Of a stretch of 45,746 nt of DNA, positions 1 to 45,746 are shown piece after piece. A program made the position numbers and the translations under genes. The notes below the pieces were generated by a model. The model saw only the letters and a list, made by a program, of their open reading frames with translations. It searched no databases and was not told where the DNA came from. How positions within the stretch are numbered: the stretch's first letter is position 1; each line of letters begins with the position of its first letter. Source of the stretch: Escherichia phage vB_EcoS_AKS96. The stretch lies in sequence record NC_024789.1. One strand, written 5' to 3'.

Positions 1-516
1 ATGTCAGAAGAGAAAAAAATTCACCAGAAGATTGGTAACTTCAAGGAGCTTTACAATAAGAAGTATGGCGACATTGCCAATCTTAAGATTAACCACAGAT
101 ACACTCCCGAGCAGGTATTCGACATGGCTGTAAGGTATTTCAGCTGGGCTGAAGAGCAGGCAATTAAAGCTATCGAGACAGCAAGCTTTCAGGGTGTCGT
201 AACGGAAAACCTTGTTCACAAGCCGAGGGTATTTACGATAACTGGATTCCAACTTTTCTGCGGCGTTGGTCATAATGCCATCAGTAAATGGCGCTCTTCG
301 CCTGGATTTGATGAGGTGATGGAGTTTGTGGATTCGGTAATCTTTGAGCAGAAGTATCAGCTTGGCGTTAACAACATCGTCAACCCTGGACTGATTGGCA
401 AGGACTTAGGCATCGATAAGCCGCAAGAGGTTAACATCAATAACGCTTCAAATGCCGTAGTGAACGATGAAGAAGCTATGAAGGCTGCGCTTGAATCAAT
501 AGTTGATAAACTTTGA
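1..516 (+). CDS. putative terminase small subunit
   Basis: 171-aa ORF immediately upstream of TerL; position and size only, no diagnostic motif. Confidence 0.4.
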   Translation: MSEEKKIHQKIGNFKELYNKKYGDIANLKINHRYTPEQVFDMAVRYFSWAEEQAIKAIETASFQGVVTENLVHKPRVFTITGFQLFCGVGHNAISKWRSSPGFDEVMEFVDSVIFEQKYQLGVNNIVNPGLIGKDLGIDKPQEVNINNASNAVVNDEEAMKAALESIVDKL

Positions 517-561
517 TATGTTGATATAATTACCCCATTCAATAAACGAGTGGGGTTTTTT

Positions 562-1077
562 ATGTTAGATAGAGCGAAGCCTATGCCGCCTCTGGATTTT
601 CTTAGGGGAATTCTGAGTTACAATCCTGAAACGGGAAAGCTAACGTGGACATCAAAAGTAAGTAGCAAAACCATAATCGGATCCGAGGCTGGGACTTTGC
701 ACAAAGCTAGCGGTCGATATCAAGTACAGATACAAGGGAAGATATACAAGAGCTCAAGGATTGCATTTTATTTGTATTATGGCTTTGAGCCAGTTGGCGC
801 GGTTGACCACATAAATCGTGACCCATCAGACGATAGGATTTCTAATCTTAGGGATGCATCGCTTAACCAAAACGGAATGAATAAGTCTATGATGAGCAAT
901 AATACATCTGGCTACAAAGGTGTTAGCTACTCAAAGAGAAGGAATGAGTATATTGCATATGTGAAAATAAATGGAAAAATGATGTTTGGAGGTTGGTTTA
1001 AGAAAAAAGAAGAAGCAGCAAAGGTGGCGGCATCAATGAGGGAGAGTATACATGGGGAGTTCTGCAATCATGAGTGA
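562..1077 (+). CDS. HNH homing endonuclease with AP2-like C-terminal domain
   Basis: HNH signature VDHINRDPSDDRISNLRDASLNQN; C-terminal GYKGVSYSKRRNEYIAYVKINGK block; start moved from GTG 550 to ATG 562; 3' end overlaps TerL start. Confidence 0.7.
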   Translation: MLDRAKPMPPLDFLRGILSYNPETGKLTWTSKVSSKTIIGSEAGTLHKASGRYQVQIQGKIYKSSRIAFYLYYGFEPVGAVDHINRDPSDDRISNLRDASLNQNGMNKSMMSNNTSGYKGVSYSKRRNEYIAYVKINGKMMFGGWFKKKEEAAKVAASMRESIHGEFCNHE

Positions 1078-2641
1078 AATAATTGTATGGGAAGACTTAA
1101 CATACCCAGAAAAGCTAGCTATAAAGGCACTATCAACTCATAGCTTCGAGGGTTTCTTAAGGGTGTGGTTTCAAATAAGTCAATCTGAGCGTTATATTCC
1201 TAACTGGCACCATAAGTACCTCTGTAGAATCATCGATGAGGTTATTAGCGGTCAACGCAGAGATACAATCATTAACGTAGCTCCCGGGGCCGGAAAAACC
1301 GAGATTACATCCATTCACTTCCCAGTATACTCAATGCTTAAACTAAAGAAGGTTCGCAATCTTAGCCTGTCATTCTCAGATAGCCTCGTGAAGCGTAACT
1401 CTAAACGGGTTCGTGACCTTATCAAATCGACAGAATTCCAGGAGTTGTGGCCCTGCAAGTTTGGCACATGTAAGGATGATGAGATTCAGGTTCTTGATGA
1501 TTCTGGTAAGGTTAAGTTTGAATCAATATCAAAAGCAATTGGCGGTCAGATTACAGGCGCTCGCGGTGGATATATTACAGATAACTATAGCGGCTGTTTG
1601 ATGCTTGATGATGTAGACAAAGCGGATGATATGTTCAGCAAAGTCAGGCGAGAGGCCGTGCACACTCTTCTCAAAAACACCATTCGTTCACGTAGGGCTA
1701 GCAGCGTTAAAGGTAAAGCCACGCCAATTCTGTCAATTCAGCAAAGGCTTCATACTCAGGATTCAACGTGGTTCATGACTTCTGGTGGTATGGGTATCGA
1801 CTTTGATGTAGTGAAGATACCGGCGCTGGTCACTGAAGAATATGTGAATGAACTCCCTGACTGGATTCGTGAGCAGTTCGAGAAGGACGTGCTTTCATCC
1901 GAGTACGTCGAGCGAGATGGTGTTAAGTATTACAGCTACTTCCCGCAGAAGGAATCTGTGCATGACTTGATGGCAATGTGGGACTCAGATCCGTACACAT
2001 TCCTAAGCCAGTACCAACAATCTCCAGTAGCTCTGGGTGGAAACCTGATCAATGTAGATTGGTTTGTTCGCCTCGATGAGAATAACAGACCTCCAGCCAA
2101 GTATGACTACCGATTCATTACGGCTGATACTGCATTAACCACTAAGAGCTATAGTGACTATTCAGTGTTCATGTTATGGGGAGTAAGGGGCAGGAAGGCC
2201 TACGTGCTGGACATGGTTCGGGGTAAGTACGAGAGCCCGGAGCTAGAAAAGACACTTGTTGAATTTGAAGCTAAGCACCGAGCAAACAACAAGACTGACG
2301 GCATCCTTAGGAAGATTATCATAGAGAAAAAGGCTTCAGGTATAGGTTTAATCCAGTCAGCAAGTCGGACGATGAGGACACCTATTGAACCCTACATTCC
2401 TGATGTTGATAAGCTTACGAGGGTTATGAGTGCCCTGCCGCAGGTTAAAGCTGGTAACGTATTCTTACCACAAGAAGCACCATGGCTAAATTCTTTCTTG
2501 TCTGAATTTGCAGCTTTCACTGCTGATTCCACTCACAAACATGACGATATCGTGGACGCATTCACTATGGGTGTTAACCTTGAGCTCAACTTAGCGGATG
2601 ACCCGAGAGCCCGCTTAATGCGACTAGCTGGAGTTAAGTAA
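1052..2641 (+). CDS. terminase large subunit
   Basis: 529 aa; Walker A-like APGAGKTE near N-terminus; RBS agggagag before ATG; position before portal. Confidence 0.8.
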   Translation: MGSSAIMSEIIVWEDLTYPEKLAIKALSTHSFEGFLRVWFQISQSERYIPNWHHKYLCRIIDEVISGQRRDTIINVAPGAGKTEITSIHFPVYSMLKLKKVRNLSLSFSDSLVKRNSKRVRDLIKSTEFQELWPCKFGTCKDDEIQVLDDSGKVKFESISKAIGGQITGARGGYITDNYSGCLMLDDVDKADDMFSKVRREAVHTLLKNTIRSRRASSVKGKATPILSIQQRLHTQDSTWFMTSGGMGIDFDVVKIPALVTEEYVNELPDWIREQFEKDVLSSEYVERDGVKYYSYFPQKESVHDLMAMWDSDPYTFLSQYQQSPVALGGNLINVDWFVRLDENNRPPAKYDYRFITADTALTTKSYSDYSVFMLWGVRGRKAYVLDMVRGKYESPELEKTLVEFEAKHRANNKTDGILRKIIIEKKASGIGLIQSASRTMRTPIEPYIPDVDKLTRVMSALPQVKAGNVFLPQEAPWLNSFLSEFAAFTADSTHKHDDIVDAFTMGVNLELNLADDPRARLMRLAGVK

Positions 2642-2653
2642 TCATGATAAACT

Positions 2654-2676
2654 GCCCCTTACTCAGGGGCTTTTTT
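2654..2676 (+). terminator. rho-independent terminator
   Basis: hairpin gcccc-ttactca-ggggc followed by tttttt. Confidence 0.6.
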
Positions 2677-2690
2677 ATTGGAGAAATTAC

Positions 2691-3965
2691 ATGGTAAAAG
2701 CAGACAGCTACGCAAACATCTTTCTTAGCGGGAGTGATGGTAGTGAGGTTTACGGAAAGTTTGGCAGCCTTGGCCTAACAGCGCCAGCGCAGCTTGAGCA
2801 ACTTTACGTCAGCAGCGCTCTGGTTCGTCGAATTATTGATATCGTTCCAGAGGTCGCACTTGGCGCAGGCTTTAGCATTGAAGGTATCGACGACGAAGGT
2901 GCTTTCTGGTCGCGATGGGATGATTTAGGCCTTTCAGATAACGTAATCGACGCACTAGCCTGGGCGAGACTATACGGTGGCGCTGCTGTAGTGGCAATTG
3001 TGAAGGATGGAAGGGCGCTAACCAGCCCGGCTCGTGAAGGTGCGGAGCTTGAAACGGTTCGTGTGTACGACCGGCAGCAAATTAAGGTCCAGACTCGCGA
3101 GGAGAATCCACGTAACGCGCGTTTTGGTAAGCCATTAACTTACCGCATCACGCCAAACGGGTCGGCAACGTTCTACGATGTGCACTATACACGCTGTCAC
3201 ATCATTGATGGCGAGCGAGTACCTAACAACCTACGTCGTAATAACGATGGCTGGGGCGCAAGCGTACTAACTGGTGACTTAATTGACGCGATTGACGACT
3301 ATCAGAACTGTGAGCGACTGGCTACTCAGTTACTTCGTCGTAAACAGCAGGCGGTGTGGAAAGCAAAAGGCCTTGCTGACTTATGTGATGATTCAGATGG
3401 ATTTGGAGCAGCTCGTTTACGTCTGGCTCAGGTGGATAATAACAGTGGCGTTGGTCAGGCTATCGGGATTGACGCGGATAGTGAAGAGTACAACGTTCTC
3501 AACTCAGATATTGGCGGTATTGATACATTTCTGAGTCAGAAGTTCGATCGAATCGTTGCTCTGAGCGGTATTCATGAGATTATCCTTAAGGGTAAGAATG
3601 TTGGTGGTGTGTCAGCAAGCCAGAACACTGCTCTAGAGACTTTCTACGGTTATGTTGACCGTAAGCGCAAGGCTGAATTATTGCCTCTGCTTGAGTTCCT
3701 ACTGCCGTTCATCGTAACCGAGCAAGAGTGGTCAGTAGAATTTAACCCTCTATCGCAGGTTAGTGACAAGGATAAATCTGAGATTCTTGAGAAGAACGTC
3801 AATTCAGTTGCCGCATTGATTGCAGCTGGAATCATTGACGCAGACGAAGCAAGAGATACGTTGCGCGCAATTTCAACTGAGGTTAAGATTGGCGAAGGCT
3901 CAATTCAAACGGAGGTTGTAATTAATGAATCAGAAGACCCGCTGGATGTATCCGCAAATAATTGA
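2691..3965 (+). CDS. portal protein
   Basis: 424 aa directly after TerL; positional call. Confidence 0.6.
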   Translation: MVKADSYANIFLSGSDGSEVYGKFGSLGLTAPAQLEQLYVSSALVRRIIDIVPEVALGAGFSIEGIDDEGAFWSRWDDLGLSDNVIDALAWARLYGGAAVVAIVKDGRALTSPAREGAELETVRVYDRQQIKVQTREENPRNARFGKPLTYRITPNGSATFYDVHYTRCHIIDGERVPNNLRRNNDGWGASVLTGDLIDAIDDYQNCERLATQLLRRKQQAVWKAKGLADLCDDSDGFGAARLRLAQVDNNSGVGQAIGIDADSEEYNVLNSDIGGIDTFLSQKFDRIVALSGIHEIILKGKNVGGVSASQNTALETFYGYVDRKRKAELLPLLEFLLPFIVTEQEWSVEFNPLSQVSDKDKSEILEKNVNSVAALIAAGIIDADEARDTLRAISTEVKIGEGSIQTEVVINESEDPLDVSANN

Positions 3966-4689
3966 GAGCCAGATTAACCGCAGCCTTTTGGTTGCGGTAT
4001 CTGAACTTATTGAGCAAATGAAGTTATCTGCAAAGAGGCTAAAAATTGACACAGCGCAGGAGATTGAAGAGGAAGATTCAGACCTTTCAGATGTAATCTC
4101 AGCGCTGCTATCTGGTTTTGTTTCCACTCTGCCTGCGCTGGCACTAGCAATATATCGTTATAACTCGGCGCAATTCCTTAAGGTGGCCAACAACTCCGGA
4201 GGTAAGAATAATCCTGTAGTTCTTGCGCTAGGATTGTATGGTATTAACGCGGATGAACCATGGTGGCTCGACACCAGGAACTCCTGGATTGTTGGCACGC
4301 AGTTAAGTGCATCAAAGCTGCTAAACAACATCAAGGATGATTTCATAAACAACGCCATTACTGCGCAGGCTGGTAACACTGTTGACCTTGATGATAGATA
4401 CCGAATCTACAGAAAGAGAACAGCAAATATCGCTGCTGGAATTACAGGGTCTCTAAACTCAAACCTTATGCGGAGAAGGCTTGAAGATGCCGGTGTATCT
4501 CAGTATGTTTGGCGTGGTAGACTTGACGACAAAGAGCGACCATCTCACGTTTTGCGTGAGGGGGTTAGCTTTAAATCAGATGGTTCGGACGCTGGAAAAC
4601 TTGACGGCCTTGCGATATTCCCCGGTCAGCAATACGGGTGTCGTTGCTGGGCTGTTCCTAAATGGGAGAATTTAATTAATGAAGAGTAA
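3925..4689 (+). CDS. head morphogenesis / minor head protein
   Basis: 254 aa between portal and scaffold; positional call. Confidence 0.45.
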   Translation: MNQKTRWMYPQIIESQINRSLLVAVSELIEQMKLSAKRLKIDTAQEIEEEDSDLSDVISALLSGFVSTLPALALAIYRYNSAQFLKVANNSGGKNNPVVLALGLYGINADEPWWLDTRNSWIVGTQLSASKLLNNIKDDFINNAITAQAGNTVDLDDRYRIYRKRTANIAAGITGSLNSNLMRRRLEDAGVSQYVWRGRLDDKERPSHVLREGVSFKSDGSDAGKLDGLAIFPGQQYGCRCWAVPKWENLINEE

Positions 4690-5800
4690 AATGCGTTATG
4701 ATAGCGCCAAGGTAAAAGCCCGTTTCGATGAGAACGGTTTTCTCGTGGACACCCCAGTGGTTGCTCGCGTAGGTGTACAAACCTACTATATGCCAGATGG
4801 TTCAGAGCGCCGAGAGTTCCGTCCGGCTTCAGAGGTTTTTAAAGCCGATTCGCTGCAGAGTTATCAGGGTAAGCCGCTAACTCTTGGCCACGTGGTTGTC
4901 AACTCTGAAAATGCTAAAGAGGTGGTTGTTGGTTCTGTGTCTGGCTCAGCTACGCGTCAGGACTCTGCAGTGATTGTTCCTCTTACCGTTTACGACAAGG
5001 AAGCAATTGAGAAGGCCAAGTCTGGCGTTGCTGGTGAGCTCTCTGTTGGCTACAACACTGTTGACATTGAGTCTCCTGGTTGGGGTAGTAATGAAACGGG
5101 TGAGTACAAGCTTGATGGAGAGTACGCAAGCCAGGATGAGATTCCTGCTGATTGGGTACGCTTTGATGCGCTACAGACGAATATCGTTGTTAATCATATC
5201 GCACTCGTATATAAAGGTCGCGCAGGTATTGCTAAACTCAATCTGGACGCGGAACAGGAAAACCCGTATACTGATACCGTTCAATCAAATAAAGAGGATA
5301 AATTGATGATTAAGATTAAACTCGATGGCGAACAGGAGTTCGAAATCGCCCCGGAAGTTGCTAACCACATCGAAGCTGTTAAGGCAGATGCGGAGCAGGC
5401 TAAAGCCAAAGCTGACACTCTGGAAGCTGAGCGCGATGCACTGAAAGCTAAAGTTGATGGCATTCCTGCCGAAATCGAAGCTGCCGTAGCCAAAGCTAAA
5501 GCTGACGCTGATGAGCTGGCAACTCTGGTTGCAGTTGCCGCAGAAGCTGGCGTTAAATGTGACGGCCTGGATGCTAAAGCAATCAAAGTTGCTTACGTTA
5601 AAGAAGTATCTGGCCTGGATGTTTCTGAGAAATCTGACGCGTATATTGACGCAGCGTTCGACATTGCCAAAGAATCTGATAAAATGGCTGAAGTTCGTAA
5701 GGCTACCGTAGCCTCTGATAAATCTGACAGCAAAGAAGAGTTGACGCTTATTGATCCGCGCGCTCGAATTGCTAAAGCTAAATCCAATAAGGAGAAATAA
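4679..5800 (+). CDS. capsid scaffolding protein (possibly protease-scaffold fusion)
   Basis: 373 aa; C-terminal Ala/Lys/Glu-rich coiled-coil-like region (AEQAKAKADTLEAERDALKAKVDG). Confidence 0.5.
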   Translation: MKSKMRYDSAKVKARFDENGFLVDTPVVARVGVQTYYMPDGSERREFRPASEVFKADSLQSYQGKPLTLGHVVVNSENAKEVVVGSVSGSATRQDSAVIVPLTVYDKEAIEKAKSGVAGELSVGYNTVDIESPGWGSNETGEYKLDGEYASQDEIPADWVRFDALQTNIVVNHIALVYKGRAGIAKLNLDAEQENPYTDTVQSNKEDKLMIKIKLDGEQEFEIAPEVANHIEAVKADAEQAKAKADTLEAERDALKAKVDGIPAEIEAAVAKAKADADELATLVAVAAEAGVKCDGLDAKAIKVAYVKEVSGLDVSEKSDAYIDAAFDIAKESDKMAEVRKATVASDKSDSKEELTLIDPRARIAKAKSNKEK

Positions 5801-5802
5801 TA

Positions 5803-6297
5803 ATGGCATTTCGTCAAGCAGCATTAGCGGGTATGGTATCTGATACCTCTCTTTACAATATCGATGGCGCGTGCGTTCTAGGTGGCACCGCTCAGGTGCA
5901 GGTTGGTCAGGCAGTTGGTGTTAGCGAAGTTGAAGTTACTGGAACTAGCTCATCTGGTGCAGGTCATAAAACTGTAGTTGGTTCTGGCATTACGACCGCT
6001 AACGTTTATGGTGTTGCTGTTCGCTCGCATTATGAAGCTGTTGATGGCTTCTATCGACCGCAAGAGGCAATTAACGTAATGACGGCTGGTAGAATCTGGA
6101 TGAAAACCACACTGTCAGCAGCACCTGCATTCGGAACTGCAATCACTCTTGATGCGAATGGAATTGTTGTTTCTAGCGGCGCTGTTGAGCCAGCTGGTTG
6201 GACTTTCGCAGGTGGCTTCATTGCTGGCACTGCGGTGCAGGGTCAGCCAGAACCTTATGATGGCGCACTGATTGAAGTTCAGGTTAAGCAGAAATAA
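5803..6297 (+). CDS. head decoration-like / capsid accessory protein
   Basis: 164-aa Gly/Ala/Val-rich ORF between scaffold and capsid genes, followed by terminator. Confidence 0.35.
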   Translation: MAFRQAALAGMVSDTSLYNIDGACVLGGTAQVQVGQAVGVSEVEVTGTSSSGAGHKTVVGSGITTANVYGVAVRSHYEAVDGFYRPQEAINVMTAGRIWMKTTLSAAPAFGTAITLDANGIVVSSGAVEPAGWTFAGGFIAGTAVQGQPEPYDGALIEVQVKQK

Positions 6298-6314
6298 TTA
6301 ACCGTGTAAATATA

Positions 6315-6336
6315 ACCCGCTTCGGCGGGTTTTTTA
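6315..6336 (+). terminator. rho-independent terminator
   Basis: acccgc-ttcg-gcgggt hairpin plus T-tract. Confidence 0.6.
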
Positions 6337-6391
6337 TTGCCAAAATTCTGTTACAATCATTAAGACTATTAACCGATATGGAGTAAATGAA

Positions 6392-7276
6392 ATGGCTTTA
6401 GAGTTTATGGAAGTTGTAGCTAAGACTTACGGCGACCTGGAGAGGTTAGTAAAGGCAAAAATGCTGGAAGGATGGATGCCATTTGATAGCTTAATTAACA
6501 ATAGATTTACTATCGCAATTGTTATGGTTAAGGGTAGTGATGCGCAGCTTACCGACTTTAGGATTCTCGGTGATAGCACTAGAGTTAAATTAATAAGCAA
6601 GGCTAACAAATTAATTGCTGATGACCCTGAGTGGGAGGTTTTCGGTCACCCTCAAATATTTGGCGCTGACGATTACATAGTTTCATTATCAAAAGGCTTT
6701 AAGGGAACTACTGGTAGGGATGGCATGGCTGGCCCACAAGGACCGCAAGGACCGCGCGGCGAAGTTGGCCCACAAGGTCCGCAGGGTGAAAAAGGAGATA
6801 CTGGACCTCAGGGACTAAAAGGTGATAAAGGTGATAAGGGTGATCCAGGAGCGCTCGTAACATGGAAAAAATTTAACCTAGTTAACACAGTTGGTTCAGG
6901 GGTGGACACTCAATTCCCTGGTATAGCTAACACTTGGTTTAGGGTGCAAGTAACATCATCATCAAGATTTACATTCTTTGCTCTAAAGGAAGGGTCTGGA
7001 ACAACAAGCATTGATGGCGACGTTAAGTACAACGATGAGGATGATACTTATCGCAGGGTTAAGTATTCTGGAGTGTTCACATCGGCATCGAACTACACAT
7101 TTATTAACACAGGATTCGGCGTGACCTCAGCTAGATGTGTAGAGTTTTACACCTATCTAAATGATGGCTCTAGTGGTTATTTTTACAGGGTTGAGGTTTT
7201 CATTGCTGGCAGGCCTGCATTTACCACAATTACACAACCAGACTTCACCGTTAGAATAACAAGACTTGATGCCTAA
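6392..7276 (+). CDS. collagen-like repeat protein
   Basis: 294 aa; 16 uninterrupted G-X-Y triplets ([49 protein letters not shown]) between N- and C-terminal globular regions. Confidence 0.65.
6704..6850 (+). repeat. collagen G-X-Y triplet repeat region inside CDS 6392-7276
   Basis: GGN-NNN-NNN periodicity, Pro/Gln rich. Confidence 0.8.
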
Positions 7277-7292
7277 ACTTTATCACCCGCCA

Positions 7293-7320
7293 TTGCGCGG
7301 TCTTAAAACTCGTGTATAAT
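7293..7320 (+). promoter_or_regulatory. candidate sigma70-type promoter upstream of major capsid gene
   Basis: TTGCGC, 16-bp spacer, TATAAT. Confidence 0.4.
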
Positions 7321-7356
7321 GTCAACGTACACAGTTAACCAAAAGGATAAATAGGA

Positions 7357-8301
7357 ATGACTATTAAGCTAGATGCTTTCGAGCAGAACAAAATCACCGA
7401 ACACCTGCGTAACATGGGTGTTGAAAAAGCTGATGCAGCTGGCATTTGGACCATCAAACAGCTGACTCAGACGCTTAACCGTAACTACGATCGCGAATAT
7501 GCTGAAACGTCTGTAGTTAACCTGTTCCCGGTCACTAACGAAATTGGCGCTTACGCTAAATACTTCGAATACGGCGAAATGGATGGTGTTGGCTTAGCTC
7601 AGATTGTAGCTGATTATTCAGATGATTTGCCGACGGTTGATGCACTGATGCAAGAGAAGCAAGGTAAGGTGTTCCGTTTTGGTAATGCATTCCTGGTTTC
7701 CATCGATGAGATTGCGGCTGGCGCAGCTACTGGTCAATCACTATCTTCTCGCAAACAGGCTCTTGCATTCGAAGCTCATGACAACCTGCTTGATAAGCTG
7801 GTTTGGAAAGGCTCCGCACCTCACGGCATTAAGTCTGTATTCGATTACGACAACGTAAACCAGGTAGTTCCAAGCGGCGCATGGACTACAGCACAGACTG
7901 CTTACGCTGACGTTAATAGCCTGCTGGATATTATCGAAACAGCAACCCAAGGTATCCATCGAGCTAACAGGCTGCTTCTTCCGGCATCCGCTCGTCGAGT
8001 AATGCAAACTCTGGTCCCGAATACTGGTATTAGCTACTTTGAGTTCTTTGCCCGTAACAACAATGGCGTACAGGTGGAGTTCCTGCAACTCCTTGACAAC
8101 TACGATGGCGCAAACGGCAAGGCTGCAATTGCTTATGAGTACGACCCATTGAACATGAGCATTGAGATTCCAGAAGCTACTCACGTCCTTCCAGCTCAAC
8201 CGAAGGATTTGCACTTCAAGTTTCCTGTAACCTCCAAGTCTACTGGCCTGGTTATCTACCGACCTCTGACCGTTGCAGTAATGAAAGGTATCACCTTCTA
8301 A
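7357..8301 (+). CDS. major capsid protein
   Basis: 314 aa, own promoter and strong terminator, position in head module. Confidence 0.7.
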   Translation: MTIKLDAFEQNKITEHLRNMGVEKADAAGIWTIKQLTQTLNRNYDREYAETSVVNLFPVTNEIGAYAKYFEYGEMDGVGLAQIVADYSDDLPTVDALMQEKQGKVFRFGNAFLVSIDEIAAGAATGQSLSSRKQALAFEAHDNLLDKLVWKGSAPHGIKSVFDYDNVNQVVPSGAWTTAQTAYADVNSLLDIIETATQGIHRANRLLLPASARRVMQTLVPNTGISYFEFFARNNNGVQVEFLQLLDNYDGANGKAAIAYEYDPLNMSIEIPEATHVLPAQPKDLHFKFPVTSKSTGLVIYRPLTVAVMKGITF

Positions 8302-8306
8302 TAAAT

Positions 8307-8330
8307 AGCCCTCTTCGGAGGGCTTTTTTA
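8307..8330 (+). terminator. rho-independent terminator
   Basis: agccctc-ttcg-gagggct hairpin plus tttttt. Confidence 0.65.
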
Positions 8331-8391
8331 CGTCTGTACTAAATGAATCATAAAGTATATAATTCATTTATAGACTAAACAGGAGGAAAGA

Positions 8392-8640
8392 ATGATTAAG
8401 TTAGAACACGTTGGTGCTTGCCTTATTCGATTTGCTGGAAATGATTACCTGCCAGGACAAATCATTGAAGTAGAAGAGTTGAATGACGGTTTTAAGCGAT
8501 TGATTGCTGAGGGTCGACTTGAGGTAATGGAAGACCGCAAGGCAACCAAGAAAGTAATTGAAGAAATTGAAAGCAAGAAGGTTAAAAAGAAAGAACCAAA
8601 GACTGTAGACGAAGCTGAAAACGGCGGCGAGTACAAGTAA
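8392..8640 (+). CDS. hypothetical protein (head module)
   Basis: 82-aa ORF with RBS aggagg, flanked by terminators. Confidence 0.4.
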   Translation: MIKLEHVGACLIRFAGNDYLPGQIIEVEELNDGFKRLIAEGRLEVMEDRKATKKVIEEIESKKVKKKEPKTVDEAENGGEYK

Positions 8641-8647
8641 CCAACAC

Positions 8648-8671
8648 GGACGCTTTAGAGCGTCCTTTTTT
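8648..8671 (+). terminator. rho-independent terminator
   Basis: ggacgc-tttaga-gcgtcc plus tttttt. Confidence 0.6.
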
Positions 8672-8686
8672 GTATGGAGATATAAA

Positions 8687-9088
8687 ATGAATGAAGAAGT
8701 AATCGCATATATAAGGCAGCTGTACCCCCCACTTAACAATCAGCCTGATGATGTTCTTAATGCATGGATTGAGGTAGCTAAGCTGTTTATCTGCCTGGAT
8801 AAGTTTGGTGACAAGCAGGTTCAGGCATTAGCTTTCTACACTCTTCACTTGCTTAGTCAGGATATTGCGCTTAAGACTGAGAATGATTCAAGCCAGACAT
8901 CCTCTGACCGGGTTAAGTCCTACTCACTTTCAGGAGAGTACACGATTAGCTATGATACCAGCACTGCTGCCGCGAGCTCATCTAACCTTGAAGCATCCTC
9001 ATGGGGTAAGCTTTACATTGATTTGATGCGTCGCAAGGTTGGCCGCTGGGGTTTGATTACTTCTGGTGGGTCGAGGTGCTGCCGATGA
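8687..9088 (+). CDS. putative head-tail connector protein
   Basis: 133 aa; position between capsid and tail genes. Confidence 0.35.
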   Translation: MNEEVIAYIRQLYPPLNNQPDDVLNAWIEVAKLFICLDKFGDKQVQALAFYTLHLLSQDIALKTENDSSQTSSDRVKSYSLSGEYTISYDTSTAAASSSNLEASSWGKLYIDLMRRKVGRWGLITSGGSRCCR

Positions 9089-9453
9089 ATCATGCATTTT
9101 TGCAGCAGCAAATTAAGGCTGGTATTAATCTCCTGTCAGATGGCGATGGCGTTTTCGAAGCCACGACACAGCCAACCATCTCTATCGTGAATGGCTACGA
9201 AGTGCGCACGCCTGGCACTTCATATACAGTGCGAGGTGTTATACGTGAATTCAAGGCGCGAGACATTGACGGTGACATCATCAAATTCGGTGACCGTCGC
9301 GGAATTTTTACTACTGATTCAGTTGTATCGGAAGGTGACCGCATTTACATTGACCAGGAAGCATACACAGTAATAGACCCGCGACCAGTGAAGCCAACCG
9401 GTACGGTAATCGCCTACAGGCCAGTGCTACGTAGGGCTGCAACTTATGGCTAA
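9076..9453 (+). CDS. putative head closure protein
   Basis: 125 aa; overlapping start-stop with neighbours. Confidence 0.35.
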   Translation: MLPMNHAFLQQQIKAGINLLSDGDGVFEATTQPTISIVNGYEVRTPGTSYTVRGVIREFKARDIDGDIIKFGDRRGIFTTDSVVSEGDRIYIDQEAYTVIDPRPVKPTGTVIAYRPVLRRAATYG

Positions 9454-9874
9454 TGATAACCTGCTATTTAAGCTAAAGATTAATGATTGGGCCGATTCAG
9501 TAATGGAGGCGATTCCTGAGATTATTGATGATGCCCTTGATAACGCAGCTAGGGATATCGTTAAGTTGTCTCCTGTTGATACTGGAAGGTTTAGAGGTAA
9601 CTGGCAAGCTACAGGAAACAGGCCATCACTGATTGGTTTGAACAACTATGACAAGGATGGGGCTGATACAATTAAGTCACTAAGAAGGCAAATCCACGCT
9701 CTAGCTAGAGATAAGGCTACGCATACAATCTATATCACCAATGCGCTAACGTATGCGTTACCATTGGAGTTCGGTTATTCTGGTCAGGCACCAAACGGGG
9801 TACTTGGTATCGTCACTAAGAGGCTTGGTTTTTACTTTAATGACGCTATAAGGAAAAAGTCCAATGCACTATGA
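9446..9874 (+). CDS. putative tail completion protein
   Basis: 142 aa; positional. Confidence 0.3.
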   Translation: MANDNLLFKLKINDWADSVMEAIPEIIDDALDNAARDIVKLSPVDTGRFRGNWQATGNRPSLIGLNNYDKDGADTIKSLRRQIHALARDKATHTIYITNALTYALPLEFGYSGQAPNGVLGIVTKRLGFYFNDAIRKKSNAL

Positions 9875-10262
9875 AATGATGGTTTCAGCAAGAAAGCTGG
9901 TTAGCGATGCGGCAGTTGATATTGCCGGCGGAGTTCCAGTGGCTTATGAGAACTGCGGATTCACCCCACCCAAAAACGGAAGTTTATGGTTGAAGTTTGA
10001 TTACACGGAGGTTGATAGTGTGACATGGGGATTGCAGCGAACATGCAGGTATTACGTAGGCATGGTTCAGGTCTCTATATTCTTTTCACCAGGTGAGGGG
10101 ACTGATAGACCTCGCCAATTGGCTGGGCGATTGTCAGAAGCTTTCGCCGATGGTACAATGCTTGACAGCGGATACATTTATGAAGGCGGATCCGTATTTC
10201 CTCCAGTGAAATCGCAATCCGGCTGGTTCATTCCTGTCCGATTCTACGTACGTATGGATTAA
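9864..10262 (+). CDS. putative tail terminator / neck protein
   Basis: 132 aa; positional. Confidence 0.3.
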   Translation: MHYEMMVSARKLVSDAAVDIAGGVPVAYENCGFTPPKNGSLWLKFDYTEVDSVTWGLQRTCRYYVGMVQVSIFFSPGEGTDRPRQLAGRLSEAFADGTMLDSGYIYEGGSVFPPVKSQSGWFIPVRFYVRMD

Positions 10263-10276
10263 TTAAGGAGATTTAC

Positions 10277-10927
10277 ATGGCCCATCTCAGCAATGGCACA
10301 CAAATTTTTTTGCAAGGCTCTAAATCCGAATCGGTAGCCGTAACGGCTATCACTAACGCAGCTCAGCCAGTTATGACGGTAGATGACGCTTCAACTTTCG
10401 CAGCTGGTGACTTCATTGTTGTTGAGTCATCTTCATGGTCTAAACTTTCAGAGAAACAGTTGCGAGTAGTTACATCAACGGCTACAACAATTACCGTTGA
10501 AGGCATTGACACTACTGACCCGCTTCAGTTCCCAGCTGGCGGAACGGCATCGATCTACAAGGTTCTTACCTGGTATGAAATGCCTTGTGTTCAAGACGTT
10601 TCAACTGATGGCGGAGAGCAGCAGTTCGTTACTTATCAGTGCCTGGCTGATGACCGTGAGCAGCAGATTCCAACCTATAAGTCAGCGGTAAACACGACCT
10701 ATACGTTTGCTCACGAGTTCACCAACCCGATCTACCCGGTACTCCGTAACTACGACGAGTCTGGCGCGCTGATTGCGATTCGTGCATACGTTCCTAAAGC
10801 TGGCGAAGTTCGACTTTGGACTGGCACTATCGCGTTTAACGAAACTCCAAACGTTTCCGTTAACGAGATCGAAACTGTATCCGTAGCAATTACGGTACGT
10901 GGACGCTATAGCTTCCTGGCTGCATAA
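10277..10927 (+). CDS. major tail protein
   Basis: 216 aa; RBS aaggag; followed by strong terminator and chaperone pair. Confidence 0.5.
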   Translation: MAHLSNGTQIFLQGSKSESVAVTAITNAAQPVMTVDDASTFAAGDFIVVESSSWSKLSEKQLRVVTSTATTITVEGIDTTDPLQFPAGGTASIYKVLTWYEMPCVQDVSTDGGEQQFVTYQCLADDREQQIPTYKSAVNTTYTFAHEFTNPIYPVLRNYDESGALIAIRAYVPKAGEVRLWTGTIAFNETPNVSVNEIETVSVAITVRGRYSFLAA

Positions 10928-10934
10928 CAATCAA

Positions 10935-10957
10935 GCCCCTTCACAGGGGCTTTTTTT
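10935..10957 (+). terminator. rho-independent terminator
   Basis: gcccct-tcaca-ggggc plus ttttttt. Confidence 0.6.
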
Positions 10958-11000
10958 ATGTTATAATTTCAACTCAAACAAACACGAGAGGATTATTTAA

Positions 11001-11315
11001 ATGGCGAAATTCAAATTAAAATTAGGCGCGCTCCCTGATTTCAAGCTTCCGGTTAAGTTCCAGATGATCAACGGCGAGGAAGCTGAGGTTATCTTCAATG
11101 CCAAGCACCGTAAGGCTAAGGAGATTCAGGAAGTATTCCAGACCGAAGGCCTTAAGGATTTTGACTTTGTTAAAGAGATTTGCAGCGGCTGGAACCTTGA
11201 AGAAGAATTTAACGACGAGAACATCGAAGAGCTGGTATCTCTGTTCCCCGCATCCGTTCTGGCACTGACTAATGCTTACATGCAAGCTCTGGCGGGCCAG
11301 CGCGCAAAGGTCTAA
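11001..11315 (+). CDS. tail assembly chaperone (lambda G-like)
   Basis: 104-aa acidic protein immediately upstream of tape measure. Confidence 0.5.
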   Translation: MAKFKLKLGALPDFKLPVKFQMINGEEAEVIFNAKHRKAKEIQEVFQTEGLKDFDFVKEICSGWNLEEEFNDENIEELVSLFPASVLALTNAYMQALAGQRAKV

Positions 11316-11377
11316 AGCGCGCAGTATATCTACAGTATCAAAGAGAGCCAACGGACGCCGAACTTGAAGCCATTGGA

Positions 11378-11632
11378 ATGCGGCGTTCCGATTACGAAGA
11401 TGAGGAGCCAGAGGAGTTACACTTCGATGATGACATGATGCTGGCATGGACTGTTTATCAGGCAGCTTCAACTCAATGGCGTGTAGGTATGAACGGCGCT
11501 ACCGGAATAGATTATTCAGTACTCCCTTTCCTCTTTGATGTGTATAATGTCAAGGACAAAGAGATGACTTTAAATGACTTGCGAATACTGGAGTGCAAAG
11601 CACTTGAGATGATGCAAGTAAGGCAAAAATAA
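11378..11632 (+). CDS. tail assembly chaperone, -1 frame segment (lambda T-like); frame open from 11273
   Basis: -1 frame relative to 11001-11315, open 40 nt before the G stop; arrangement typical of G/GT. Confidence 0.35.
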   Translation: MRRSDYEDEEPEELHFDDDMMLAWTVYQAASTQWRVGMNGATGIDYSVLPFLFDVYNVKDKEMTLNDLRILECKALEMMQVRQK

Positions 11633-11655
11633 CCTCCCTTTGTGGAGGTTTTTTT
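11633..11655 (+). terminator. stem-loop with T-tract overlapping the tape measure RBS
   Basis: cctcc-ctttgt-ggagg plus ttttttt. Confidence 0.4.
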
Positions 11656-11666
11656 ATGGAGGTTAC

Positions 11667-14600
11667 ATGGCAGAATTTGCAGGTATCACACTTGGCGTTG
11701 ACGTTCGCCAGGTTGACCAGGGCACAAAGTCCCTGCAAGAATTTAAACGTGCCAATGAACAGGCGGCAGCTGGAGTTAGCGAGTTCGTTAATGCTGAGCT
11801 GGTTGCGAAGAATCAGGCTCGCGACACTGCAAGGTATCTTTCTGAGCAGAGAAGTGCTTTTCAGTCGCTTCAGTCTGCAATTGATCCAACAGCTTCAAAA
11901 TTGCGAAAACTTCAAGATGCAGCAAGTTCTCTTGATAAGGCCTTCTCCGCAGGGGTTGTTCCGGAGGCTGAGTTTTACAGGCTTGGTGAAGCATTAGAAA
12001 CGCAAACAAATAGGTTAATAAGGTCTAGGTCAGCATTAACTGAGGAGGGCAGGGCGGCTATAGAAGCTGCAAAAAATAAAGAGTCCGCCGAGAGGCAAGC
12101 GCAATCATTTATTAGGTCGCTTCAAGCGCAGGCTGATGCAGCGACATTAAGTAGGGATGAGTTCTTAAAGTTAAGGGCGGCACAGCTTGGAGTTAGCGAT
12201 CAGGCAGCGCCAATAATAGATAGAATAACACAGGCATCAAGTAACAATACTAACGCTATAGCAAATCAAAGTAGGGCGTTTCAGGCGGCTGGGATATCTG
12301 CAGGTCAGTACAATCAGGCTTTAAGGTTCCTTCCTGTACAGATCAATGATATCACCAGCTCAATTGCTAACGGTATGCCTTTATTTATGGTGCTTACCCA
12401 GCAAATACCGCAGATTACAGATTCATTTGGTGGGTTTTCAAATACATTATCAGCTGCGCAAGGTGCAGTTATAGATTATGTATCATCAATAGGCGAGCTG
12501 AGAAGTTCATTTGCTGATGTTAGGACTCTTGGTAATGATGCTATCTTAAGGTTTGGTCGTGCTGCAACTATATTTGGTGGCGCGATAGTTGCTTCATTAG
12601 CTGTTCTTAGTAAAGCCGCTTACGACTCATTTATTGAGGTTAGGCAACTTAATAACGCAATAATTGAAACTGGAAGGTCGTCGACTTTATCAGTTGCCGC
12701 TATCAAGGATTACGCTGATCAGCTAAATGAAACATCAAGGGCAACAAAAGGTTCTATTGGTGACATTTACCAGTCGCTAGTATCAAACGGAAGGCTTACT
12801 GTTAGTCAGATTAACTTAATCGCTAAGTCTGTTGCTAACCTTTCAGCTGTTAGTTCAAGGTCTGCGGAATCAATAATATCTGACTTTGATAAGATAGCAA
12901 AAGATCCAGTTAAGGGGCTGATAGAGTTAGATAAGCAATTTAACTTTCTTAGCGAAGGGCAGTTGACCCTAGTTAACAACCTAAAAGAAACGGAAGGGCA
13001 AACAGCAGCAGTAACAGCAGCTTTAGAAATATTTGCAGCTAGAAATGAGTCAGTTACAAAGCAGATTGAAGGCTCGCTTACACCTCTTGAATTGGCTTGG
13101 GGCGATTTCCGTAAGTTCGTTTCAGACACATGGGATGCTATAGGTGACAGGACTATAGGAGCTCTAAACCTATTTACTGACGTTATAGCTGCGACTATTG
13201 AGCAAATAAGACTGATAATTGGCACTGGCGACAAGCTAATAAATGATTTCGTAATACGCGGAATAGAGGCTTTACAAAAGATACCAGGAGCATCTGGCGT
13301 TGGTAATGGAATAGCCGAACAACTAAGGAAGGATAATGACGCAATAGAAAAGGAAAACATAAGGCTAGCTAAATCTATCGCTGATAGGGATGCAAGGGTT
13401 CGCAGGGGCGAGACTGGTTACTTGAGTGTTGGAGAGGGTTCAGAAAGTCAAACTGGAACTTCTGATAGAGATTCAGAATCAAGAAGAAAGGCTTTGGCCG
13501 ATGAGATTAAAGCAATTGAGGAGAGAAGTAAAAAGACAAAATCTGGAGCAAAAGAAGAGAGGGATTTGACTATAAGTTATGAGTCTGGCGTTCTAGCTCT
13601 GCAGGCTCAGCTTAAGGTTCTTCAGGAGCACCGCCAGATTAGTGATGTTATCAGTAACGAACGCAAGCAGCTTTTTGCGGAGGAAGCTAAGTTTGCAATC
13701 CTTAATGAAAGGCTTGCAGACGGAACCATCACAAAGCAACAGCGATCATTACTGTTGCAGCAGGATAAAATCTTAGGACTTGCTCGCGAGAAGGCTGAGA
13801 TTGGCGACCAGATTGTGCTGCAAGAAAGGGCCAATAAACTTCTTGATGACAACATCAAGAAGACTCGGCAGATTAACGCTGAAGCGGCATCAATTAGTGT
13901 TGGAGCAGGATTATCTCAGCGCGAAGCGGAAAGGCGGCGTGAGTTGGCGGCGCTAGAAGCCCGGCAAATTTCTAAAGGTGGCTCCGTAGATGACACTGAC
14001 TTCCAGGCTTTACTTCAGGCTCGTCAGAATTTCTACAATCAGGAAGATGCATTACGTGGTAACTGGCTGGCTGGCGTTAAATCTGCGTTTGCTGAGACGG
14101 CTGATGAATTGGCAAACTTTAATCAGATTGGTTCCGAGCTAGCCATGAGTGCCTTTAACGGATTGACTGACCAGATAACAAACCTGGTAACTACTGGAGA
14201 AGCTAGCTTCCGTGAGTTTACCGCATCGATTCTGAAGCAGATTGCACGCATTGCAACGCAGCTACTTTTAATTAAGGCGATTGAATCAACCATCTCCAGT
14301 TTTGGCGGTAGTGGTGGTGCAATTGGCTCTATTGGTAGCGCATTTGGTTTCGCTTCTGGCGGTTATACTGGAAACGGTGGTAAGTACGAGCCAGCTGGCA
14401 CGGTGCATAAAGGTGAATTCGTCTTTACGAAGGAGGCAACCTCAAGGATTGGCGTTGATAACCTTTATAAGTTAATGCGCGGATACGCAAATGGTGGAGT
14501 GGTTGGTGCTGGTCCTGGCTATGCGACTGGCGGGCTTGTTGGTGGAAGTAACGTTAATGTTGGTGGAGTGAATGTTACCGTTCAGACAGGTCTTGGCAGT

Positions 14601-14720
14601 GGTGGCGGTAATGACGCTAAACAGTTAGAATCTGGTATCAGGGTTATCATTGCTGAAGAGATTACACAATCCTTCCAGCAGGGCGGGACTGCTTACCAGT
14701 TCTTGCGAGGTTATAGTTAA
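11667..14720 (+). CDS. tail tape measure protein
   Basis: about 1017 aa, Ala/Gln-rich helical, Gly-rich C-terminal patch; start set at ATG 11667 (ggagg RBS). Confidence 0.8.
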   Translation: MAEFAGITLGVDVRQVDQGTKSLQEFKRANEQAAAGVSEFVNAELVAKNQARDTARYLSEQRSAFQSLQSAIDPTASKLRKLQDAASSLDKAFSAGVVPEAEFYRLGEALETQTNRLIRSRSALTEEGRAAIEAAKNKESAERQAQSFIRSLQAQADAATLSRDEFLKLRAAQLGVSDQAAPIIDRITQASSNNTNAIANQSRAFQAAGISAGQYNQALRFLPVQINDITSSIANGMPLFMVLTQQIPQITDSFGGFSNTLSAAQGAVIDYVSSIGELRSSFADVRTLGNDAILRFGRAATIFGGAIVASLAVLSKAAYDSFIEVRQLNNAIIETGRSSTLSVAAIKDYADQLNETSRATKGSIGDIYQSLVSNGRLTVSQINLIAKSVANLSAVSSRSAESIISDFDKIAKDPVKGLIELDKQFNFLSEGQLTLVNNLKETEGQTAAVTAALEIFAARNESVTKQIEGSLTPLELAWGDFRKFVSDTWDAIGDRTIGALNLFTDVIAATIEQIRLIIGTGDKLINDFVIRGIEALQKIPGASGVGNGIAEQLRKDNDAIEKENIRLAKSIADRDARVRRGETGYLSVGEGSESQTGTSDRDSESRRKALADEIKAIEERSKKTKSGAKEERDLTISYESGVLALQAQLKVLQEHRQISDVISNERKQLFAEEAKFAILNERLADGTITKQQRSLLLQQDKILGLAREKAEIGDQIVLQERANKLLDDNIKKTRQINAEAASISVGAGLSQREAERRRELAALEARQISKGGSVDDTDFQALLQARQNFYNQEDALRGNWLAGVKSAFAETADELANFNQIGSELAMSAFNGLTDQITNLVTTGEASFREFTASILKQIARIATQLLLIKAIESTISSFGGSGGAIGSIGSAFGFASGGYTGNGGKYEPAGTVHKGEFVFTKEATSRIGVDNLYKLMRGYANGGVVGAGPGYATGGLVGGSNVNVGGVNVTVQTGLGSGGGNDAKQLESGIRVIIAEEITQSFQQGGTAYQFLRGYS

Positions 14721-14751
14721 CTAATGGGGCTTCGGCCCATAAGGATTTTAA

Positions 14752-15102
14752 ATGGCATTAGATACTTTTACTTTTTGTACACATGTTCAGAATGGCGGCG
14801 GCTCATTTACCAACGCAAGCAATGTGAGGAGTGTTTCATTCGGTAATGGCTACACCCAAATTGGAACCGGCGGCTACAGAACCAACAAGCGCACTTACAA
14901 CATGACCTACACCAACACCAACTGGAAGGAAGTGTTAGACTTCTGTTTTGCACATATCATTACCCCGTTTGCCTGGACAACACCTCAGGGTGAGCTTAAG
15001 CTGTTTGTTGTTGCTCAAGACAGCATCAGCGTCACACCAAATACCAGGGAAGTGCAGACTGTATCAATGCAGTTTGTAGAAGTTTTCACCTCGATGCAGT
15101 AA
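14752..15102 (+). CDS. minor tail protein (lambda M-like)
   Basis: 116 aa directly after tape measure. Confidence 0.5.
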   Translation: MALDTFTFCTHVQNGGGSFTNASNVRSVSFGNGYTQIGTGGYRTNKRTYNMTYTNTNWKEVLDFCFAHIITPFAWTTPQGELKLFVVAQDSISVTPNTREVQTVSMQFVEVFTSMQ

Positions 15103-15107
15103 ACTAA

Positions 15108-15127
15108 GACCCTACGGGGTCTTTTTT
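15108..15127 (+). terminator. rho-independent terminator
   Basis: gaccc-tacg-gggtc plus tttttt. Confidence 0.5.
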
Positions 15128-15141
15128 ATTGGAGAAATATT

Positions 15142-15906
15142 ATGGCAACGCCATTAAGCACTAAGTTTGAGAATCAATTACAAAGCTTGTTCCCTGGTGA
15201 GGTTGTTACGCTTATTGAAGTTGACGGAGGAAAGTTCGGCGCACCAGTTTACCGCTTTCATGGGGAGAACATAAGCTACACACCTGAAGAAATTATGATG
15301 GCTCAGTCAACTGGCCAGCTACTGCCAGCAAAGACAATTACGTTCCGTGGCGAAGAGTACGGTGCAAGGCCTTTCGGTATTCAGGGAATTAACATGACTT
15401 CAGACGGTAAGGCAAACAAGGTAACACTGGTTGTATCCAACGTTGACCAAAACATCTCGGCTCTTATCCGCACTTACAACGGTCTTGTTCAGGCTAAGGT
15501 TACTATCTGGATCACCCTTCGCGAGAATATTAACGAAGATGGCACCATTGCTGATGGGGATTACCGCAAGTTGGTTTACTTCATTGAGCGACCTAAGCAG
15601 GTTGACTACAACACGGCCTCATTTGAATTAACCAGCCCAATGGACATGGATGGTATTTATATTCCGGCCAGACTTGTTCAGTCAGTTTGTTATTGGGCTC
15701 AGCGCAATCAGTACCGATCAGGGAATGGATGTAACTATATGGGTGATAGATACTTCGACAAGGACAACAATCCTGTTAGCGACCCATCCCAAGACTTCTG
15801 TGCCGGAACGGTGACGGCCTGCAAGTTAAGGTTTGGCGCTAACAATCAATTAGACTTTGGCGGTTGTGCTGCTGCAAGCCTGCAAGCTAAAGCCAACCAA
15901 AACTAA
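15142..15906 (+). CDS. minor tail protein (lambda L-like)
   Basis: 254 aa; position. Confidence 0.55.
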   Translation: MATPLSTKFENQLQSLFPGEVVTLIEVDGGKFGAPVYRFHGENISYTPEEIMMAQSTGQLLPAKTITFRGEEYGARPFGIQGINMTSDGKANKVTLVVSNVDQNISALIRTYNGLVQAKVTIWITLRENINEDGTIADGDYRKLVYFIERPKQVDYNTASFELTSPMDMDGIYIPARLVQSVCYWAQRNQYRSGNGCNYMGDRYFDKDNNPVSDPSQDFCAGTVTACKLRFGANNQLDFGGCAAASLQAKANQN

Positions 15907-15916
15907 GGAGAGGGTA

Positions 15917-16663
15917 ATGTTAACGCCTAAAGTTAAGATCGAAATATTTCGCCACGCCAACGAGGTTTACCCGCAAGAATCTTGCGGGGTTGTAACTCAG
16001 AAGGGGATGGCGCAGAAGTATCACAGGATTACCAACGTATCCAAAACACCAGAGCAATCATTCATTCTCGACCCAATTGAATTCATGGAGATTTCGGACA
16101 ATGAAAGCGTTGTTTATGTTGTACATTCACATACTGGTGATGGCGCTACTACTAGGCCAAGCGCAGCTGATATTTGCAGCTGCAATGAGTGCGAGCTGCC
16201 TTATGTTATTGTTTCTATACCTGAAGGGGACTTACGGATTATTCAGCCAGAAAAGATGCCGCTTGCTGGTCGCCCATGGGGTCTTGGCAGCTTCGACTGC
16301 TGGGGTTTGGTTATGGAATTTCACAAGCTACACGGTGTTAAGCTTAACGATTATCGCGTAGATTATCAGTGGTGGACCAATGAATACCCTGACAATATCT
16401 ACGATGATAATTGGGAGTTAGAAGGGTTCGAATTAGTCAGAAGCAATGATATTCCAATTGGCTCAATGGTTATGATGCAGATTCAGAGCGAGAAGACCAA
16501 CCACGCCGCCATATACATTGGTGAAAATAAAATCATACACCATTTATATGGTAGGATGAGTAAGGTTGATTTGTACGGCGATTACTATCGTGAGCGGACT
16601 GTACGAATCGTAAGGCATAAAGATTTACCGGAGGATGCGGGTTATGACCCAGAACGTGATTGA
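15917..16663 (+). CDS. tail assembly protein (lambda K-like), JAB/MPN plus NlpC/P60 domains
   Basis: VVHSHTGDGATTRPSAAD metalloprotease-like signature; Cys (FDCWGLV) and His (IIHH) of NlpC/P60 type; start at ATG 15917 with aaggagagg RBS. Confidence 0.7.
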   Translation: MLTPKVKIEIFRHANEVYPQESCGVVTQKGMAQKYHRITNVSKTPEQSFILDPIEFMEISDNESVVYVVHSHTGDGATTRPSAADICSCNECELPYVIVSIPEGDLRIIQPEKMPLAGRPWGLGSFDCWGLVMEFHKLHGVKLNDYRVDYQWWTNEYPDNIYDDNWELEGFELVRSNDIPIGSMVMMQIQSEKTNHAAIYIGENKIIHHLYGRMSKVDLYGDYYRERTVRIVRHKDLPEDAGYDPERD

Positions 16664-17210
16664 TGTTAAGCTGGGATTAGGCTTAGGCAGGAAGTTTGGA
16701 AAGCTACATAAACTGTGCGTTAAGACAGTTCCAGAGGCAATGCGAGCTCTCTCTGTAAACATCCCTGAATTTAAGGAATTCATGCGTAGCCATGTGGGCC
16801 AGAACACAAGGTTTGCTGTATTCGTTGACGGTAAGAATGTTAACGAGCACAAGATTAATGACCTTAAGACTGTACGTGAAATTAGGATTATGCCAATCCC
16901 GCAAGGTCGAAAATCTGGCGGCTTATTCCAGACCATCCTTGGAGGTGTACTTTTGGTGGCATCATACTTCTTTCCTGTTCTTTTGCCAGTGGCTGTAGGC
17001 CTTCTTGCTGGTGGTGTAGCTCAGTTATTGGCACCACAAGCGACAGGATTGAATGACCAGGCATCACAAACAAGCAACCGAGCATCATACGCATTCGGCT
17101 CAGCAGTAAACACCATTGCTGCTGGCAACCCTGTCTGCTTACCTTATGGATATCGAACTGTTGGTGGTGCTGTATTTAGTGCAGGCTCGTATGCAGAAGA
17201 CATTAGTTAA
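16635..17210 (+). CDS. tail assembly protein (lambda I-like)
   Basis: 191 aa, hydrophobic C-terminal half, between K-like and J-like genes. Confidence 0.5.
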   Translation: MRVMTQNVIDVKLGLGLGRKFGKLHKLCVKTVPEAMRALSVNIPEFKEFMRSHVGQNTRFAVFVDGKNVNEHKINDLKTVREIRIMPIPQGRKSGGLFQTILGGVLLVASYFFPVLLPVAVGLLAGGVAQLLAPQATGLNDQASQTSNRASYAFGSAVNTIAAGNPVCLPYGYRTVGGAVFSAGSYAEDIS

Positions 17211-17218
17211 AATCACAA

Positions 17219-17239
17219 CCCGCCTAGTGCGGGTTTTTT
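17219..17239 (+). terminator. rho-independent terminator
   Basis: cccgc-ctagt-gcggg plus tttttt. Confidence 0.6.
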
Positions 17240-17251
17240 ATTTAGTGTAGA

Positions 17252-20200
17252 ATGGCACAAATGGTTAAACAAACAACGAGGTTATATGATATGGCCGATT
17301 TGCCAAAGATTTATGGAAGCAAGGGTGGTAGCAAGAAGCCGCACACGCCTGTAGAGCAAGAAGATAACCTGATTTCACTAAACAAGATTAAGGTGCTACT
17401 GGCTGTAGCTGATGGAGAGGTTGATTCTAGTTTCTCGCTCAAGGATGTTTACCTTGCTGACGTTCCGGTGCAAAACCAGGATAACTCATTCAACTATGAA
17501 GGTGTTACGGCAGAGTTTAGGTCTGGTACTCAGTCGCAGGATTACATCGCAGGACTAGATGGCGCAGCTTCAGAGATTCAGGTTAGTCGTGAAATCAATA
17601 ATGACACACCTTATATCATCGCAGTCAACAACAGTCAGCTATCAGCAATTCGAGTCAAGCTGTTCTGGCCTCGACTCGTTAAGCAAGAAGAGAATGGAGA
17701 TTTAAATGGCACAACATGTGAATATGCAATCGATTTATCAGTTAATGGCTCAGCGTACACTGAGTATACCAGAGGCGTGGCTAACGGTAAAACTACAACA
17801 GGTTACGACCGCAGTATCAGGGTTAACTTACCAGCCGAGTTTAGCAGCGCTCTTGTTCGTATTAGGAAGTTAACGCCAGACTCAACAAGTAGCACCCTGG
17901 TTAACGGGATGCAGATCACAACCTATCAGGAAGTAATCGATGCTAAATTCCGCTACCCTCTTACGGCACTTGTTTACGTGGAGTTCAGTTCTGACCTGTT
18001 CCCTAACGGGATCCCAACGATAGCCATTAAGAAAAAGTGGAAGCTTATCCGTGTGCCGACAAACTACAATCCAGAGACAAGAACTTATAGCGGAGCATGG
18101 AATGGAACCTTTAAAATGGCATGGTCTGACAACCCGGCCTGGGTTTTATATGACCTGGTGGTTAGCCAGCGTTACGGTTTAGATCAGCGAGAACTTGGTG
18201 TTGAGATTGATAAATGGGGTCTGTATGAAGCAGCGCAATTCTGCGACCAGATGGTTCCTGATGGTAAGGGTGGAATGGAGCCGCGATATACTTGTAACGT
18301 TGTCATTCAGCAGAAAGTGGAAGCGTATCAGCTTATTCGTGACATCTGTTCTATCTTCCGCGGTTTAACCTTCTATGATGGTGAGCAAATCGGGATTGTT
18401 GTAGACAGGCCGCGCCAGCCAAGCTATGTGTTCACTAATGATAACGTTGTTGATGGATTGTTTAACAGGACATTCTCTAGCGACAAGAGCCTTTACACGA
18501 CAGCCAACGTTCAGTTTGATGACGAGCAGAACAACTACCAGCAGGACGTAGAGCCAGTATTCGACTTAGAAGCAACACGCCGATTTGGTTACAACCCTGT
18601 AGACTTGACTGCAATTGGCTGCGTAAGGCGAAGCGAGGCTAACCGCCGTGGTCGTTGGTTGCTGAAAACAAACCTTCGCAGTGAAACGGTAACGTTCACA
18701 ACTGGCCTCGAAGGCATGATTCCTATGATTGGTGATGTAATTGCTGTTAATGACCAGGCATGGTCAAGCAACTACACATTAAACCTTTCTGGTCGAATTG
18801 TTGAAGCTACAGGTTTGCAGGTCTTCGTACCATTCGCTATTGATGCTGACCCTGGTGACAGGATTTTAATCAATAAGCCAGATGGAAGCCCAGAGTACAG
18901 GACTATCGCTTCAGTATCTGCAGATAAGTTGACACTTGAACTGAATACAGCATTCAGCTTCACGCCGCAGCCAGATACAGTATTTGCAATCGATAAGCAG
19001 AATCTGGCATTACAGCAGTATGTGGTGACCGGGATTCAAAAAGCTAACACTGACGGCGAGGACTCCTTCCAGTACAGCATCACGGCAGTTCAGTATGATC
19101 CGAACAAGTACGATGAGATTGACTACGGCGTAAACATCGATGACAGGCCAACAAGTATCGTTGACCCTGACAGGATTTTGCCACCTGAAAATATAACCGT
19201 TACTAGCTACAGCAAGGTAGTTCAGGGCTTAAGCGTTGAGACGATGGTTATTGGTTACGAAAAGGTGCAGTATGCGAAAACATACAACGTACAATGGCGT
19301 AAGAACAATGGTAACTGGATTAACGTACCAGAGACGGCTAACACCGAGGTTGATATTGAAGGAATTTACGCTGGCATCTACGACGTAAGGGTTCGTGCCG
19401 TAACTGACCAGAAATCAGTATCTACCTGGTCTGATATAACGACAGTTAGCCTGACCGGCAAGATTGGTGAACCATCTGCGCCGCCTGTAATTACCGCATC
19501 TGATGATGAGGTTTTCGGGATTAGAGTTAAGTGGGGTTTTCCTAATGATTCAGCCGATACTGCGTACACCGAGCTTCAGCAGGTTCCTGATAATGGTGAC
19601 GGTACATACAATCCAGAAAACGCATCATTGCTTACACTGGTTCCGTATCCTCAATACGAATACTGGCACACAACCTTGCCAGCAGGCAACGTAAGGTGGT
19701 ACAGGGCTAGGATTATTGACAGGATAGGTAACGTATCTCCGTGGACTGATTTTGTCAGAGGTATGGCTTCTGATGACGTGAGTGCAATCATTGGTGATAT
19801 CAAGGTTGATATAGAAAACTCCGATGGGTACAGGTATCTTCTCCAGAACGCCATTGATGCAAACACTGACATCCAGAACCAGGCCGAAGCAATAATCGAG
19901 AACGCTCTGGCAAACGACACTGACGTACGCGTGATGAAGCGCGAGAATGGAGCCAGGAAAGCTGAATATCGCCAGGCAGTAAGTTTGATTGCTGATGAAA
20001 CTCAAGCGCGTGTAGATGCTCTCACAGAGCTTAAAGCGCAGATTGATGATGAAATCGTGGGCCAGATTACAACTATCGAAACAGCTTTAGCTACTGAAAC
20101 TGAAGCAAGGGCTAGTGCTGACACTCAATTGAGTTCAAGGCTTGGAGAGAATGAATCAGCCTTGAATCAGAAACTTGACTCTTACGCTACGGTCGAAGGG

Positions 20201-20677
20201 GTCGGTGTTCAGTACGGCGTAAAGCTAGGCATTAAGTACAATGGGGTTGAGTATGGCGCTGGTATGAGCATGGAGTTAACAGGTAGCGGCGGTAATGTTC
20301 GCAGTCAGTTCATTTTCGATGCTAACAGGTTCGCAATCAGCAACGGTATTAGTTCTGGATCCGGTCAGTGGTCACTGCCTTTCGTTGTGGATAATAACCA
20401 GGTGTTCATTCAGAGCGCGGTGATTCAGGATGGTTCAATTACTAACGCGAAGATTGGTAACAGGATTCAATCAAACAACTATGTTGCTGGTAGTGCTGGT
20501 TGGGCTATTGATAAGTCAGGGAGCGCAGAACTAAACAACGCGACAGTAAGGGGAAGCTTGTACGCAAGTAACGGTAACTTCGCCTTTAACGGAACCAACA
20601 ATACTGTCGTAATAAACAATAACGGCATAACTGTTAATTTACCAAATGGAGGTAGGGTAGTGGTTGGAGTATGGTAA
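17252..20677 (+). CDS. central tail fibre / host specificity protein (lambda J-like)
   Basis: 1141 aa at end of tail module. Confidence 0.8.
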   Translation: MAQMVKQTTRLYDMADLPKIYGSKGGSKKPHTPVEQEDNLISLNKIKVLLAVADGEVDSSFSLKDVYLADVPVQNQDNSFNYEGVTAEFRSGTQSQDYIAGLDGAASEIQVSREINNDTPYIIAVNNSQLSAIRVKLFWPRLVKQEENGDLNGTTCEYAIDLSVNGSAYTEYTRGVANGKTTTGYDRSIRVNLPAEFSSALVRIRKLTPDSTSSTLVNGMQITTYQEVIDAKFRYPLTALVYVEFSSDLFPNGIPTIAIKKKWKLIRVPTNYNPETRTYSGAWNGTFKMAWSDNPAWVLYDLVVSQRYGLDQRELGVEIDKWGLYEAAQFCDQMVPDGKGGMEPRYTCNVVIQQKVEAYQLIRDICSIFRGLTFYDGEQIGIVVDRPRQPSYVFTNDNVVDGLFNRTFSSDKSLYTTANVQFDDEQNNYQQDVEPVFDLEATRRFGYNPVDLTAIGCVRRSEANRRGRWLLKTNLRSETVTFTTGLEGMIPMIGDVIAVNDQAWSSNYTLNLSGRIVEATGLQVFVPFAIDADPGDRILINKPDGSPEYRTIASVSADKLTLELNTAFSFTPQPDTVFAIDKQNLALQQYVVTGIQKANTDGEDSFQYSITAVQYDPNKYDEIDYGVNIDDRPTSIVDPDRILPPENITVTSYSKVVQGLSVETMVIGYEKVQYAKTYNVQWRKNNGNWINVPETANTEVDIEGIYAGIYDVRVRAVTDQKSVSTWSDITTVSLTGKIGEPSAPPVITASDDEVFGIRVKWGFPNDSADTAYTELQQVPDNGDGTYNPENASLLTLVPYPQYEYWHTTLPAGNVRWYRARIIDRIGNVSPWTDFVRGMASDDVSAIIGDIKVDIENSDGYRYLLQNAIDANTDIQNQAEAIIENALANDTDVRVMKRENGARKAEYRQAVSLIADETQARVDALTELKAQIDDEIVGQITTIETALATETEARASADTQLSSRLGENESALNQKLDSYATVEGVGVQYGVKLGIKYNGVEYGAGMSMELTGSGGNVRSQFIFDANRFAISNGISSGSGQWSLPFVVDNNQVFIQSAVIQDGSITNAKIGNRIQSNNYVAGSAGWAIDKSGSAELNNATVRGSLYASNGNFAFNGTNNTVVINNNGITVNLPNGGRVVVGVW

Positions 20678-20684
20678 ATGATTA

Positions 20685-20704
20685 AGCCCCTTTAGGGGCT
20701 TTTT
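20685..20704. terminator. bidirectional terminator between convergent genes
   Basis: agcccc-ttta-ggggct flanked by A and T runs. Confidence 0.6.
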
Positions 20705-20707
20705 CTT

Positions 20708-21679
20708 TTAGTAGAAGTTGGGAATAAATGGAAGTGCCATTGATATGTTTGTATCAAATGGGAATTGTGCGCCAGTTTGAGTTGAGTAATTACCTATAAC
20801 AGTACCAGGGACAGCTCTAACTGAACCTCCAGACATGCAAATACCCTTGTATCGTAAGTTATTATATCCACCAGTGACTCTAGTTGTCGCTCCGCATCTA
20901 AGTATTGGGAAGAACCCACCATTCACTGACTGGTAACCATTATTAATCTGCATAAATCCACTTAGAACAAATGGCCTCCTGACACTAGAGAAAACTATCT
21001 GCCCAGCGCTGTTTGATATCGTTAAACCCGGACCAGCTACTGGAGGTGTATTATTGAAAATAACTAACTGAACGTAAGTACTTGCAGCAACATCATCAAT
21101 CCCATTGTATGTTATATCCCTACACCATATCGTACTACCATCACTTTCAAGGGATACGTTTGGGTTATCCCATTTACCAAAAGGAATGCCGCCAACTGGC
21201 AATGATGCAGAGCCATTAACCTGGATGCCACCAACCCAAGCAGCAGTCATTAATCTGGAATTGCTTGATATCGCTGTAAAGTCAGTCGAGTTCTCAACAA
21301 GGACACCGGGGCTTGATTGTGATGATGCTGGTAAAATCTCAAAGCACTGACCGCCAAACTGCAATATGCGACCATTAGCGCCGTTAAAGTTACTTAATGT
21401 AATCCTTCCAACCCCATCATTAACCTTCGAGAACCCATTCATGTAATAAACTTCTGGTATAACATCATATGCATCAACATAAACAGCCTGGGTTGGCAGG
21501 CAGAATGCTGTTGAGCCAGGGGTCATAGTCAAACCGAAATCCCATGATGATGCTGGTGAGCTTAACCCGATAGTGTTTATTGAACCAGTCACGGCTGGAA
21601 CTCTCAAGCCAGCTGTGATTTCCATTGCTGGCCTTCCGTCATTCAAATCTATCAAGATACCTTGAGGCATTATTTCCAC
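20708..21679 (-). CDS. putative tail fibre / receptor-binding protein
   Basis: 323 aa Gly/Ser/Asn-rich, convergent with J. Confidence 0.4.
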
Positions 21680-21915
21680 TCCTTTGAGCCGTGATCTGCA
21701 ACTGAGCCGCCGTAGCCTCCACCAACCTTTGGCTCAATACCAGCATAACGAATATCAACCTCTCCAGCTGGAACAACTACGCCACCCTTCCATTTAGCTA
21801 CGCATACACCAGAGGCCTGAGTTGCACACCATCCGTCAGGTCGCGGGCCAGAAGAACAACCTACTGTCATGATTACTGCTGCTGCGATGATTGCTGATTT
21901 GATGAAGTTAGTCAT
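21670..21915 (-). CDS. small lipoprotein, Cor-like superinfection exclusion candidate
   Basis: 81 aa from ATG 21915 (aagga RBS); signal peptide plus lipobox VGCSS. Confidence 0.5.
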
Positions 21916-21955
21916 TTTGTATTCCTTAGTAAGTATGTTTCGTTTCGATGGAGTA

Positions 21956-22001
21956 ACTATAGCAAAGGCTTCTGCTGGAGTCTTTAGCAAATCGTGCTAT
22001 T
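21956..22001 (-). promoter_or_regulatory. conserved box-plus-minus-10 cassette (copy n)
   Basis: minus strand AATAGCACGATTTGCTAAA, 23 bp, TATAGT. Confidence 0.5.
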
Positions 22002-22232
22002 TGATATACGCGTAACCGATGTAACTCGATGTATACAATCCCATACGCGGAAAATTGTATACGCTTTTTACGCGAAGATACGCATTATTTACACTATAGA
22101 ATCCTTATATAATAAGGGTTTAGAGTAATTATTATTATTACTATATTTGTTTGTATATAGTGTAACTACTCTCTATAGCTATGTTGGTGTGTTTTTCTAA
22201 AAGACTATGTTTGATTTCCTGTTAAGGAGGAA

Positions 22233-22379
22233 ATGCATATAGATATAGATAGGGTGCAAAAGTGGTGGATACATTGGTTACAAGAGTTACACTCAGTATC
22301 CATGCGGCGTACAGAGTCGCAAGACGTATTCAGGTGCGTTTTACGTAGATATACAGATAGCACGAATAATCAAAACTGA
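22233..22379 (+). CDS. small ORF (48 aa) upstream of Rha-like gene
   Basis: strong RBS aaggagg 4 nt before ATG; ends in a degenerate box copy (22357-22376). Confidence 0.3.
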   Translation: MHIDIDRVQKWWIHWLQELHSVSMRRTESQDVFRCVLRRYTDSTNNQN

Positions 22380-22410
22380 TGCTTCCTGATTGGTTATAGT
22401 GCACTCACCG

Positions 22411-22430
22411 GCAGCAGTGGTGCTGCTTTT
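22411..22430 (+). terminator. hairpin with short T-tract (attenuator-like)
   Basis: gcagca-gtgg-tgctgc tttt. Confidence 0.35.
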
Positions 22431-22491
22431 GATGCAAAAAAATGCACCACAAAATCCGGGAGTGAAAATAATTCAACCCCAAAAACTAGAG

Positions 22492-23211
22492 ATGATAGAT
22501 ATGAATCTGATTAATATTGATGAAAACGTAACCATGAGCAGCCTTGAGATTGCTGAATTGACCGGGAAGCGTCACGATAACGTAGTAAGGGATATTAGAG
22601 AAATGCTGAATGATAATGAGATATGCTCAGGATTTAGCCAATCTCACTCCTCAAATTTGAGGAGTGAAATTCAAAATGAATCTCGCGGCTCAAATGTGGA
22701 CCGCCAGATTAAACACCCATTTGAATCTGAGTACAAAAACTCAAGAGGCCAAACTCAGCCATGCTTCAACTTACCATATCGTGAAACCATGATTTTGATG
22801 GTTGGTTACAACAGAAAGGTAGCCGCAAAGATTGTTGACCGCTGGCTACACCTTGAGCGGGAAAACAAGCTCCTTAAAGAGCACATGAAGAAGATGGTTT
22901 CACTTGATGAGGTTAAGGTTTACAAAGTTGAGGCGGCATCAGCAAAGGCTGCACAGCACAGAGCTGAGGATAACTATTACGCAATTGAGAAGTTCATGTT
23001 TAAGAACATGGATAAGTGCGAAAATCCTGCAGAACTTGATGAGCAATACTTCGATGTTAAATTCGAGTCAAATCGTTACCATGACTCTCAAGAGTTGGTT
23101 TACAAGTACCAGGCTCAGCTTGAGGTTGCTTGCGAGAAGTTAAAGGCTAAAGATGATCTGATTGCCAATCTGGTGCATAAAGGCGAACCGCTTAAGCTTG
23201 GTAAAAAGTAA
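22492..23211 (+). CDS. Rha-family phage regulatory protein
   Basis: SSLEIAELTGKRHDNVVRDIREML and FNLPYRETMILMVGY resemble the phage Rha family; start chosen downstream of hairpin. Confidence 0.65.
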   Translation: MIDMNLINIDENVTMSSLEIAELTGKRHDNVVRDIREMLNDNEICSGFSQSHSSNLRSEIQNESRGSNVDRQIKHPFESEYKNSRGQTQPCFNLPYRETMILMVGYNRKVAAKIVDRWLHLERENKLLKEHMKKMVSLDEVKVYKVEAASAKAAQHRAEDNYYAIEKFMFKNMDKCENPAELDEQYFDVKFESNRYHDSQELVYKYQAQLEVACEKLKAKDDLIANLVHKGEPLKLGKK

Positions 23212-23363
23212 TCAGTAAACAAAAACGCTTCCAGTACAGGAAACAAAAATGTTGACTGTACGGTCAATAAAAATGTTGACCGTTAACTAATAGGCAAAAC
23301 CAATTGGATAAACTTAGCTACGGATGTCATAGTTAAACCACATAAACAGAGAGAGATAGAAAA

Positions 23364-23558
23364 ATGGCATACTTCATTATTCAAGAGCGAAATAACCCTA
23401 TTTTCGGAACATGTTACTACTGTGTAGATGGCTCAGGTTACACAAGCAATAAATCAGAGGCAGCAAGATTTGAGACAAAGCAGGAAGCTATTGAATACGC
23501 CCACGTGACAGATGAGGAGCTTGGTTCAGTAATGAAGATTATTAAGGTGAAGGAATAA
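23364..23558 (+). CDS. hypothetical protein
   Basis: 64 aa; conserved leader acagagagagatagaaaa before ATG. Confidence 0.4.
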   Translation: MAYFIIQERNNPIFGTCYYCVDGSGYTSNKSEAARFETKQEAIEYAHVTDEELGSVMKIIKVKE

Positions 23559-23561
23559 ATC

Positions 23562-24530
23562 ATGAGCTTCAAGGTTTACACTAGCGACGAGTTAACCAAC
23601 GAAGCCTACCACAAGGAGTCAGACCATGTGTCTGGCTCTGGTCTGGCTCACATCTTCTCAACTTGCCCCGCTGCTTATAAGTTTGCAGAGCATGATGATA
23701 GCAATAAGGCGTTAAAGTTCGGTACATTAGCCCACACGGTTATTCTTGAAAACTATGTATTCGATGCGACTTACTATCGCCAGCCAGCGCAAGAAGAGTT
23801 TGAGGATCTGATTACTAGCAAGACTGCTTTGGCAACTCGGTTGAAGTCGATGGGTATTGCTGGAACATCTGGTAAGGATTATCCAGAATTAATGGAGATT
23901 CTGGCGCTGAGCGGTGAATCACTTAACGTATGGTGGGATATTCAGCGCTCTAGCGAGGTTAAAGCGAACGGTCGCGAGATTGTATCAGCTAAAGACTTTG
24001 ACACAGTACATGCGATGCGAGAGGTGCTGTGCGGCATTCCTGCATACAATGCGATAGTGAACAGTAAAACCGCTCAGCGAGAGTTATCAATCTTCGGTGA
24101 GATTAACGAGTGCGGCGTTAAGGTTCGTCTTGACCATGTCGATGTCGTTGATGATGTAGTTTATATCCGTGACTACAAGACGACTAGCGACGCATCTCCA
24201 TCTGGATTTGGGAGATTGGCCTTCAAGCATGGTTACTTGCTAAAAATGGCGCTTCAGCATGATTTGTTTGTTCGCGCCTTTAATGAGAAGCGTCGAGTTG
24301 TTGTTCAGCTTCTTTGCCAGGAAAAGAAAAGCCCATTCCTTCCAATGTGCTACACGATAACAAAAGAGCACTTAAAGGTTGGTAGATTGCAATACATGAG
24401 CGCCCTATCCACATACAAGCAATGCAAGAAACTTGATATTTGGCCTGGTTACGGATTTGGCGAAACAGAGATGGAACTGCAAGTTCCTGAGTATGAGATG
24501 AAGAAGTACGAAGATAGCACGAATAGCTAA
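23562..24530 (+). CDS. recombination-associated exonuclease (PD-(D/E)XK type)
   Basis: 322 aa; D-x(n)-IRDYKT motif; sits upstream of Erf and SSB. Confidence 0.5.
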   Translation: MSFKVYTSDELTNEAYHKESDHVSGSGLAHIFSTCPAAYKFAEHDDSNKALKFGTLAHTVILENYVFDATYYRQPAQEEFEDLITSKTALATRLKSMGIAGTSGKDYPELMEILALSGESLNVWWDIQRSSEVKANGREIVSAKDFDTVHAMREVLCGIPAYNAIVNSKTAQRELSIFGEINECGVKVRLDHVDVVDDVVYIRDYKTTSDASPSGFGRLAFKHGYLLKMALQHDLFVRAFNEKRRVVVQLLCQEKKSPFLPMCYTITKEHLKVGRLQYMSALSTYKQCKKLDIWPGYGFGETEMELQVPEYEMKKYEDSTNS

Positions 24531-24557
24531 AACGGTATTAAATCGATGGGGTATAGT
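24514..24557 (+). promoter_or_regulatory. conserved box-plus-minus-10 cassette (copy a)
   Basis: ATAGCACGAATAGCTAAA, 22 bp, TATAGT; box contains stop of upstream gene. Confidence 0.5.
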
Positions 24558-24586
24558 TACCTCATCGACAACAAAGAGAGATAGAA

Positions 24587-25234
24587 ATGAAGACTTCAGA
24601 GAGTAACAAAACAGTTTTACAGGCACTATTTAAAGCTCGCACAGGATTTGCGAAGGCAGCAAGAGACAAGCAGAACAGTCACCTAAAGAATAGATACGCA
24701 ACACTTGATTCCATGCTGGAGGCTGTAATCCCAGCACTTGATGATAACGACTTAATGATTATGCAGAGCATGTTAGAAACATCAACTGCTGACAATCTTA
24801 ACGTAGAGACGACTCTCTATCACGTTTCTGGCGAGTGGGTTAGCTTCTTCATGATTATGCCAATCGTTAAGAAAGACCCGCAAGGAGTAGGATCTGCATT
24901 TACATACGCTCGGCGTTACTCACTAGCGGCGGCTTTGGGAATTAGTCAGTCTGACGATGATGCGCAGATGGCAGTTAAGAGCGTCAAGGACTGGAAGCGC
25001 GATATTGAGAAGGCAGAAACTCGAGAAGAGCTTATCGAAATCTACAAATCATGCAAATCACAAGCTGACACGGCAACGTGGGGTATAGTAGAGAAAGCGA
25101 TAATAGATAAACAAGCAGAGATCAAAATGGCTTCCGCAAGTGGCTTCAACCCAGCTAAGCCAAAGGAAGTCGCTAAAAAAGTTGCAAACGCAACTAATGA
25201 AGTAGTAGAATCACAATCAATCGAGCAGTTCTAA
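24587..25234 (+). CDS. erf: Erf-family single-strand annealing protein
   Basis: KQNSHLKNRYATLDSMLEAV block typical of ERF family. Confidence 0.75.
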   Translation: MKTSESNKTVLQALFKARTGFAKAARDKQNSHLKNRYATLDSMLEAVIPALDDNDLMIMQSMLETSTADNLNVETTLYHVSGEWVSFFMIMPIVKKDPQGVGSAFTYARRYSLAAALGISQSDDDAQMAVKSVKDWKRDIEKAETREELIEIYKSCKSQADTATWGIVEKAIIDKQAEIKMASASGFNPAKPKEVAKKVANATNEVVESQSIEQF

Positions 25235-25281
25235 ACTAAACGGGGCTTCGGCCCCAAAATCAAACGAGAAGAGAATATAAA

Positions 25282-25704
25282 ATGCATACTTTAACAGGCG
25301 TAATTCGTAAGGCTCCTTTCACTAAAGATGGTCAGAACGCCAAGGGTAACTGGAAGATGTACGCTATCGAAATGAGCGAATCTTATAAAACACGAGATGG
25401 AGAGCGTAAGTATAGTAATTATCGAGCTACCTTCTTTGCTAGCGAGGCGCAAATTAGCTGGTATGACGAAGCATTTCAGGAAGGAAAAGTTATCTCTGTG
25501 AGCGGCGATTCATTAGCGGTTAATGAGCGCGAACATAATGGCAAGACATATATTACGCTTGAGTTGCAGAATCCTCGATTGATGTTTAGTCAGCGAGGAG
25601 GTGAATCAGAAAAGCAGCAGCAGCGACAACAAGCTCAACAGCAACAGAGACAGCAGCCGCAGCAACAAAGCCGATTTAGTGATGAAGAGGATATTCCGTT
25701 TTAA
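25282..25704 (+). CDS. ssb: single-stranded DNA-binding protein
   Basis: 140 aa, Gln-rich linker and acidic C-terminal tail DEEDIPF. Confidence 0.8.
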   Translation: MHTLTGVIRKAPFTKDGQNAKGNWKMYAIEMSESYKTRDGERKYSNYRATFFASEAQISWYDEAFQEGKVISVSGDSLAVNEREHNGKTYITLELQNPRLMFSQRGGESEKQQQRQQAQQQQRQQPQQQSRFSDEEDIPF

Positions 25705-25716
25705 TGCAAAAGATAA

Positions 25717-25737
25717 AGCCCCTTTCGGGGCTTTTTT
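25717..25737. terminator. bidirectional terminator
   Basis: agcccc-tttc-ggggct with flanking A/T runs. Confidence 0.6.
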
Positions 25738-28453
25738 ATTGTGACGTTACATCACCATTCAAACTCAAAAATACTGATTGTTTTGTCAAATCAACACCAC
25801 CTTTAAGCGAATAGTATCTTGAAGCGCAATAATCAGACTCATCTGAATAGCTGCCAACGTAAACACCAAAGCCATATCCAGAGCAAGCTACATCACCAGC
25901 GCCTTGACCTGAATACATGGTTACATAGTTACCGGCTGTTGTTAGTATAGGTCTGACATCAATATCTATATACTGAGAATCAAATGACCTTCTAACTCTA
26001 AATCCAGTATTCAGGTTTAAGATGCTCCACCAAACCTTACCAGATACATCAAAACCAAGAGCAATATTGTAAGTACCACCGTTGACCATTCTTGATGAGA
26101 CTGGCAACACACCTGATAAAACTCTTGTTTCACCTGATGCTGATATTAACAATGAGACACTGTGTTCTCCTGATGCCATCACGTTATACTGCAAGTAAAG
26201 AGCATTACTATCAACTCCAAAACCAGTCCCTATAGCTATAAGGTTAAAGTCTTCAGCAACAGTTATGGTCGGCGATATATTGCATGTAGCGGTGAAACCT
26301 AGTGACGGGTCAAATCCAGTGCATATAATCTTATCTTTATTTGCCTGTGAAAGCCTTAGCCAATATTGCTGCCCAACTGATGATGCCGCTGCGGCGAATA
26401 CTGGTGTATTAGAGACCCCATCAAAAGCTGAAGTGTCGTTTGCTGGCTTAATTCTTGTCTTCCTTTTATCTATCAGTCCGTTTATCTTCAGGTTTCCTGA
26501 ATACTCAGCAACATAGTTAGTGTCCCCTGAGAAATTTGGGCCAAAGTAACCAGATTCAACAACCCCATCGATCACAACATCAGATCTTGAGTCAAGGAAT
26601 CTGAAGTTGCCAGCGGAAGTTGGCCTTCCATCGCCATTGTTAGATACATAGTTAAGCCCAACAAAACCATAGATTCTTACAGAGCTATTTGAAAACGAAA
26701 CGTTATAATCTCTGTAGTTTGAGTTTATGCTGTTCCTGTTACTATTTAATCCATTAAATACCACATTTCTAGAGTTTACAATTCTAACACCGTCACCACC
26801 GCAATCCTGCGCCTCTATAGCTGACATGGTGATGTTTTGGCAGTTATCAATCAGGATGCCATAAGCATCATCAAGCTCATTATAAGCCGACCAACCCGAC
26901 CAAATAAACTTACCGCCAACAATCCTACAGTTTCCGGCATTCCTAAGTATTAGACAATTTCTTCCACAGGTGTTTACCTGTATGTTATTCCATGTGAAGT
27001 CTGTTGTTTCGTTAATCAATCCGTCTTTTTTTATGTGCTGAATAAGAACATCATCAAGAACAGGAGAGTAGTTACCAGCAGCAACGAAAATTCCGTAAAC
27101 ATCAAACCCAGCAATGTGAGTGTTTCTTATCGTTAAGTCCCTTCTAGGGTCAGCACCAGCGTTGAATGGGTAATTGGTTGATAACCCAGTCGGCGTAGGG
27201 ATGTAAATCCCAGCAGTACCATCAGTAAACGCCGTGTCTTGCTGGGCTCCAGTGCCGTAAAGAGCAATGCCTTCAATATGAATGAGCGAGCAAGAATCAG
27301 ATACATCAATTAAAGAGCCAATTGATGAACTAAGCTGAGTTATTCTTGATTTGTGCTTGCCAAAACCAATTATAGAGCAAGATTTATTTCTCATTACCAG
27401 GTTTGATGCCATGTAGTCGCTATCAAGCTTTAATGCCAGCCCAGAGTCTAGGATTTGCTGTATCTGTGTCGTTGAGTCTGATGTCGATGACTTAATAGCT
27501 CCAAGTTCGCAAGGCGACAGCTCCCCGCCACAGATTCTTTCCCAGTAATAACCGGTACTTGATTCAAAAACCAATCCTGAAGATAATCCATATGATAACG
27601 ATGACTCCGGCTTACAAACAAAGAACCCACCACCATAACCAAGACCACCAATGTAAGAATCACAATAGACAACCTCTAAGTCATAAATTCTGGCAGAGTT
27701 TGTCATTGCTGATACTGATTCAAACCTTCTTGTGTAATCCTGTTGAATCCAAAAACCAACTCCAATACCACCTGTAGACTGTGGTGATGAGTTTTGTGGT
27801 ATGGATTTTGGAACGCTACCAGACCAGTAATAAACCGAAACATGATTGTCATTAAAGTAAATTGCAGGCTGAGTTCTTGAGTTTATTTCTCCACCATTTG
27901 AGAAATCAACTACAAGAGCAGATGACACAGAAGCCGCAGCAGAGCTTGCTATTGTAGCTGAAGAGGAAGCCGAGTTAGCGCTACTTTCAGCTAACTGCCT
28001 ATCAGAAGATACCTGATCTTTGTCAGAAGAAACTTGAGCAGCATCAACAGCAACTTGCTGAGATTGCATGTTGACATTATTTACGCTTTGCTGGAAAGAA
28101 TCAGAATCAAATTGATTAAAAGCATCAACTGCCGCTGCAACCTCTGTTTCACGGGACTGATAATAACGAAGTGTCTCAGCAACGTCCTGAGCAAGACCTT
28201 GGACAGTAATTCCGTCATGAGCAAGGATTGAGTACTGAGTCCCAGCTGGCGCAGTAAAACCTTTATCATTGAATACACGAATCTCTGTATCGCTTAAAAT
28301 CTCAGCGATAGTAACAATGCTTGTCGGGGTGGTGTTAAAAATCATTGTTGCGCCAACTCGGATTAGTGTTAGTGGTTGCCTCCACGTGGTGCCAACACCA
28401 GTTACAGTTCCGTCAGCTGCAAGCGATGCAGTTCCAGCGTCATAAATTGCCAT
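25736..28453 (-). CDS. tailspike / lateral tail fibre with beta-helix-like region
   Basis: 905 aa; Asn/Gly/Ser-rich repetitive central region; minus strand inside replication block. Confidence 0.55.
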   Translation of the reverse strand: MAIYDAGTASLAADGTVTGVGTTWRQPLTLIRVGATMIFNTTPTSIVTIAEILSDTEIRVFNDKGFTAPAGTQYSILAHDGITVQGLAQDVAETLRYYQSRETEVAAAVDAFNQFDSDSFQQSVNNVNMQSQQVAVDAAQVSSDKDQVSSDRQLAESSANSASSSATIASSAAASVSSALVVDFSNGGEINSRTQPAIYFNDNHVSVYYWSGSVPKSIPQNSSPQSTGGIGVGFWIQQDYTRRFESVSAMTNSARIYDLEVVYCDSYIGGLGYGGGFFVCKPESSLSYGLSSGLVFESSTGYYWERICGGELSPCELGAIKSSTSDSTTQIQQILDSGLALKLDSDYMASNLVMRNKSCSIIGFGKHKSRITQLSSSIGSLIDVSDSCSLIHIEGIALYGTGAQQDTAFTDGTAGIYIPTPTGLSTNYPFNAGADPRRDLTIRNTHIAGFDVYGIFVAAGNYSPVLDDVLIQHIKKDGLINETTDFTWNNIQVNTCGRNCLILRNAGNCRIVGGKFIWSGWSAYNELDDAYGILIDNCQNITMSAIEAQDCGGDGVRIVNSRNVVFNGLNSNRNSINSNYRDYNVSFSNSSVRIYGFVGLNYVSNNGDGRPTSAGNFRFLDSRSDVVIDGVVESGYFGPNFSGDTNYVAEYSGNLKINGLIDKRKTRIKPANDTSAFDGVSNTPVFAAAASSVGQQYWLRLSQANKDKIICTGFDPSLGFTATCNISPTITVAEDFNLIAIGTGFGVDSNALYLQYNVMASGEHSVSLLISASGETRVLSGVLPVSSRMVNGGTYNIALGFDVSGKVWWSILNLNTGFRVRRSFDSQYIDIDVRPILTTAGNYVTMYSGQGAGDVACSGYGFGVYVGSYSDESDYCASRYYSLKGGVDLTKQSVFLSLNGDVTSQ

Positions 28454-28504
28454 GTTATTTCTCCTATTTGATAGATGAAACCTATTGTATCAGATTAAAT
28501 GCAA

Positions 28505-28526
28505 TAAAAAACCCTCCGAAGAGGGT
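28505..28526 (-). terminator. rho-independent terminator (minus strand)
   Basis: minus strand cctc-ttcg-gagg followed by U-run. Confidence 0.5.
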
Positions 28527-28531
28527 GATTG

Positions 28532-29455
28532 CTATGAATGCTTATCTATCAGATCTTGCGGGTTATATAACCTTCTTTCAAGCCCCATCTTGAAATTGCC
28601 ACCTTTAGGTATTACGACTTTTAGACCTCTATCATCAGCAACATAAAGCGACTCCTTTTCATCAGCTAAGCAAGCTATCCTGCACTCTTTATTCCTGAGT
28701 TCATAAGCAACCATTTCTAAGTTGTGGTGAGTTAGGCAGTCGTAAGTTGTCCTTTTTGTGCATGCCGATACATGTAGTGCGTTAATCCAGCCAACAGTGA
28801 GGTAGATAGCGCCATCACTACATTTACTTACCGGAACAACCGAGCCGCGAGTGTAGTCTTTTGCGAGATATGACTCATTACCCTCTTCATCTATAAACTT
28901 TACGTTACAAGGCTCATCTGATAAACCATCCTCGTAAACCATAAAGCATTGCTCGGCTATAATTTCTTCTCCAGACCCCTTTATTCCTATTTTGTATTCC
29001 CGTTCAGTAATAATTGCTTCAAATCTCGTAAGCTGTGTCATTTCTACAGACTTGGTGCGAGAGATTACCTTCTCGATTGATTCAATGGATGCCTGAGCGC
29101 CAAAGTTATATCTCTGAACTCGGCTCGCTGCTTTGTTTGCCTTCACTATGATTTCGACGGGAGTCAAATTAAGCCAGTCGCCAAGTAAATTTATAGCTTC
29201 CGCAAATCTAAGGCCGGAACATTTCATAACCCATCCTATTCCTGAGTCACTGCCGCACTTAGAGCAAACTGCGGCCCCATTACCTTTTTCGCTTCCTATT
29301 TCGTCTGTAAACCTGAATCTGTCAGTACCAAAGCAATAAGGGCACGGCCCGTGCTTCTTGCTAAGGTGTCTATCATTCCAACCAAGCTCCTTTGCATAAA
29401 ATGATTTCCACAATCCAGCCATTTTAGGTATTACTTCATTCTTGTCGTAATTCAT
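28532..29455 (-). CDS. DNA primase (zinc-ribbon type)
   Basis: HGPCPYCFGTDRFRF...CSKCG resembles the zinc-ribbon of phage primases. Confidence 0.6.
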   Translation of the reverse strand: MNYDKNEVIPKMAGLWKSFYAKELGWNDRHLSKKHGPCPYCFGTDRFRFTDEIGSEKGNGAAVCSKCGSDSGIGWVMKCSGLRFAEAINLLGDWLNLTPVEIIVKANKAASRVQRYNFGAQASIESIEKVISRTKSVEMTQLTRFEAIITEREYKIGIKGSGEEIIAEQCFMVYEDGLSDEPCNVKFIDEEGNESYLAKDYTRGSVVPVSKCSDGAIYLTVGWINALHVSACTKRTTYDCLTHHNLEMVAYELRNKECRIACLADEKESLYVADDRGLKVVIPKGGNFKMGLERRLYNPQDLIDKHS

Positions 29456-29507
29456 TTTTATTTAATCCAATAAAAAGGTTGTACCGATTATGGCACAACC
29501 TTAATTT

Positions 29508-29981
29508 TTACTCTTTAGCTTTTCGTGCTTCTTCTCTTTCTTTCTTAACCTTTCGCCATGATTTACGCTGCGGCTTGGTTGCTAACTCAGCTTCTGTAAC
29601 AACTCGAAGCATCTGACGCTTCTTGCATCGCAGTGTTAGAGGCTTGCCGTTACCGTCGAACTGTAAATCAGGTCGGCAGAATGTAGCCCTGAACCCCTCG
29701 CCAGTTCGCTTATATCGATTATGCGCAAGCTGTGCGCCGCGAGCTGAAATCATTCCCCGCTTACACCATTCTTCTACAGCCTGGCGCGTAACCTTTAGCT
29801 GCTTAGCTAGATTGGCCTTGCTGCCGTAGAAGTCCAATACAATCTCAAGGCGCGCCCTTAATCCTGCTCTCACTTCATCCTTTAGTACATAGTAACCTGA
29901 TGGACGCTTACGCGGCTTCTTGTCTTCTGTGCGAATTGTTCCGTTGTTACCATTAAGAGTACGCTTGTCAATTGAATCCAT
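29508..29981 (-). CDS. basic DNA-binding protein with HTH-like segment
   Basis: 157 aa, Lys/Arg-rich; LAKQLKVTRQAVEEWCKRG helix-turn-helix-like. Confidence 0.35.
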   Translation of the reverse strand: MDSIDKRTLNGNNGTIRTEDKKPRKRPSGYYVLKDEVRAGLRARLEIVLDFYGSKANLAKQLKVTRQAVEEWCKRGMISARGAQLAHNRYKRTGEGFRATFCRPDLQFDGNGKPLTLRCKKRQMLRVVTEAELATKPQRKSWRKVKKEREEARKAKE

Positions 29982-29992
29982 TTTCTCACCTC

Positions 29993-30036
29993 AATAGCAC
30001 TTTTTGTTAAACATTGGTTTAGATGGCTGTTATTAT
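29993..30036 (+). promoter_or_regulatory. conserved box-plus-minus-10 cassette (copy b)
   Basis: AATAGCACTTTTTGTTAAA, 21 bp, TATTAT. Confidence 0.5.
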
Positions 30037-30073
30037 ATCGTCAATCGAACGAACATTAAAGGCATTTGATATT

Positions 30074-32017
30074 ATGGAAAACCGATTGAAAACAATACAA
30101 AAACAGATTGAAGAATTGGGCGAAGATAAGATTAAAGAGATTCAAACTAAATTCACCTCTTCTAACGGTATGGTTCCGTATAGCTATCAGTGTGTTATGT
30201 ACAATGAGATTGCAAAGCGCATTAGTCGCTATGAGCATCCATTTATCGCAATGGCTTCAGTTTCTGCTGGTAAGACTCTGGTTTTTGGTATGGTTGCTAA
30301 GCGTTGCTCTGAGCTTGGCTTGCCTATGCTTGTTCTTGCTCGTCAGGCAGAGCTGGTTAGCCAGAATGCTTCTGAGATTTCTGATTACGGGGTTCCTAAC
30401 TCCATTTATTGCTCTGGGCTTGGAATAAAATCATCTTATTTCCCTGTGGTGGTTGGCTCTGAGGGCACAGTAGTTGGCGGGCTTAAGAAGTCACTTGGCG
30501 ATTTCTGTCCTGCGGTAGTTGCTATTGATGAGTGTCACCATATTGATGACCAGGACATAGCGGAGGCAATTGATAACAATGAGACTGCGCAACAGGCATC
30601 AGATAAGGGGCGTAGCCAGTATACGGTCATCATCCTGACTTTAATGGAGCGCTGCCGTGCTAAGTATGGCAAGAATCTTCGTATCTTTGGACTGACTGGT
30701 TCTCCTTTCCGTGGAACTACGCCAATAGTTGTTGAAAACAAAAAGGAGTTGGGATTTTGGCGTGAGACGGTCACAAATATCGATACAAACTACCTGGTCG
30801 AGTTCGGTTCCGTGGTTCCGACAAACTTTGGTGCTACTGATGGCGTTGGTTACGACCTGTCAGAGTTTGATGCATCATCTGAAGATGGTGTTCAGGATTA
30901 CACTAAAGCCCAGCTTGAAGCCATGGATAAAAAGATCCAGGCATCTGGAACAATGACAGCGGAGATAATGAAGAAAGTATGGCTTGCCGCGAAAAACAGG
31001 AATGGAGTTCTGGTAACATGCGCAGGTGAGCGCCATTGCCACGAAGCCGCAAGTTACCTTCCTGAAGGTGAAAAGTTCTGCATTATAACTGGAAAGACTG
31101 GCGAGAAGCAGCGCAAGGAGTTGCTTGATAAGTGCTTTAGCGGGGAGATTAAATATTGCTTTCAGGTTCAGGCGCTAACCACTGGCGTAAATGTGCCTAC
31201 ATGGGATACAAGCGTTATTCTGCGTAAGATTGGTAGCCTTACGCTCCTGGTTCAGCTACTTGGTCGAGGAATGCGTAAGCTTAAGAAGCTCCATGAAGAT
31301 AAAGGAATGGTCAAGAATGACCATTTGGTACTGGACTTCGCAGGAACGATGGACTCTATGGCATCATTGTACTTCAATCCAATTCTTGAGCAGGCTCAAT
31401 ATCAGCTACGAAAGAGTAATGGCAAGGAGACTAAGCAGTGTCCAGTATGCGGAACAGAGAACAGCTTCTTTGCTCGACGTTGCATGAATATTGATGAGAA
31501 TAATAATCGCTGCGAATATTTCTGGGTTAGTCGCACATGTGAAGACCAGAAAGACCCACGAACCGGAAAGGTTATCGTTAAAGGCTGCGGAGTTCAGAAT
31601 GACGTTGCAGCTAAGATTTGTAGGGGTTGCGATTGCACTTTGCTTGATCCAAATCTCAACTTAAGCGGCAAACATTACCGCAAGAACGACTGGTTTGATG
31701 TTGTTGACTTTAAGGTTGGGCTAACAAAGAACCAATCAGGAATCATCTACAACTACATCCTTGATGATGGCATGGGTGGGACATTCAAAGCTCATGAGGT
31801 TTTCTTTGTAGAGTCTGACCATCGAGTATGTAAAACGCTCTGGTTGAACAATGGAATTAAAGGTCACGTAGTCGACATGAACGCTAAGCGATATATGGCT
31901 GCATATCGCAATGCTCGCAAGATTATGGAGTATGCGCAGTACATCCATGCTCCTAAGAGGGTAACTCACCGCAAGACCGCTAAAGGTGGCGATAATATTG
32001 CTAATAAGGAGTTCTAA
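30074..32017 (+). CDS. SF2 DEAD/DEAH-type helicase with C-terminal zinc ribbon
   Basis: Walker A SAGKT, Walker B DECHH, motif VI QLLGRGMR, CPVCG...C zinc ribbon; start set at ATG 30074 downstream of cassette. Confidence 0.8.
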   Translation: MENRLKTIQKQIEELGEDKIKEIQTKFTSSNGMVPYSYQCVMYNEIAKRISRYEHPFIAMASVSAGKTLVFGMVAKRCSELGLPMLVLARQAELVSQNASEISDYGVPNSIYCSGLGIKSSYFPVVVGSEGTVVGGLKKSLGDFCPAVVAIDECHHIDDQDIAEAIDNNETAQQASDKGRSQYTVIILTLMERCRAKYGKNLRIFGLTGSPFRGTTPIVVENKKELGFWRETVTNIDTNYLVEFGSVVPTNFGATDGVGYDLSEFDASSEDGVQDYTKAQLEAMDKKIQASGTMTAEIMKKVWLAAKNRNGVLVTCAGERHCHEAASYLPEGEKFCIITGKTGEKQRKELLDKCFSGEIKYCFQVQALTTGVNVPTWDTSVILRKIGSLTLLVQLLGRGMRKLKKLHEDKGMVKNDHLVLDFAGTMDSMASLYFNPILEQAQYQLRKSNGKETKQCPVCGTENSFFARRCMNIDENNNRCEYFWVSRTCEDQKDPRTGKVIVKGCGVQNDVAAKICRGCDCTLLDPNLNLSGKHYRKNDWFDVVDFKVGLTKNQSGIIYNYILDDGMGGTFKAHEVFFVESDHRVCKTLWLNNGIKGHVVDMNAKRYMAAYRNARKIMEYAQYIHAPKRVTHRKTAKGGDNIANKEF

Positions 32018-32406
32018 TGGTTAAGGTTTTTCACGACAAAACAAGCACGGACAAGGCTAAGGAGGTTGTTCACCAAATAAATTCAATAGCTTGGGTTCGC
32101 CACAACCATCCAGAGATATTTGCTTTTCACGTGAAGAATGAAGGTCTCAAGTCTATCGGCACAGCAATGAAGGACAAGCAGGAGGGAGTAATTAAGGGTG
32201 TATCAGATATTCTACTGATTGGACCAAATGGCTTTGCCGCAATAGAGCTTAAGCGAGCAATAAAATCAGATAGCAAGGTTTCAAAGGAGCAAAAGGAGTT
32301 CCTGGAAAAGGTATCAGAAACAGGAGGTTACGCGGCAATCTGTTATGGGTTTGAAATGTTTAAGTTGGCAATTACAGATTATCTATCAAATAGCACGAAT
32401 TGCTAA
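32017..32406 (+). CDS. VRR-NUC domain nuclease
   Basis: GVSDILLIGPNGFAAIELKRA...EQKEFLEKVSETGGYAAICYG. Confidence 0.55.
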   Translation: MVKVFHDKTSTDKAKEVVHQINSIAWVRHNHPEIFAFHVKNEGLKSIGTAMKDKQEGVIKGVSDILLIGPNGFAAIELKRAIKSDSKVSKEQKEFLEKVSETGGYAAICYGFEMFKLAITDYLSNSTNC

Positions 32407-32433
32407 AGAGATTTCGCAAGGATGCGATATAGT
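32389..32433 (+). promoter_or_regulatory. conserved box-plus-minus-10 cassette (copy c)
   Basis: AATAGCACGAATTGCTAAA, 22 bp, TATAGT; contains stop TAA of 32017-32406. Confidence 0.55.
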
Positions 32434-32464
32434 TACTTCATCGAAACGAAGAGAGAGAAACAAA

Positions 32465-32659
32465 ATGACTACTATCTACACTGAAAAGCTGTACAAGTCA
32501 CGCAAAACTGGTTATGAATATGAATTAGCAATCACCCCTGAGGGTTATATTCTTGATGATGGAGACGGTTACTCATTCGAAGTTAGCCCAACATACAAAG
32601 ATGATTTAGAGACTGTTAAAAACGCATTCGGCGAAAAATTTGATGAGGTGTCAGAATAA
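32465..32659 (+). CDS. hypothetical protein
   Basis: 64 aa after cassette leader gagagagaaacaaa. Confidence 0.4.
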   Translation: MTTIYTEKLYKSRKTGYEYELAITPEGYILDDGDGYSFEVSPTYKDDLETVKNAFGEKFDEVSE

Positions 32660-32877
32660 TGAAATTAACCTTTGATAAGCAATGGGAACTCTTTCAGGCA
32701 ATGGTGGCGCAGGAGTTGAGTAAAGCTGGATATAAAAATGATGTTTGGGATTTAGCTTGGTGTCTTGATTATAGTTTCGAAGAGGATTATCTGAACACTG
32801 ATATCGAAACATGGCGCGACCGAATGATTGCTGATATCGAAGAAATGAAGAAAGATTGCCCGGAGGATTTTTCATGA
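32659..32877 (+). CDS. hypothetical protein
   Basis: 72 aa, start overlaps upstream stop. Confidence 0.4.
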   Translation: MKLTFDKQWELFQAMVAQELSKAGYKNDVWDLAWCLDYSFEEDYLNTDIETWRDRMIADIEEMKKDCPEDFS

Positions 32878-33074
32878 TTACTGCGACTTGCGTAATGACG
32901 AACGGCTCATTCACCCTGCTCAATGAGTATGAATTCAAACTTGACCCGATTAATGACCAGGTTGAAATAGTTAGCGATGACGGATTTGCATGGAAGTTAC
33001 ATAATGAATTTGATGGGTACTACGGGTGTAATGATGCGAAAGGTAAGCATGTAAGTTTTCTTGTTTATGAGTAA
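32874..33074 (+). CDS. hypothetical protein
   Basis: 66 aa from ATG 32874 (ggagg RBS, ATGA overlap). Confidence 0.4.
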   Translation: MITATCVMTNGSFTLLNEYEFKLDPINDQVEIVSDDGFAWKLHNEFDGYYGCNDAKGKHVSFLVYE

Positions 33075-33118
33075 ATAGCACTTTTTGTTAAAACTAAAAT
33101 ACAAGGATGGATTATATT
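33074..33118 (+). promoter_or_regulatory. conserved box-plus-minus-10 cassette (copy d)
   Basis: AATAGCACTTTTTGTTAAA, 22 bp, TATATT. Confidence 0.5.
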
Positions 33119-33270
33119 AATTACATCAGCAAATGAGAGGGTTAAGAGATGAAAATTGTAGACAAAGAGATGTTCGAGATTGCGCAGTCTTTCGCAAATG
33201 ACGCAGTTAAGACTGGATCTGAATATTGCTGGATGTGCGCTCGAGAATATTTAAAAATGGCTTACGGCCT

Positions 33271-33510
33271 ATGATAGTTGAAAGCGGACGCGCCGCTGTA
33301 TGGGCGCATTGTGGAGAGGCGGGATTGCAGGATGACATCAAGATGATAGGTAAATACTTTGATATTGATGACATATCTGTAGTTTTCAATGGGAAGTTTA
33401 GTTATATGAACCAGCGGCCACGCAAGTATGTAAGAGTTCCAGCAACGCCTAGCCTCGCAATGTATCGCGAGGAAGGTAAGAAGATATTTAAGAAAGGTGC
33501 GAAGAAATGA
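33271..33510 (+). CDS. hypothetical protein
   Basis: 79 aa; alternative upstream starts possible; a 41-aa ORF 33149-33274 precedes it. Confidence 0.35.
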   Translation: MIVESGRAAVWAHCGEAGLQDDIKMIGKYFDIDDISVVFNGKFSYMNQRPRKYVRVPATPSLAMYREEGKKIFKKGAKK

Positions 33511-33764
33511 ATTTACCTGGTCTAGATTTTGCTGAGAGTAAGTATCAGGTTGTGTTTTTTGGTGAGAAGCCTTATCGGAAGATTCCTTTCTCTGAGTGGA
33601 TTCCTCCGGACTACCTCGATGTACTGGTGCAAATTGAGATTGGTAAAGCTGAGTTGATGTACTATTCGCCAGGTTGCAATATGATGATGCCTAGTGAGTA
33701 TTCACCAGCAATTTCTGCTCTAGAAACTGAGTTTCTTGATTACTGGCTAAAAGAAGTAAAATAG
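33507..33764 (+). CDS. hypothetical protein
   Basis: 85 aa, ATGA overlap, stop is the TAG of the next box. Confidence 0.4.
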   Translation: MNLPGLDFAESKYQVVFFGEKPYRKIPFSEWIPPDYLDVLVQIEIGKAELMYYSPGCNMMMPSEYSPAISALETEFLDYWLKEVK

Positions 33765-33803
33765 CACTTTTTGTTAAAAACATCGCCACGGATGGCGTAT
33801 AGT
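33760..33803 (+). promoter_or_regulatory. conserved box-plus-minus-10 cassette (copy e)
   Basis: AATAGCACTTTTTGTTAAA, 21 bp, TATAGT. Confidence 0.5.
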
Positions 33804-33831
33804 GTGTTCATCGAAACGAGAGACGCTTCAG

Positions 33832-33900
33832 ATGAAAACATTACTACCGTTGCTGGCGGTACCAGTAACCTTTATAATCATGTACTTCATAATCTGCTAA
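33832..33900 (+). CDS. possible 22-aa hydrophobic micro-ORF
   Basis: MKTLLPLLAVPVTFIIMYFIIC after cassette leader; very short, speculative. Confidence 0.2.
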   Translation: MKTLLPLLAVPVTFIIMYFIIC

Positions 33901-33914
33901 TAGGAAATTAAATA

Positions 33915-35051
33915 ATGGCTATCGCTAAAATCACCAACGAAGAGTTAAAGCAAGAACTGGCTAACGGTATGACTAACAAGGCAATCGCAGAGAAGTACGG
34001 TATGAATATTCGTAACGTAGAGCTGCGTCGCAGCAAGTTGGCTAAGGCTGGGGATGGTCACGGTCGCGATGTGAGTAACCTAATTCCTCAGGGCTACATG
34101 GTTAAAGGTGTATCTAGCCTTGTTGATAATGATGGCAATGTGAAGTTGCAATGGGTTAAGTCCTCTATTGATGCAGAGAAGCTTGAGGAGATGATGAATC
34201 AAGCGCGAGAGGCATTCTCTAGCGAGCTACCAAAAGAAAAAGCAGTTAAATCTGAAGGTCTGAATTTTGATGAAGATACTTTAGCTATGTATCCAGTATT
34301 TGACCTTCACATTGGCGCAATGGCCCACAAGCATGAGTGCGGAGAAAACTACGACACAGCAACGGCAGAGAAAGTAATGAACGATTATTTTGACTACGCC
34401 GTACAGAAATCTCCAAATTCAAAGAATGCTGTACTAGTGCTAGGAGGTGATCTGCTTCATTATGATTCCTTGGAAGCCAAAACTCCAGCCAGTGGTCACA
34501 TCCTGGACAGTGACAGTCGCTACGCCAAGATTGTTTATGTTTGCATTCGAGCGGTTCGCCGCGCAATTCGAAACATGCTTAGCAAACATGAAAACGTAGA
34601 TGTTAAAGTTATATCTGGTAATCATGATGAAAGTGGTATGGTTTGGTTGCGGGCTGCGCTTGCTGCATTTTATGAGGAAGAGCCACGCGTTAGTATTGAT
34701 GTTAGTCCCGCGGCAATGATGGTAACTAAGTTTGGTTCTACAATGCTTGGTTTCACTCACGGGCATCAAATGCGTAAAGCTGATACTCGCCTTTCGGTTA
34801 TGGCTACTGACTGGCGACGTGACTTTGGTTTAAGTGATTATGTATACACCCACTCAGGCCACTGGCATTCACAGAAGATTACAGAGACAAATCTTGGTAT
34901 TGATGAGGTTCATGGTCAGCTTGGTTCACCAGATGCATATAGTGCGAATGGCGGGTGGCGCTCACAAAGGCAGGCTGCGGTAATCATATATCATAAAGAG
35001 TTTGGTGAGGTTGGTCGTTTTATCTGTCGCCCAGAAATGTTTAATAAATAG
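33915..35051 (+). CDS. calcineurin-like metallophosphoesterase with N-terminal HTH-like segment
   Basis: motifs DLHIG, GGDLLHYD, GNHDE, THGH, GHWH; N-terminal MTNKAIAEKYGMNIRNVELRRSKL. Confidence 0.7.
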   Translation: MAIAKITNEELKQELANGMTNKAIAEKYGMNIRNVELRRSKLAKAGDGHGRDVSNLIPQGYMVKGVSSLVDNDGNVKLQWVKSSIDAEKLEEMMNQAREAFSSELPKEKAVKSEGLNFDEDTLAMYPVFDLHIGAMAHKHECGENYDTATAEKVMNDYFDYAVQKSPNSKNAVLVLGGDLLHYDSLEAKTPASGHILDSDSRYAKIVYVCIRAVRRAIRNMLSKHENVDVKVISGNHDESGMVWLRAALAAFYEEEPRVSIDVSPAAMMVTKFGSTMLGFTHGHQMRKADTRLSVMATDWRRDFGLSDYVYTHSGHWHSQKITETNLGIDEVHGQLGSPDAYSANGGWRSQRQAAVIIYHKEFGEVGRFICRPEMFNK

Positions 35052-35065
35052 CACAAATAGTCAAG
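35047..35065 (+). promoter_or_regulatory. degenerate box copy (f)
   Basis: AATAGCACAAATAGTCAAG, followed by terminator rather than minus-10. Confidence 0.3.
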
Positions 35066-35070
35066 AAACT

Positions 35071-35092
35071 ACCCGCGAAAGCGGGTATTTTT
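35071..35092 (+). terminator. rho-independent terminator
   Basis: acccgc-gaaa-gcgggt plus T-run. Confidence 0.6.
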
Positions 35093-35116
35093 GTTTCACA
35101 CAACTGAGGAGGTAAT

Positions 35117-35608
35117 ATGAATTGGAATGATTTTCTCGAATATAGAGATGGAAAGCTTTACTGGACAGATCCACACTCAACAAAATTTAAGCCAGGGGAT
35201 GAGGCTGGATGTAGGCATCATAGGGGTTATCATTATATAAGGAGATATAACACCACGATGTCAAGGCATAGGATAGTATGGACAATGTTTAATGGAGAGA
35301 TACCGGAAGGCATGGAGATTGATCACATAGACCATGACGTTGAGAATGATCGGATTGAAAACCTAAGAATGGTTACAAGGAGGCAGAACAATCAAAACAA
35401 AAAGCTAGATGAAAGAAATACTAGCGGACATGTTGGGGTTAGTTGGAACAAGAAGACAAAAAAATGGAGAGCAATGATAGGTATAAAGGGTAATGACGGG
35501 AAGCGGAAAACGGTATATGTTTATTATGGTGACTCTTTCGACGACGCGGTATTGGCAAGGAAGAAAGCTGAAGCTGAATACTCATTTCATGAAAATCACG
35601 GAAAATAG
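35117..35608 (+). CDS. HNH homing endonuclease with AP2-like domain (paralog of 562-1077)
   Basis: EIDHIDHDVENDRIENLRMVTRRQNNQN; GHVGVSWNKKTKKWRAMIGIKG. Confidence 0.75.
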   Translation: MNWNDFLEYRDGKLYWTDPHSTKFKPGDEAGCRHHRGYHYIRRYNTTMSRHRIVWTMFNGEIPEGMEIDHIDHDVENDRIENLRMVTRRQNNQNKKLDERNTSGHVGVSWNKKTKKWRAMIGIKGNDGKRKTVYVYYGDSFDDAVLARKKAEAEYSFHENHGK

Positions 35609-35648
35609 CACTAATTGCTAAAACACAAATCAAAAGATGGGGTATATT
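35604..35648 (+). promoter_or_regulatory. conserved box-plus-minus-10 cassette (copy g)
   Basis: AATAGCACTAATTGCTAAA, 22 bp, TATATT. Confidence 0.5.
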
Positions 35649-35681
35649 TACTCCATCAAAACAAAACGAGAGGATACAAAG

Positions 35682-35867
35682 ATGGCTAAGTTCACACAAT
35701 CAGATGCACAGATTGAAGTTAAAGATGTTGGTTTTGGTAAGACATTTCGGATTGCACAGGCTTACGGATCAAGCGAAGAAGATATCAAGGTTGATGTTAT
35801 TAACCTTACGGAGAAAAATGCAAGTGAAATCGCTTATGCAATCCTTGCGGCACTTGGAGAGCGTTAA
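35682..35867 (+). CDS. hypothetical protein
   Basis: 61 aa from ATG 35682 after leader aacgagagga. Confidence 0.4.
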   Translation: MAKFTQSDAQIEVKDVGFGKTFRIAQAYGSSEEDIKVDVINLTEKNASEIAYAILAALGER

Positions 35868-36055
35868 TGTTGCAAACAATCAAAGCTGAGATGGTAAAGG
35901 TTGGTGATGAAGTTTTGTTCTCAAACTGCCCACCGCAGGTAGTTAAGGCTACAAGCCTTGAGTATTACCCTGGCTGTATTTTCGTAATGATTAAGACCAT
36001 GGGTGGTAACTGCTTCCCAATTAATGTAAACACACTTATTTGCGTAAACCGTTAA
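35867..36055 (+). CDS. hypothetical protein
   Basis: 62 aa, TAATG overlap. Confidence 0.35.
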   Translation: MLQTIKAEMVKVGDEVLFSNCPPQVVKATSLEYYPGCIFVMIKTMGGNCFPINVNTLICVNR

Positions 36056-36067
36056 GAGATTATCAAA

Positions 36068-36241
36068 ATGACTAAATTATTCTGCGTTAGCAACAAATCA
36101 AAATCACTGCCTTTCACTGTAAACAACCCTTACAGTGGTGAGTACCAGGGGGATGGTAATTATAAGATTTATGGCGATGACATGACTTGGATCTTAGCCC
36201 CGATTGATGGAGAATTGGTGGAATTCATTATCGCAGACTAA
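36068..36241 (+). CDS. hypothetical small protein
   Basis: 57-aa ORF below track threshold, RBS aagag, followed by terminator. Confidence 0.3.
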   Translation: MTKLFCVSNKSKSLPFTVNNPYSGEYQGDGNYKIYGDDMTWILAPIDGELVEFIIAD

Positions 36242-36267
36242 CTTATAAGAAACATCAACTTGAAAAC

Positions 36268-36294
36268 AGGCGGCCTTTAAGGCTGCCTTTTTTT
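36268..36294 (+). terminator. rho-independent terminator
   Basis: aggcggcc-tttaa-ggctgcct plus ttttttt. Confidence 0.6.
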
Positions 36295-36356
36295 CGTTTA
36301 TGTCAAAGTGTAATGTCTGGTATTATTTAACCAAATCAACTTAAAGAGGCCGCAAC

Positions 36357-36572
36357 ATGAAGCATTTCTATGACGCAGCCGCCTTGTCCGGTAGCGGAGT
36401 AGCTATGGGCGGCGGCTTATCTGACAATACAATCATCGGCATTATTGGCTTAATCGTAGCCGTGTGCTTTGGTATCTTTGGGGCATGGCTGCGCTGGAGG
36501 GACAGTAAGGCGCTACACAAAGCACTTGAGGATGGAGATATCCGTGAGGCAATGAGAATCAGGAGTAAGTGA
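36357..36572 (+). CDS. holin (pinholin-like)
   Basis: 71 aa; Gly/Ala-rich first hydrophobic segment, second TMD IIGIIGLIVAVCFGIFGAWL, charged C-terminus. Confidence 0.55.
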   Translation: MKHFYDAAALSGSGVAMGGGLSDNTIIGIIGLIVAVCFGIFGAWLRWRDSKALHKALEDGDIREAMRIRSK

Positions 36573-37054
36573 TGAGTATAAAGAATAAAGTTATTGGCGG
36601 GGTCTTAGGCTCCGCTATTGCTATAGCTGTACCATTCCTGAACAAGCATGAGGGCGTTGAGTATAGTCCATACAAAGATGTAGCTGGGGTGTGGACTATT
36701 TGCGCAGGGATTACTGGCCCTGACGTTATTCGTGGCAAGGTTTACACTCAGCGAGATTGCGATGCACTCCTTATGAAGCACCTGTCAATTCATCGCTCCG
36801 CTGTTGATAAAGCCCTGAAGGTTGATGTTCCAGTTAGCACCAGGGCGGCGCTGTACAGTTTTTCATTTAATGTTGGGACCAATGCAATGCGCAACTCAAC
36901 TGTTATCAGACTCATGAATCGCGGCGATATTCGTGGTGGATGTGAGGCGCTATCAATGTGGAATAAAATTAGCGTTGGTGGCAAGAAGGTTGTGAGCAAA
37001 GGCCTGGTTAACAGGCGAAACGCGGAGATTAGGTTATGCGTGTCGGAATTATAA
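36569..37054 (+). CDS. SAR-type endolysin (phage lysozyme family)
   Basis: N-terminal Gly/Ala-rich signal-anchor VIGGVLGSAIAIAV; E-x8-D-x5-T arrangement in HEGVEYSPYKDVAGVWT. Confidence 0.7.
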   Translation: MMSIKNKVIGGVLGSAIAIAVPFLNKHEGVEYSPYKDVAGVWTICAGITGPDVIRGKVYTQRDCDALLMKHLSIHRSAVDKALKVDVPVSTRAALYSFSFNVGTNAMRNSTVIRLMNRGDIRGGCEALSMWNKISVGGKKVVSKGLVNRRNAEIRLCVSEL

Positions 37055-37440
37055 TTATTGCAATCACATTGCTGACCGGCTGCTCTGTTATGTCAGCTAT
37101 TTCTGATTTATTACCGAGCAAGGATGGCATTGAAGCAACAGCGCAGGTTGGTGAGTCTAACCAGAAAACTGGCGTTGGATTATCCAACCAGACAGACAAA
37201 TCTAGCTCAACAGAGAGCGATATGCGCAACTCAACTAACAGAGATGTAGATTCATCAAGCCAGAAAAAGACTGCTGCTACGGGTCTCTCAGCTAACACAA
37301 TAACAGCTGAAAAGATTGAAATTCATAGCACTGAAAACTCTGGGGTTGACTCATTAGTCTGGGGTGTTTTGGCTGGATTGGTTTCGGGCATGATAACTTA
37401 CTTCGCTTTAAGATTTGCAGGAAATAAAAAAGGAGCCTAA
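37036..37440 (+). CDS. unimolecular spanin (u-spanin)
   Basis: N-terminal lipobox LLTGC plus C-terminal TMD LVWGVLAGLVSGMITYFAL. Confidence 0.6.
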   Translation: MRVGIIIIAITLLTGCSVMSAISDLLPSKDGIEATAQVGESNQKTGVGLSNQTDKSSSTESDMRNSTNRDVDSSSQKKTAATGLSANTITAEKIEIHSTENSGVDSLVWGVLAGLVSGMITYFALRFAGNKKGA

Positions 37441-37456
37441 TGGCTCCTTTCTTTTA
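37425..37456. terminator. bidirectional terminator between convergent operons
   Basis: aggagcc-taat-ggctcct flanked by A-run and T-run. Confidence 0.55.
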
Positions 37457-37789
37457 TGCGAACAATTGGTCGTCCGTCATTTCTTTTATGGTCATCATCT
37501 CATTAGTGTACTTATCGCTCTCACCCCCAAGGCATCTGAAGCTAAATTCGAAAGGTCGCTTCGTGCTTCCTTTGCTCCAGTAACTGCCATTAACTCCATC
37601 GATGTAACCTTCAGTCATGCATCTTGCCAGAAACTCCTTTGACGCAGATGATGCAAAGTAACGCGCATTAACTCCAGCTGCCTTAGCCATTCTTTCACAT
37701 TCTTTGTGGCGGTAAATGAATACCGCCAGGTGCTGCCTGTTAAACTTTTCGTAGCTCTCGCAGAACTTGAACACATCAAGGATGAACAT
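37454..37789 (-). CDS. hypothetical protein
   Basis: 111-aa ORF adjacent to the 527-aa gene. Confidence 0.4.
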   Translation of the reverse strand: MFILDVFKFCESYEKFNRQHLAVFIYRHKECERMAKAAGVNARYFASSASKEFLARCMTEGYIDGVNGSYWSKGSTKRPFEFSFRCLGGESDKYTNEMMTIKEMTDDQLFA

Positions 37790-37793
37790 TTAA

Positions 37794-39377
37794 TTACCCC
37801 AACAGCCGTGGATTGATATATACCTTGTCACCAATCAGGCAGGTATAGTTTTTATCATCAAGCATCGGCAGTAAGTGGTCTTTAATTTTAGCCATAACAC
37901 CAGCCTGTGACTCGAAAGGTCGAACCTTACGCGCAGCTTCATAAAGTGAACGCAAACCCACAACTCCTTTACTGTTCTTGCCTTGCTTGATAAGGATATC
38001 AATTAACTTGTTCATCTCAGCGTTATCGCCAGCATGACCAGCTGCGTTAGCTGAGGATAAGTAAGTCTTACTAAGTTCTCCAAACATCAACAAAGCCTCT
38101 TGCATGGTTTCCAGTTCAATCTCCCTGGACTTCTGCGGACTACCGCCATTTGGGTTAAACCAGTTACGGATAGTGTGAAGAACTGCAGCAATGCGAATTA
38201 CCTGTTTATCCATTTTACCTAACGCGCCGCGCAGCATTGTGTGTGAATACTTACCGCCATCTGCAAGGTGTGGCTCCATTTCCTGTCGAGCACGGTTAAG
38301 GTGCTTCATTGCTGAGTTACTAATAGTCAACTTCACATCTTGCTCACTCATAATTTCATGAACAAGACGGAAGTAATCAGCCTTCAACGCTCCGTCAATC
38401 GGCTCATATGTTGACTCGCCATTATCATCGACGAAAACACGCTCACCAAGGAATGACTTTTCACGCACAAGCAAGAAACGTTCGGATACACCAATACCGC
38501 GAGCACCAGCATTCATGATTGCGACTATTGTTTCATCCTGCGCAATTACAGAAATACACCCCATAGCAATAAAGCTCATGTTGTTCTCTGCGTTCGCACG
38601 CGCGATAGATACGTTACCAGCATCCCAGGCCTTAAGTACCAGTTCGCTGTTTGTTTTCTTTGTTCCATCACCATAGGTCATGCCCAGCAGTGAGTTGACG
38701 CTCGTCGCCTCATCCGAGATGACAGCGAAGCTACCCTGACGATGGTTAATGCGTGCCAGACCTTCAGGAGTAGTATCAGATACAGGGAATACGATGTCGC
38801 AAAGTTTCTCGAGCTTATCTTCCAGCTCCTCCTTCTCCTCAAACAAACCAGCCATCTCAGAAGGCGACTTCTCCTGCTTCATTTCTTTAGCCAGAGCCGA
38901 CAGCTTGGCCATAATCTTTTTACGGTCACGCTTACGCAGATCGTTTAGTCGCTCAGTCTCTGCAATCATTGGAGCCAGAGACAGCGAGTTAATGGCAGAT
39001 TTACCAGTTGATGGAGGCTGGCTGGTCACTACATACAGTGATGTTGGTTGTTGAGTTCCGTGATACTCAACCGTAAAGCGACCTAACATAGCTGCCGAGA
39101 TGCAACCAAGGAAGTGCATATAAGCAGATGATTCAGGAAACTGAACAGAACGAGCAATGTTGCTTGATAGTTTGCCAACTACATCATAGTCGTTACCAAG
39201 CGAGATAACAGGATACTTGTCGCCAGTAGAATCAATCTCAACCGGAGCTTTCCAGAATGATGCGCTCTGGCGATAACCGTTCGCATTAATAGCAACACGT
39301 AAAGGAGGTAACCCATCCTGAGCGGCAACAGCCATTACTTGTTCAACAGTCAATTTGTCATCATTAAAATCAAACAT
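37794..39377 (-). CDS. large hypothetical protein with possible deviant P-loop; paralog of 42634-43176
   Basis: 527 aa from MFDFNDDKL; termini match the 180-aa paralog; candidate Walker A SQPPSTGKS and Walker B FAVISDE. Confidence 0.5.
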   Translation of the reverse strand: MFDFNDDKLTVEQVMAVAAQDGLPPLRVAINANGYRQSASFWKAPVEIDSTGDKYPVISLGNDYDVVGKLSSNIARSVQFPESSAYMHFLGCISAAMLGRFTVEYHGTQQPTSLYVVTSQPPSTGKSAINSLSLAPMIAETERLNDLRKRDRKKIMAKLSALAKEMKQEKSPSEMAGLFEEKEELEDKLEKLCDIVFPVSDTTPEGLARINHRQGSFAVISDEATSVNSLLGMTYGDGTKKTNSELVLKAWDAGNVSIARANAENNMSFIAMGCISVIAQDETIVAIMNAGARGIGVSERFLLVREKSFLGERVFVDDNGESTYEPIDGALKADYFRLVHEIMSEQDVKLTISNSAMKHLNRARQEMEPHLADGGKYSHTMLRGALGKMDKQVIRIAAVLHTIRNWFNPNGGSPQKSREIELETMQEALLMFGELSKTYLSSANAAGHAGDNAEMNKLIDILIKQGKNSKGVVGLRSLYEAARKVRPFESQAGVMAKIKDHLLPMLDDKNYTCLIGDKVYINPRLLG

Positions 39378-39417
39378 TATCATCTCTCTCTAAATGCCCC
39401 CGAAGGGGCTTGACTAT

Positions 39418-39597
39418 TTACTTGATACGAACTTCAATCATCTGACCTTTATGAGGAAGATACAGCTTTGCGCGACCTCTAATCATTACGGTGATGATAT
39501 TCTCCTTAAGGTCAACGTGAAGTACTTTGCGGAACAGCGGCCCCATTTTTACCATCATGCCAGGTTTGATGTTTTCGATAGTAGTCATGATATCCAT
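39418..39597 (-). CDS. hypothetical small protein
   Basis: 59-aa ORF after cassette copy j. Confidence 0.3.
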   Translation of the reverse strand: MDIMTTIENIKPGMMVKMGPLFRKVLHVDLKENIITVMIRGRAKLYLPHKGQMIEVRIK

Positions 39598-39635
39598 TTT
39601 TTAGCCCTTTTAATGTATTTCGTTTCGATGAAGAG

Positions 39636-39681
39636 AATATATCAATTTTTGTTGTTAAGTTCTTTAGCAAAAAGTGCTATT
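39636..39681 (-). promoter_or_regulatory. conserved box-plus-minus-10 cassette (copy j)
   Basis: minus strand AATAGCACTTTTTGCTAAA, 23 bp, TATATT. Confidence 0.5.
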
Positions 39682-39796
39682 AAAGACCAACCAGACATTT
39701 GCCAACTACAACAGCGATTGCGCCCATGAAGCCAAAGAAACCAAACTTAATTACTTGTTCCATTACCGCATCAACTGCTTTAGAGATGTTTTTCAT
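39680..39796 (-). CDS. hypothetical small hydrophobic protein
   Basis: 38 aa from ATG 39796 (aaggtg RBS), hydrophobic C-terminus FGFFGFMGAIAVVV. Confidence 0.3.
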   Translation of the reverse strand: MKNISKAVDAVMEQVIKFGFFGFMGAIAVVVGKCLVGL

Positions 39797-39833
39797 TTTG
39801 TTCACCTTAGTTTTTGTCTTCTTGATGGAAACA

Positions 39834-39879
39834 AATATACCCGCCGAAGCGGGTACTGTCATTAGCAAAAAGTGCTATT
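39834..39879 (-). promoter_or_regulatory. conserved box-plus-minus-10 cassette (copy k)
   Basis: minus strand AATAGCACTTTTTGCTAA, 23 bp, TATATT. Confidence 0.45.
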
Positions 39880-40084
39880 TTTTTAAGTGCCCTGGCGCAT
39901 AGCATTTTCCATCCTTCTTATGCAAAACCCACCCAGCATATTTAAGTTGCCTTGCACAATCAGAAAAGTTCTCGCCCGCAGCGTCCGTATAGTGTGGCAT
40001 AAAATAAGAACCATCATCATTTGACTCAGTTGAGCACTTCTTACAGTCGCAATAAACAGCGATGGAATAACCTGAAACAATCAT
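39875..40084 (-). CDS. Cys-rich hypothetical protein
   Basis: 69 aa with CDCKKC and further Cys; ggagg RBS; ATGA coupling to upstream gene. Confidence 0.4.
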   Translation of the reverse strand: MIVSGYSIAVYCDCKKCSTESNDDGSYFMPHYTDAAGENFSDCARQLKYAGWVLHKKDGKCYAPGHLKK

Positions 40085-40434
40085 TTGTAAGCCTCCTCAA
40101 ACTTATACATCCCATAACCCACATCAAAGCCAACTTCTTCATCACGCGTCAACTGCCAGCCCTCGCCGTCTTCATCATAAATATACCCAGCGTTACGACC
40201 AAGTGATGCAGTCATTGATACCTGGTAACGCTTACCCTTACTGAAACTCTTCTTGAGTGGTGACTTGTGGTTCACGAAAGTGCAAAGCAAAGTCTTGGTC
40301 TTGACGTAACGACCCCGGCCGGTGAGATTTTGCCATTTACCATGAATCTTGATTTGCTCAATACCATCTTTAACGCGAGCTTTAAACAGATTGTTATCTG
40401 AGCTGATCCAGTTTTTAGTGATAGTGGTAGCCAT
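40081..40434 (-). CDS. hypothetical protein
   Basis: 117 aa, aaagga RBS. Confidence 0.4.
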   Translation of the reverse strand: MATTITKNWISSDNNLFKARVKDGIEQIKIHGKWQNLTGRGRYVKTKTLLCTFVNHKSPLKKSFSKGKRYQVSMTASLGRNAGYIYDEDGEGWQLTRDEEVGFDVGYGMYKFEEAYK

Positions 40435-40459
40435 TACTATTTTCCTTTTTGGTTTTTTA

Positions 40460-40762
40460 TTAGTTAGCGTTATGACGTTCGATATAGTCGCGGATTGTTT
40501 CGCCTACGCTTTTAGCGGCACCAAAAGTGCCCTTTGCGTGGCGTGAATCGCGGTACGTCTGGAAGAATTTACGAGCGATGTTTGCGAACATTGAACCAGT
40601 CACGCGAGCATCACCGAAATTTGTTTCGATAGCGTTGCTAATGCCATCCTTGAACTCATTTTCAGTCATGAACATCTCTGCCATGCCAGCAGTCTCGAAA
40701 AGGTTAGCTAATTCATTCATGTTGTTATGGTCTTCGGCTGTAAACAGGTTCATGTTAATCAT
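40460..40762 (-). CDS. hypothetical protein
   Basis: 100 aa downstream of cassette copy l. Confidence 0.4.
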   Translation of the reverse strand: MINMNLFTAEDHNNMNELANLFETAGMAEMFMTENEFKDGISNAIETNFGDARVTGSMFANIARKFFQTYRDSRHAKGTFGAAKSVGETIRDYIERHNAN

Positions 40763-40796
40763 CTTCGTGATTCCTTAGTTTCGTTTCGATGAGATG

Positions 40797-40841
40797 AATA
40801 TACAATAAAAGCCCCGAAGGGCTTTAGCAATTCGTGCTATT
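40797..40841 (-). promoter_or_regulatory. conserved box-plus-minus-10 cassette (copy l)
   Basis: minus strand AATAGCACGAATTGCTAAA, 22 bp, TATATT. Confidence 0.5.
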
Positions 40842-40989
40842 TCTTTGCTGCTTTTGCAATTGCCTTCTGGACGATGTTGAAGCTCTCAATCAAATCTTCT
40901 TTGAAGTAGTCACCAACAGGCCAACCCTTACCGCTGTACTTGGCTATGGTTTCTAGATCGTAATAGTTCAAGTCAGATGGCTTTAGCAT
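40837..40989 (-). CDS. hypothetical small protein
   Basis: 50-aa ORF, start adjacent to upstream stop, own stop is the TAG of box l. Confidence 0.3.
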   Translation of the reverse strand: MLKPSDLNYYDLETIAKYSGKGWPVGDYFKEDLIESFNIVQKAIAKAAKK

Positions 40990-41229
40990 TTACTTAACCT
41001 CATCAAAAGTTGCAACACCAGGGATAAACATTCCAACCTTCCAGCCAGAGATAGCAATCCAGCCGGAATCGTGCTTGTGAGGTCGCTCAGCGCCATTAAT
41101 AACCCACTCGTTAGGGATTGTTTTACCATTAATGATTAGAGGCTCAGCGTCGTATACGGAGCCTTTTATGAATGGTGTTAATACATTCTTATCCGCGCTT
41201 TGGATAACGTTGGTGCAGCGAATCTTCAT
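40990..41229 (-). CDS. hypothetical protein
   Basis: 79 aa. Confidence 0.4.
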   Translation of the reverse strand: MKIRCTNVIQSADKNVLTPFIKGSVYDAEPLIINGKTIPNEWVINGAERPHKHDSGWIAISGWKVGMFIPGVATFDEVK

Positions 41230-41444
41230 GCTACCACCTCAATTTCTTCATTACTAACAACAAACTGTTCACCTTGAAAGATTGCAAGAGTACCATCAAC
41301 ATATACATGATCCTTTAAACTCATCATGTAGAAGCCTTCAATCTCGTAAACTTCCACCTCCTCACCAATCTGATAGCCAAGTTCGGCAAGGCTCATTGAA
41401 TCTTCGTCGTACCTAATTTCGTTGTTGATAATAATCGCTTTCAT
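41226..41444 (-). CDS. hypothetical acidic protein
   Basis: 72 aa, first gene after cassette copy m. Confidence 0.4.
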   Translation of the reverse strand: MKAIIINNEIRYDEDSMSLAELGYQIGEEVEVYEIEGFYMMSLKDHVYVDGTLAIFQGEQFVVSNEEIEVVA

Positions 41445-41472
41445 GTTTCTTCTCCTCTCTGTTGATTAGCAA

Positions 41473-41518
41473 ACTATAGCCAGTCATGGTGGATTTGTCT
41501 TTAGCAAAAAGTGCTATT
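41473..41518 (-). promoter_or_regulatory. conserved box-plus-minus-10 cassette (copy m)
   Basis: minus strand AATAGCACTTTTTGCTAAA, 23 bp, TATAGT. Confidence 0.5.
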
Positions 41519-41529
41519 CGTCAGATTTA

Positions 41530-41650
41530 TGGATTGTTGCAGGCATTGCAATGATTCGCAGTACTATTGCATCTATAGAAATATTGCATCTGTCGCAATG
41601 ATTTTCTGGACTGTTGCGAATTTAGCAATGATTGATGGATTGATGGAATG
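41530..41650. repeat. iteron-like short direct repeats
   Basis: GCAATGATT x3 (41548, 41595, 41625), ATTGCATCT x2 (41567, 41583), TGGAYTGTTGC x2, tandem ATTGATGG x2. Confidence 0.6.
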
Positions 41651-41820
41651 AAAGGAAGGGCGTATCAACTAGTTGGTTGGTTTTAGCTTTCACAAGGAGC
41701 TTTCCTTTATGTACGCGTTATGGCTTGTTCAACCGTGTAGAGAAATTGCCATATTTACGCCATCCACGCCAGTTTACGCGCTGGTTACAAAATAAATCCC
41801 TTATATAACAACCCTTTAGA

Positions 41821-41843
41821 TTTATTATTATTATTATTATTAT
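41821..41843. repeat. (TTA)n microsatellite in AT-rich intergenic region
   Basis: about 7 TTA units; shorter counterpart at 22129-22140. Confidence 0.7.
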
Positions 41844-42060
41844 ATATGTTATTCCGTAACCATGATTATCTGAGATATTGGTGATATTTTTTTGATATTG
41901 CGCGGCGCATAAAGATTTAGATAAAGAGATAGGGATGCAAGCGGGGTGGCGAAAATGGCTTAACAGACCATAACGGCAATAACAGCCTTGATACGACTAG
42001 CGTCAGCATGTAACAATTTAGCATAACGTGCGATTACCGAGTTGAACGTGTAAATAACGC

Positions 42061-42088
42061 TTGCGACATTCACCAATCATGGTAAGAT
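42061..42088 (+). promoter_or_regulatory. candidate sigma70-type promoter for plus operon 42119 onward
   Basis: TTGCGA, 16 bp, TAAGAT, then leader aaacgagagga. Confidence 0.4.
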
Positions 42089-42118
42089 GCTCTCACACCA
42101 AACGAGAGGAGTAGTAAA

Positions 42119-42634
42119 ATGAGTAATACAATTCGTGAAGCAAACCCGACACTTGGCGACCTGGTGCGGCACCTTGTTAAGATGGCTCTTAATTCAGAGG
42201 ATGGAAGCGTAACAGTTCCCGTTAAGTTGCTTTACAAGAATCTTTACGGAGAAATTGATAACGACTATGTAGCAGCTGACTTTAGACCTGGCGGCAAATA
42301 TTCACTTCCAAAGCTTAAGGCTTCCTATGTTTCAAATACAGCCAGCAGAATGCAGGAAGTTAAAGACGCAGATAAGCGCGCAAGGTTCTCTTGTGGAGAG
42401 ATGGAGTATAATGGTGATGAGCATTATTGCGTAAAAATCACAATGGTCAACGGTGCTGTTAAGAATGGAACCCGAGCTAAGACAAACAGTCAATTAGAGG
42501 AGAAAGCGGTAAGCGAGTTTAAAGCTAGGCTACTTAAGCTTTCCCCCAGCGTAGCAGGAATGAGTGGAGATGAACTGAAGGGTGCGGTAGCTATGATTAA
42601 CGCATATCAGGAAATGATTAAGGAGACTAAATAA
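42119..42634 (+). CDS. hypothetical protein
   Basis: 171 aa, first gene of operon, gagagga RBS. Confidence 0.45.
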   Translation: MSNTIREANPTLGDLVRHLVKMALNSEDGSVTVPVKLLYKNLYGEIDNDYVAADFRPGGKYSLPKLKASYVSNTASRMQEVKDADKRARFSCGEMEYNGDEHYCVKITMVNGAVKNGTRAKTNSQLEEKAVSEFKARLLKLSPSVAGMSGDELKGAVAMINAYQEMIKETK

Positions 42635-43176
42635 TGTTTGATTTCAACGAGGATAAACTTACTCATGAGCAGGTGTTAGCGGTAGCAGCGGCAGACGATC
42701 TGCCCCCATTACGAGTATCAATAATTGCAAATGGTTATCGACAATCTGCAAATATATGGCCTGAGCTGGATAAGGTCAAAGATTTTGAACTAGACAGTGG
42801 AACTTTAAAGATTACTGAAATACTCATCAAGCAAGGGATGAACTCCAAAGGCGTTGTTGGTCTCAGGTCACTATATGAGGCGGCACGCAAAGTTAAGCCA
42901 TTCGATGGGCGAAATGGAGTAATGGAGGAGATTAAGGAAGTCATCATTCCAAATCTGGATAAGCTTGGCTATGCATGCCTAATTGGCGATAAGATTTATA
43001 TCAACCCTAGATTGCTGGATGGCAAGCAGGACTGGACTTACAAGGTCAAGCCACTGGAAGATGATTTCAACATCGAGGATTGTGAGAAGGTTGTCGACGA
43101 GATTATTGTCAAGGCTATCGATGAGCAGATCGAGAAGCTCAAGCGAAAGAAGAAATATCTCCTGACCGGTAAATAG
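42634..43176 (+). CDS. hypothetical protein, short paralog of 37794-39377
   Basis: 180 aa; N-terminus MFDFNEDKLTHEQVLAVAAADDLPPLRV and internal KGVVGLRSLYEAARKV...CLIGDKIYINPRLL match the large protein. Confidence 0.5.
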   Translation: MFDFNEDKLTHEQVLAVAAADDLPPLRVSIIANGYRQSANIWPELDKVKDFELDSGTLKITEILIKQGMNSKGVVGLRSLYEAARKVKPFDGRNGVMEEIKEVIIPNLDKLGYACLIGDKIYINPRLLDGKQDWTYKVKPLEDDFNIEDCEKVVDEIIVKAIDEQIEKLKRKKKYLLTGK

Positions 43177-43216
43177 CACGAATTGCTAAACAATAAATCG
43201 GGTAGTCAGCTATGAT
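43172..43216 (+). promoter_or_regulatory. conserved box-plus-minus-10 cassette (copy h)
   Basis: AATAGCACGAATTGCTAAA, 22 bp, TATGAT; contains stop TAG of 42634-43176. Confidence 0.5.
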
Positions 43217-43247
43217 TACCCCATCAACCAAACGAGAGGAATAAAAG

Positions 43248-43481
43248 ATGATCGTAATTAACCTATCTGAAAGGCAAGCCAAAGAGATTAAAGCAGTACT
43301 AATGCATTGCCTTAGCCGCAAGATGTTTAGCGCGTCAGAATCGCTTACAGAGGTTGTAAATCAGATTCGAAATCAGGAGTTTGAAGATATACTGCCGTGG
43401 GAAGAGGACTTGGCCTGGCTTGAGTACGAGCAGATTTGCACGGCACTATCAGGCTGCCAACTGGATAGCCAATACAAGTGA
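43248..43481 (+). CDS. hypothetical protein
   Basis: 77 aa after leader aaacgagagga. Confidence 0.4.
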   Translation: MIVINLSERQAKEIKAVLMHCLSRKMFSASESLTEVVNQIRNQEFEDILPWEEDLAWLEYEQICTALSGCQLDSQYK

Positions 43482-43599
43482 CAATCTACGAACACACATT
43501 CAGCAGCAGGGGTATCGATATGCTCCTGCATTACGTAGACGAGAGATACGCCATGTTAATGCAGAAGACGCATGGCGGCACTATAACGAGGGTTGAGAT

Positions 43600-43722
43600 A
43601 TGTACTACTATATGATTCCTGTTGAAGATTTGATTCGTGATTACAGTCACGGCTACATTGCTGTATGCGACGCTGATACAATGACTGCATATGTTGACTT
43701 TGACTTTGAATTTGAGGATTGA
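43600..43722 (+). CDS. hypothetical small protein
   Basis: 40-aa ORF; start context gagggttgagatATG mirrors that of 43726. Confidence 0.25.
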   Translation: MYYYMIPVEDLIRDYSHGYIAVCDADTMTAYVDFDFEFED

Positions 43723-43725
43723 GAT

Positions 43726-44025
43726 ATGAGTAAGTACGAAAAAGAGATTATTGGCCTGGACGGCACCAAGACTACGGTTGATGTATATCGCGTCATCGCA
43801 GCATTTGGCGTAACGGACCCGGCACTACAGCATGCCATCAAAAAGGTACTGTGCAGCGGCATTCGAACACGACATAAGGATTACCCTACCGACATCAATG
43901 AGGCCATTGTATCGCTTCAGAAGGCCATAGAATTCCATGATCAAAGGGGTGCGCATGTCCAGGAACTTATAGACAAGTATCGCAACGGACCTAAACATTA
44001 TCTTGATAGCTGGAGCAACAAATAG
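43726..44025 (+). CDS. hypothetical protein
   Basis: 99 aa, stop is the TAG of box i. Confidence 0.4.
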   Translation: MSKYEKEIIGLDGTKTTVDVYRVIAAFGVTDPALQHAIKKVLCSGIRTRHKDYPTDINEAIVSLQKAIEFHDQRGAHVQELIDKYRNGPKHYLDSWSNK

Positions 44026-44065
44026 CACAAATTGCTAAACATCCATCGCAAGGATGCGTTACCAT
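44021..44065 (+). promoter_or_regulatory. conserved box-plus-minus-10 cassette (copy i)
   Basis: AATAGCACAAATTGCTAAA, 22 bp, TACCAT. Confidence 0.45.
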
Positions 44066-44097
44066 TACTTTATCGAAATGAGACGAGGAAAGATTAA

Positions 44098-44226
44098 ATG
44101 TGTGGATATGATGAGTTGCCAAGTGAATGGTGTAAAAAGATGATGGATGAGGCTAAAGATGGGGATGAAGTAATGGCGTACTTTGAGTTGATGAACATGT
44201 GGCATGAGCGCGAGGAGAAGAAATGA
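44098..44226 (+). CDS. hypothetical small protein
   Basis: 42-aa ORF after cassette leader, ATGA coupled to next gene. Confidence 0.3.
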   Translation: MCGYDELPSEWCKKMMDEAKDGDEVMAYFELMNMWHEREEKK

Positions 44227-44516
44227 AGATTAACGTATTCAATGGCAACTTATTGGCAGCCAACGATTCTGAAGGTGGTGACGGCAAGCGAGCAATTCAC
44301 ATGGGGAGTAAGAAACAAACAATGAGGCGCATATCTATTGATGAAGCAATTAAAATTGGTAGCTTCGTTTGCTTGCGGGTATGTGATGGTGAGCTTCAAG
44401 CGGAACAGGTTAGGAATGGTTACGTATATACTGGATATGATGAATATGACGATGAGAGAGAATTGTTTCAGCCTGCATTTTATCTCGACGCTGAATTTTA
44501 CATCGCTGGAGAATAA
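44223..44516 (+). CDS. hypothetical protein
   Basis: 97 aa. Confidence 0.4.
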   Translation: MKINVFNGNLLAANDSEGGDGKRAIHMGSKKQTMRRISIDEAIKIGSFVCLRVCDGELQAEQVRNGYVYTGYDEYDDERELFQPAFYLDAEFYIAGE

Positions 44517-44519
44517 CCC

Positions 44520-44654
44520 ATGATATGGATTCACACGTACTACACTGGCAAGTTCAATAGCGTAATGCACAAACGAATGTATGACAGCTATGAAGCGGCA
44601 AAGGCACAGCAGGCAGTCCTAGGTGGCGATATTCAATCTTACAAGAAGGCTTAA
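44520..44654 (+). CDS. hypothetical small protein
   Basis: 44-aa ORF with ggag RBS filling gap between neighbours. Confidence 0.3.
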   Translation: MIWIHTYYTGKFNSVMHKRMYDSYEAAKAQQAVLGGDIQSYKKA

Positions 44655-44656
44655 TC

Positions 44657-44896
44657 ATGTTCGGACTTACTCAACCACAATTTAATGCAGTTCGCGCCCA
44701 AGCTAAGAAACTTAACGAGGCGGTGGATAAGCTGACAAGCAAGCAGAAGCAGGATAATGACATCATGAAGGCGATTATCTGTGAGTTTCATAGCCCAGTC
44801 AGTACAATCATCGAGAAGATGAAGTTTGTTTGGGTTGCAGGCTATCTTGCTGGTCGCGTAGGTAAGCGTGAAGATGGGGAGCAGATTTATGACTAA
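44657..44896 (+). CDS. hypothetical protein
   Basis: 79 aa. Confidence 0.4.
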   Translation: MFGLTQPQFNAVRAQAKKLNEAVDKLTSKQKQDNDIMKAIICEFHSPVSTIIEKMKFVWVAGYLAGRVGKREDGEQIYD

Positions 44897-45083
44897 ATCA
44901 ATAGGGAAAGTCAGATGTATTGGGTCTTACAATGATAAGAAGTTCAAAACTGGTAAATCTTACAGCATTTTGTCATCACCCGCATATGGTTGGGTTAAAT
45001 GTGAGTCAGAAGATGGGTGTATAGAGATGGTTAAAGATGGCAATGACATTGAGTTTGGTTACTTTGAGGTATTTTATGACTGA
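44889..45083 (+). CDS. hypothetical protein
   Basis: 64 aa from ATG 44889 (ggggag RBS), overlaps upstream stop. Confidence 0.35.
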   Translation: MTKSIGKVRCIGSYNDKKFKTGKSYSILSSPAYGWVKCESEDGCIEMVKDGNDIEFGYFEVFYD

Positions 45084-45140
45084 GATATCAATCTGGTTCC
45101 TGGCTGGCATGTTGACGTGGATTTATTTCGTCGTCATGGC

Positions 45141-45169
45141 TTGACGAAAATGTTAAAAGTGGTTAGTAT
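45141..45169 (+). promoter_or_regulatory. candidate sigma70-type promoter upstream of tRNA region
   Basis: TTGACG, 17 bp, TAGTAT. Confidence 0.4.
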
Positions 45170-45369
45170 TAACCACGTAGACGGCAATGACCGTAACGCG
45201 CATCGCGGAGATGCAAGCCGATAGCCGGGCTGTATAAAGATACGAGGCAAATAAAACCGCAGTTAGACATTGAGTGCTTAGCATAGCGCACGCCTTAATG
45301 CAGTAAGTCGGACTTGACCTTCCGAGGATTGTGAAACCTCCCCGCATTCGGTAAGCGGGACTCATTCTA

Positions 45370-45445
45370 GTTCTGCTGGCGTAACAGGATAACGCAGAGA
45401 CCTCCTAAGTCTCAGTTACTGGTTCGAGTCCAGTGCGGAACACCA
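45370..45445 (+). tRNA. tRNA-Arg (anticodon CCU), CCA encoded
   Basis: hand-folded cloverleaf: 7-bp acceptor stem with one G-U, 4-bp D stem, 5-bp anticodon stem with loop CTCCTAA, T-loop TTCGAGT, 3' ACCA. Confidence 0.7.
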
Positions 45446-45461
45446 AACATGGAGCATCCTA

Positions 45462-45647
45462 GTGAATAACTACGAAGTCCGTTTAACTTCCCGCCTAATG
45501 GGTCGGCAATGCAAATCTTGCCAGCAATCCTACGAAGGTAGGTTCATTGCTAAAAGCCCTGAAGAAGCAGTTGCAGCCGCAAAGGCAGCATTTAAGATTG
45601 ACCTGACAGTCCACAAAGTCAGCGTTGATAAAGTATCCCTCGTTTGA
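45462..45647 (+). CDS. hypothetical protein
   Basis: 61-aa ORF followed by terminator; weak RBS. Confidence 0.3.
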   Translation: MNNYEVRLTSRLMGRQCKSCQQSYEGRFIAKSPEEAVAAAKAAFKIDLTVHKVSVDKVSLV

Positions 45648-45675
45648 GATTGGTCATCTCGCAATGCAGTACCTT

Positions 45676-45699
45676 GCCCTCCTTGTGAGGGCTTTTTTT
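45676..45699 (+). terminator. rho-independent terminator
   Basis: gccctc-cttgt-gagggc plus ttttttt; downstream aggagg at 45733 likely serves the ATG at position 1 if the genome is circularly permuted. Confidence 0.6.
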
Positions 45700-45746
45700 C
45701 GTCCATAGTCATGGTACAATGACTTTTAAAACAGGAGGAATATCAA

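Follow-up and report, generated by a model that had tools for sequence, protein, structure and literature searches.

The DNA analysed here, referred to as the window, is a stretch of 45,746 bp that constitutes the complete genome of a T1-like phage (Drexlerviridae, Rogunavirus). The window begins at the gene for the small terminase (TerS), followed by an HNH gene and then by the gene for the large terminase (TerL). The phage has a terminase of the pac or headful type, comprising TerL and a P22-gp3-type TerS, the latter being the expected pac-recognition protein. A non-coding gap of 674 bp (41445-42118) lies between a minus-strand gene start at 41444 and a plus-strand gene start at 42119, close to the original prediction of about 650 bp between two divergent operons. 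The leftward operon opens with small genes and continues with a DUF3987 helicase (37794-39383). The first rightward gene encodes a DUF7174 protein; in Pfam searches a member of this family also heads the genes beyond pac in TLS, Rtp, and SU57 and, weakly, in T1. A truncated helicase paralogue at 42634-43176 is missing from T1 and TLS. The gap DNA is 92.5-94.6% identical to that of C119, phiKP26, AHP24, AHS24, and Opt-79-type phages, and matches to it were obtained in 132 phage records. Its core (41497-41850) is about 70% conserved, also where the genes on either side fail to align between relatives, and its right-hand third has undergone many indels among relatives. The terminase gene and the features to either side of the repeat array are:

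1..516, plus strand: small terminase TerS, P22 gp3 family (PHROG 606 at 3e-60; Pfam GP3_package)
41473..41501, minus strand: leftward promoter of the minus operon, with -10 TATAGT at 41473-41478 and -35-like AAGACA at 41496-41501 (promoter scan)
41500..41518, minus strand: promoter-associated element AAATAGCAC-N3-TTGCTAAA, core TAGC-N7-GCTA at 41502-41516, facing the minus operon
41756..41780, plus strand: three TACGCC-type direct repeats (TACGCC, CACGCC, TACGCG) at 9-10-bp spacing
41790..41860, no strand assigned: AT-rich block (82% A+T by composition) with (TTA)7 at 41822-41842
42019..42033, minus strand: degenerate second TAGC-N7-GCTA copy, TAGCataacgtGCGA, 84% identical to 41500-41518
42061..42088, plus strand: sigma70-type promoter of the rightward early operon, TTGCGA, 16 nt, TGg-TAAGAT (read from the sequence)
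42119..42634, plus strand: DUF7174 protein, first rightward gene (Pfam searches)

The element at 41500-41518 is a known promoter-associated element of T1-like phages, which the original prediction had missed. In TLS a promoter-associated repeat, aaATAGCACnnnTTGnTAAAA, has been described, and the same account notes it in T1, Rtp, and Rogue1 (PMC11447400). The window contains 12 matches to its core, TAGC-N7-GCTA, comprising 10 promoter-associated copies, one reversed copy (21985), and one chance match in coding sequence (10335). All 10 promoter-associated copies face their gene and have a TATAGT or TATATT -10 approximately 22 nt downstream. [quoted passage not shown] Because this element and the -10 layout are shared, the leftward promoter belongs to the phage's regulated promoter class. 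The inverted repeat is reportedly ascribed in the Rtp genome paper to the Cro-like regulator Rtp52, and aaATAGCACnnnTTGnTAAAA is the proposed Rtp52/ST23 site. A homologue of Rtp52/ST23 is encoded in the window at 29508-29981; this Cro-like protein is the sole HTH regulator found, and its known site type is TAGC-N7-GCTA.

Farther right, the predicted TACGC repeats, (TTA)7 microsatellite, and sigma70-like promoter are all present (41712 and 41756-41780, 41822-41842, and 42061-42088, respectively). TACGCC-type words start at 41756, 41765, and 41775, with one more at 41712, and similar phased TACGC words are carried by T1, Rtp, and ESCO41. The AT-rich block holds promoter-like hexamers on both strands (promoter scan). 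Among relatives ATTATTATTATTA is invariant and the TTA copy number ranges from 4 to 7 or more, while TTGAC(A/T)-N17-TAnnAT is kept at the position of the rightward promoter. Two other types of content were considered for the gap and rejected. Rfam searches at a permissive threshold returned nothing meaningful, and strand folding was no better than in shuffled controls (z = -0.5 for both DNA and RNA), which speaks against a non-coding RNA. A 39-aa ORF annotated in AHP24 comprises 22 codons here and carries large indels in relatives, and a small coding ORF was likewise discounted.

Between the promoter-associated element and the TACGCC-type words lies the repeat array itself. The short direct repeats of the original prediction were all recovered: GCAATGATT three times (41548, 41595, and 41625, the only copies on either strand of the 45.7-kb genome), ATTGCATCT twice (41566 and 41583), TGGAYTGTTGC twice (41530 and 41607), and tandem GATTGATG in 2.8 copies (41630-41651). 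They are not independent words, being overlapping pieces of four 15-bp dyads of the form TTGC-N7-GCAA, which start at 41537, 41567, 41584, and 41614 and are thus spaced 30/17/30 nt from start to start. The array and the sequences that border it are:

41523..41536, plus strand: near-invariant linker AGATTTATGGATTG, between the regulator element and dyad 1
41537..41551, no strand assigned: dyad 1, TTGCaggcattGCAA, inside the outer unit GATTGTTGC-N7-GCAATGATT (41532-41556)
41567..41581, no strand assigned: dyad 2, TTGCatctataGAAA, right arm mutated to GAAA in this phage
41584..41598, no strand assigned: dyad 3, TTGCatctgtcGCAA, abutting dyad 2; the junction reads GCAATATTGC in relatives
41614..41628, no strand assigned: dyad 4, TTGCgaatttaGCAA, inside the outer unit GACTGTTGC-N7-GCAATGATT (41609-41633)
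41627..41660, plus strand: C-free G/A/T tract, with the 2.8 copies of GATTGATG and the invariant GAATGA(A) at 41646-41652

The two outer sites have in common a unit of 25-31 nt, GATTGTTGC-N7-GCAATGATT, and dyad 2 is intact in most relatives as ATTGC-N7-GCAAT. TTGC-N7-GCAA occurs seven times in the whole window against 1.7 expected, and three occurrences within 92 bp were seen in none of 500 first-order Markov shuffles, where the biggest cluster was of two sites (3/500). One conserved match about 490 nt upstream of terS, found in T1- and TLS-like phages, was set aside as a coding coincidence produced by CxxC codons. The array sites score 18, 17, and 15 over 18 specified bases, and the next best site genome-wide scores 14; the high-scoring dyads and GCAATGATT are thus confined to a single locus. 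The right-most dyad is followed by TGATTG and a purine-rich tract in every TTGC-type lineage examined, including T1. The G/A/T tract varies in sequence among relatives and is C-free in 12 of the 15, and C-free runs of 34 nt are not unusual in this genome. None of the four dyads qualifies as a TAGC-N7-GCTA element, since they have another half-site, other flanks, and no -10 following. The dyads and the T1-family repeat nevertheless share the plan xTWGC-N7-GCWAx. They differ in half-site (TTGC in place of TAGC), in flanks, and in distribution, the dyads being clustered at one locus and the T1-family repeat occurring once per promoter.

Conservation of the array was assessed in 15 distinct relatives from several subfamilies, drawn from a pattern scan of IMG/VR and GenBank. 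Over the 150 nt from the TAGC element to GAATGA there are no indels among these relatives and about 14% of positions vary. Variation is unevenly distributed: the dyad arms match the consensus at 97% (25 of 32 positions invariant) and the N7 spacers at 80% (6 of 28 invariant), and arm conservation exceeds that of all 20,000 random position sets (permutation p<5e-5). Loss of repeat sequence and spacing in related phages had been named as grounds for rejecting the original prediction; both are conserved in the 15 relatives, without gaps and with the order kept. The array is common to the Rogunavirinae, the Braunvirinae (Rtp, SU57, and MSK), Nouzillyvirus (ESCO41 and TH27), others, and metagenomic relatives. 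The motif and its 30-bp spacing also extend to the Tunavirinae (T1). Outside the T1 group all four dyads are usually intact; T1 and its close relatives have two, 30 nt apart, as does one metagenomic group. Where arms have changed, in AHP24 and UDF157lw, one arm of a dyad is hit and the other shows no compensation. Conserved arms with variable spacers, non-compensatory changes, and the lack of folding therefore indicate duplex sites for a dimeric sequence-specific protein. The array would accordingly comprise predicted duplex sites whose half-sites lie 11 bp, or one helical turn, apart, and its signature is not that of an RNA, a hairpin, or a peptide.

The position of the array relative to the ends of related genomes bears most directly on its role. 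T1-like phages are documented headful packagers, and pac of TLS has been mapped by restriction digestion to the homologous region (PMC11447400). The pac sequence of T1-like phages has been reported as not identified, with no origin found (PMC11447400, PMC7718038). Termini called by PhageTerm are available for three relatives. For UDF157lw the deposited record had been rearranged according to the PhageTerm terminus (PMC10838988), the MSK terminus was placed at position 36,862 in the forward direction (p=1.6e-9; PMC8421802), and the start of SU57 is a PhageTerm peak coinciding with an abrupt change in coverage (PMC7718038). Counted from the start of GAATGAA, these termini fall 15 nt (UDF157lw), 21 nt (MSK), and 39 nt (SU57) downstream, with the proviso that PhageTerm calls for pac phages can be noisy and that SU57 gave several candidate ends. 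Transferred to the window, the three termini fall at 41661-41685, 10-35 nt to the right of the array:

41661..41685, plus strand: predicted zone of the first packaging cut, with rightward packaging, by homology with the termini of relatives

Record starts as deposited lie nearby as well. Position 1 of T1 is the start of an annotated 2.8-kb terminal repeat and falls inside the first dyad, position 1 of Rtp is the centre of dyad 2, and position 1 of ESCO41 is at the first dyad. The ends of the TH27 record were rejected as physical ends, as they represent a 402-nt assembly overlap. The region corresponds to the one in which related T1-family genomes are cut to start headful packaging, an aspect that the original prediction had overlooked.

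Our preferred reading, a tentative one, treats the array as the upstream, non-packaged side of a pac, or packaging-initiation, control region. This role is the best supported because of the fixed geometry relative to the cut zone, the unique locus, and the converging termini. Likewise, since the repeats are four sites of protein-binding type just upstream of the relatives' cut point, a packaging or regulatory region is likelier than an origin. On this reading the dyads would be an accessory or architectural array rather than the terminase recognition sequence itself. The array, the regulator element, and the G/A/T-rich tract may form a nucleoprotein region of fixed geometry, in which proteins on the array would mark and shape the DNA. 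The terminase, with its P22-gp3-type small subunit and its large subunit, would then cut near 41661-41685, approximately 45-70 bp rightward of dyad 4, and package in the same direction by a headful mechanism. The part assigned to the array in packaging initiation is one that we infer. Its occupant is probably a dimeric protein and not the small terminase alone, and may be either a phage factor or a host transcription factor. One observation counts against the dyads as determinants of the cut: in UDF157lw dyads 1-3 are each mutated in one arm and the terminus position is unchanged, and intact dyads therefore do not set the cut.

Several known packaging sites offer parallels. In the SPP1 pac (pacL-pacC-pacR) and lambda cosB (R elements and an IHF site), repeats at fixed spacing likewise occupy a single locus by the first cut. 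As in SPP1 pacL, the repeats here lie on the non-packaged side and packaging is unidirectional. The present array differs from both in consisting of 15-bp dyads instead of direct boxes, in having a binder that does not co-vary with TerS, and in being known here from sequence. P22 pac, a 22-bp asymmetric site, is relevant because TerS of this phage belongs to the same P22 gp3 family. P22 pac is a single site inside gene 3, whereas the region described here is intergenic, multi-partite, and 4.2 kb upstream of terS. The near-invariant linker AGATTTATGGATTG adjoins dyad 1 and contains the 8-mer AGATTTAT of the P22 pac core (P22 pac as quoted in PMC11447400), a match that is not significant alone (about 0.3 expected by chance on our own estimate). 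The linker also matches 11 of the 14 bases of AGATTTTGTGATTG at the mapped TLS pac position. The G/A/T tract and AGATTTATGGATTG would be better candidates for terminase recognition than the dyads. A comparison with lambda DNA was uninformative. The interval from gene P to gene Q, in which we take T1 to initiate packaging on lambda DNA, contains no TTGC-N7-GCAA; the best site matches at 14/18 and lies in ninG.

A serious rival, if less probable than a packaging role, is a purely transcriptional operator array, in which a regulator tunes the leftward promoter or early transcription and the nearness of pac is incidental. The original prediction had offered a replication origin or a multi-site operator, and the operator half of that proposal stands structurally: the sites are dyad-symmetric, 15 bp long, and conserved in the arms and variable in the centre, the classic geometry for an HTH dimer. 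The half-site architecture also resembles that of the repressor operators of lambda OR-OL. A constant 35 nt separates the array from the TAGC-N7-GCTA activator-type element, the TTGC and TAGC half-sites differ at one position with equal N7 spacing, and elements of T1 (46143) and L041 that are canonical in other respects have TTGC for TAGC in a single arm. The contents of the homologous slot in TLS-like phages, two near-perfect palindromes of the nemR promoter, also favor an operator. The proposal falls short in that the dyads, lying between about -79 and -156 relative to the leftward start site, overlap no core promoter, that the rightward promoter lies more than 400 bp away, and that the search for a cognate regulator yielded none. 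Candidates for this regulator are a host transcription factor and the Cro-like Rtp52/ST23 homologue. A host operator of the form TTGC-N7-GCAA was not found among 5,426 E. coli genomes or in a scan of 185,579 species. As for the Cro-like protein, TLS combines these TAGC-N7-GCTA elements and a regulator of similar Cro-like type with entirely different dyads, which argues against this protein as the occupant.

The TLS-like phages are informative with respect to the slot itself, as they are without TTGC dyads. In six of them two tandem TAGACC-N4-GGTCTA palindromes, in which the arms are invariant and the centre is variable, occupy this slot at a distance of 10 nt from the TAGC element. The E. coli K-12 nemR promoter contains TAGACCGACTGGTCTA, which matches the TLS-like palindrome and is reportedly the NemR operator (Umezawa et al. 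2008). The double nemR-promoter palindrome raises the possibility that virulent phages connect a control region to host stress regulators. The NemR operator is absent from the window, and the TTGC-N7-GCAA dyads are not NemR boxes. The phages TLS, L058, and L059 have identical TerS proteins; in L059 the slot is filled by an equally long cassette bearing GTTC-N8-GAAC dyads, and no double box is present on the L058 contig. With different cassettes accompanying an identical TerS, the dyads of the slot therefore do not co-vary with TerS. These findings raise a broader proposal, which we consider rather unlikely: that in T1-like virulent phages the slot is a swappable cassette of fixed length for host transcription factor sites, with boxes matching NemR, a sensor of electrophiles and bleach, in TLS-like phages and TTGC-N7-GCAA sites, four at most, for some other host factor in T1/Rtp/Rogue-like phages. 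Such a cassette would couple packaging initiation or the early-to-middle switch to the state of the host, or would titrate a host regulator.

Searches for the occupant covered both phage and host. Co-variation with dyad type was found for none of TerS (TLS clade), the helicase, its C-terminal domain, the Cro-like regulator, or DUF7174, and among ORFs within +/-7 kb across 16 loci none tracks dyad type. By whole-genome presence and absence, only an 85-aa protein (33507-33764) occurs in the window and T1 but not in TLS; it has no DNA-binding signature. No HTH proteins were found among the neighbouring early genes. On the host side, a BLAST search of 5,426 E. coli genomes with the array returned nothing, and 185,579 species scanned for a pair of ATTGC-N7-GCAAT dyads yielded only chance or coding matches, such as one in acrB in three enterobacteria. 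CytR, PutA, MarR/SlyA, Fis, IHF, Fur, and sigma54 were considered as candidate host factors and rejected for mismatches in spacing or bases.

A replication origin, the other half of the original prediction, is unlikely and draws support from none of the features tested. It would comprise lambda-type iterons occupied by dimers of an initiator, with the TACGCC words and (TTA)n block serving as an unwinding region on which the DUF3987 helicase and a primase are loaded. The four dyads, the 82% A+T block, and the 10-bp-phased direct repeats do resemble the layout of lambda ori, with its four dyad-symmetric sites of 15-19 bp and an AT-rich block close by. The location of the origin in T1-like phages is still undefined in the literature (PMC11447400), and the conservation of the core beside non-aligning flanking genes is consistent with such a role. 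The AT-rich block lies 160-220 bp to the right of the dyads and could equally be promoter DNA. The remaining evidence is unfavorable. At least three regularly spaced iterons in the same orientation are not present, the dyads lying at an irregular 30/17/30, and inspection by eye revealed no good DnaA box. There is no adjacent initiator gene; compared with lambda ori and OR-OL, the locus has neither an O-like initiator nor an adjacent repressor gene, does not overlap a promoter, and is irregular in spacing. The helicase does not track dyad type, being closer, C-terminal domain included, to that of TLS (no TTGC dyads) than to that of T1 (TTGC dyads). Its truncated paralogue is missing in T1 and TLS, and the slot is swapped between near-identical TLS-like phages. 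Finally, the GC-skew analysis suggested in the original prediction shows a skew that follows the direction of transcription only.

It is improbable that the small terminase recognizes the dyads directly, which would make them pac in the strict sense. The location of the termini speaks for this as it does for the packaging-region reading, and terminases are typically guided by multi-site arrays, as in lambda cosB, SPP1 pacL, and P1 pac. Dyad symmetry is unusual for ring-shaped small terminases, however, and within the TLS clade an identical TerS accompanies different dyads. The UDF157lw terminus persists beside degraded dyads, and the TerS proteins are about equally diverged whether or not the dyads are present (59% for T1 against the window, 49% for the dyad-less TLS). 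The G/A/T tract and an AGATTT-GATTG motif are more widespread than the dyads and extend to TLS. Very improbable is a role of the dyads as titration or decoy sites that soak up a host regulator and reprogram host genes with no local function: the TLS-like nemR-promoter palindromes show that the slot can hold host-type regulatory sites, and several sites on a genome present in many copies would make an efficient titrator, but gapless spacing to neighbouring elements in 15 relatives is not expected of a decoy, and no host factor for TTGC-N7-GCAA was identified.

It was already known that the gap contains pac and that the TAGC-N7-GCTA element exists. A literature search, with the original T1 and Rtp genome papers outside its scope, returned no account of a four-dyad array, its strict spacing, its relation to the termini, or the cassette behaviour, and a literature search with the motif strings returned only unrelated primer matches. 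T1-like phages are common laboratory contaminants and are candidates for therapy and biocontrol. For these phages the packaging-region reading would set out the architecture at the start of packaging in order: a regulator element, up to four dyads, a G/A/T tract, and the cut. Such an architecture may be of use in giving genomes consistent start coordinates, in building packaging-competent vectors or transducing plasmids, in predicting the risk of generalized transduction, and in finding the protein that occupies the dyads.

In six TLS-like phages two tandem TAGACC-N4-GGTCTA palindromes lie 10 nt from the promoter-associated TAGC-N7-GCTA element (TLS NC_009540, final ~120 nt of the record, L028/L068; also L069-L073). 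This double box occupies the slot, the stretch running from that element toward the inferred pac cut zone, which in the window is held by the TTGC-N7-GCAA dyads. The arms of the palindromes are invariant, with a centre of either GATT or GTTT, and among 2.9 million viral contigs searched the double box is confined to these T1-like phages. TAGACCGACTGGTCTA, the NemR operator, is present in the E. coli K-12 nemR promoter (L065:2984-2999).

The TLS-like contig L059 has, in place of the ~50-nt NemR-box segment, an equally long segment carrying two GTTC-N8-GAAC dyads. The small terminase of this phage is identical to that of TLS, and the flanks of the slot are 93% identical (L059:745-800 vs TLS/L054). 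With a same-length replacement between such flanks, alongside an identical small terminase, the slot behaves like an exchangeable cassette.

A further TTGC-N7-GCAA match is conserved ~490 nt upstream of terS, the small terminase gene, in T1- and TLS-like phages (T1 7944; homologous positions in L043-L060; window 45462-45647). It was rejected as a true site, being a coding coincidence that encodes the CxxC of a small zinc-ribbon-like protein.

The Dam-encoding phages (T1 and TLS-like) carry two to three GATC sites clustered immediately left of the G/A/T tract. These sites, often (A/C)GATCA(C/G) and ~14-15 nt apart (T1, TLS and L059 intergenic regions: L003+L002, L028+L027, L059:830-880), recall the methylation-sensitive hexamers of P1 pac. 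The window gap (41445-42118) contains no GATC, and tblastn comparison with T1 found no dam homologue in the window.

The TAGC-N7-GCTA element recurs across the window, and the gap also holds a microsatellite:

21985, 24515, 32391, 35606, 39665, 39863, 40825, 41502, 43174, 44023: AAATAGCAC-N3-TTGCTAAA elements
42019: degenerate copy of the same element
41822-41842: (TTA)7 microsatellite

Each AAATAGCAC-N3-TTGCTAAA element is followed ~22 nt downstream by a TATAGT/TATATT -10 with a conserved CATCGAAACGA leader. Since the 22-23-nt gap between element and -10 exceeds normal -35 spacing, these promoters may form an activator-dependent class. An 82% A+T block has the (TTA)7 microsatellite as its core, and the repeat yields overlapping -10-like hexamers (TATTAT) on each strand; across all aligned relatives ATTATTATTATTA is unchanged while the TTA copy number ranges from 4 to 7 or more. 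The microsatellite is not junk.

The following genes lie beside the gap, near the terminase genes or elsewhere in the window:

42119-42634: DUF7174 protein, first gene past the pac region (TLS 589-1038; Rtp 546-1064; SU57 463-1005)
42634-43176, +: truncated DUF3987 helicase paralogue, 180 aa, second rightward gene
37794-39383, -: DUF3987 helicase
550-1077, +: HNH endonuclease, with the small terminase gene (1-516) on its left and the large one (1052-2641) on its right
22390-23211, +: Rha-family regulatory protein, ordinary in appearance
45370-45445, +: tRNA-Arg(CCU), likewise ordinary

The 3' end of the HNH gene overlaps the start of the large terminase gene, and neither T1 nor TLS carries a gene here. 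Also absent from T1 and TLS is the truncated paralogue, which retains just the first ~45 and last ~90 helicase residues and adds a unique acidic/basic tail; its terminal domains might let it act as a competitor or a regulator of the DUF3987 helicase. The T1 counterpart of the DUF7174 gene, ST77 (T1 539-1114), gives a sub-threshold DUF7174 match and a weak AcrF2-like match. On chromosomes packaged as the first headful, the gene in this position would be the leftmost.

Follow-up and report, generated by a model that had tools for sequence, protein, structure and literature searches.

A tRNA gene lying about 200 bp behind a putative promoter raises the question of what the DNA between the two is for. 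Such an arrangement occurs in Escherichia phage vB_EcoS_AKS96 (Rogunavirus, Drexlerviridae), whose sequence of 45,746 bp, analyzed over its whole length, is called the window below. The initial annotation considered the intervening segment to be a tRNA precursor leader or a separate small RNA. Both options survive as descriptions of the products because RNase P would release a leader of approximately 195 nt, but they reverse the relationship between the leader and the tRNA and leave the conservation of the segment unexplained. In the account that we regard as rather probable, positions 45141–45692 would form one short unit transcribed by the host sigma-70 RNA polymerase in the order promoter, 195-nt leader, tRNA-Arg(CCU), 61-aa ORF, and intrinsic terminator, with an ancestral leader, a tRNA gene as its cargo, and a probable role of the leader in cis. 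All parts of this unit lie on the + strand.

The tRNA gene and the distal part of the unit

The cloverleaf with the anticodon CCU and an encoded CCA, as initially annotated, was accepted by both tools applied. ARAGORN called tRNA-Arg with the anticodon cct at position 35 of the gene (45370–45445), and the Rfam model RF00005, whose gathering score is 29, matched with 57.6 bits over the model positions 1–71. CCA is encoded in the DNA at 45443–45445. The anticodon loop, CUCCUAA, is 7 nt long, with U33 and a purine at position 37. The identity elements for the E. coli ArgRS are A20, C35, U36 or G36, and A73 or G73; the phage tRNA has A20 (read from the cmscan alignment, D-loop AACaGGAuA), C35, U36, and A73.

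The analysis of codon usage also bore out the rare-codon rationale proposed for this tRNA. AGG reaches 12.5 per 1000 codons in the phage and is its commonest Arg codon (24.5% of Arg codons, concentrated in the large tail genes), in comparison with 0.68 per 1000 and 1.3% of Arg codons in a sample of 42 annotated genes of E. coli K-12. Since AGG is the commonest Arg codon of the phage and rare in the host, codon supply explains the presence of tRNA-Arg(CCU). The RNase P cut at 45369/45370 would free the 5′ end of the tRNA, at the same time releasing the leader as a separate RNA, and the freed tRNA would then supply the decoding of a codon that is among the rarest in the host.

The arginyl-tRNA(CCU) for AGG had already been published for AKS96 and its genus, and the published carriers (Rogue1, JK06, and the AHP24/AHS24/AHP42/AKS96 group) have the same gene, a single tRNA-Arg(CCU) (PMC4070988, PMC3496638). 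The tRNA is annotated in the records of relatives too. Being already known and behaving as expected, the tRNA itself adds little; what is new about it is the measured 18-fold excess of AGG over the E. coli sample and its insertion into an older leader. Neither the tRNA nor the leader (on either strand) had a blastn match among 5,426 E. coli genomes, and their host origin was rejected on this ground.

The tRNA gene is followed by a conserved 61-aa ORF (45462–45647) with a GTG start and a Shine-Dalgarno sequence GGAG at 45451–45454. Its product matched phrog_2919 over residues 3–60 with E = 7.8e-29 and had no match in Pfam. The terminator scan detected an intrinsic terminator (GCCCTC-CTTGT-GAGGGC followed by TTTTTTT, 45676–45692) before terS, whereas no terminator-like or further promoter-like site was found between the promoter and the tRNA. 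In Webervirus and at the tRNA-less locus L035, homologues of the 61-aa ORF come immediately after the leader; equivalent strong terminators precede terS in Rtp, Webervirus, and L035, and the records of Sin4 and T1 annotate a terminator at this place. Altogether, the layout of the unit recurs in Rtp, Webervirus, L035, Sin4, and T1.

Conservation of the promoter and the modules of the leader

The consensus scan placed a sigma-70-type promoter at 45141–45169, with the -35 hexamer TTGACG (45141–45146), a 17-nt spacer, and the -10 hexamer TAGTAT (45164–45169). The site and spacing were as initially annotated; with 9 of 12 positions matching the consensus, it is better described as consensus-like than as near-consensus. 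Sites of this kind are as frequent as expected by chance (seven found versus 6.1 expected in 2.7 kb), so the promoter is not significant by its sequence and its support is phylogenetic. In alignment A1, the promoter hexamers are nearly invariant and the sequence of the spacer is variable. The arrangement TTGnnn-17-TAnnnT followed by a CGTAGAC-like sequence was kept in 60 of the 63 Drexlerviridae loci scanned, and T1 carries the same promoter geometry and a CGTAGAC-like start. In the window, the conserved start of the transcript, ACGTAGAC, occupies 45175–45182, and in all lineages, CGTAGAC, CGTAAAC, or CGTAGG follows the -10 hexamer at a distance of 5–6 nt. The spacing to the -10 hexamer suggests that transcription starts at about 45175–45177. 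No promoters are listed in the supplements of PMC4070988, and full-text literature searches found neither transcriptome or 5′-end data for T1-like/Drexlerviridae phages nor a published description of the leader.

The leader of AKS96 is 195 nt long (roughly 70–245 nt across the family) and consists of hairpin H1, the tetranucleotide AACG, hairpin H2, a central junction, and hairpins Hy and Hz, in this order. H1 (ACGG-CAATGA-CCGT, 45181–45194) is followed by the invariant AACG (45195–45198), at which it ends in all lineages that bear it, with at least six different stem sequences. H2 (GCATC-GCGGA-GATGC, 45200–45214) has a stem that varies by lineage (CATC/GATG, GCGC/GCGC, GCAGC/GCTGC, GTAGC/GCTAC), while its loop stays nCGGA or GCGATA. 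Near the 3′ end, Hy (GAGG-ATTGTGAAA-CCTC, 45324–45340) has a loop-closing pair that is G-C in the group of the window and C-G in the EB49/Sf12/Sd1/Opt719 group, while Braunvirinae have yet other stems (GGCTG/CAGCC, GGTCG/CGACC). Hz (CCCGC-ATTCGGTAA-GCGGG, 45341–45359) has six different 5-bp stems across lineages, with changes at pairs 1, 3, and 5, none of which abolishes pairing; within its loop, the 3′ half has the conserved sequence (C/G)GUAA. Hz was found also in T1 (CCGC-AGACCCGTAA-GCGG) and in L035. H2 and Hz are the two hairpins that had been pointed out in the initial annotation, and both of them held up in the comparison of lineages.

Between H2 and Hy, conservation is uneven. The block AAGCCGATAGCCGGGCTGkrTAAAGATACGAGGCAAATA (45215–45258) is specific for Rogunavirinae and conserved within this subfamily, hardly varying among 10 Rogunavirinae genomes and with an identity of at least 95% across the 29 phage records that bear it. 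Changes at its sole variable positions, 45233–45234, would disrupt the putative GTAT/ATAC hairpin of the window. The idea that the 5′ block is uniquely conserved relative to its surroundings was rejected, the tRNA and the 61-aa ORF being equally conserved. The real anomaly of conservation is the central segment (45259–45320), exchanged between relatives in a cassette-like manner. It is only 16–40% identical to that of relatives with 90–100% identical flanks, and Rogunavirinae have at least three unrelated versions of it, one of them shared with Nouzillyvirus ESCO41. Its interpretation as a decayed tRNA was rejected, as nothing was obtained from ARAGORN or from the tRNA model, even at E ≤ 10.

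The comparison with phages lacking the tRNA gene indicated which of the two elements is older. In tRNA-less T1, Webervirus, and T1-like phages of Salmonella and Citrobacter, the promoter and the leader stand directly before the Shine-Dalgarno sequence of the small ORF. Since these relatives keep the promoter and the leader, the leader is ancestral and the tRNA is inserted cargo. The linker ACTCATTCTA (45360–45369), of which the motif CATTC is conserved across lineages, extends up to the first nucleotide of the tRNA, i.e., to the expected RNase P site. In tRNA-less L035 (CCATTCA) and T1 (CAATTCAA), the linker runs directly into the Shine-Dalgarno site, which places the insertion point of the tRNA after the linker. 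The cargo at this position varies: Sd1 has a tRNA for Trp, EB49 has one for Val, and in ESCO41 a decayed remnant is left. We thus envisage a 5′ leader ancestral to the whole Drexlerviridae, a chain of hairpins with conserved loops and linkers and covarying stems, behind which tRNA genes would have been inserted in some lineages, exactly between the last linker (CATTC) and the Shine-Dalgarno sequence of the first ORF. Recognition of the leader would provide a clean case of tRNA acquisition at one defined point of a 5′ leader. The leader stands behind a rigidly conserved promoter in what seem to be all lineages of a large phage family that has been sequenced intensively, its carriers including T1, Rtp, Rogue1, JK06, and hundreds of Klebsiella Webervirus genomes, which are phage-therapy candidates.

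Compensatory changes in the stems

The fold of the leader is not unusually stable. Its minimum free energy of -52.6 kcal/mol equals the mean for shuffled sequences (-52.7 kcal/mol; z = 0.03), and in anchored shuffles, single hairpins were weakly significant on their own (P from 0.007 to 0.3; for H1, 0.007–0.14 per lineage). What sets the hairpins beyond chance is covariation across relatives, not stability. In the alignment fitted to the covariance model, 92.3% of the leader cells were paired in comparison with 62.9% in shuffles (none of 500 reached the observed value), a fraction inflated by the fitting of this alignment to the model's own structure; in the slid-partner control, 26–33% of the cells paired. 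In the same alignment, 30 of 37 leader pairs changed on both sides. Both-side changes affected five of five pairs in model helix 1 (H1) and four of five in helix 7 (Hy), all four pairs of helix 2 (H2) covaried, and helix 8 (Hz) was 100% paired with three covarying pairs. The column-based pair counts left out the MAFFT alignments A3–A5, in which the short hairpins were out of register. Tabulations of stems made independently of the model and the RNAalifold consensus fold of Braunvirinae, with compensatory pairs in H1, agree with this result.

The covariance model was built from Braunvirinae leaders only, without the subfamily of the window, and was used to search the other lineages. Its matches in Nouzillyvirus (E of about 1e-8 to 1e-10) and Rogunavirinae (E from 5e-4 to 0.01) were full-length and coincided with the leader, and in T1 the only match in 48.8 kb, likewise full-length, fell at the leader position (E = 1.2e-5). 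In the window, the sole match was full-length and located exactly at the leader, with a marginal score of 11.8 bits (E = 0.09 in a 244-kb search with rough calibration; E = 0.002 in a local search). With filters off, the model aligned the central segment to the central junction of Braunvirinae, which comprises a CCG...CGG outer stem and a CAUU...AAUG inner hairpin. Webervirus and the loci L035 and L074 gave no match to the Braunvirinae model at E ≤ 1; the presumed homology of their leaders rests on synteny, the promoter with the transcript start, and the layout of hairpins. Scans of IMG/VR yielded only the same isolates, and one metagenome scan about a dozen more leaders, all of the Braunvirinae type.

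In the searches of Rfam 15, only tRNAs matched (the window at gathering thresholds, 44900–45746 at E ≤ 10, and the loci of six relatives at E ≤ 1). We propose the Drexlerviridae leader as a candidate new RNA family, whose structure is kept through compensatory changes. A second copy of the leader was not found, the covariance model giving a single match in the window and in T1. The only 12-mer shared with the leader elsewhere in the genome, at 43074, belongs to a coding ORF, and chance predicts about 1.2 matches of this kind; a loose scan for the H1-AACG-H2 motif was too permissive to inform on the copy number.

Possible functions of the leader

The leader would most likely act in cis during transcription; once folded, it would provide a platform by which the long untranslated region at the 5′ end stays productive. 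It might do so by shielding the RNA from Rho and from 5′-end-dependent decay, by ordering its processing, or by setting the expression of the downstream cargo. A generic protective or processing role leaves the conserved CAA, nCGGA, (C/G)GUAA, AACG, and CAUUC unexplained, and these motifs suggest a specific partner. The leader as a CsrA sponge was rejected, as four GGA triplets occur in the 195 nt versus about three expected. Moreover, excision of the tRNA would cut the leader off from the ORF, so that translational control of the ORF would be lost, and yet the leader has been retained.

Two known systems resemble the leader released from its precursor. T4 species 1 and 2 (rnaC/rnaD) are stable structured RNAs of unknown function co-transcribed with the tRNA cluster; as in AKS96, a structured non-coding RNA adjoins a phage tRNA and would be released from the shared precursor by tRNA-processing enzymes. 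The T4 RNAs reside in a tRNA cluster, whereas the AKS96 leader persists in tRNA-less relatives. The bacterial 3′ETS-leuZ, a functional RNA derived from a tRNA operon spacer, provides another parallel as an untranslated RNA that flanks a tRNA, is released by RNase P/RNase E, and may itself be functional. Such host RNAs are short and have little structure; the AKS96 leader, in contrast, is 195 nt long, modular, conserved family-wide, and predates the adjoining tRNA.

One alternative is that the leader is a stable trans-acting small RNA, which would act on host or phage mRNAs via the seed (A)CGUAGAC or sequester an RNA-binding protein, being released by RNase P in the tRNA-bearing phages and by a terminator-like hairpin in Webervirus. 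No sequence of the family is as widely conserved as the 5′ end of the leader, the conserved loops would fit a specific partner of such an RNA, and so would the retention of the leader in phages in which it would be severed from the ORF. The Webervirus leader has a small RNA-like appearance, with a single-stranded 5′ end, a hairpin, a GCCCC-loop-GGGGC element, and a U-rich tail before the Shine-Dalgarno sequence. However, the 3′ end of the leader in the tRNA-bearing phages is devoid of the U-rich tail typical of Hfq-binding small RNAs, and H1 of Rogunavirinae has part of the 5′ end in its stem. GUCUACG, the complement of the 5′ end, occurs at two sites in the genome (5.6 expected), one of them on the opposite strand of the leader itself, and the leader has no complementarity of at least 12 nt to any + strand sequence of the phage. 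The 5′ end was rejected as a seed against phage mRNAs, since no sites for it were found in the phage genome. As to the host, blastn, which detects long matches only, found no counterpart of the leader in the E. coli genomes. We consider a trans-acting role doubtful, with some probability left to it.

The cis-acting role could also take a more specific form, with the leader as a family-wide co-transcriptional regulatory RNA, either a put-like antiterminator or a sensor of a protein or ligand, which we regard as rather unlikely. If true, the leader would gate the entry of the host RNA polymerase, coming from the small-gene region, into the terminator-rich terminase and structural genes. T1-like phages, whose genomes lack genes for an RNA polymerase or sigma factor, would thereby have an RNA-based switch of late transcription, and the same regulatory element would double as a site at which tRNA genes preferentially insert. 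The leader is at least a concrete candidate for control of expression in T1-like phages near the boundary of early and late genes, where, to our knowledge, regulation is still poorly understood.

The precedents for antitermination by leader RNA are put of HK022 and nut/qut of lambda, i.e., paired promoter-proximal stem-loops in the nascent RNA ahead of terminator-interrupted operons. By analogy, H1-AACG-H2 in the nascent RNA would, by itself or together with a phage or host factor, carry transcription past the terminator before terS and those inside the structural cluster. The position of the leader fits such a role: two promoter-proximal hairpins, conserved family-wide, start within approximately 10 nt of the presumed transcription start, and the unit lies immediately upstream of terS with the strong terminator in between. 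About 10 strong + strand terminators occur within the 20-kb structural cluster, terminator-like sites are enriched (29 versus 15.7 ± 3.8 in shuffles), and the annotation of T1 has the same terminator pattern. A co-transcriptional role would also explain why the leader is retained despite the excision of the tRNA. Unlike putL/putR or nutL/nutR, however, the leader is present in one copy, not two, in both the window and T1, it has no similarity in sequence or in Rfam to known antitermination elements (put being compared via Rfam), and the Webervirus leader is devoid of the H1 hairpin with the CAA loop. Read-through of the terminator is not required either, because good promoter-like sites follow it in Rtp (TTGACA-17-TAGTAT) or lie in the late cluster of the window (11 of 12 matches at 503 and 10940). 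Hence, antitermination of the put or nut/qut type appears quite improbable.

A role at the DNA level, with the conserved block functioning as a pac site, a replication origin, or a regulator-binding region and the hairpins being incidental or a structure of the DNA, could be suggested by the high nucleotide conservation near terS, where several headful-packaging phages have pac, and by the palindromes in the leader center, e.g., AAGTCgGACTT. It is highly improbable in view of the stems, which change in sequence yet keep pairing, whereas protein-binding DNA sites conserve sequence, and of the constant location of the element just 3′ of a conserved promoter on the same strand. The pac site was rejected, as the terminal repeat and physical genome end of T1 (1–2800) are 7.6 kb away from the element.

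That the leader encodes a small protein, be it the 35-aa ORF at 45117–45224 or the CDSs annotated in relatives, is hardly credible and was rejected: this ORF, the only one in the leader, begins upstream of the -10 hexamer and has no PHROG or Pfam family, no + strand ORF of at least 20 aa starts in the leader downstream of the likely transcription start, the leader center differs in length among close relatives by non-multiples of 3 (e.g., 195 versus 184 nt), and nothing beyond NHVD is conserved as a peptide in the Braunvirinae leader. The initial annotation, which saw no convincing ORF in the segment, was right on this point. Four GenBank records annotate a "hypothetical protein" over the leader DNA, but in differing frames and strands. 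GenBank records leave the leader blank or label it as assorted hypothetical proteins, and its recognition as an RNA element would correct the latter annotations.

Promoter geometry and leader structure

A consensus scan located the promoter proposed in the initial annotation (TTGACG, 17 nt, TAGTAT) at 45141-45169 on the + strand, but the term near-consensus used there did not hold, only 9 of 12 positions being matched. The promoter was unremarkable on its own, as the scan returned 7 promoter-like sites vs. 6.1 in shuffles. The two hairpins noticed in the leader of about 195 nt were also found, at 45200-45214 (H2) and 45341-45359 (Hz). The folding energy of the leader was no better than that of shuffles (z = 0.03), and it gave no Rfam match even with the cutoff relaxed to E <= 10. 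The single sequence by itself therefore does not lift the promoter or the hairpins above chance, and the evidence comes from the comparison with relatives.

The relatives' loci were anchored on the upstream 79-aa protein (Rtp15/T1 gp59 homologue); 55 were gathered from IMG/VR in this way and supplemented with annotated GenBank regions. In 60 of the 63 scanned loci (some of which duplicate one genome), the anchor was followed by TTGnnn, exactly 17 nt, TAnnnT, 5-6 nt, and CGTAGAC, CGTAAAC or CGTAGG. The same promoter-to-start arrangement is present in T1 at 7588-7630. In Rogunavirinae the hexamers are kept and the spacer is variable, as expected of a working promoter. At the sequence level, the promoter geometry is conserved family-wide, and the spacing from the -10 hexamer to CGTAGAC points to a transcription start at about 45175-45177.

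A common plan of the leader was found in Rogunavirinae, Braunvirinae (Rtp-like), Nouzillyvirus, Christensenvirus TR1, T1, and a Salmonella/Citrobacter lineage: the hairpin H1 (45181-45194 in the window) ending at an invariant AACG, then H2, and, at the 3' side, the abutting hairpins Hy (45324-45340) and Hz with a CAUUC linker. Pairing is maintained though the stem sequences differ between lineages, in H1 (ACGG/CCGT, GCCAC/GTGGC, CCATC/GATGG, CTAGC/GCTAG, GCTC/GAGC, GCGGC/GCTGC), H2 (CATC/GATG, GCGC/GCGC, GCAGC/GCTGC, GTAGC/GCTAC), and Hz (CCCGC/GCGGG, GCCGG/CCGGC, CCCGG/CCGGG, TCCGG/CCGGA, GCTGG/CCAGC, GCTGG/CCAGT). The loops and linkers CAA, nCGGA, (C/G)GUAA, and AACG are conserved. Single hairpins were only modestly unlikely in position-anchored shuffles (P 0.007-0.3), and the product of P over lineages with different stems was about 5e-9 for H1 and 2e-6 for H2.

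RNAalifold applied to 11 Braunvirinae leaders gave the same hairpin chain with three compensatory pairs in H1. The covariance model R1, built from those 11 sequences only and roughly calibrated, produced full-length matches precisely at the leader position in targets outside Braunvirinae: Nouzillyvirus (E = 1e-8 to 1e-10), T1 (E = 1.2e-5, the sole match in 48.8 kb), and other Rogunavirinae (E = 5e-4 to 0.01). The sole match in the window, at 45181-45370, had E = 0.09 in a 244-kb search and 0.002 in a local search. Standard pairs filled 92.3% of cells of the R1-based alignment vs. 62.9% in shuffles (0 of 500 reached the observed value), pairing fell to 26-33% when partners were slid by 1-3 columns, and both sides had changed in 30 of 37 pairs; fitting to R1 biases such counts toward pairing, but the slid-partner control and independent tabulations agree. 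On these comparisons, the secondary structure is established as far as computation allows, and the structured RNA formed by the leader is genuine and common to Drexlerviridae. Full-text searches found no description of it in the literature. As a structured phage leader it belongs to a known class, with the extra trait that tRNA genes are inserted at one fixed internal point.

Exceptional conservation of the 5' block (45175-45258) was rejected, its identity to relatives being 87-99% vs. 82-100% for the tRNA and 95-100% for ORF61, the downstream 61-aa ORF (45462..45647, phrog_2919). The real anomaly is the leader centre (45259-45320), with identity of 16-40% only. Rogunavirinae have three or more unrelated versions of it, one of them common to a different genus, and R1 places the leader centre of the window on the central junction of Braunvirinae. 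According to the model, the central architecture seems to be kept and its sequence swapped. Rogue1, JK06, and e4/1c (loci L007, L008, and L006) carry in the region aligned to about 45259-45320 a tandem duplication, GCCGGACCTTTCCGAGGATTG / GCCGGACCTTCCGAGGATTG, which copies the 5' arm of Hy.

tRNA genes as cargo in the leader

The tRNA recognized in the initial annotation is real: ARAGORN called tRNA-Arg(CCT) at 45370..45445, Rfam RF00005 scored 57.6 bits (gathering score 29), and CCA is indeed encoded in the gene, which carries A20, C35, U36, and A73. It was already known, as Niu et al. reported one arginyl-tRNA in the AKS96 genome of 45,746 bp, opened at the small terminase subunit initiation codon (PMC4070988). 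No blastn counterpart was found in E. coli genomes. Among 47 crude ORF calls, AGG was the commonest Arg codon of the phage (157 of 640 Arg, 12.5 per 1000 codons), concentrated in the two large tail genes; its frequency across 42 annotated E. coli K-12 genes is as low as had been presumed (0.68 per 1000 codons, 1.3% of Arg). Decoder supply is therefore a sufficient explanation of the tRNA, a role already proposed in the Rogue1 paper (PMC3496638).

No tRNA follows the leader in loci L035-L075, representing Webervirus (314 Klebsiella phage records) and a Salmonella/Citrobacter lineage. The promoter and the CGTAGAC start are retained there, with one to several hairpins, followed directly by the Shine-Dalgarno site and the ORF61 homologue; the T1 leader likewise runs straight into a Shine-Dalgarno site, ahead of gp57. 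The order is Hz-ACCATTCA-GGAG...ATG in L035 and Hz-ACTCATTCTA-tRNA-AACATGGAG...GTG in the window, thus the tRNA falls precisely at the junction of linker and Shine-Dalgarno site. By this comparison, the leader is the older element and the tRNA is cargo within it.

The anticodon at the site is CCU in Rogunavirinae, TR1, and Nouzillyvirus XGG1, and UCU in most Braunvirinae and ESCO41. In Sd1 an additional tRNA-Trp(CCA) separates the leader from tRNA-Arg (L001 1466-1539), and EB49 has an additional tRNA-Val(AAC) 3' of tRNA-Arg (L002 1515-1591); ESCO41 retains at the corresponding site downstream a decayed tRNA-like remnant (L016 1062-1121), whose score of 26 bits is below the gathering score of 29. 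The last leader hairpin of Webervirus, GCCCCnnnnnGGGGC, followed by TTTTATT or ATTTAC (L039 about 2325-2350, and L040-type loci), resembles an intrinsic terminator/attenuator. It directly precedes the Shine-Dalgarno AGGGG, with which its CCCC arm could pair instead.

Possible roles of the leader

The leader persists although excision of the tRNA would sever it from the ORF, which favours a transcriptional or free-RNA role over classical translational control. We propose, with moderate confidence, that the leader would act in cis, co-transcriptionally, as an expression and processing platform. One of the two main rivals, a released RNA that acts in trans, appears unlikely. No target for the conserved 5' end was found in the phage genome. 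There is no second leader copy in the genome.

Even more doubtful is the other, a put-like antiterminator, attractive because about ten strong intrinsic terminators interrupt the packaging/structural cluster, with which the T1 annotation agrees. They are on the + strand, between genes, at 532-556, 2654-2670, 6314-6331, 8307-8324, 8648-8665, 10933-10952, 11631-11650, 15106-15123, 17217-17235, and 20684-20701, and terminator-like sites are enriched about two-fold vs. shuffles. However, internal promoter-like sites make read-through unnecessary, and two of the terminators adjoin or overlap such sites with 11 of 12 matches (503-530, 10940-10967). A pac site was rejected, the T1 genome end being 7.6 kb distant, and so was a coding leader, as no + strand ORF of at least 20 aa begins past the likely transcription start, in line with the initial annotation.

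Neighbouring genes and their annotation

The window corresponds to the entire vB_EcoS_AKS96 genome, and the closest records to it are UDF157lw, C119, phiKP26, AHP/AHS phages, JK06, and Rogue1, all Rogunavirus, Drexlerviridae. In every lineage checked, the unit ends with a strong intrinsic terminator directly before terS (window 1..516, phrog_606 match); here it lies between ORF61 and terS at 45676-45692 (+). Between this terminator and the terS start (window 1) there is an extended -10-like TGgTACAAT at 45712-45720 (+), and Rtp has a complete TTGACA-17-TAGTAT at the equivalent site (L018 1472-1500), so terS may have its own promoter. In Sf12, an HNH homing endonuclease gene is immediately 5' of the anchor gene (L005 1-236), which, taken together with the exchanged leader centre and the variation in tRNA content, suggests that the leader/tRNA neighbourhood is a recombination and insertion hotspot.

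A 22-aa hydrophobic micro-ORF, MTEISIWFLAGMLTWIYFVVMA, was observed at 45076-45144 (+), its ATG overlapping the stop of ORF 44868..45083 and its TGA the -35 hexamer. Mostly left unannotated in relatives, it shows conservation across Rogunavirinae and Braunvirinae (MSELTIWFIAGLIAWGYFLIA in Rtp) with mostly synonymous differences, and therefore probably encodes a real small membrane peptide. ORF61 appears to start at GTG 45462 (+), after the Shine-Dalgarno GGAG at 45451-45454. The relatives' annotations, 49 aa from the internal ATG 45498, look truncated because homologues from Webervirus, L035, and T1 share the first 12 residues and the PHROG match spans residues 3-60. Four GenBank 'hypothetical protein' CDSs cover leader DNA: Rogue1_0013 (L007 922-1044, +), OPT719_78 (L004 794-925, +), kp_12 (L009 854-1066, -), and ESCO41_00044 (L016 756-944, -). 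They are probably over-annotations, since their frames and strands disagree and the conserved RNA structure lies beneath them.
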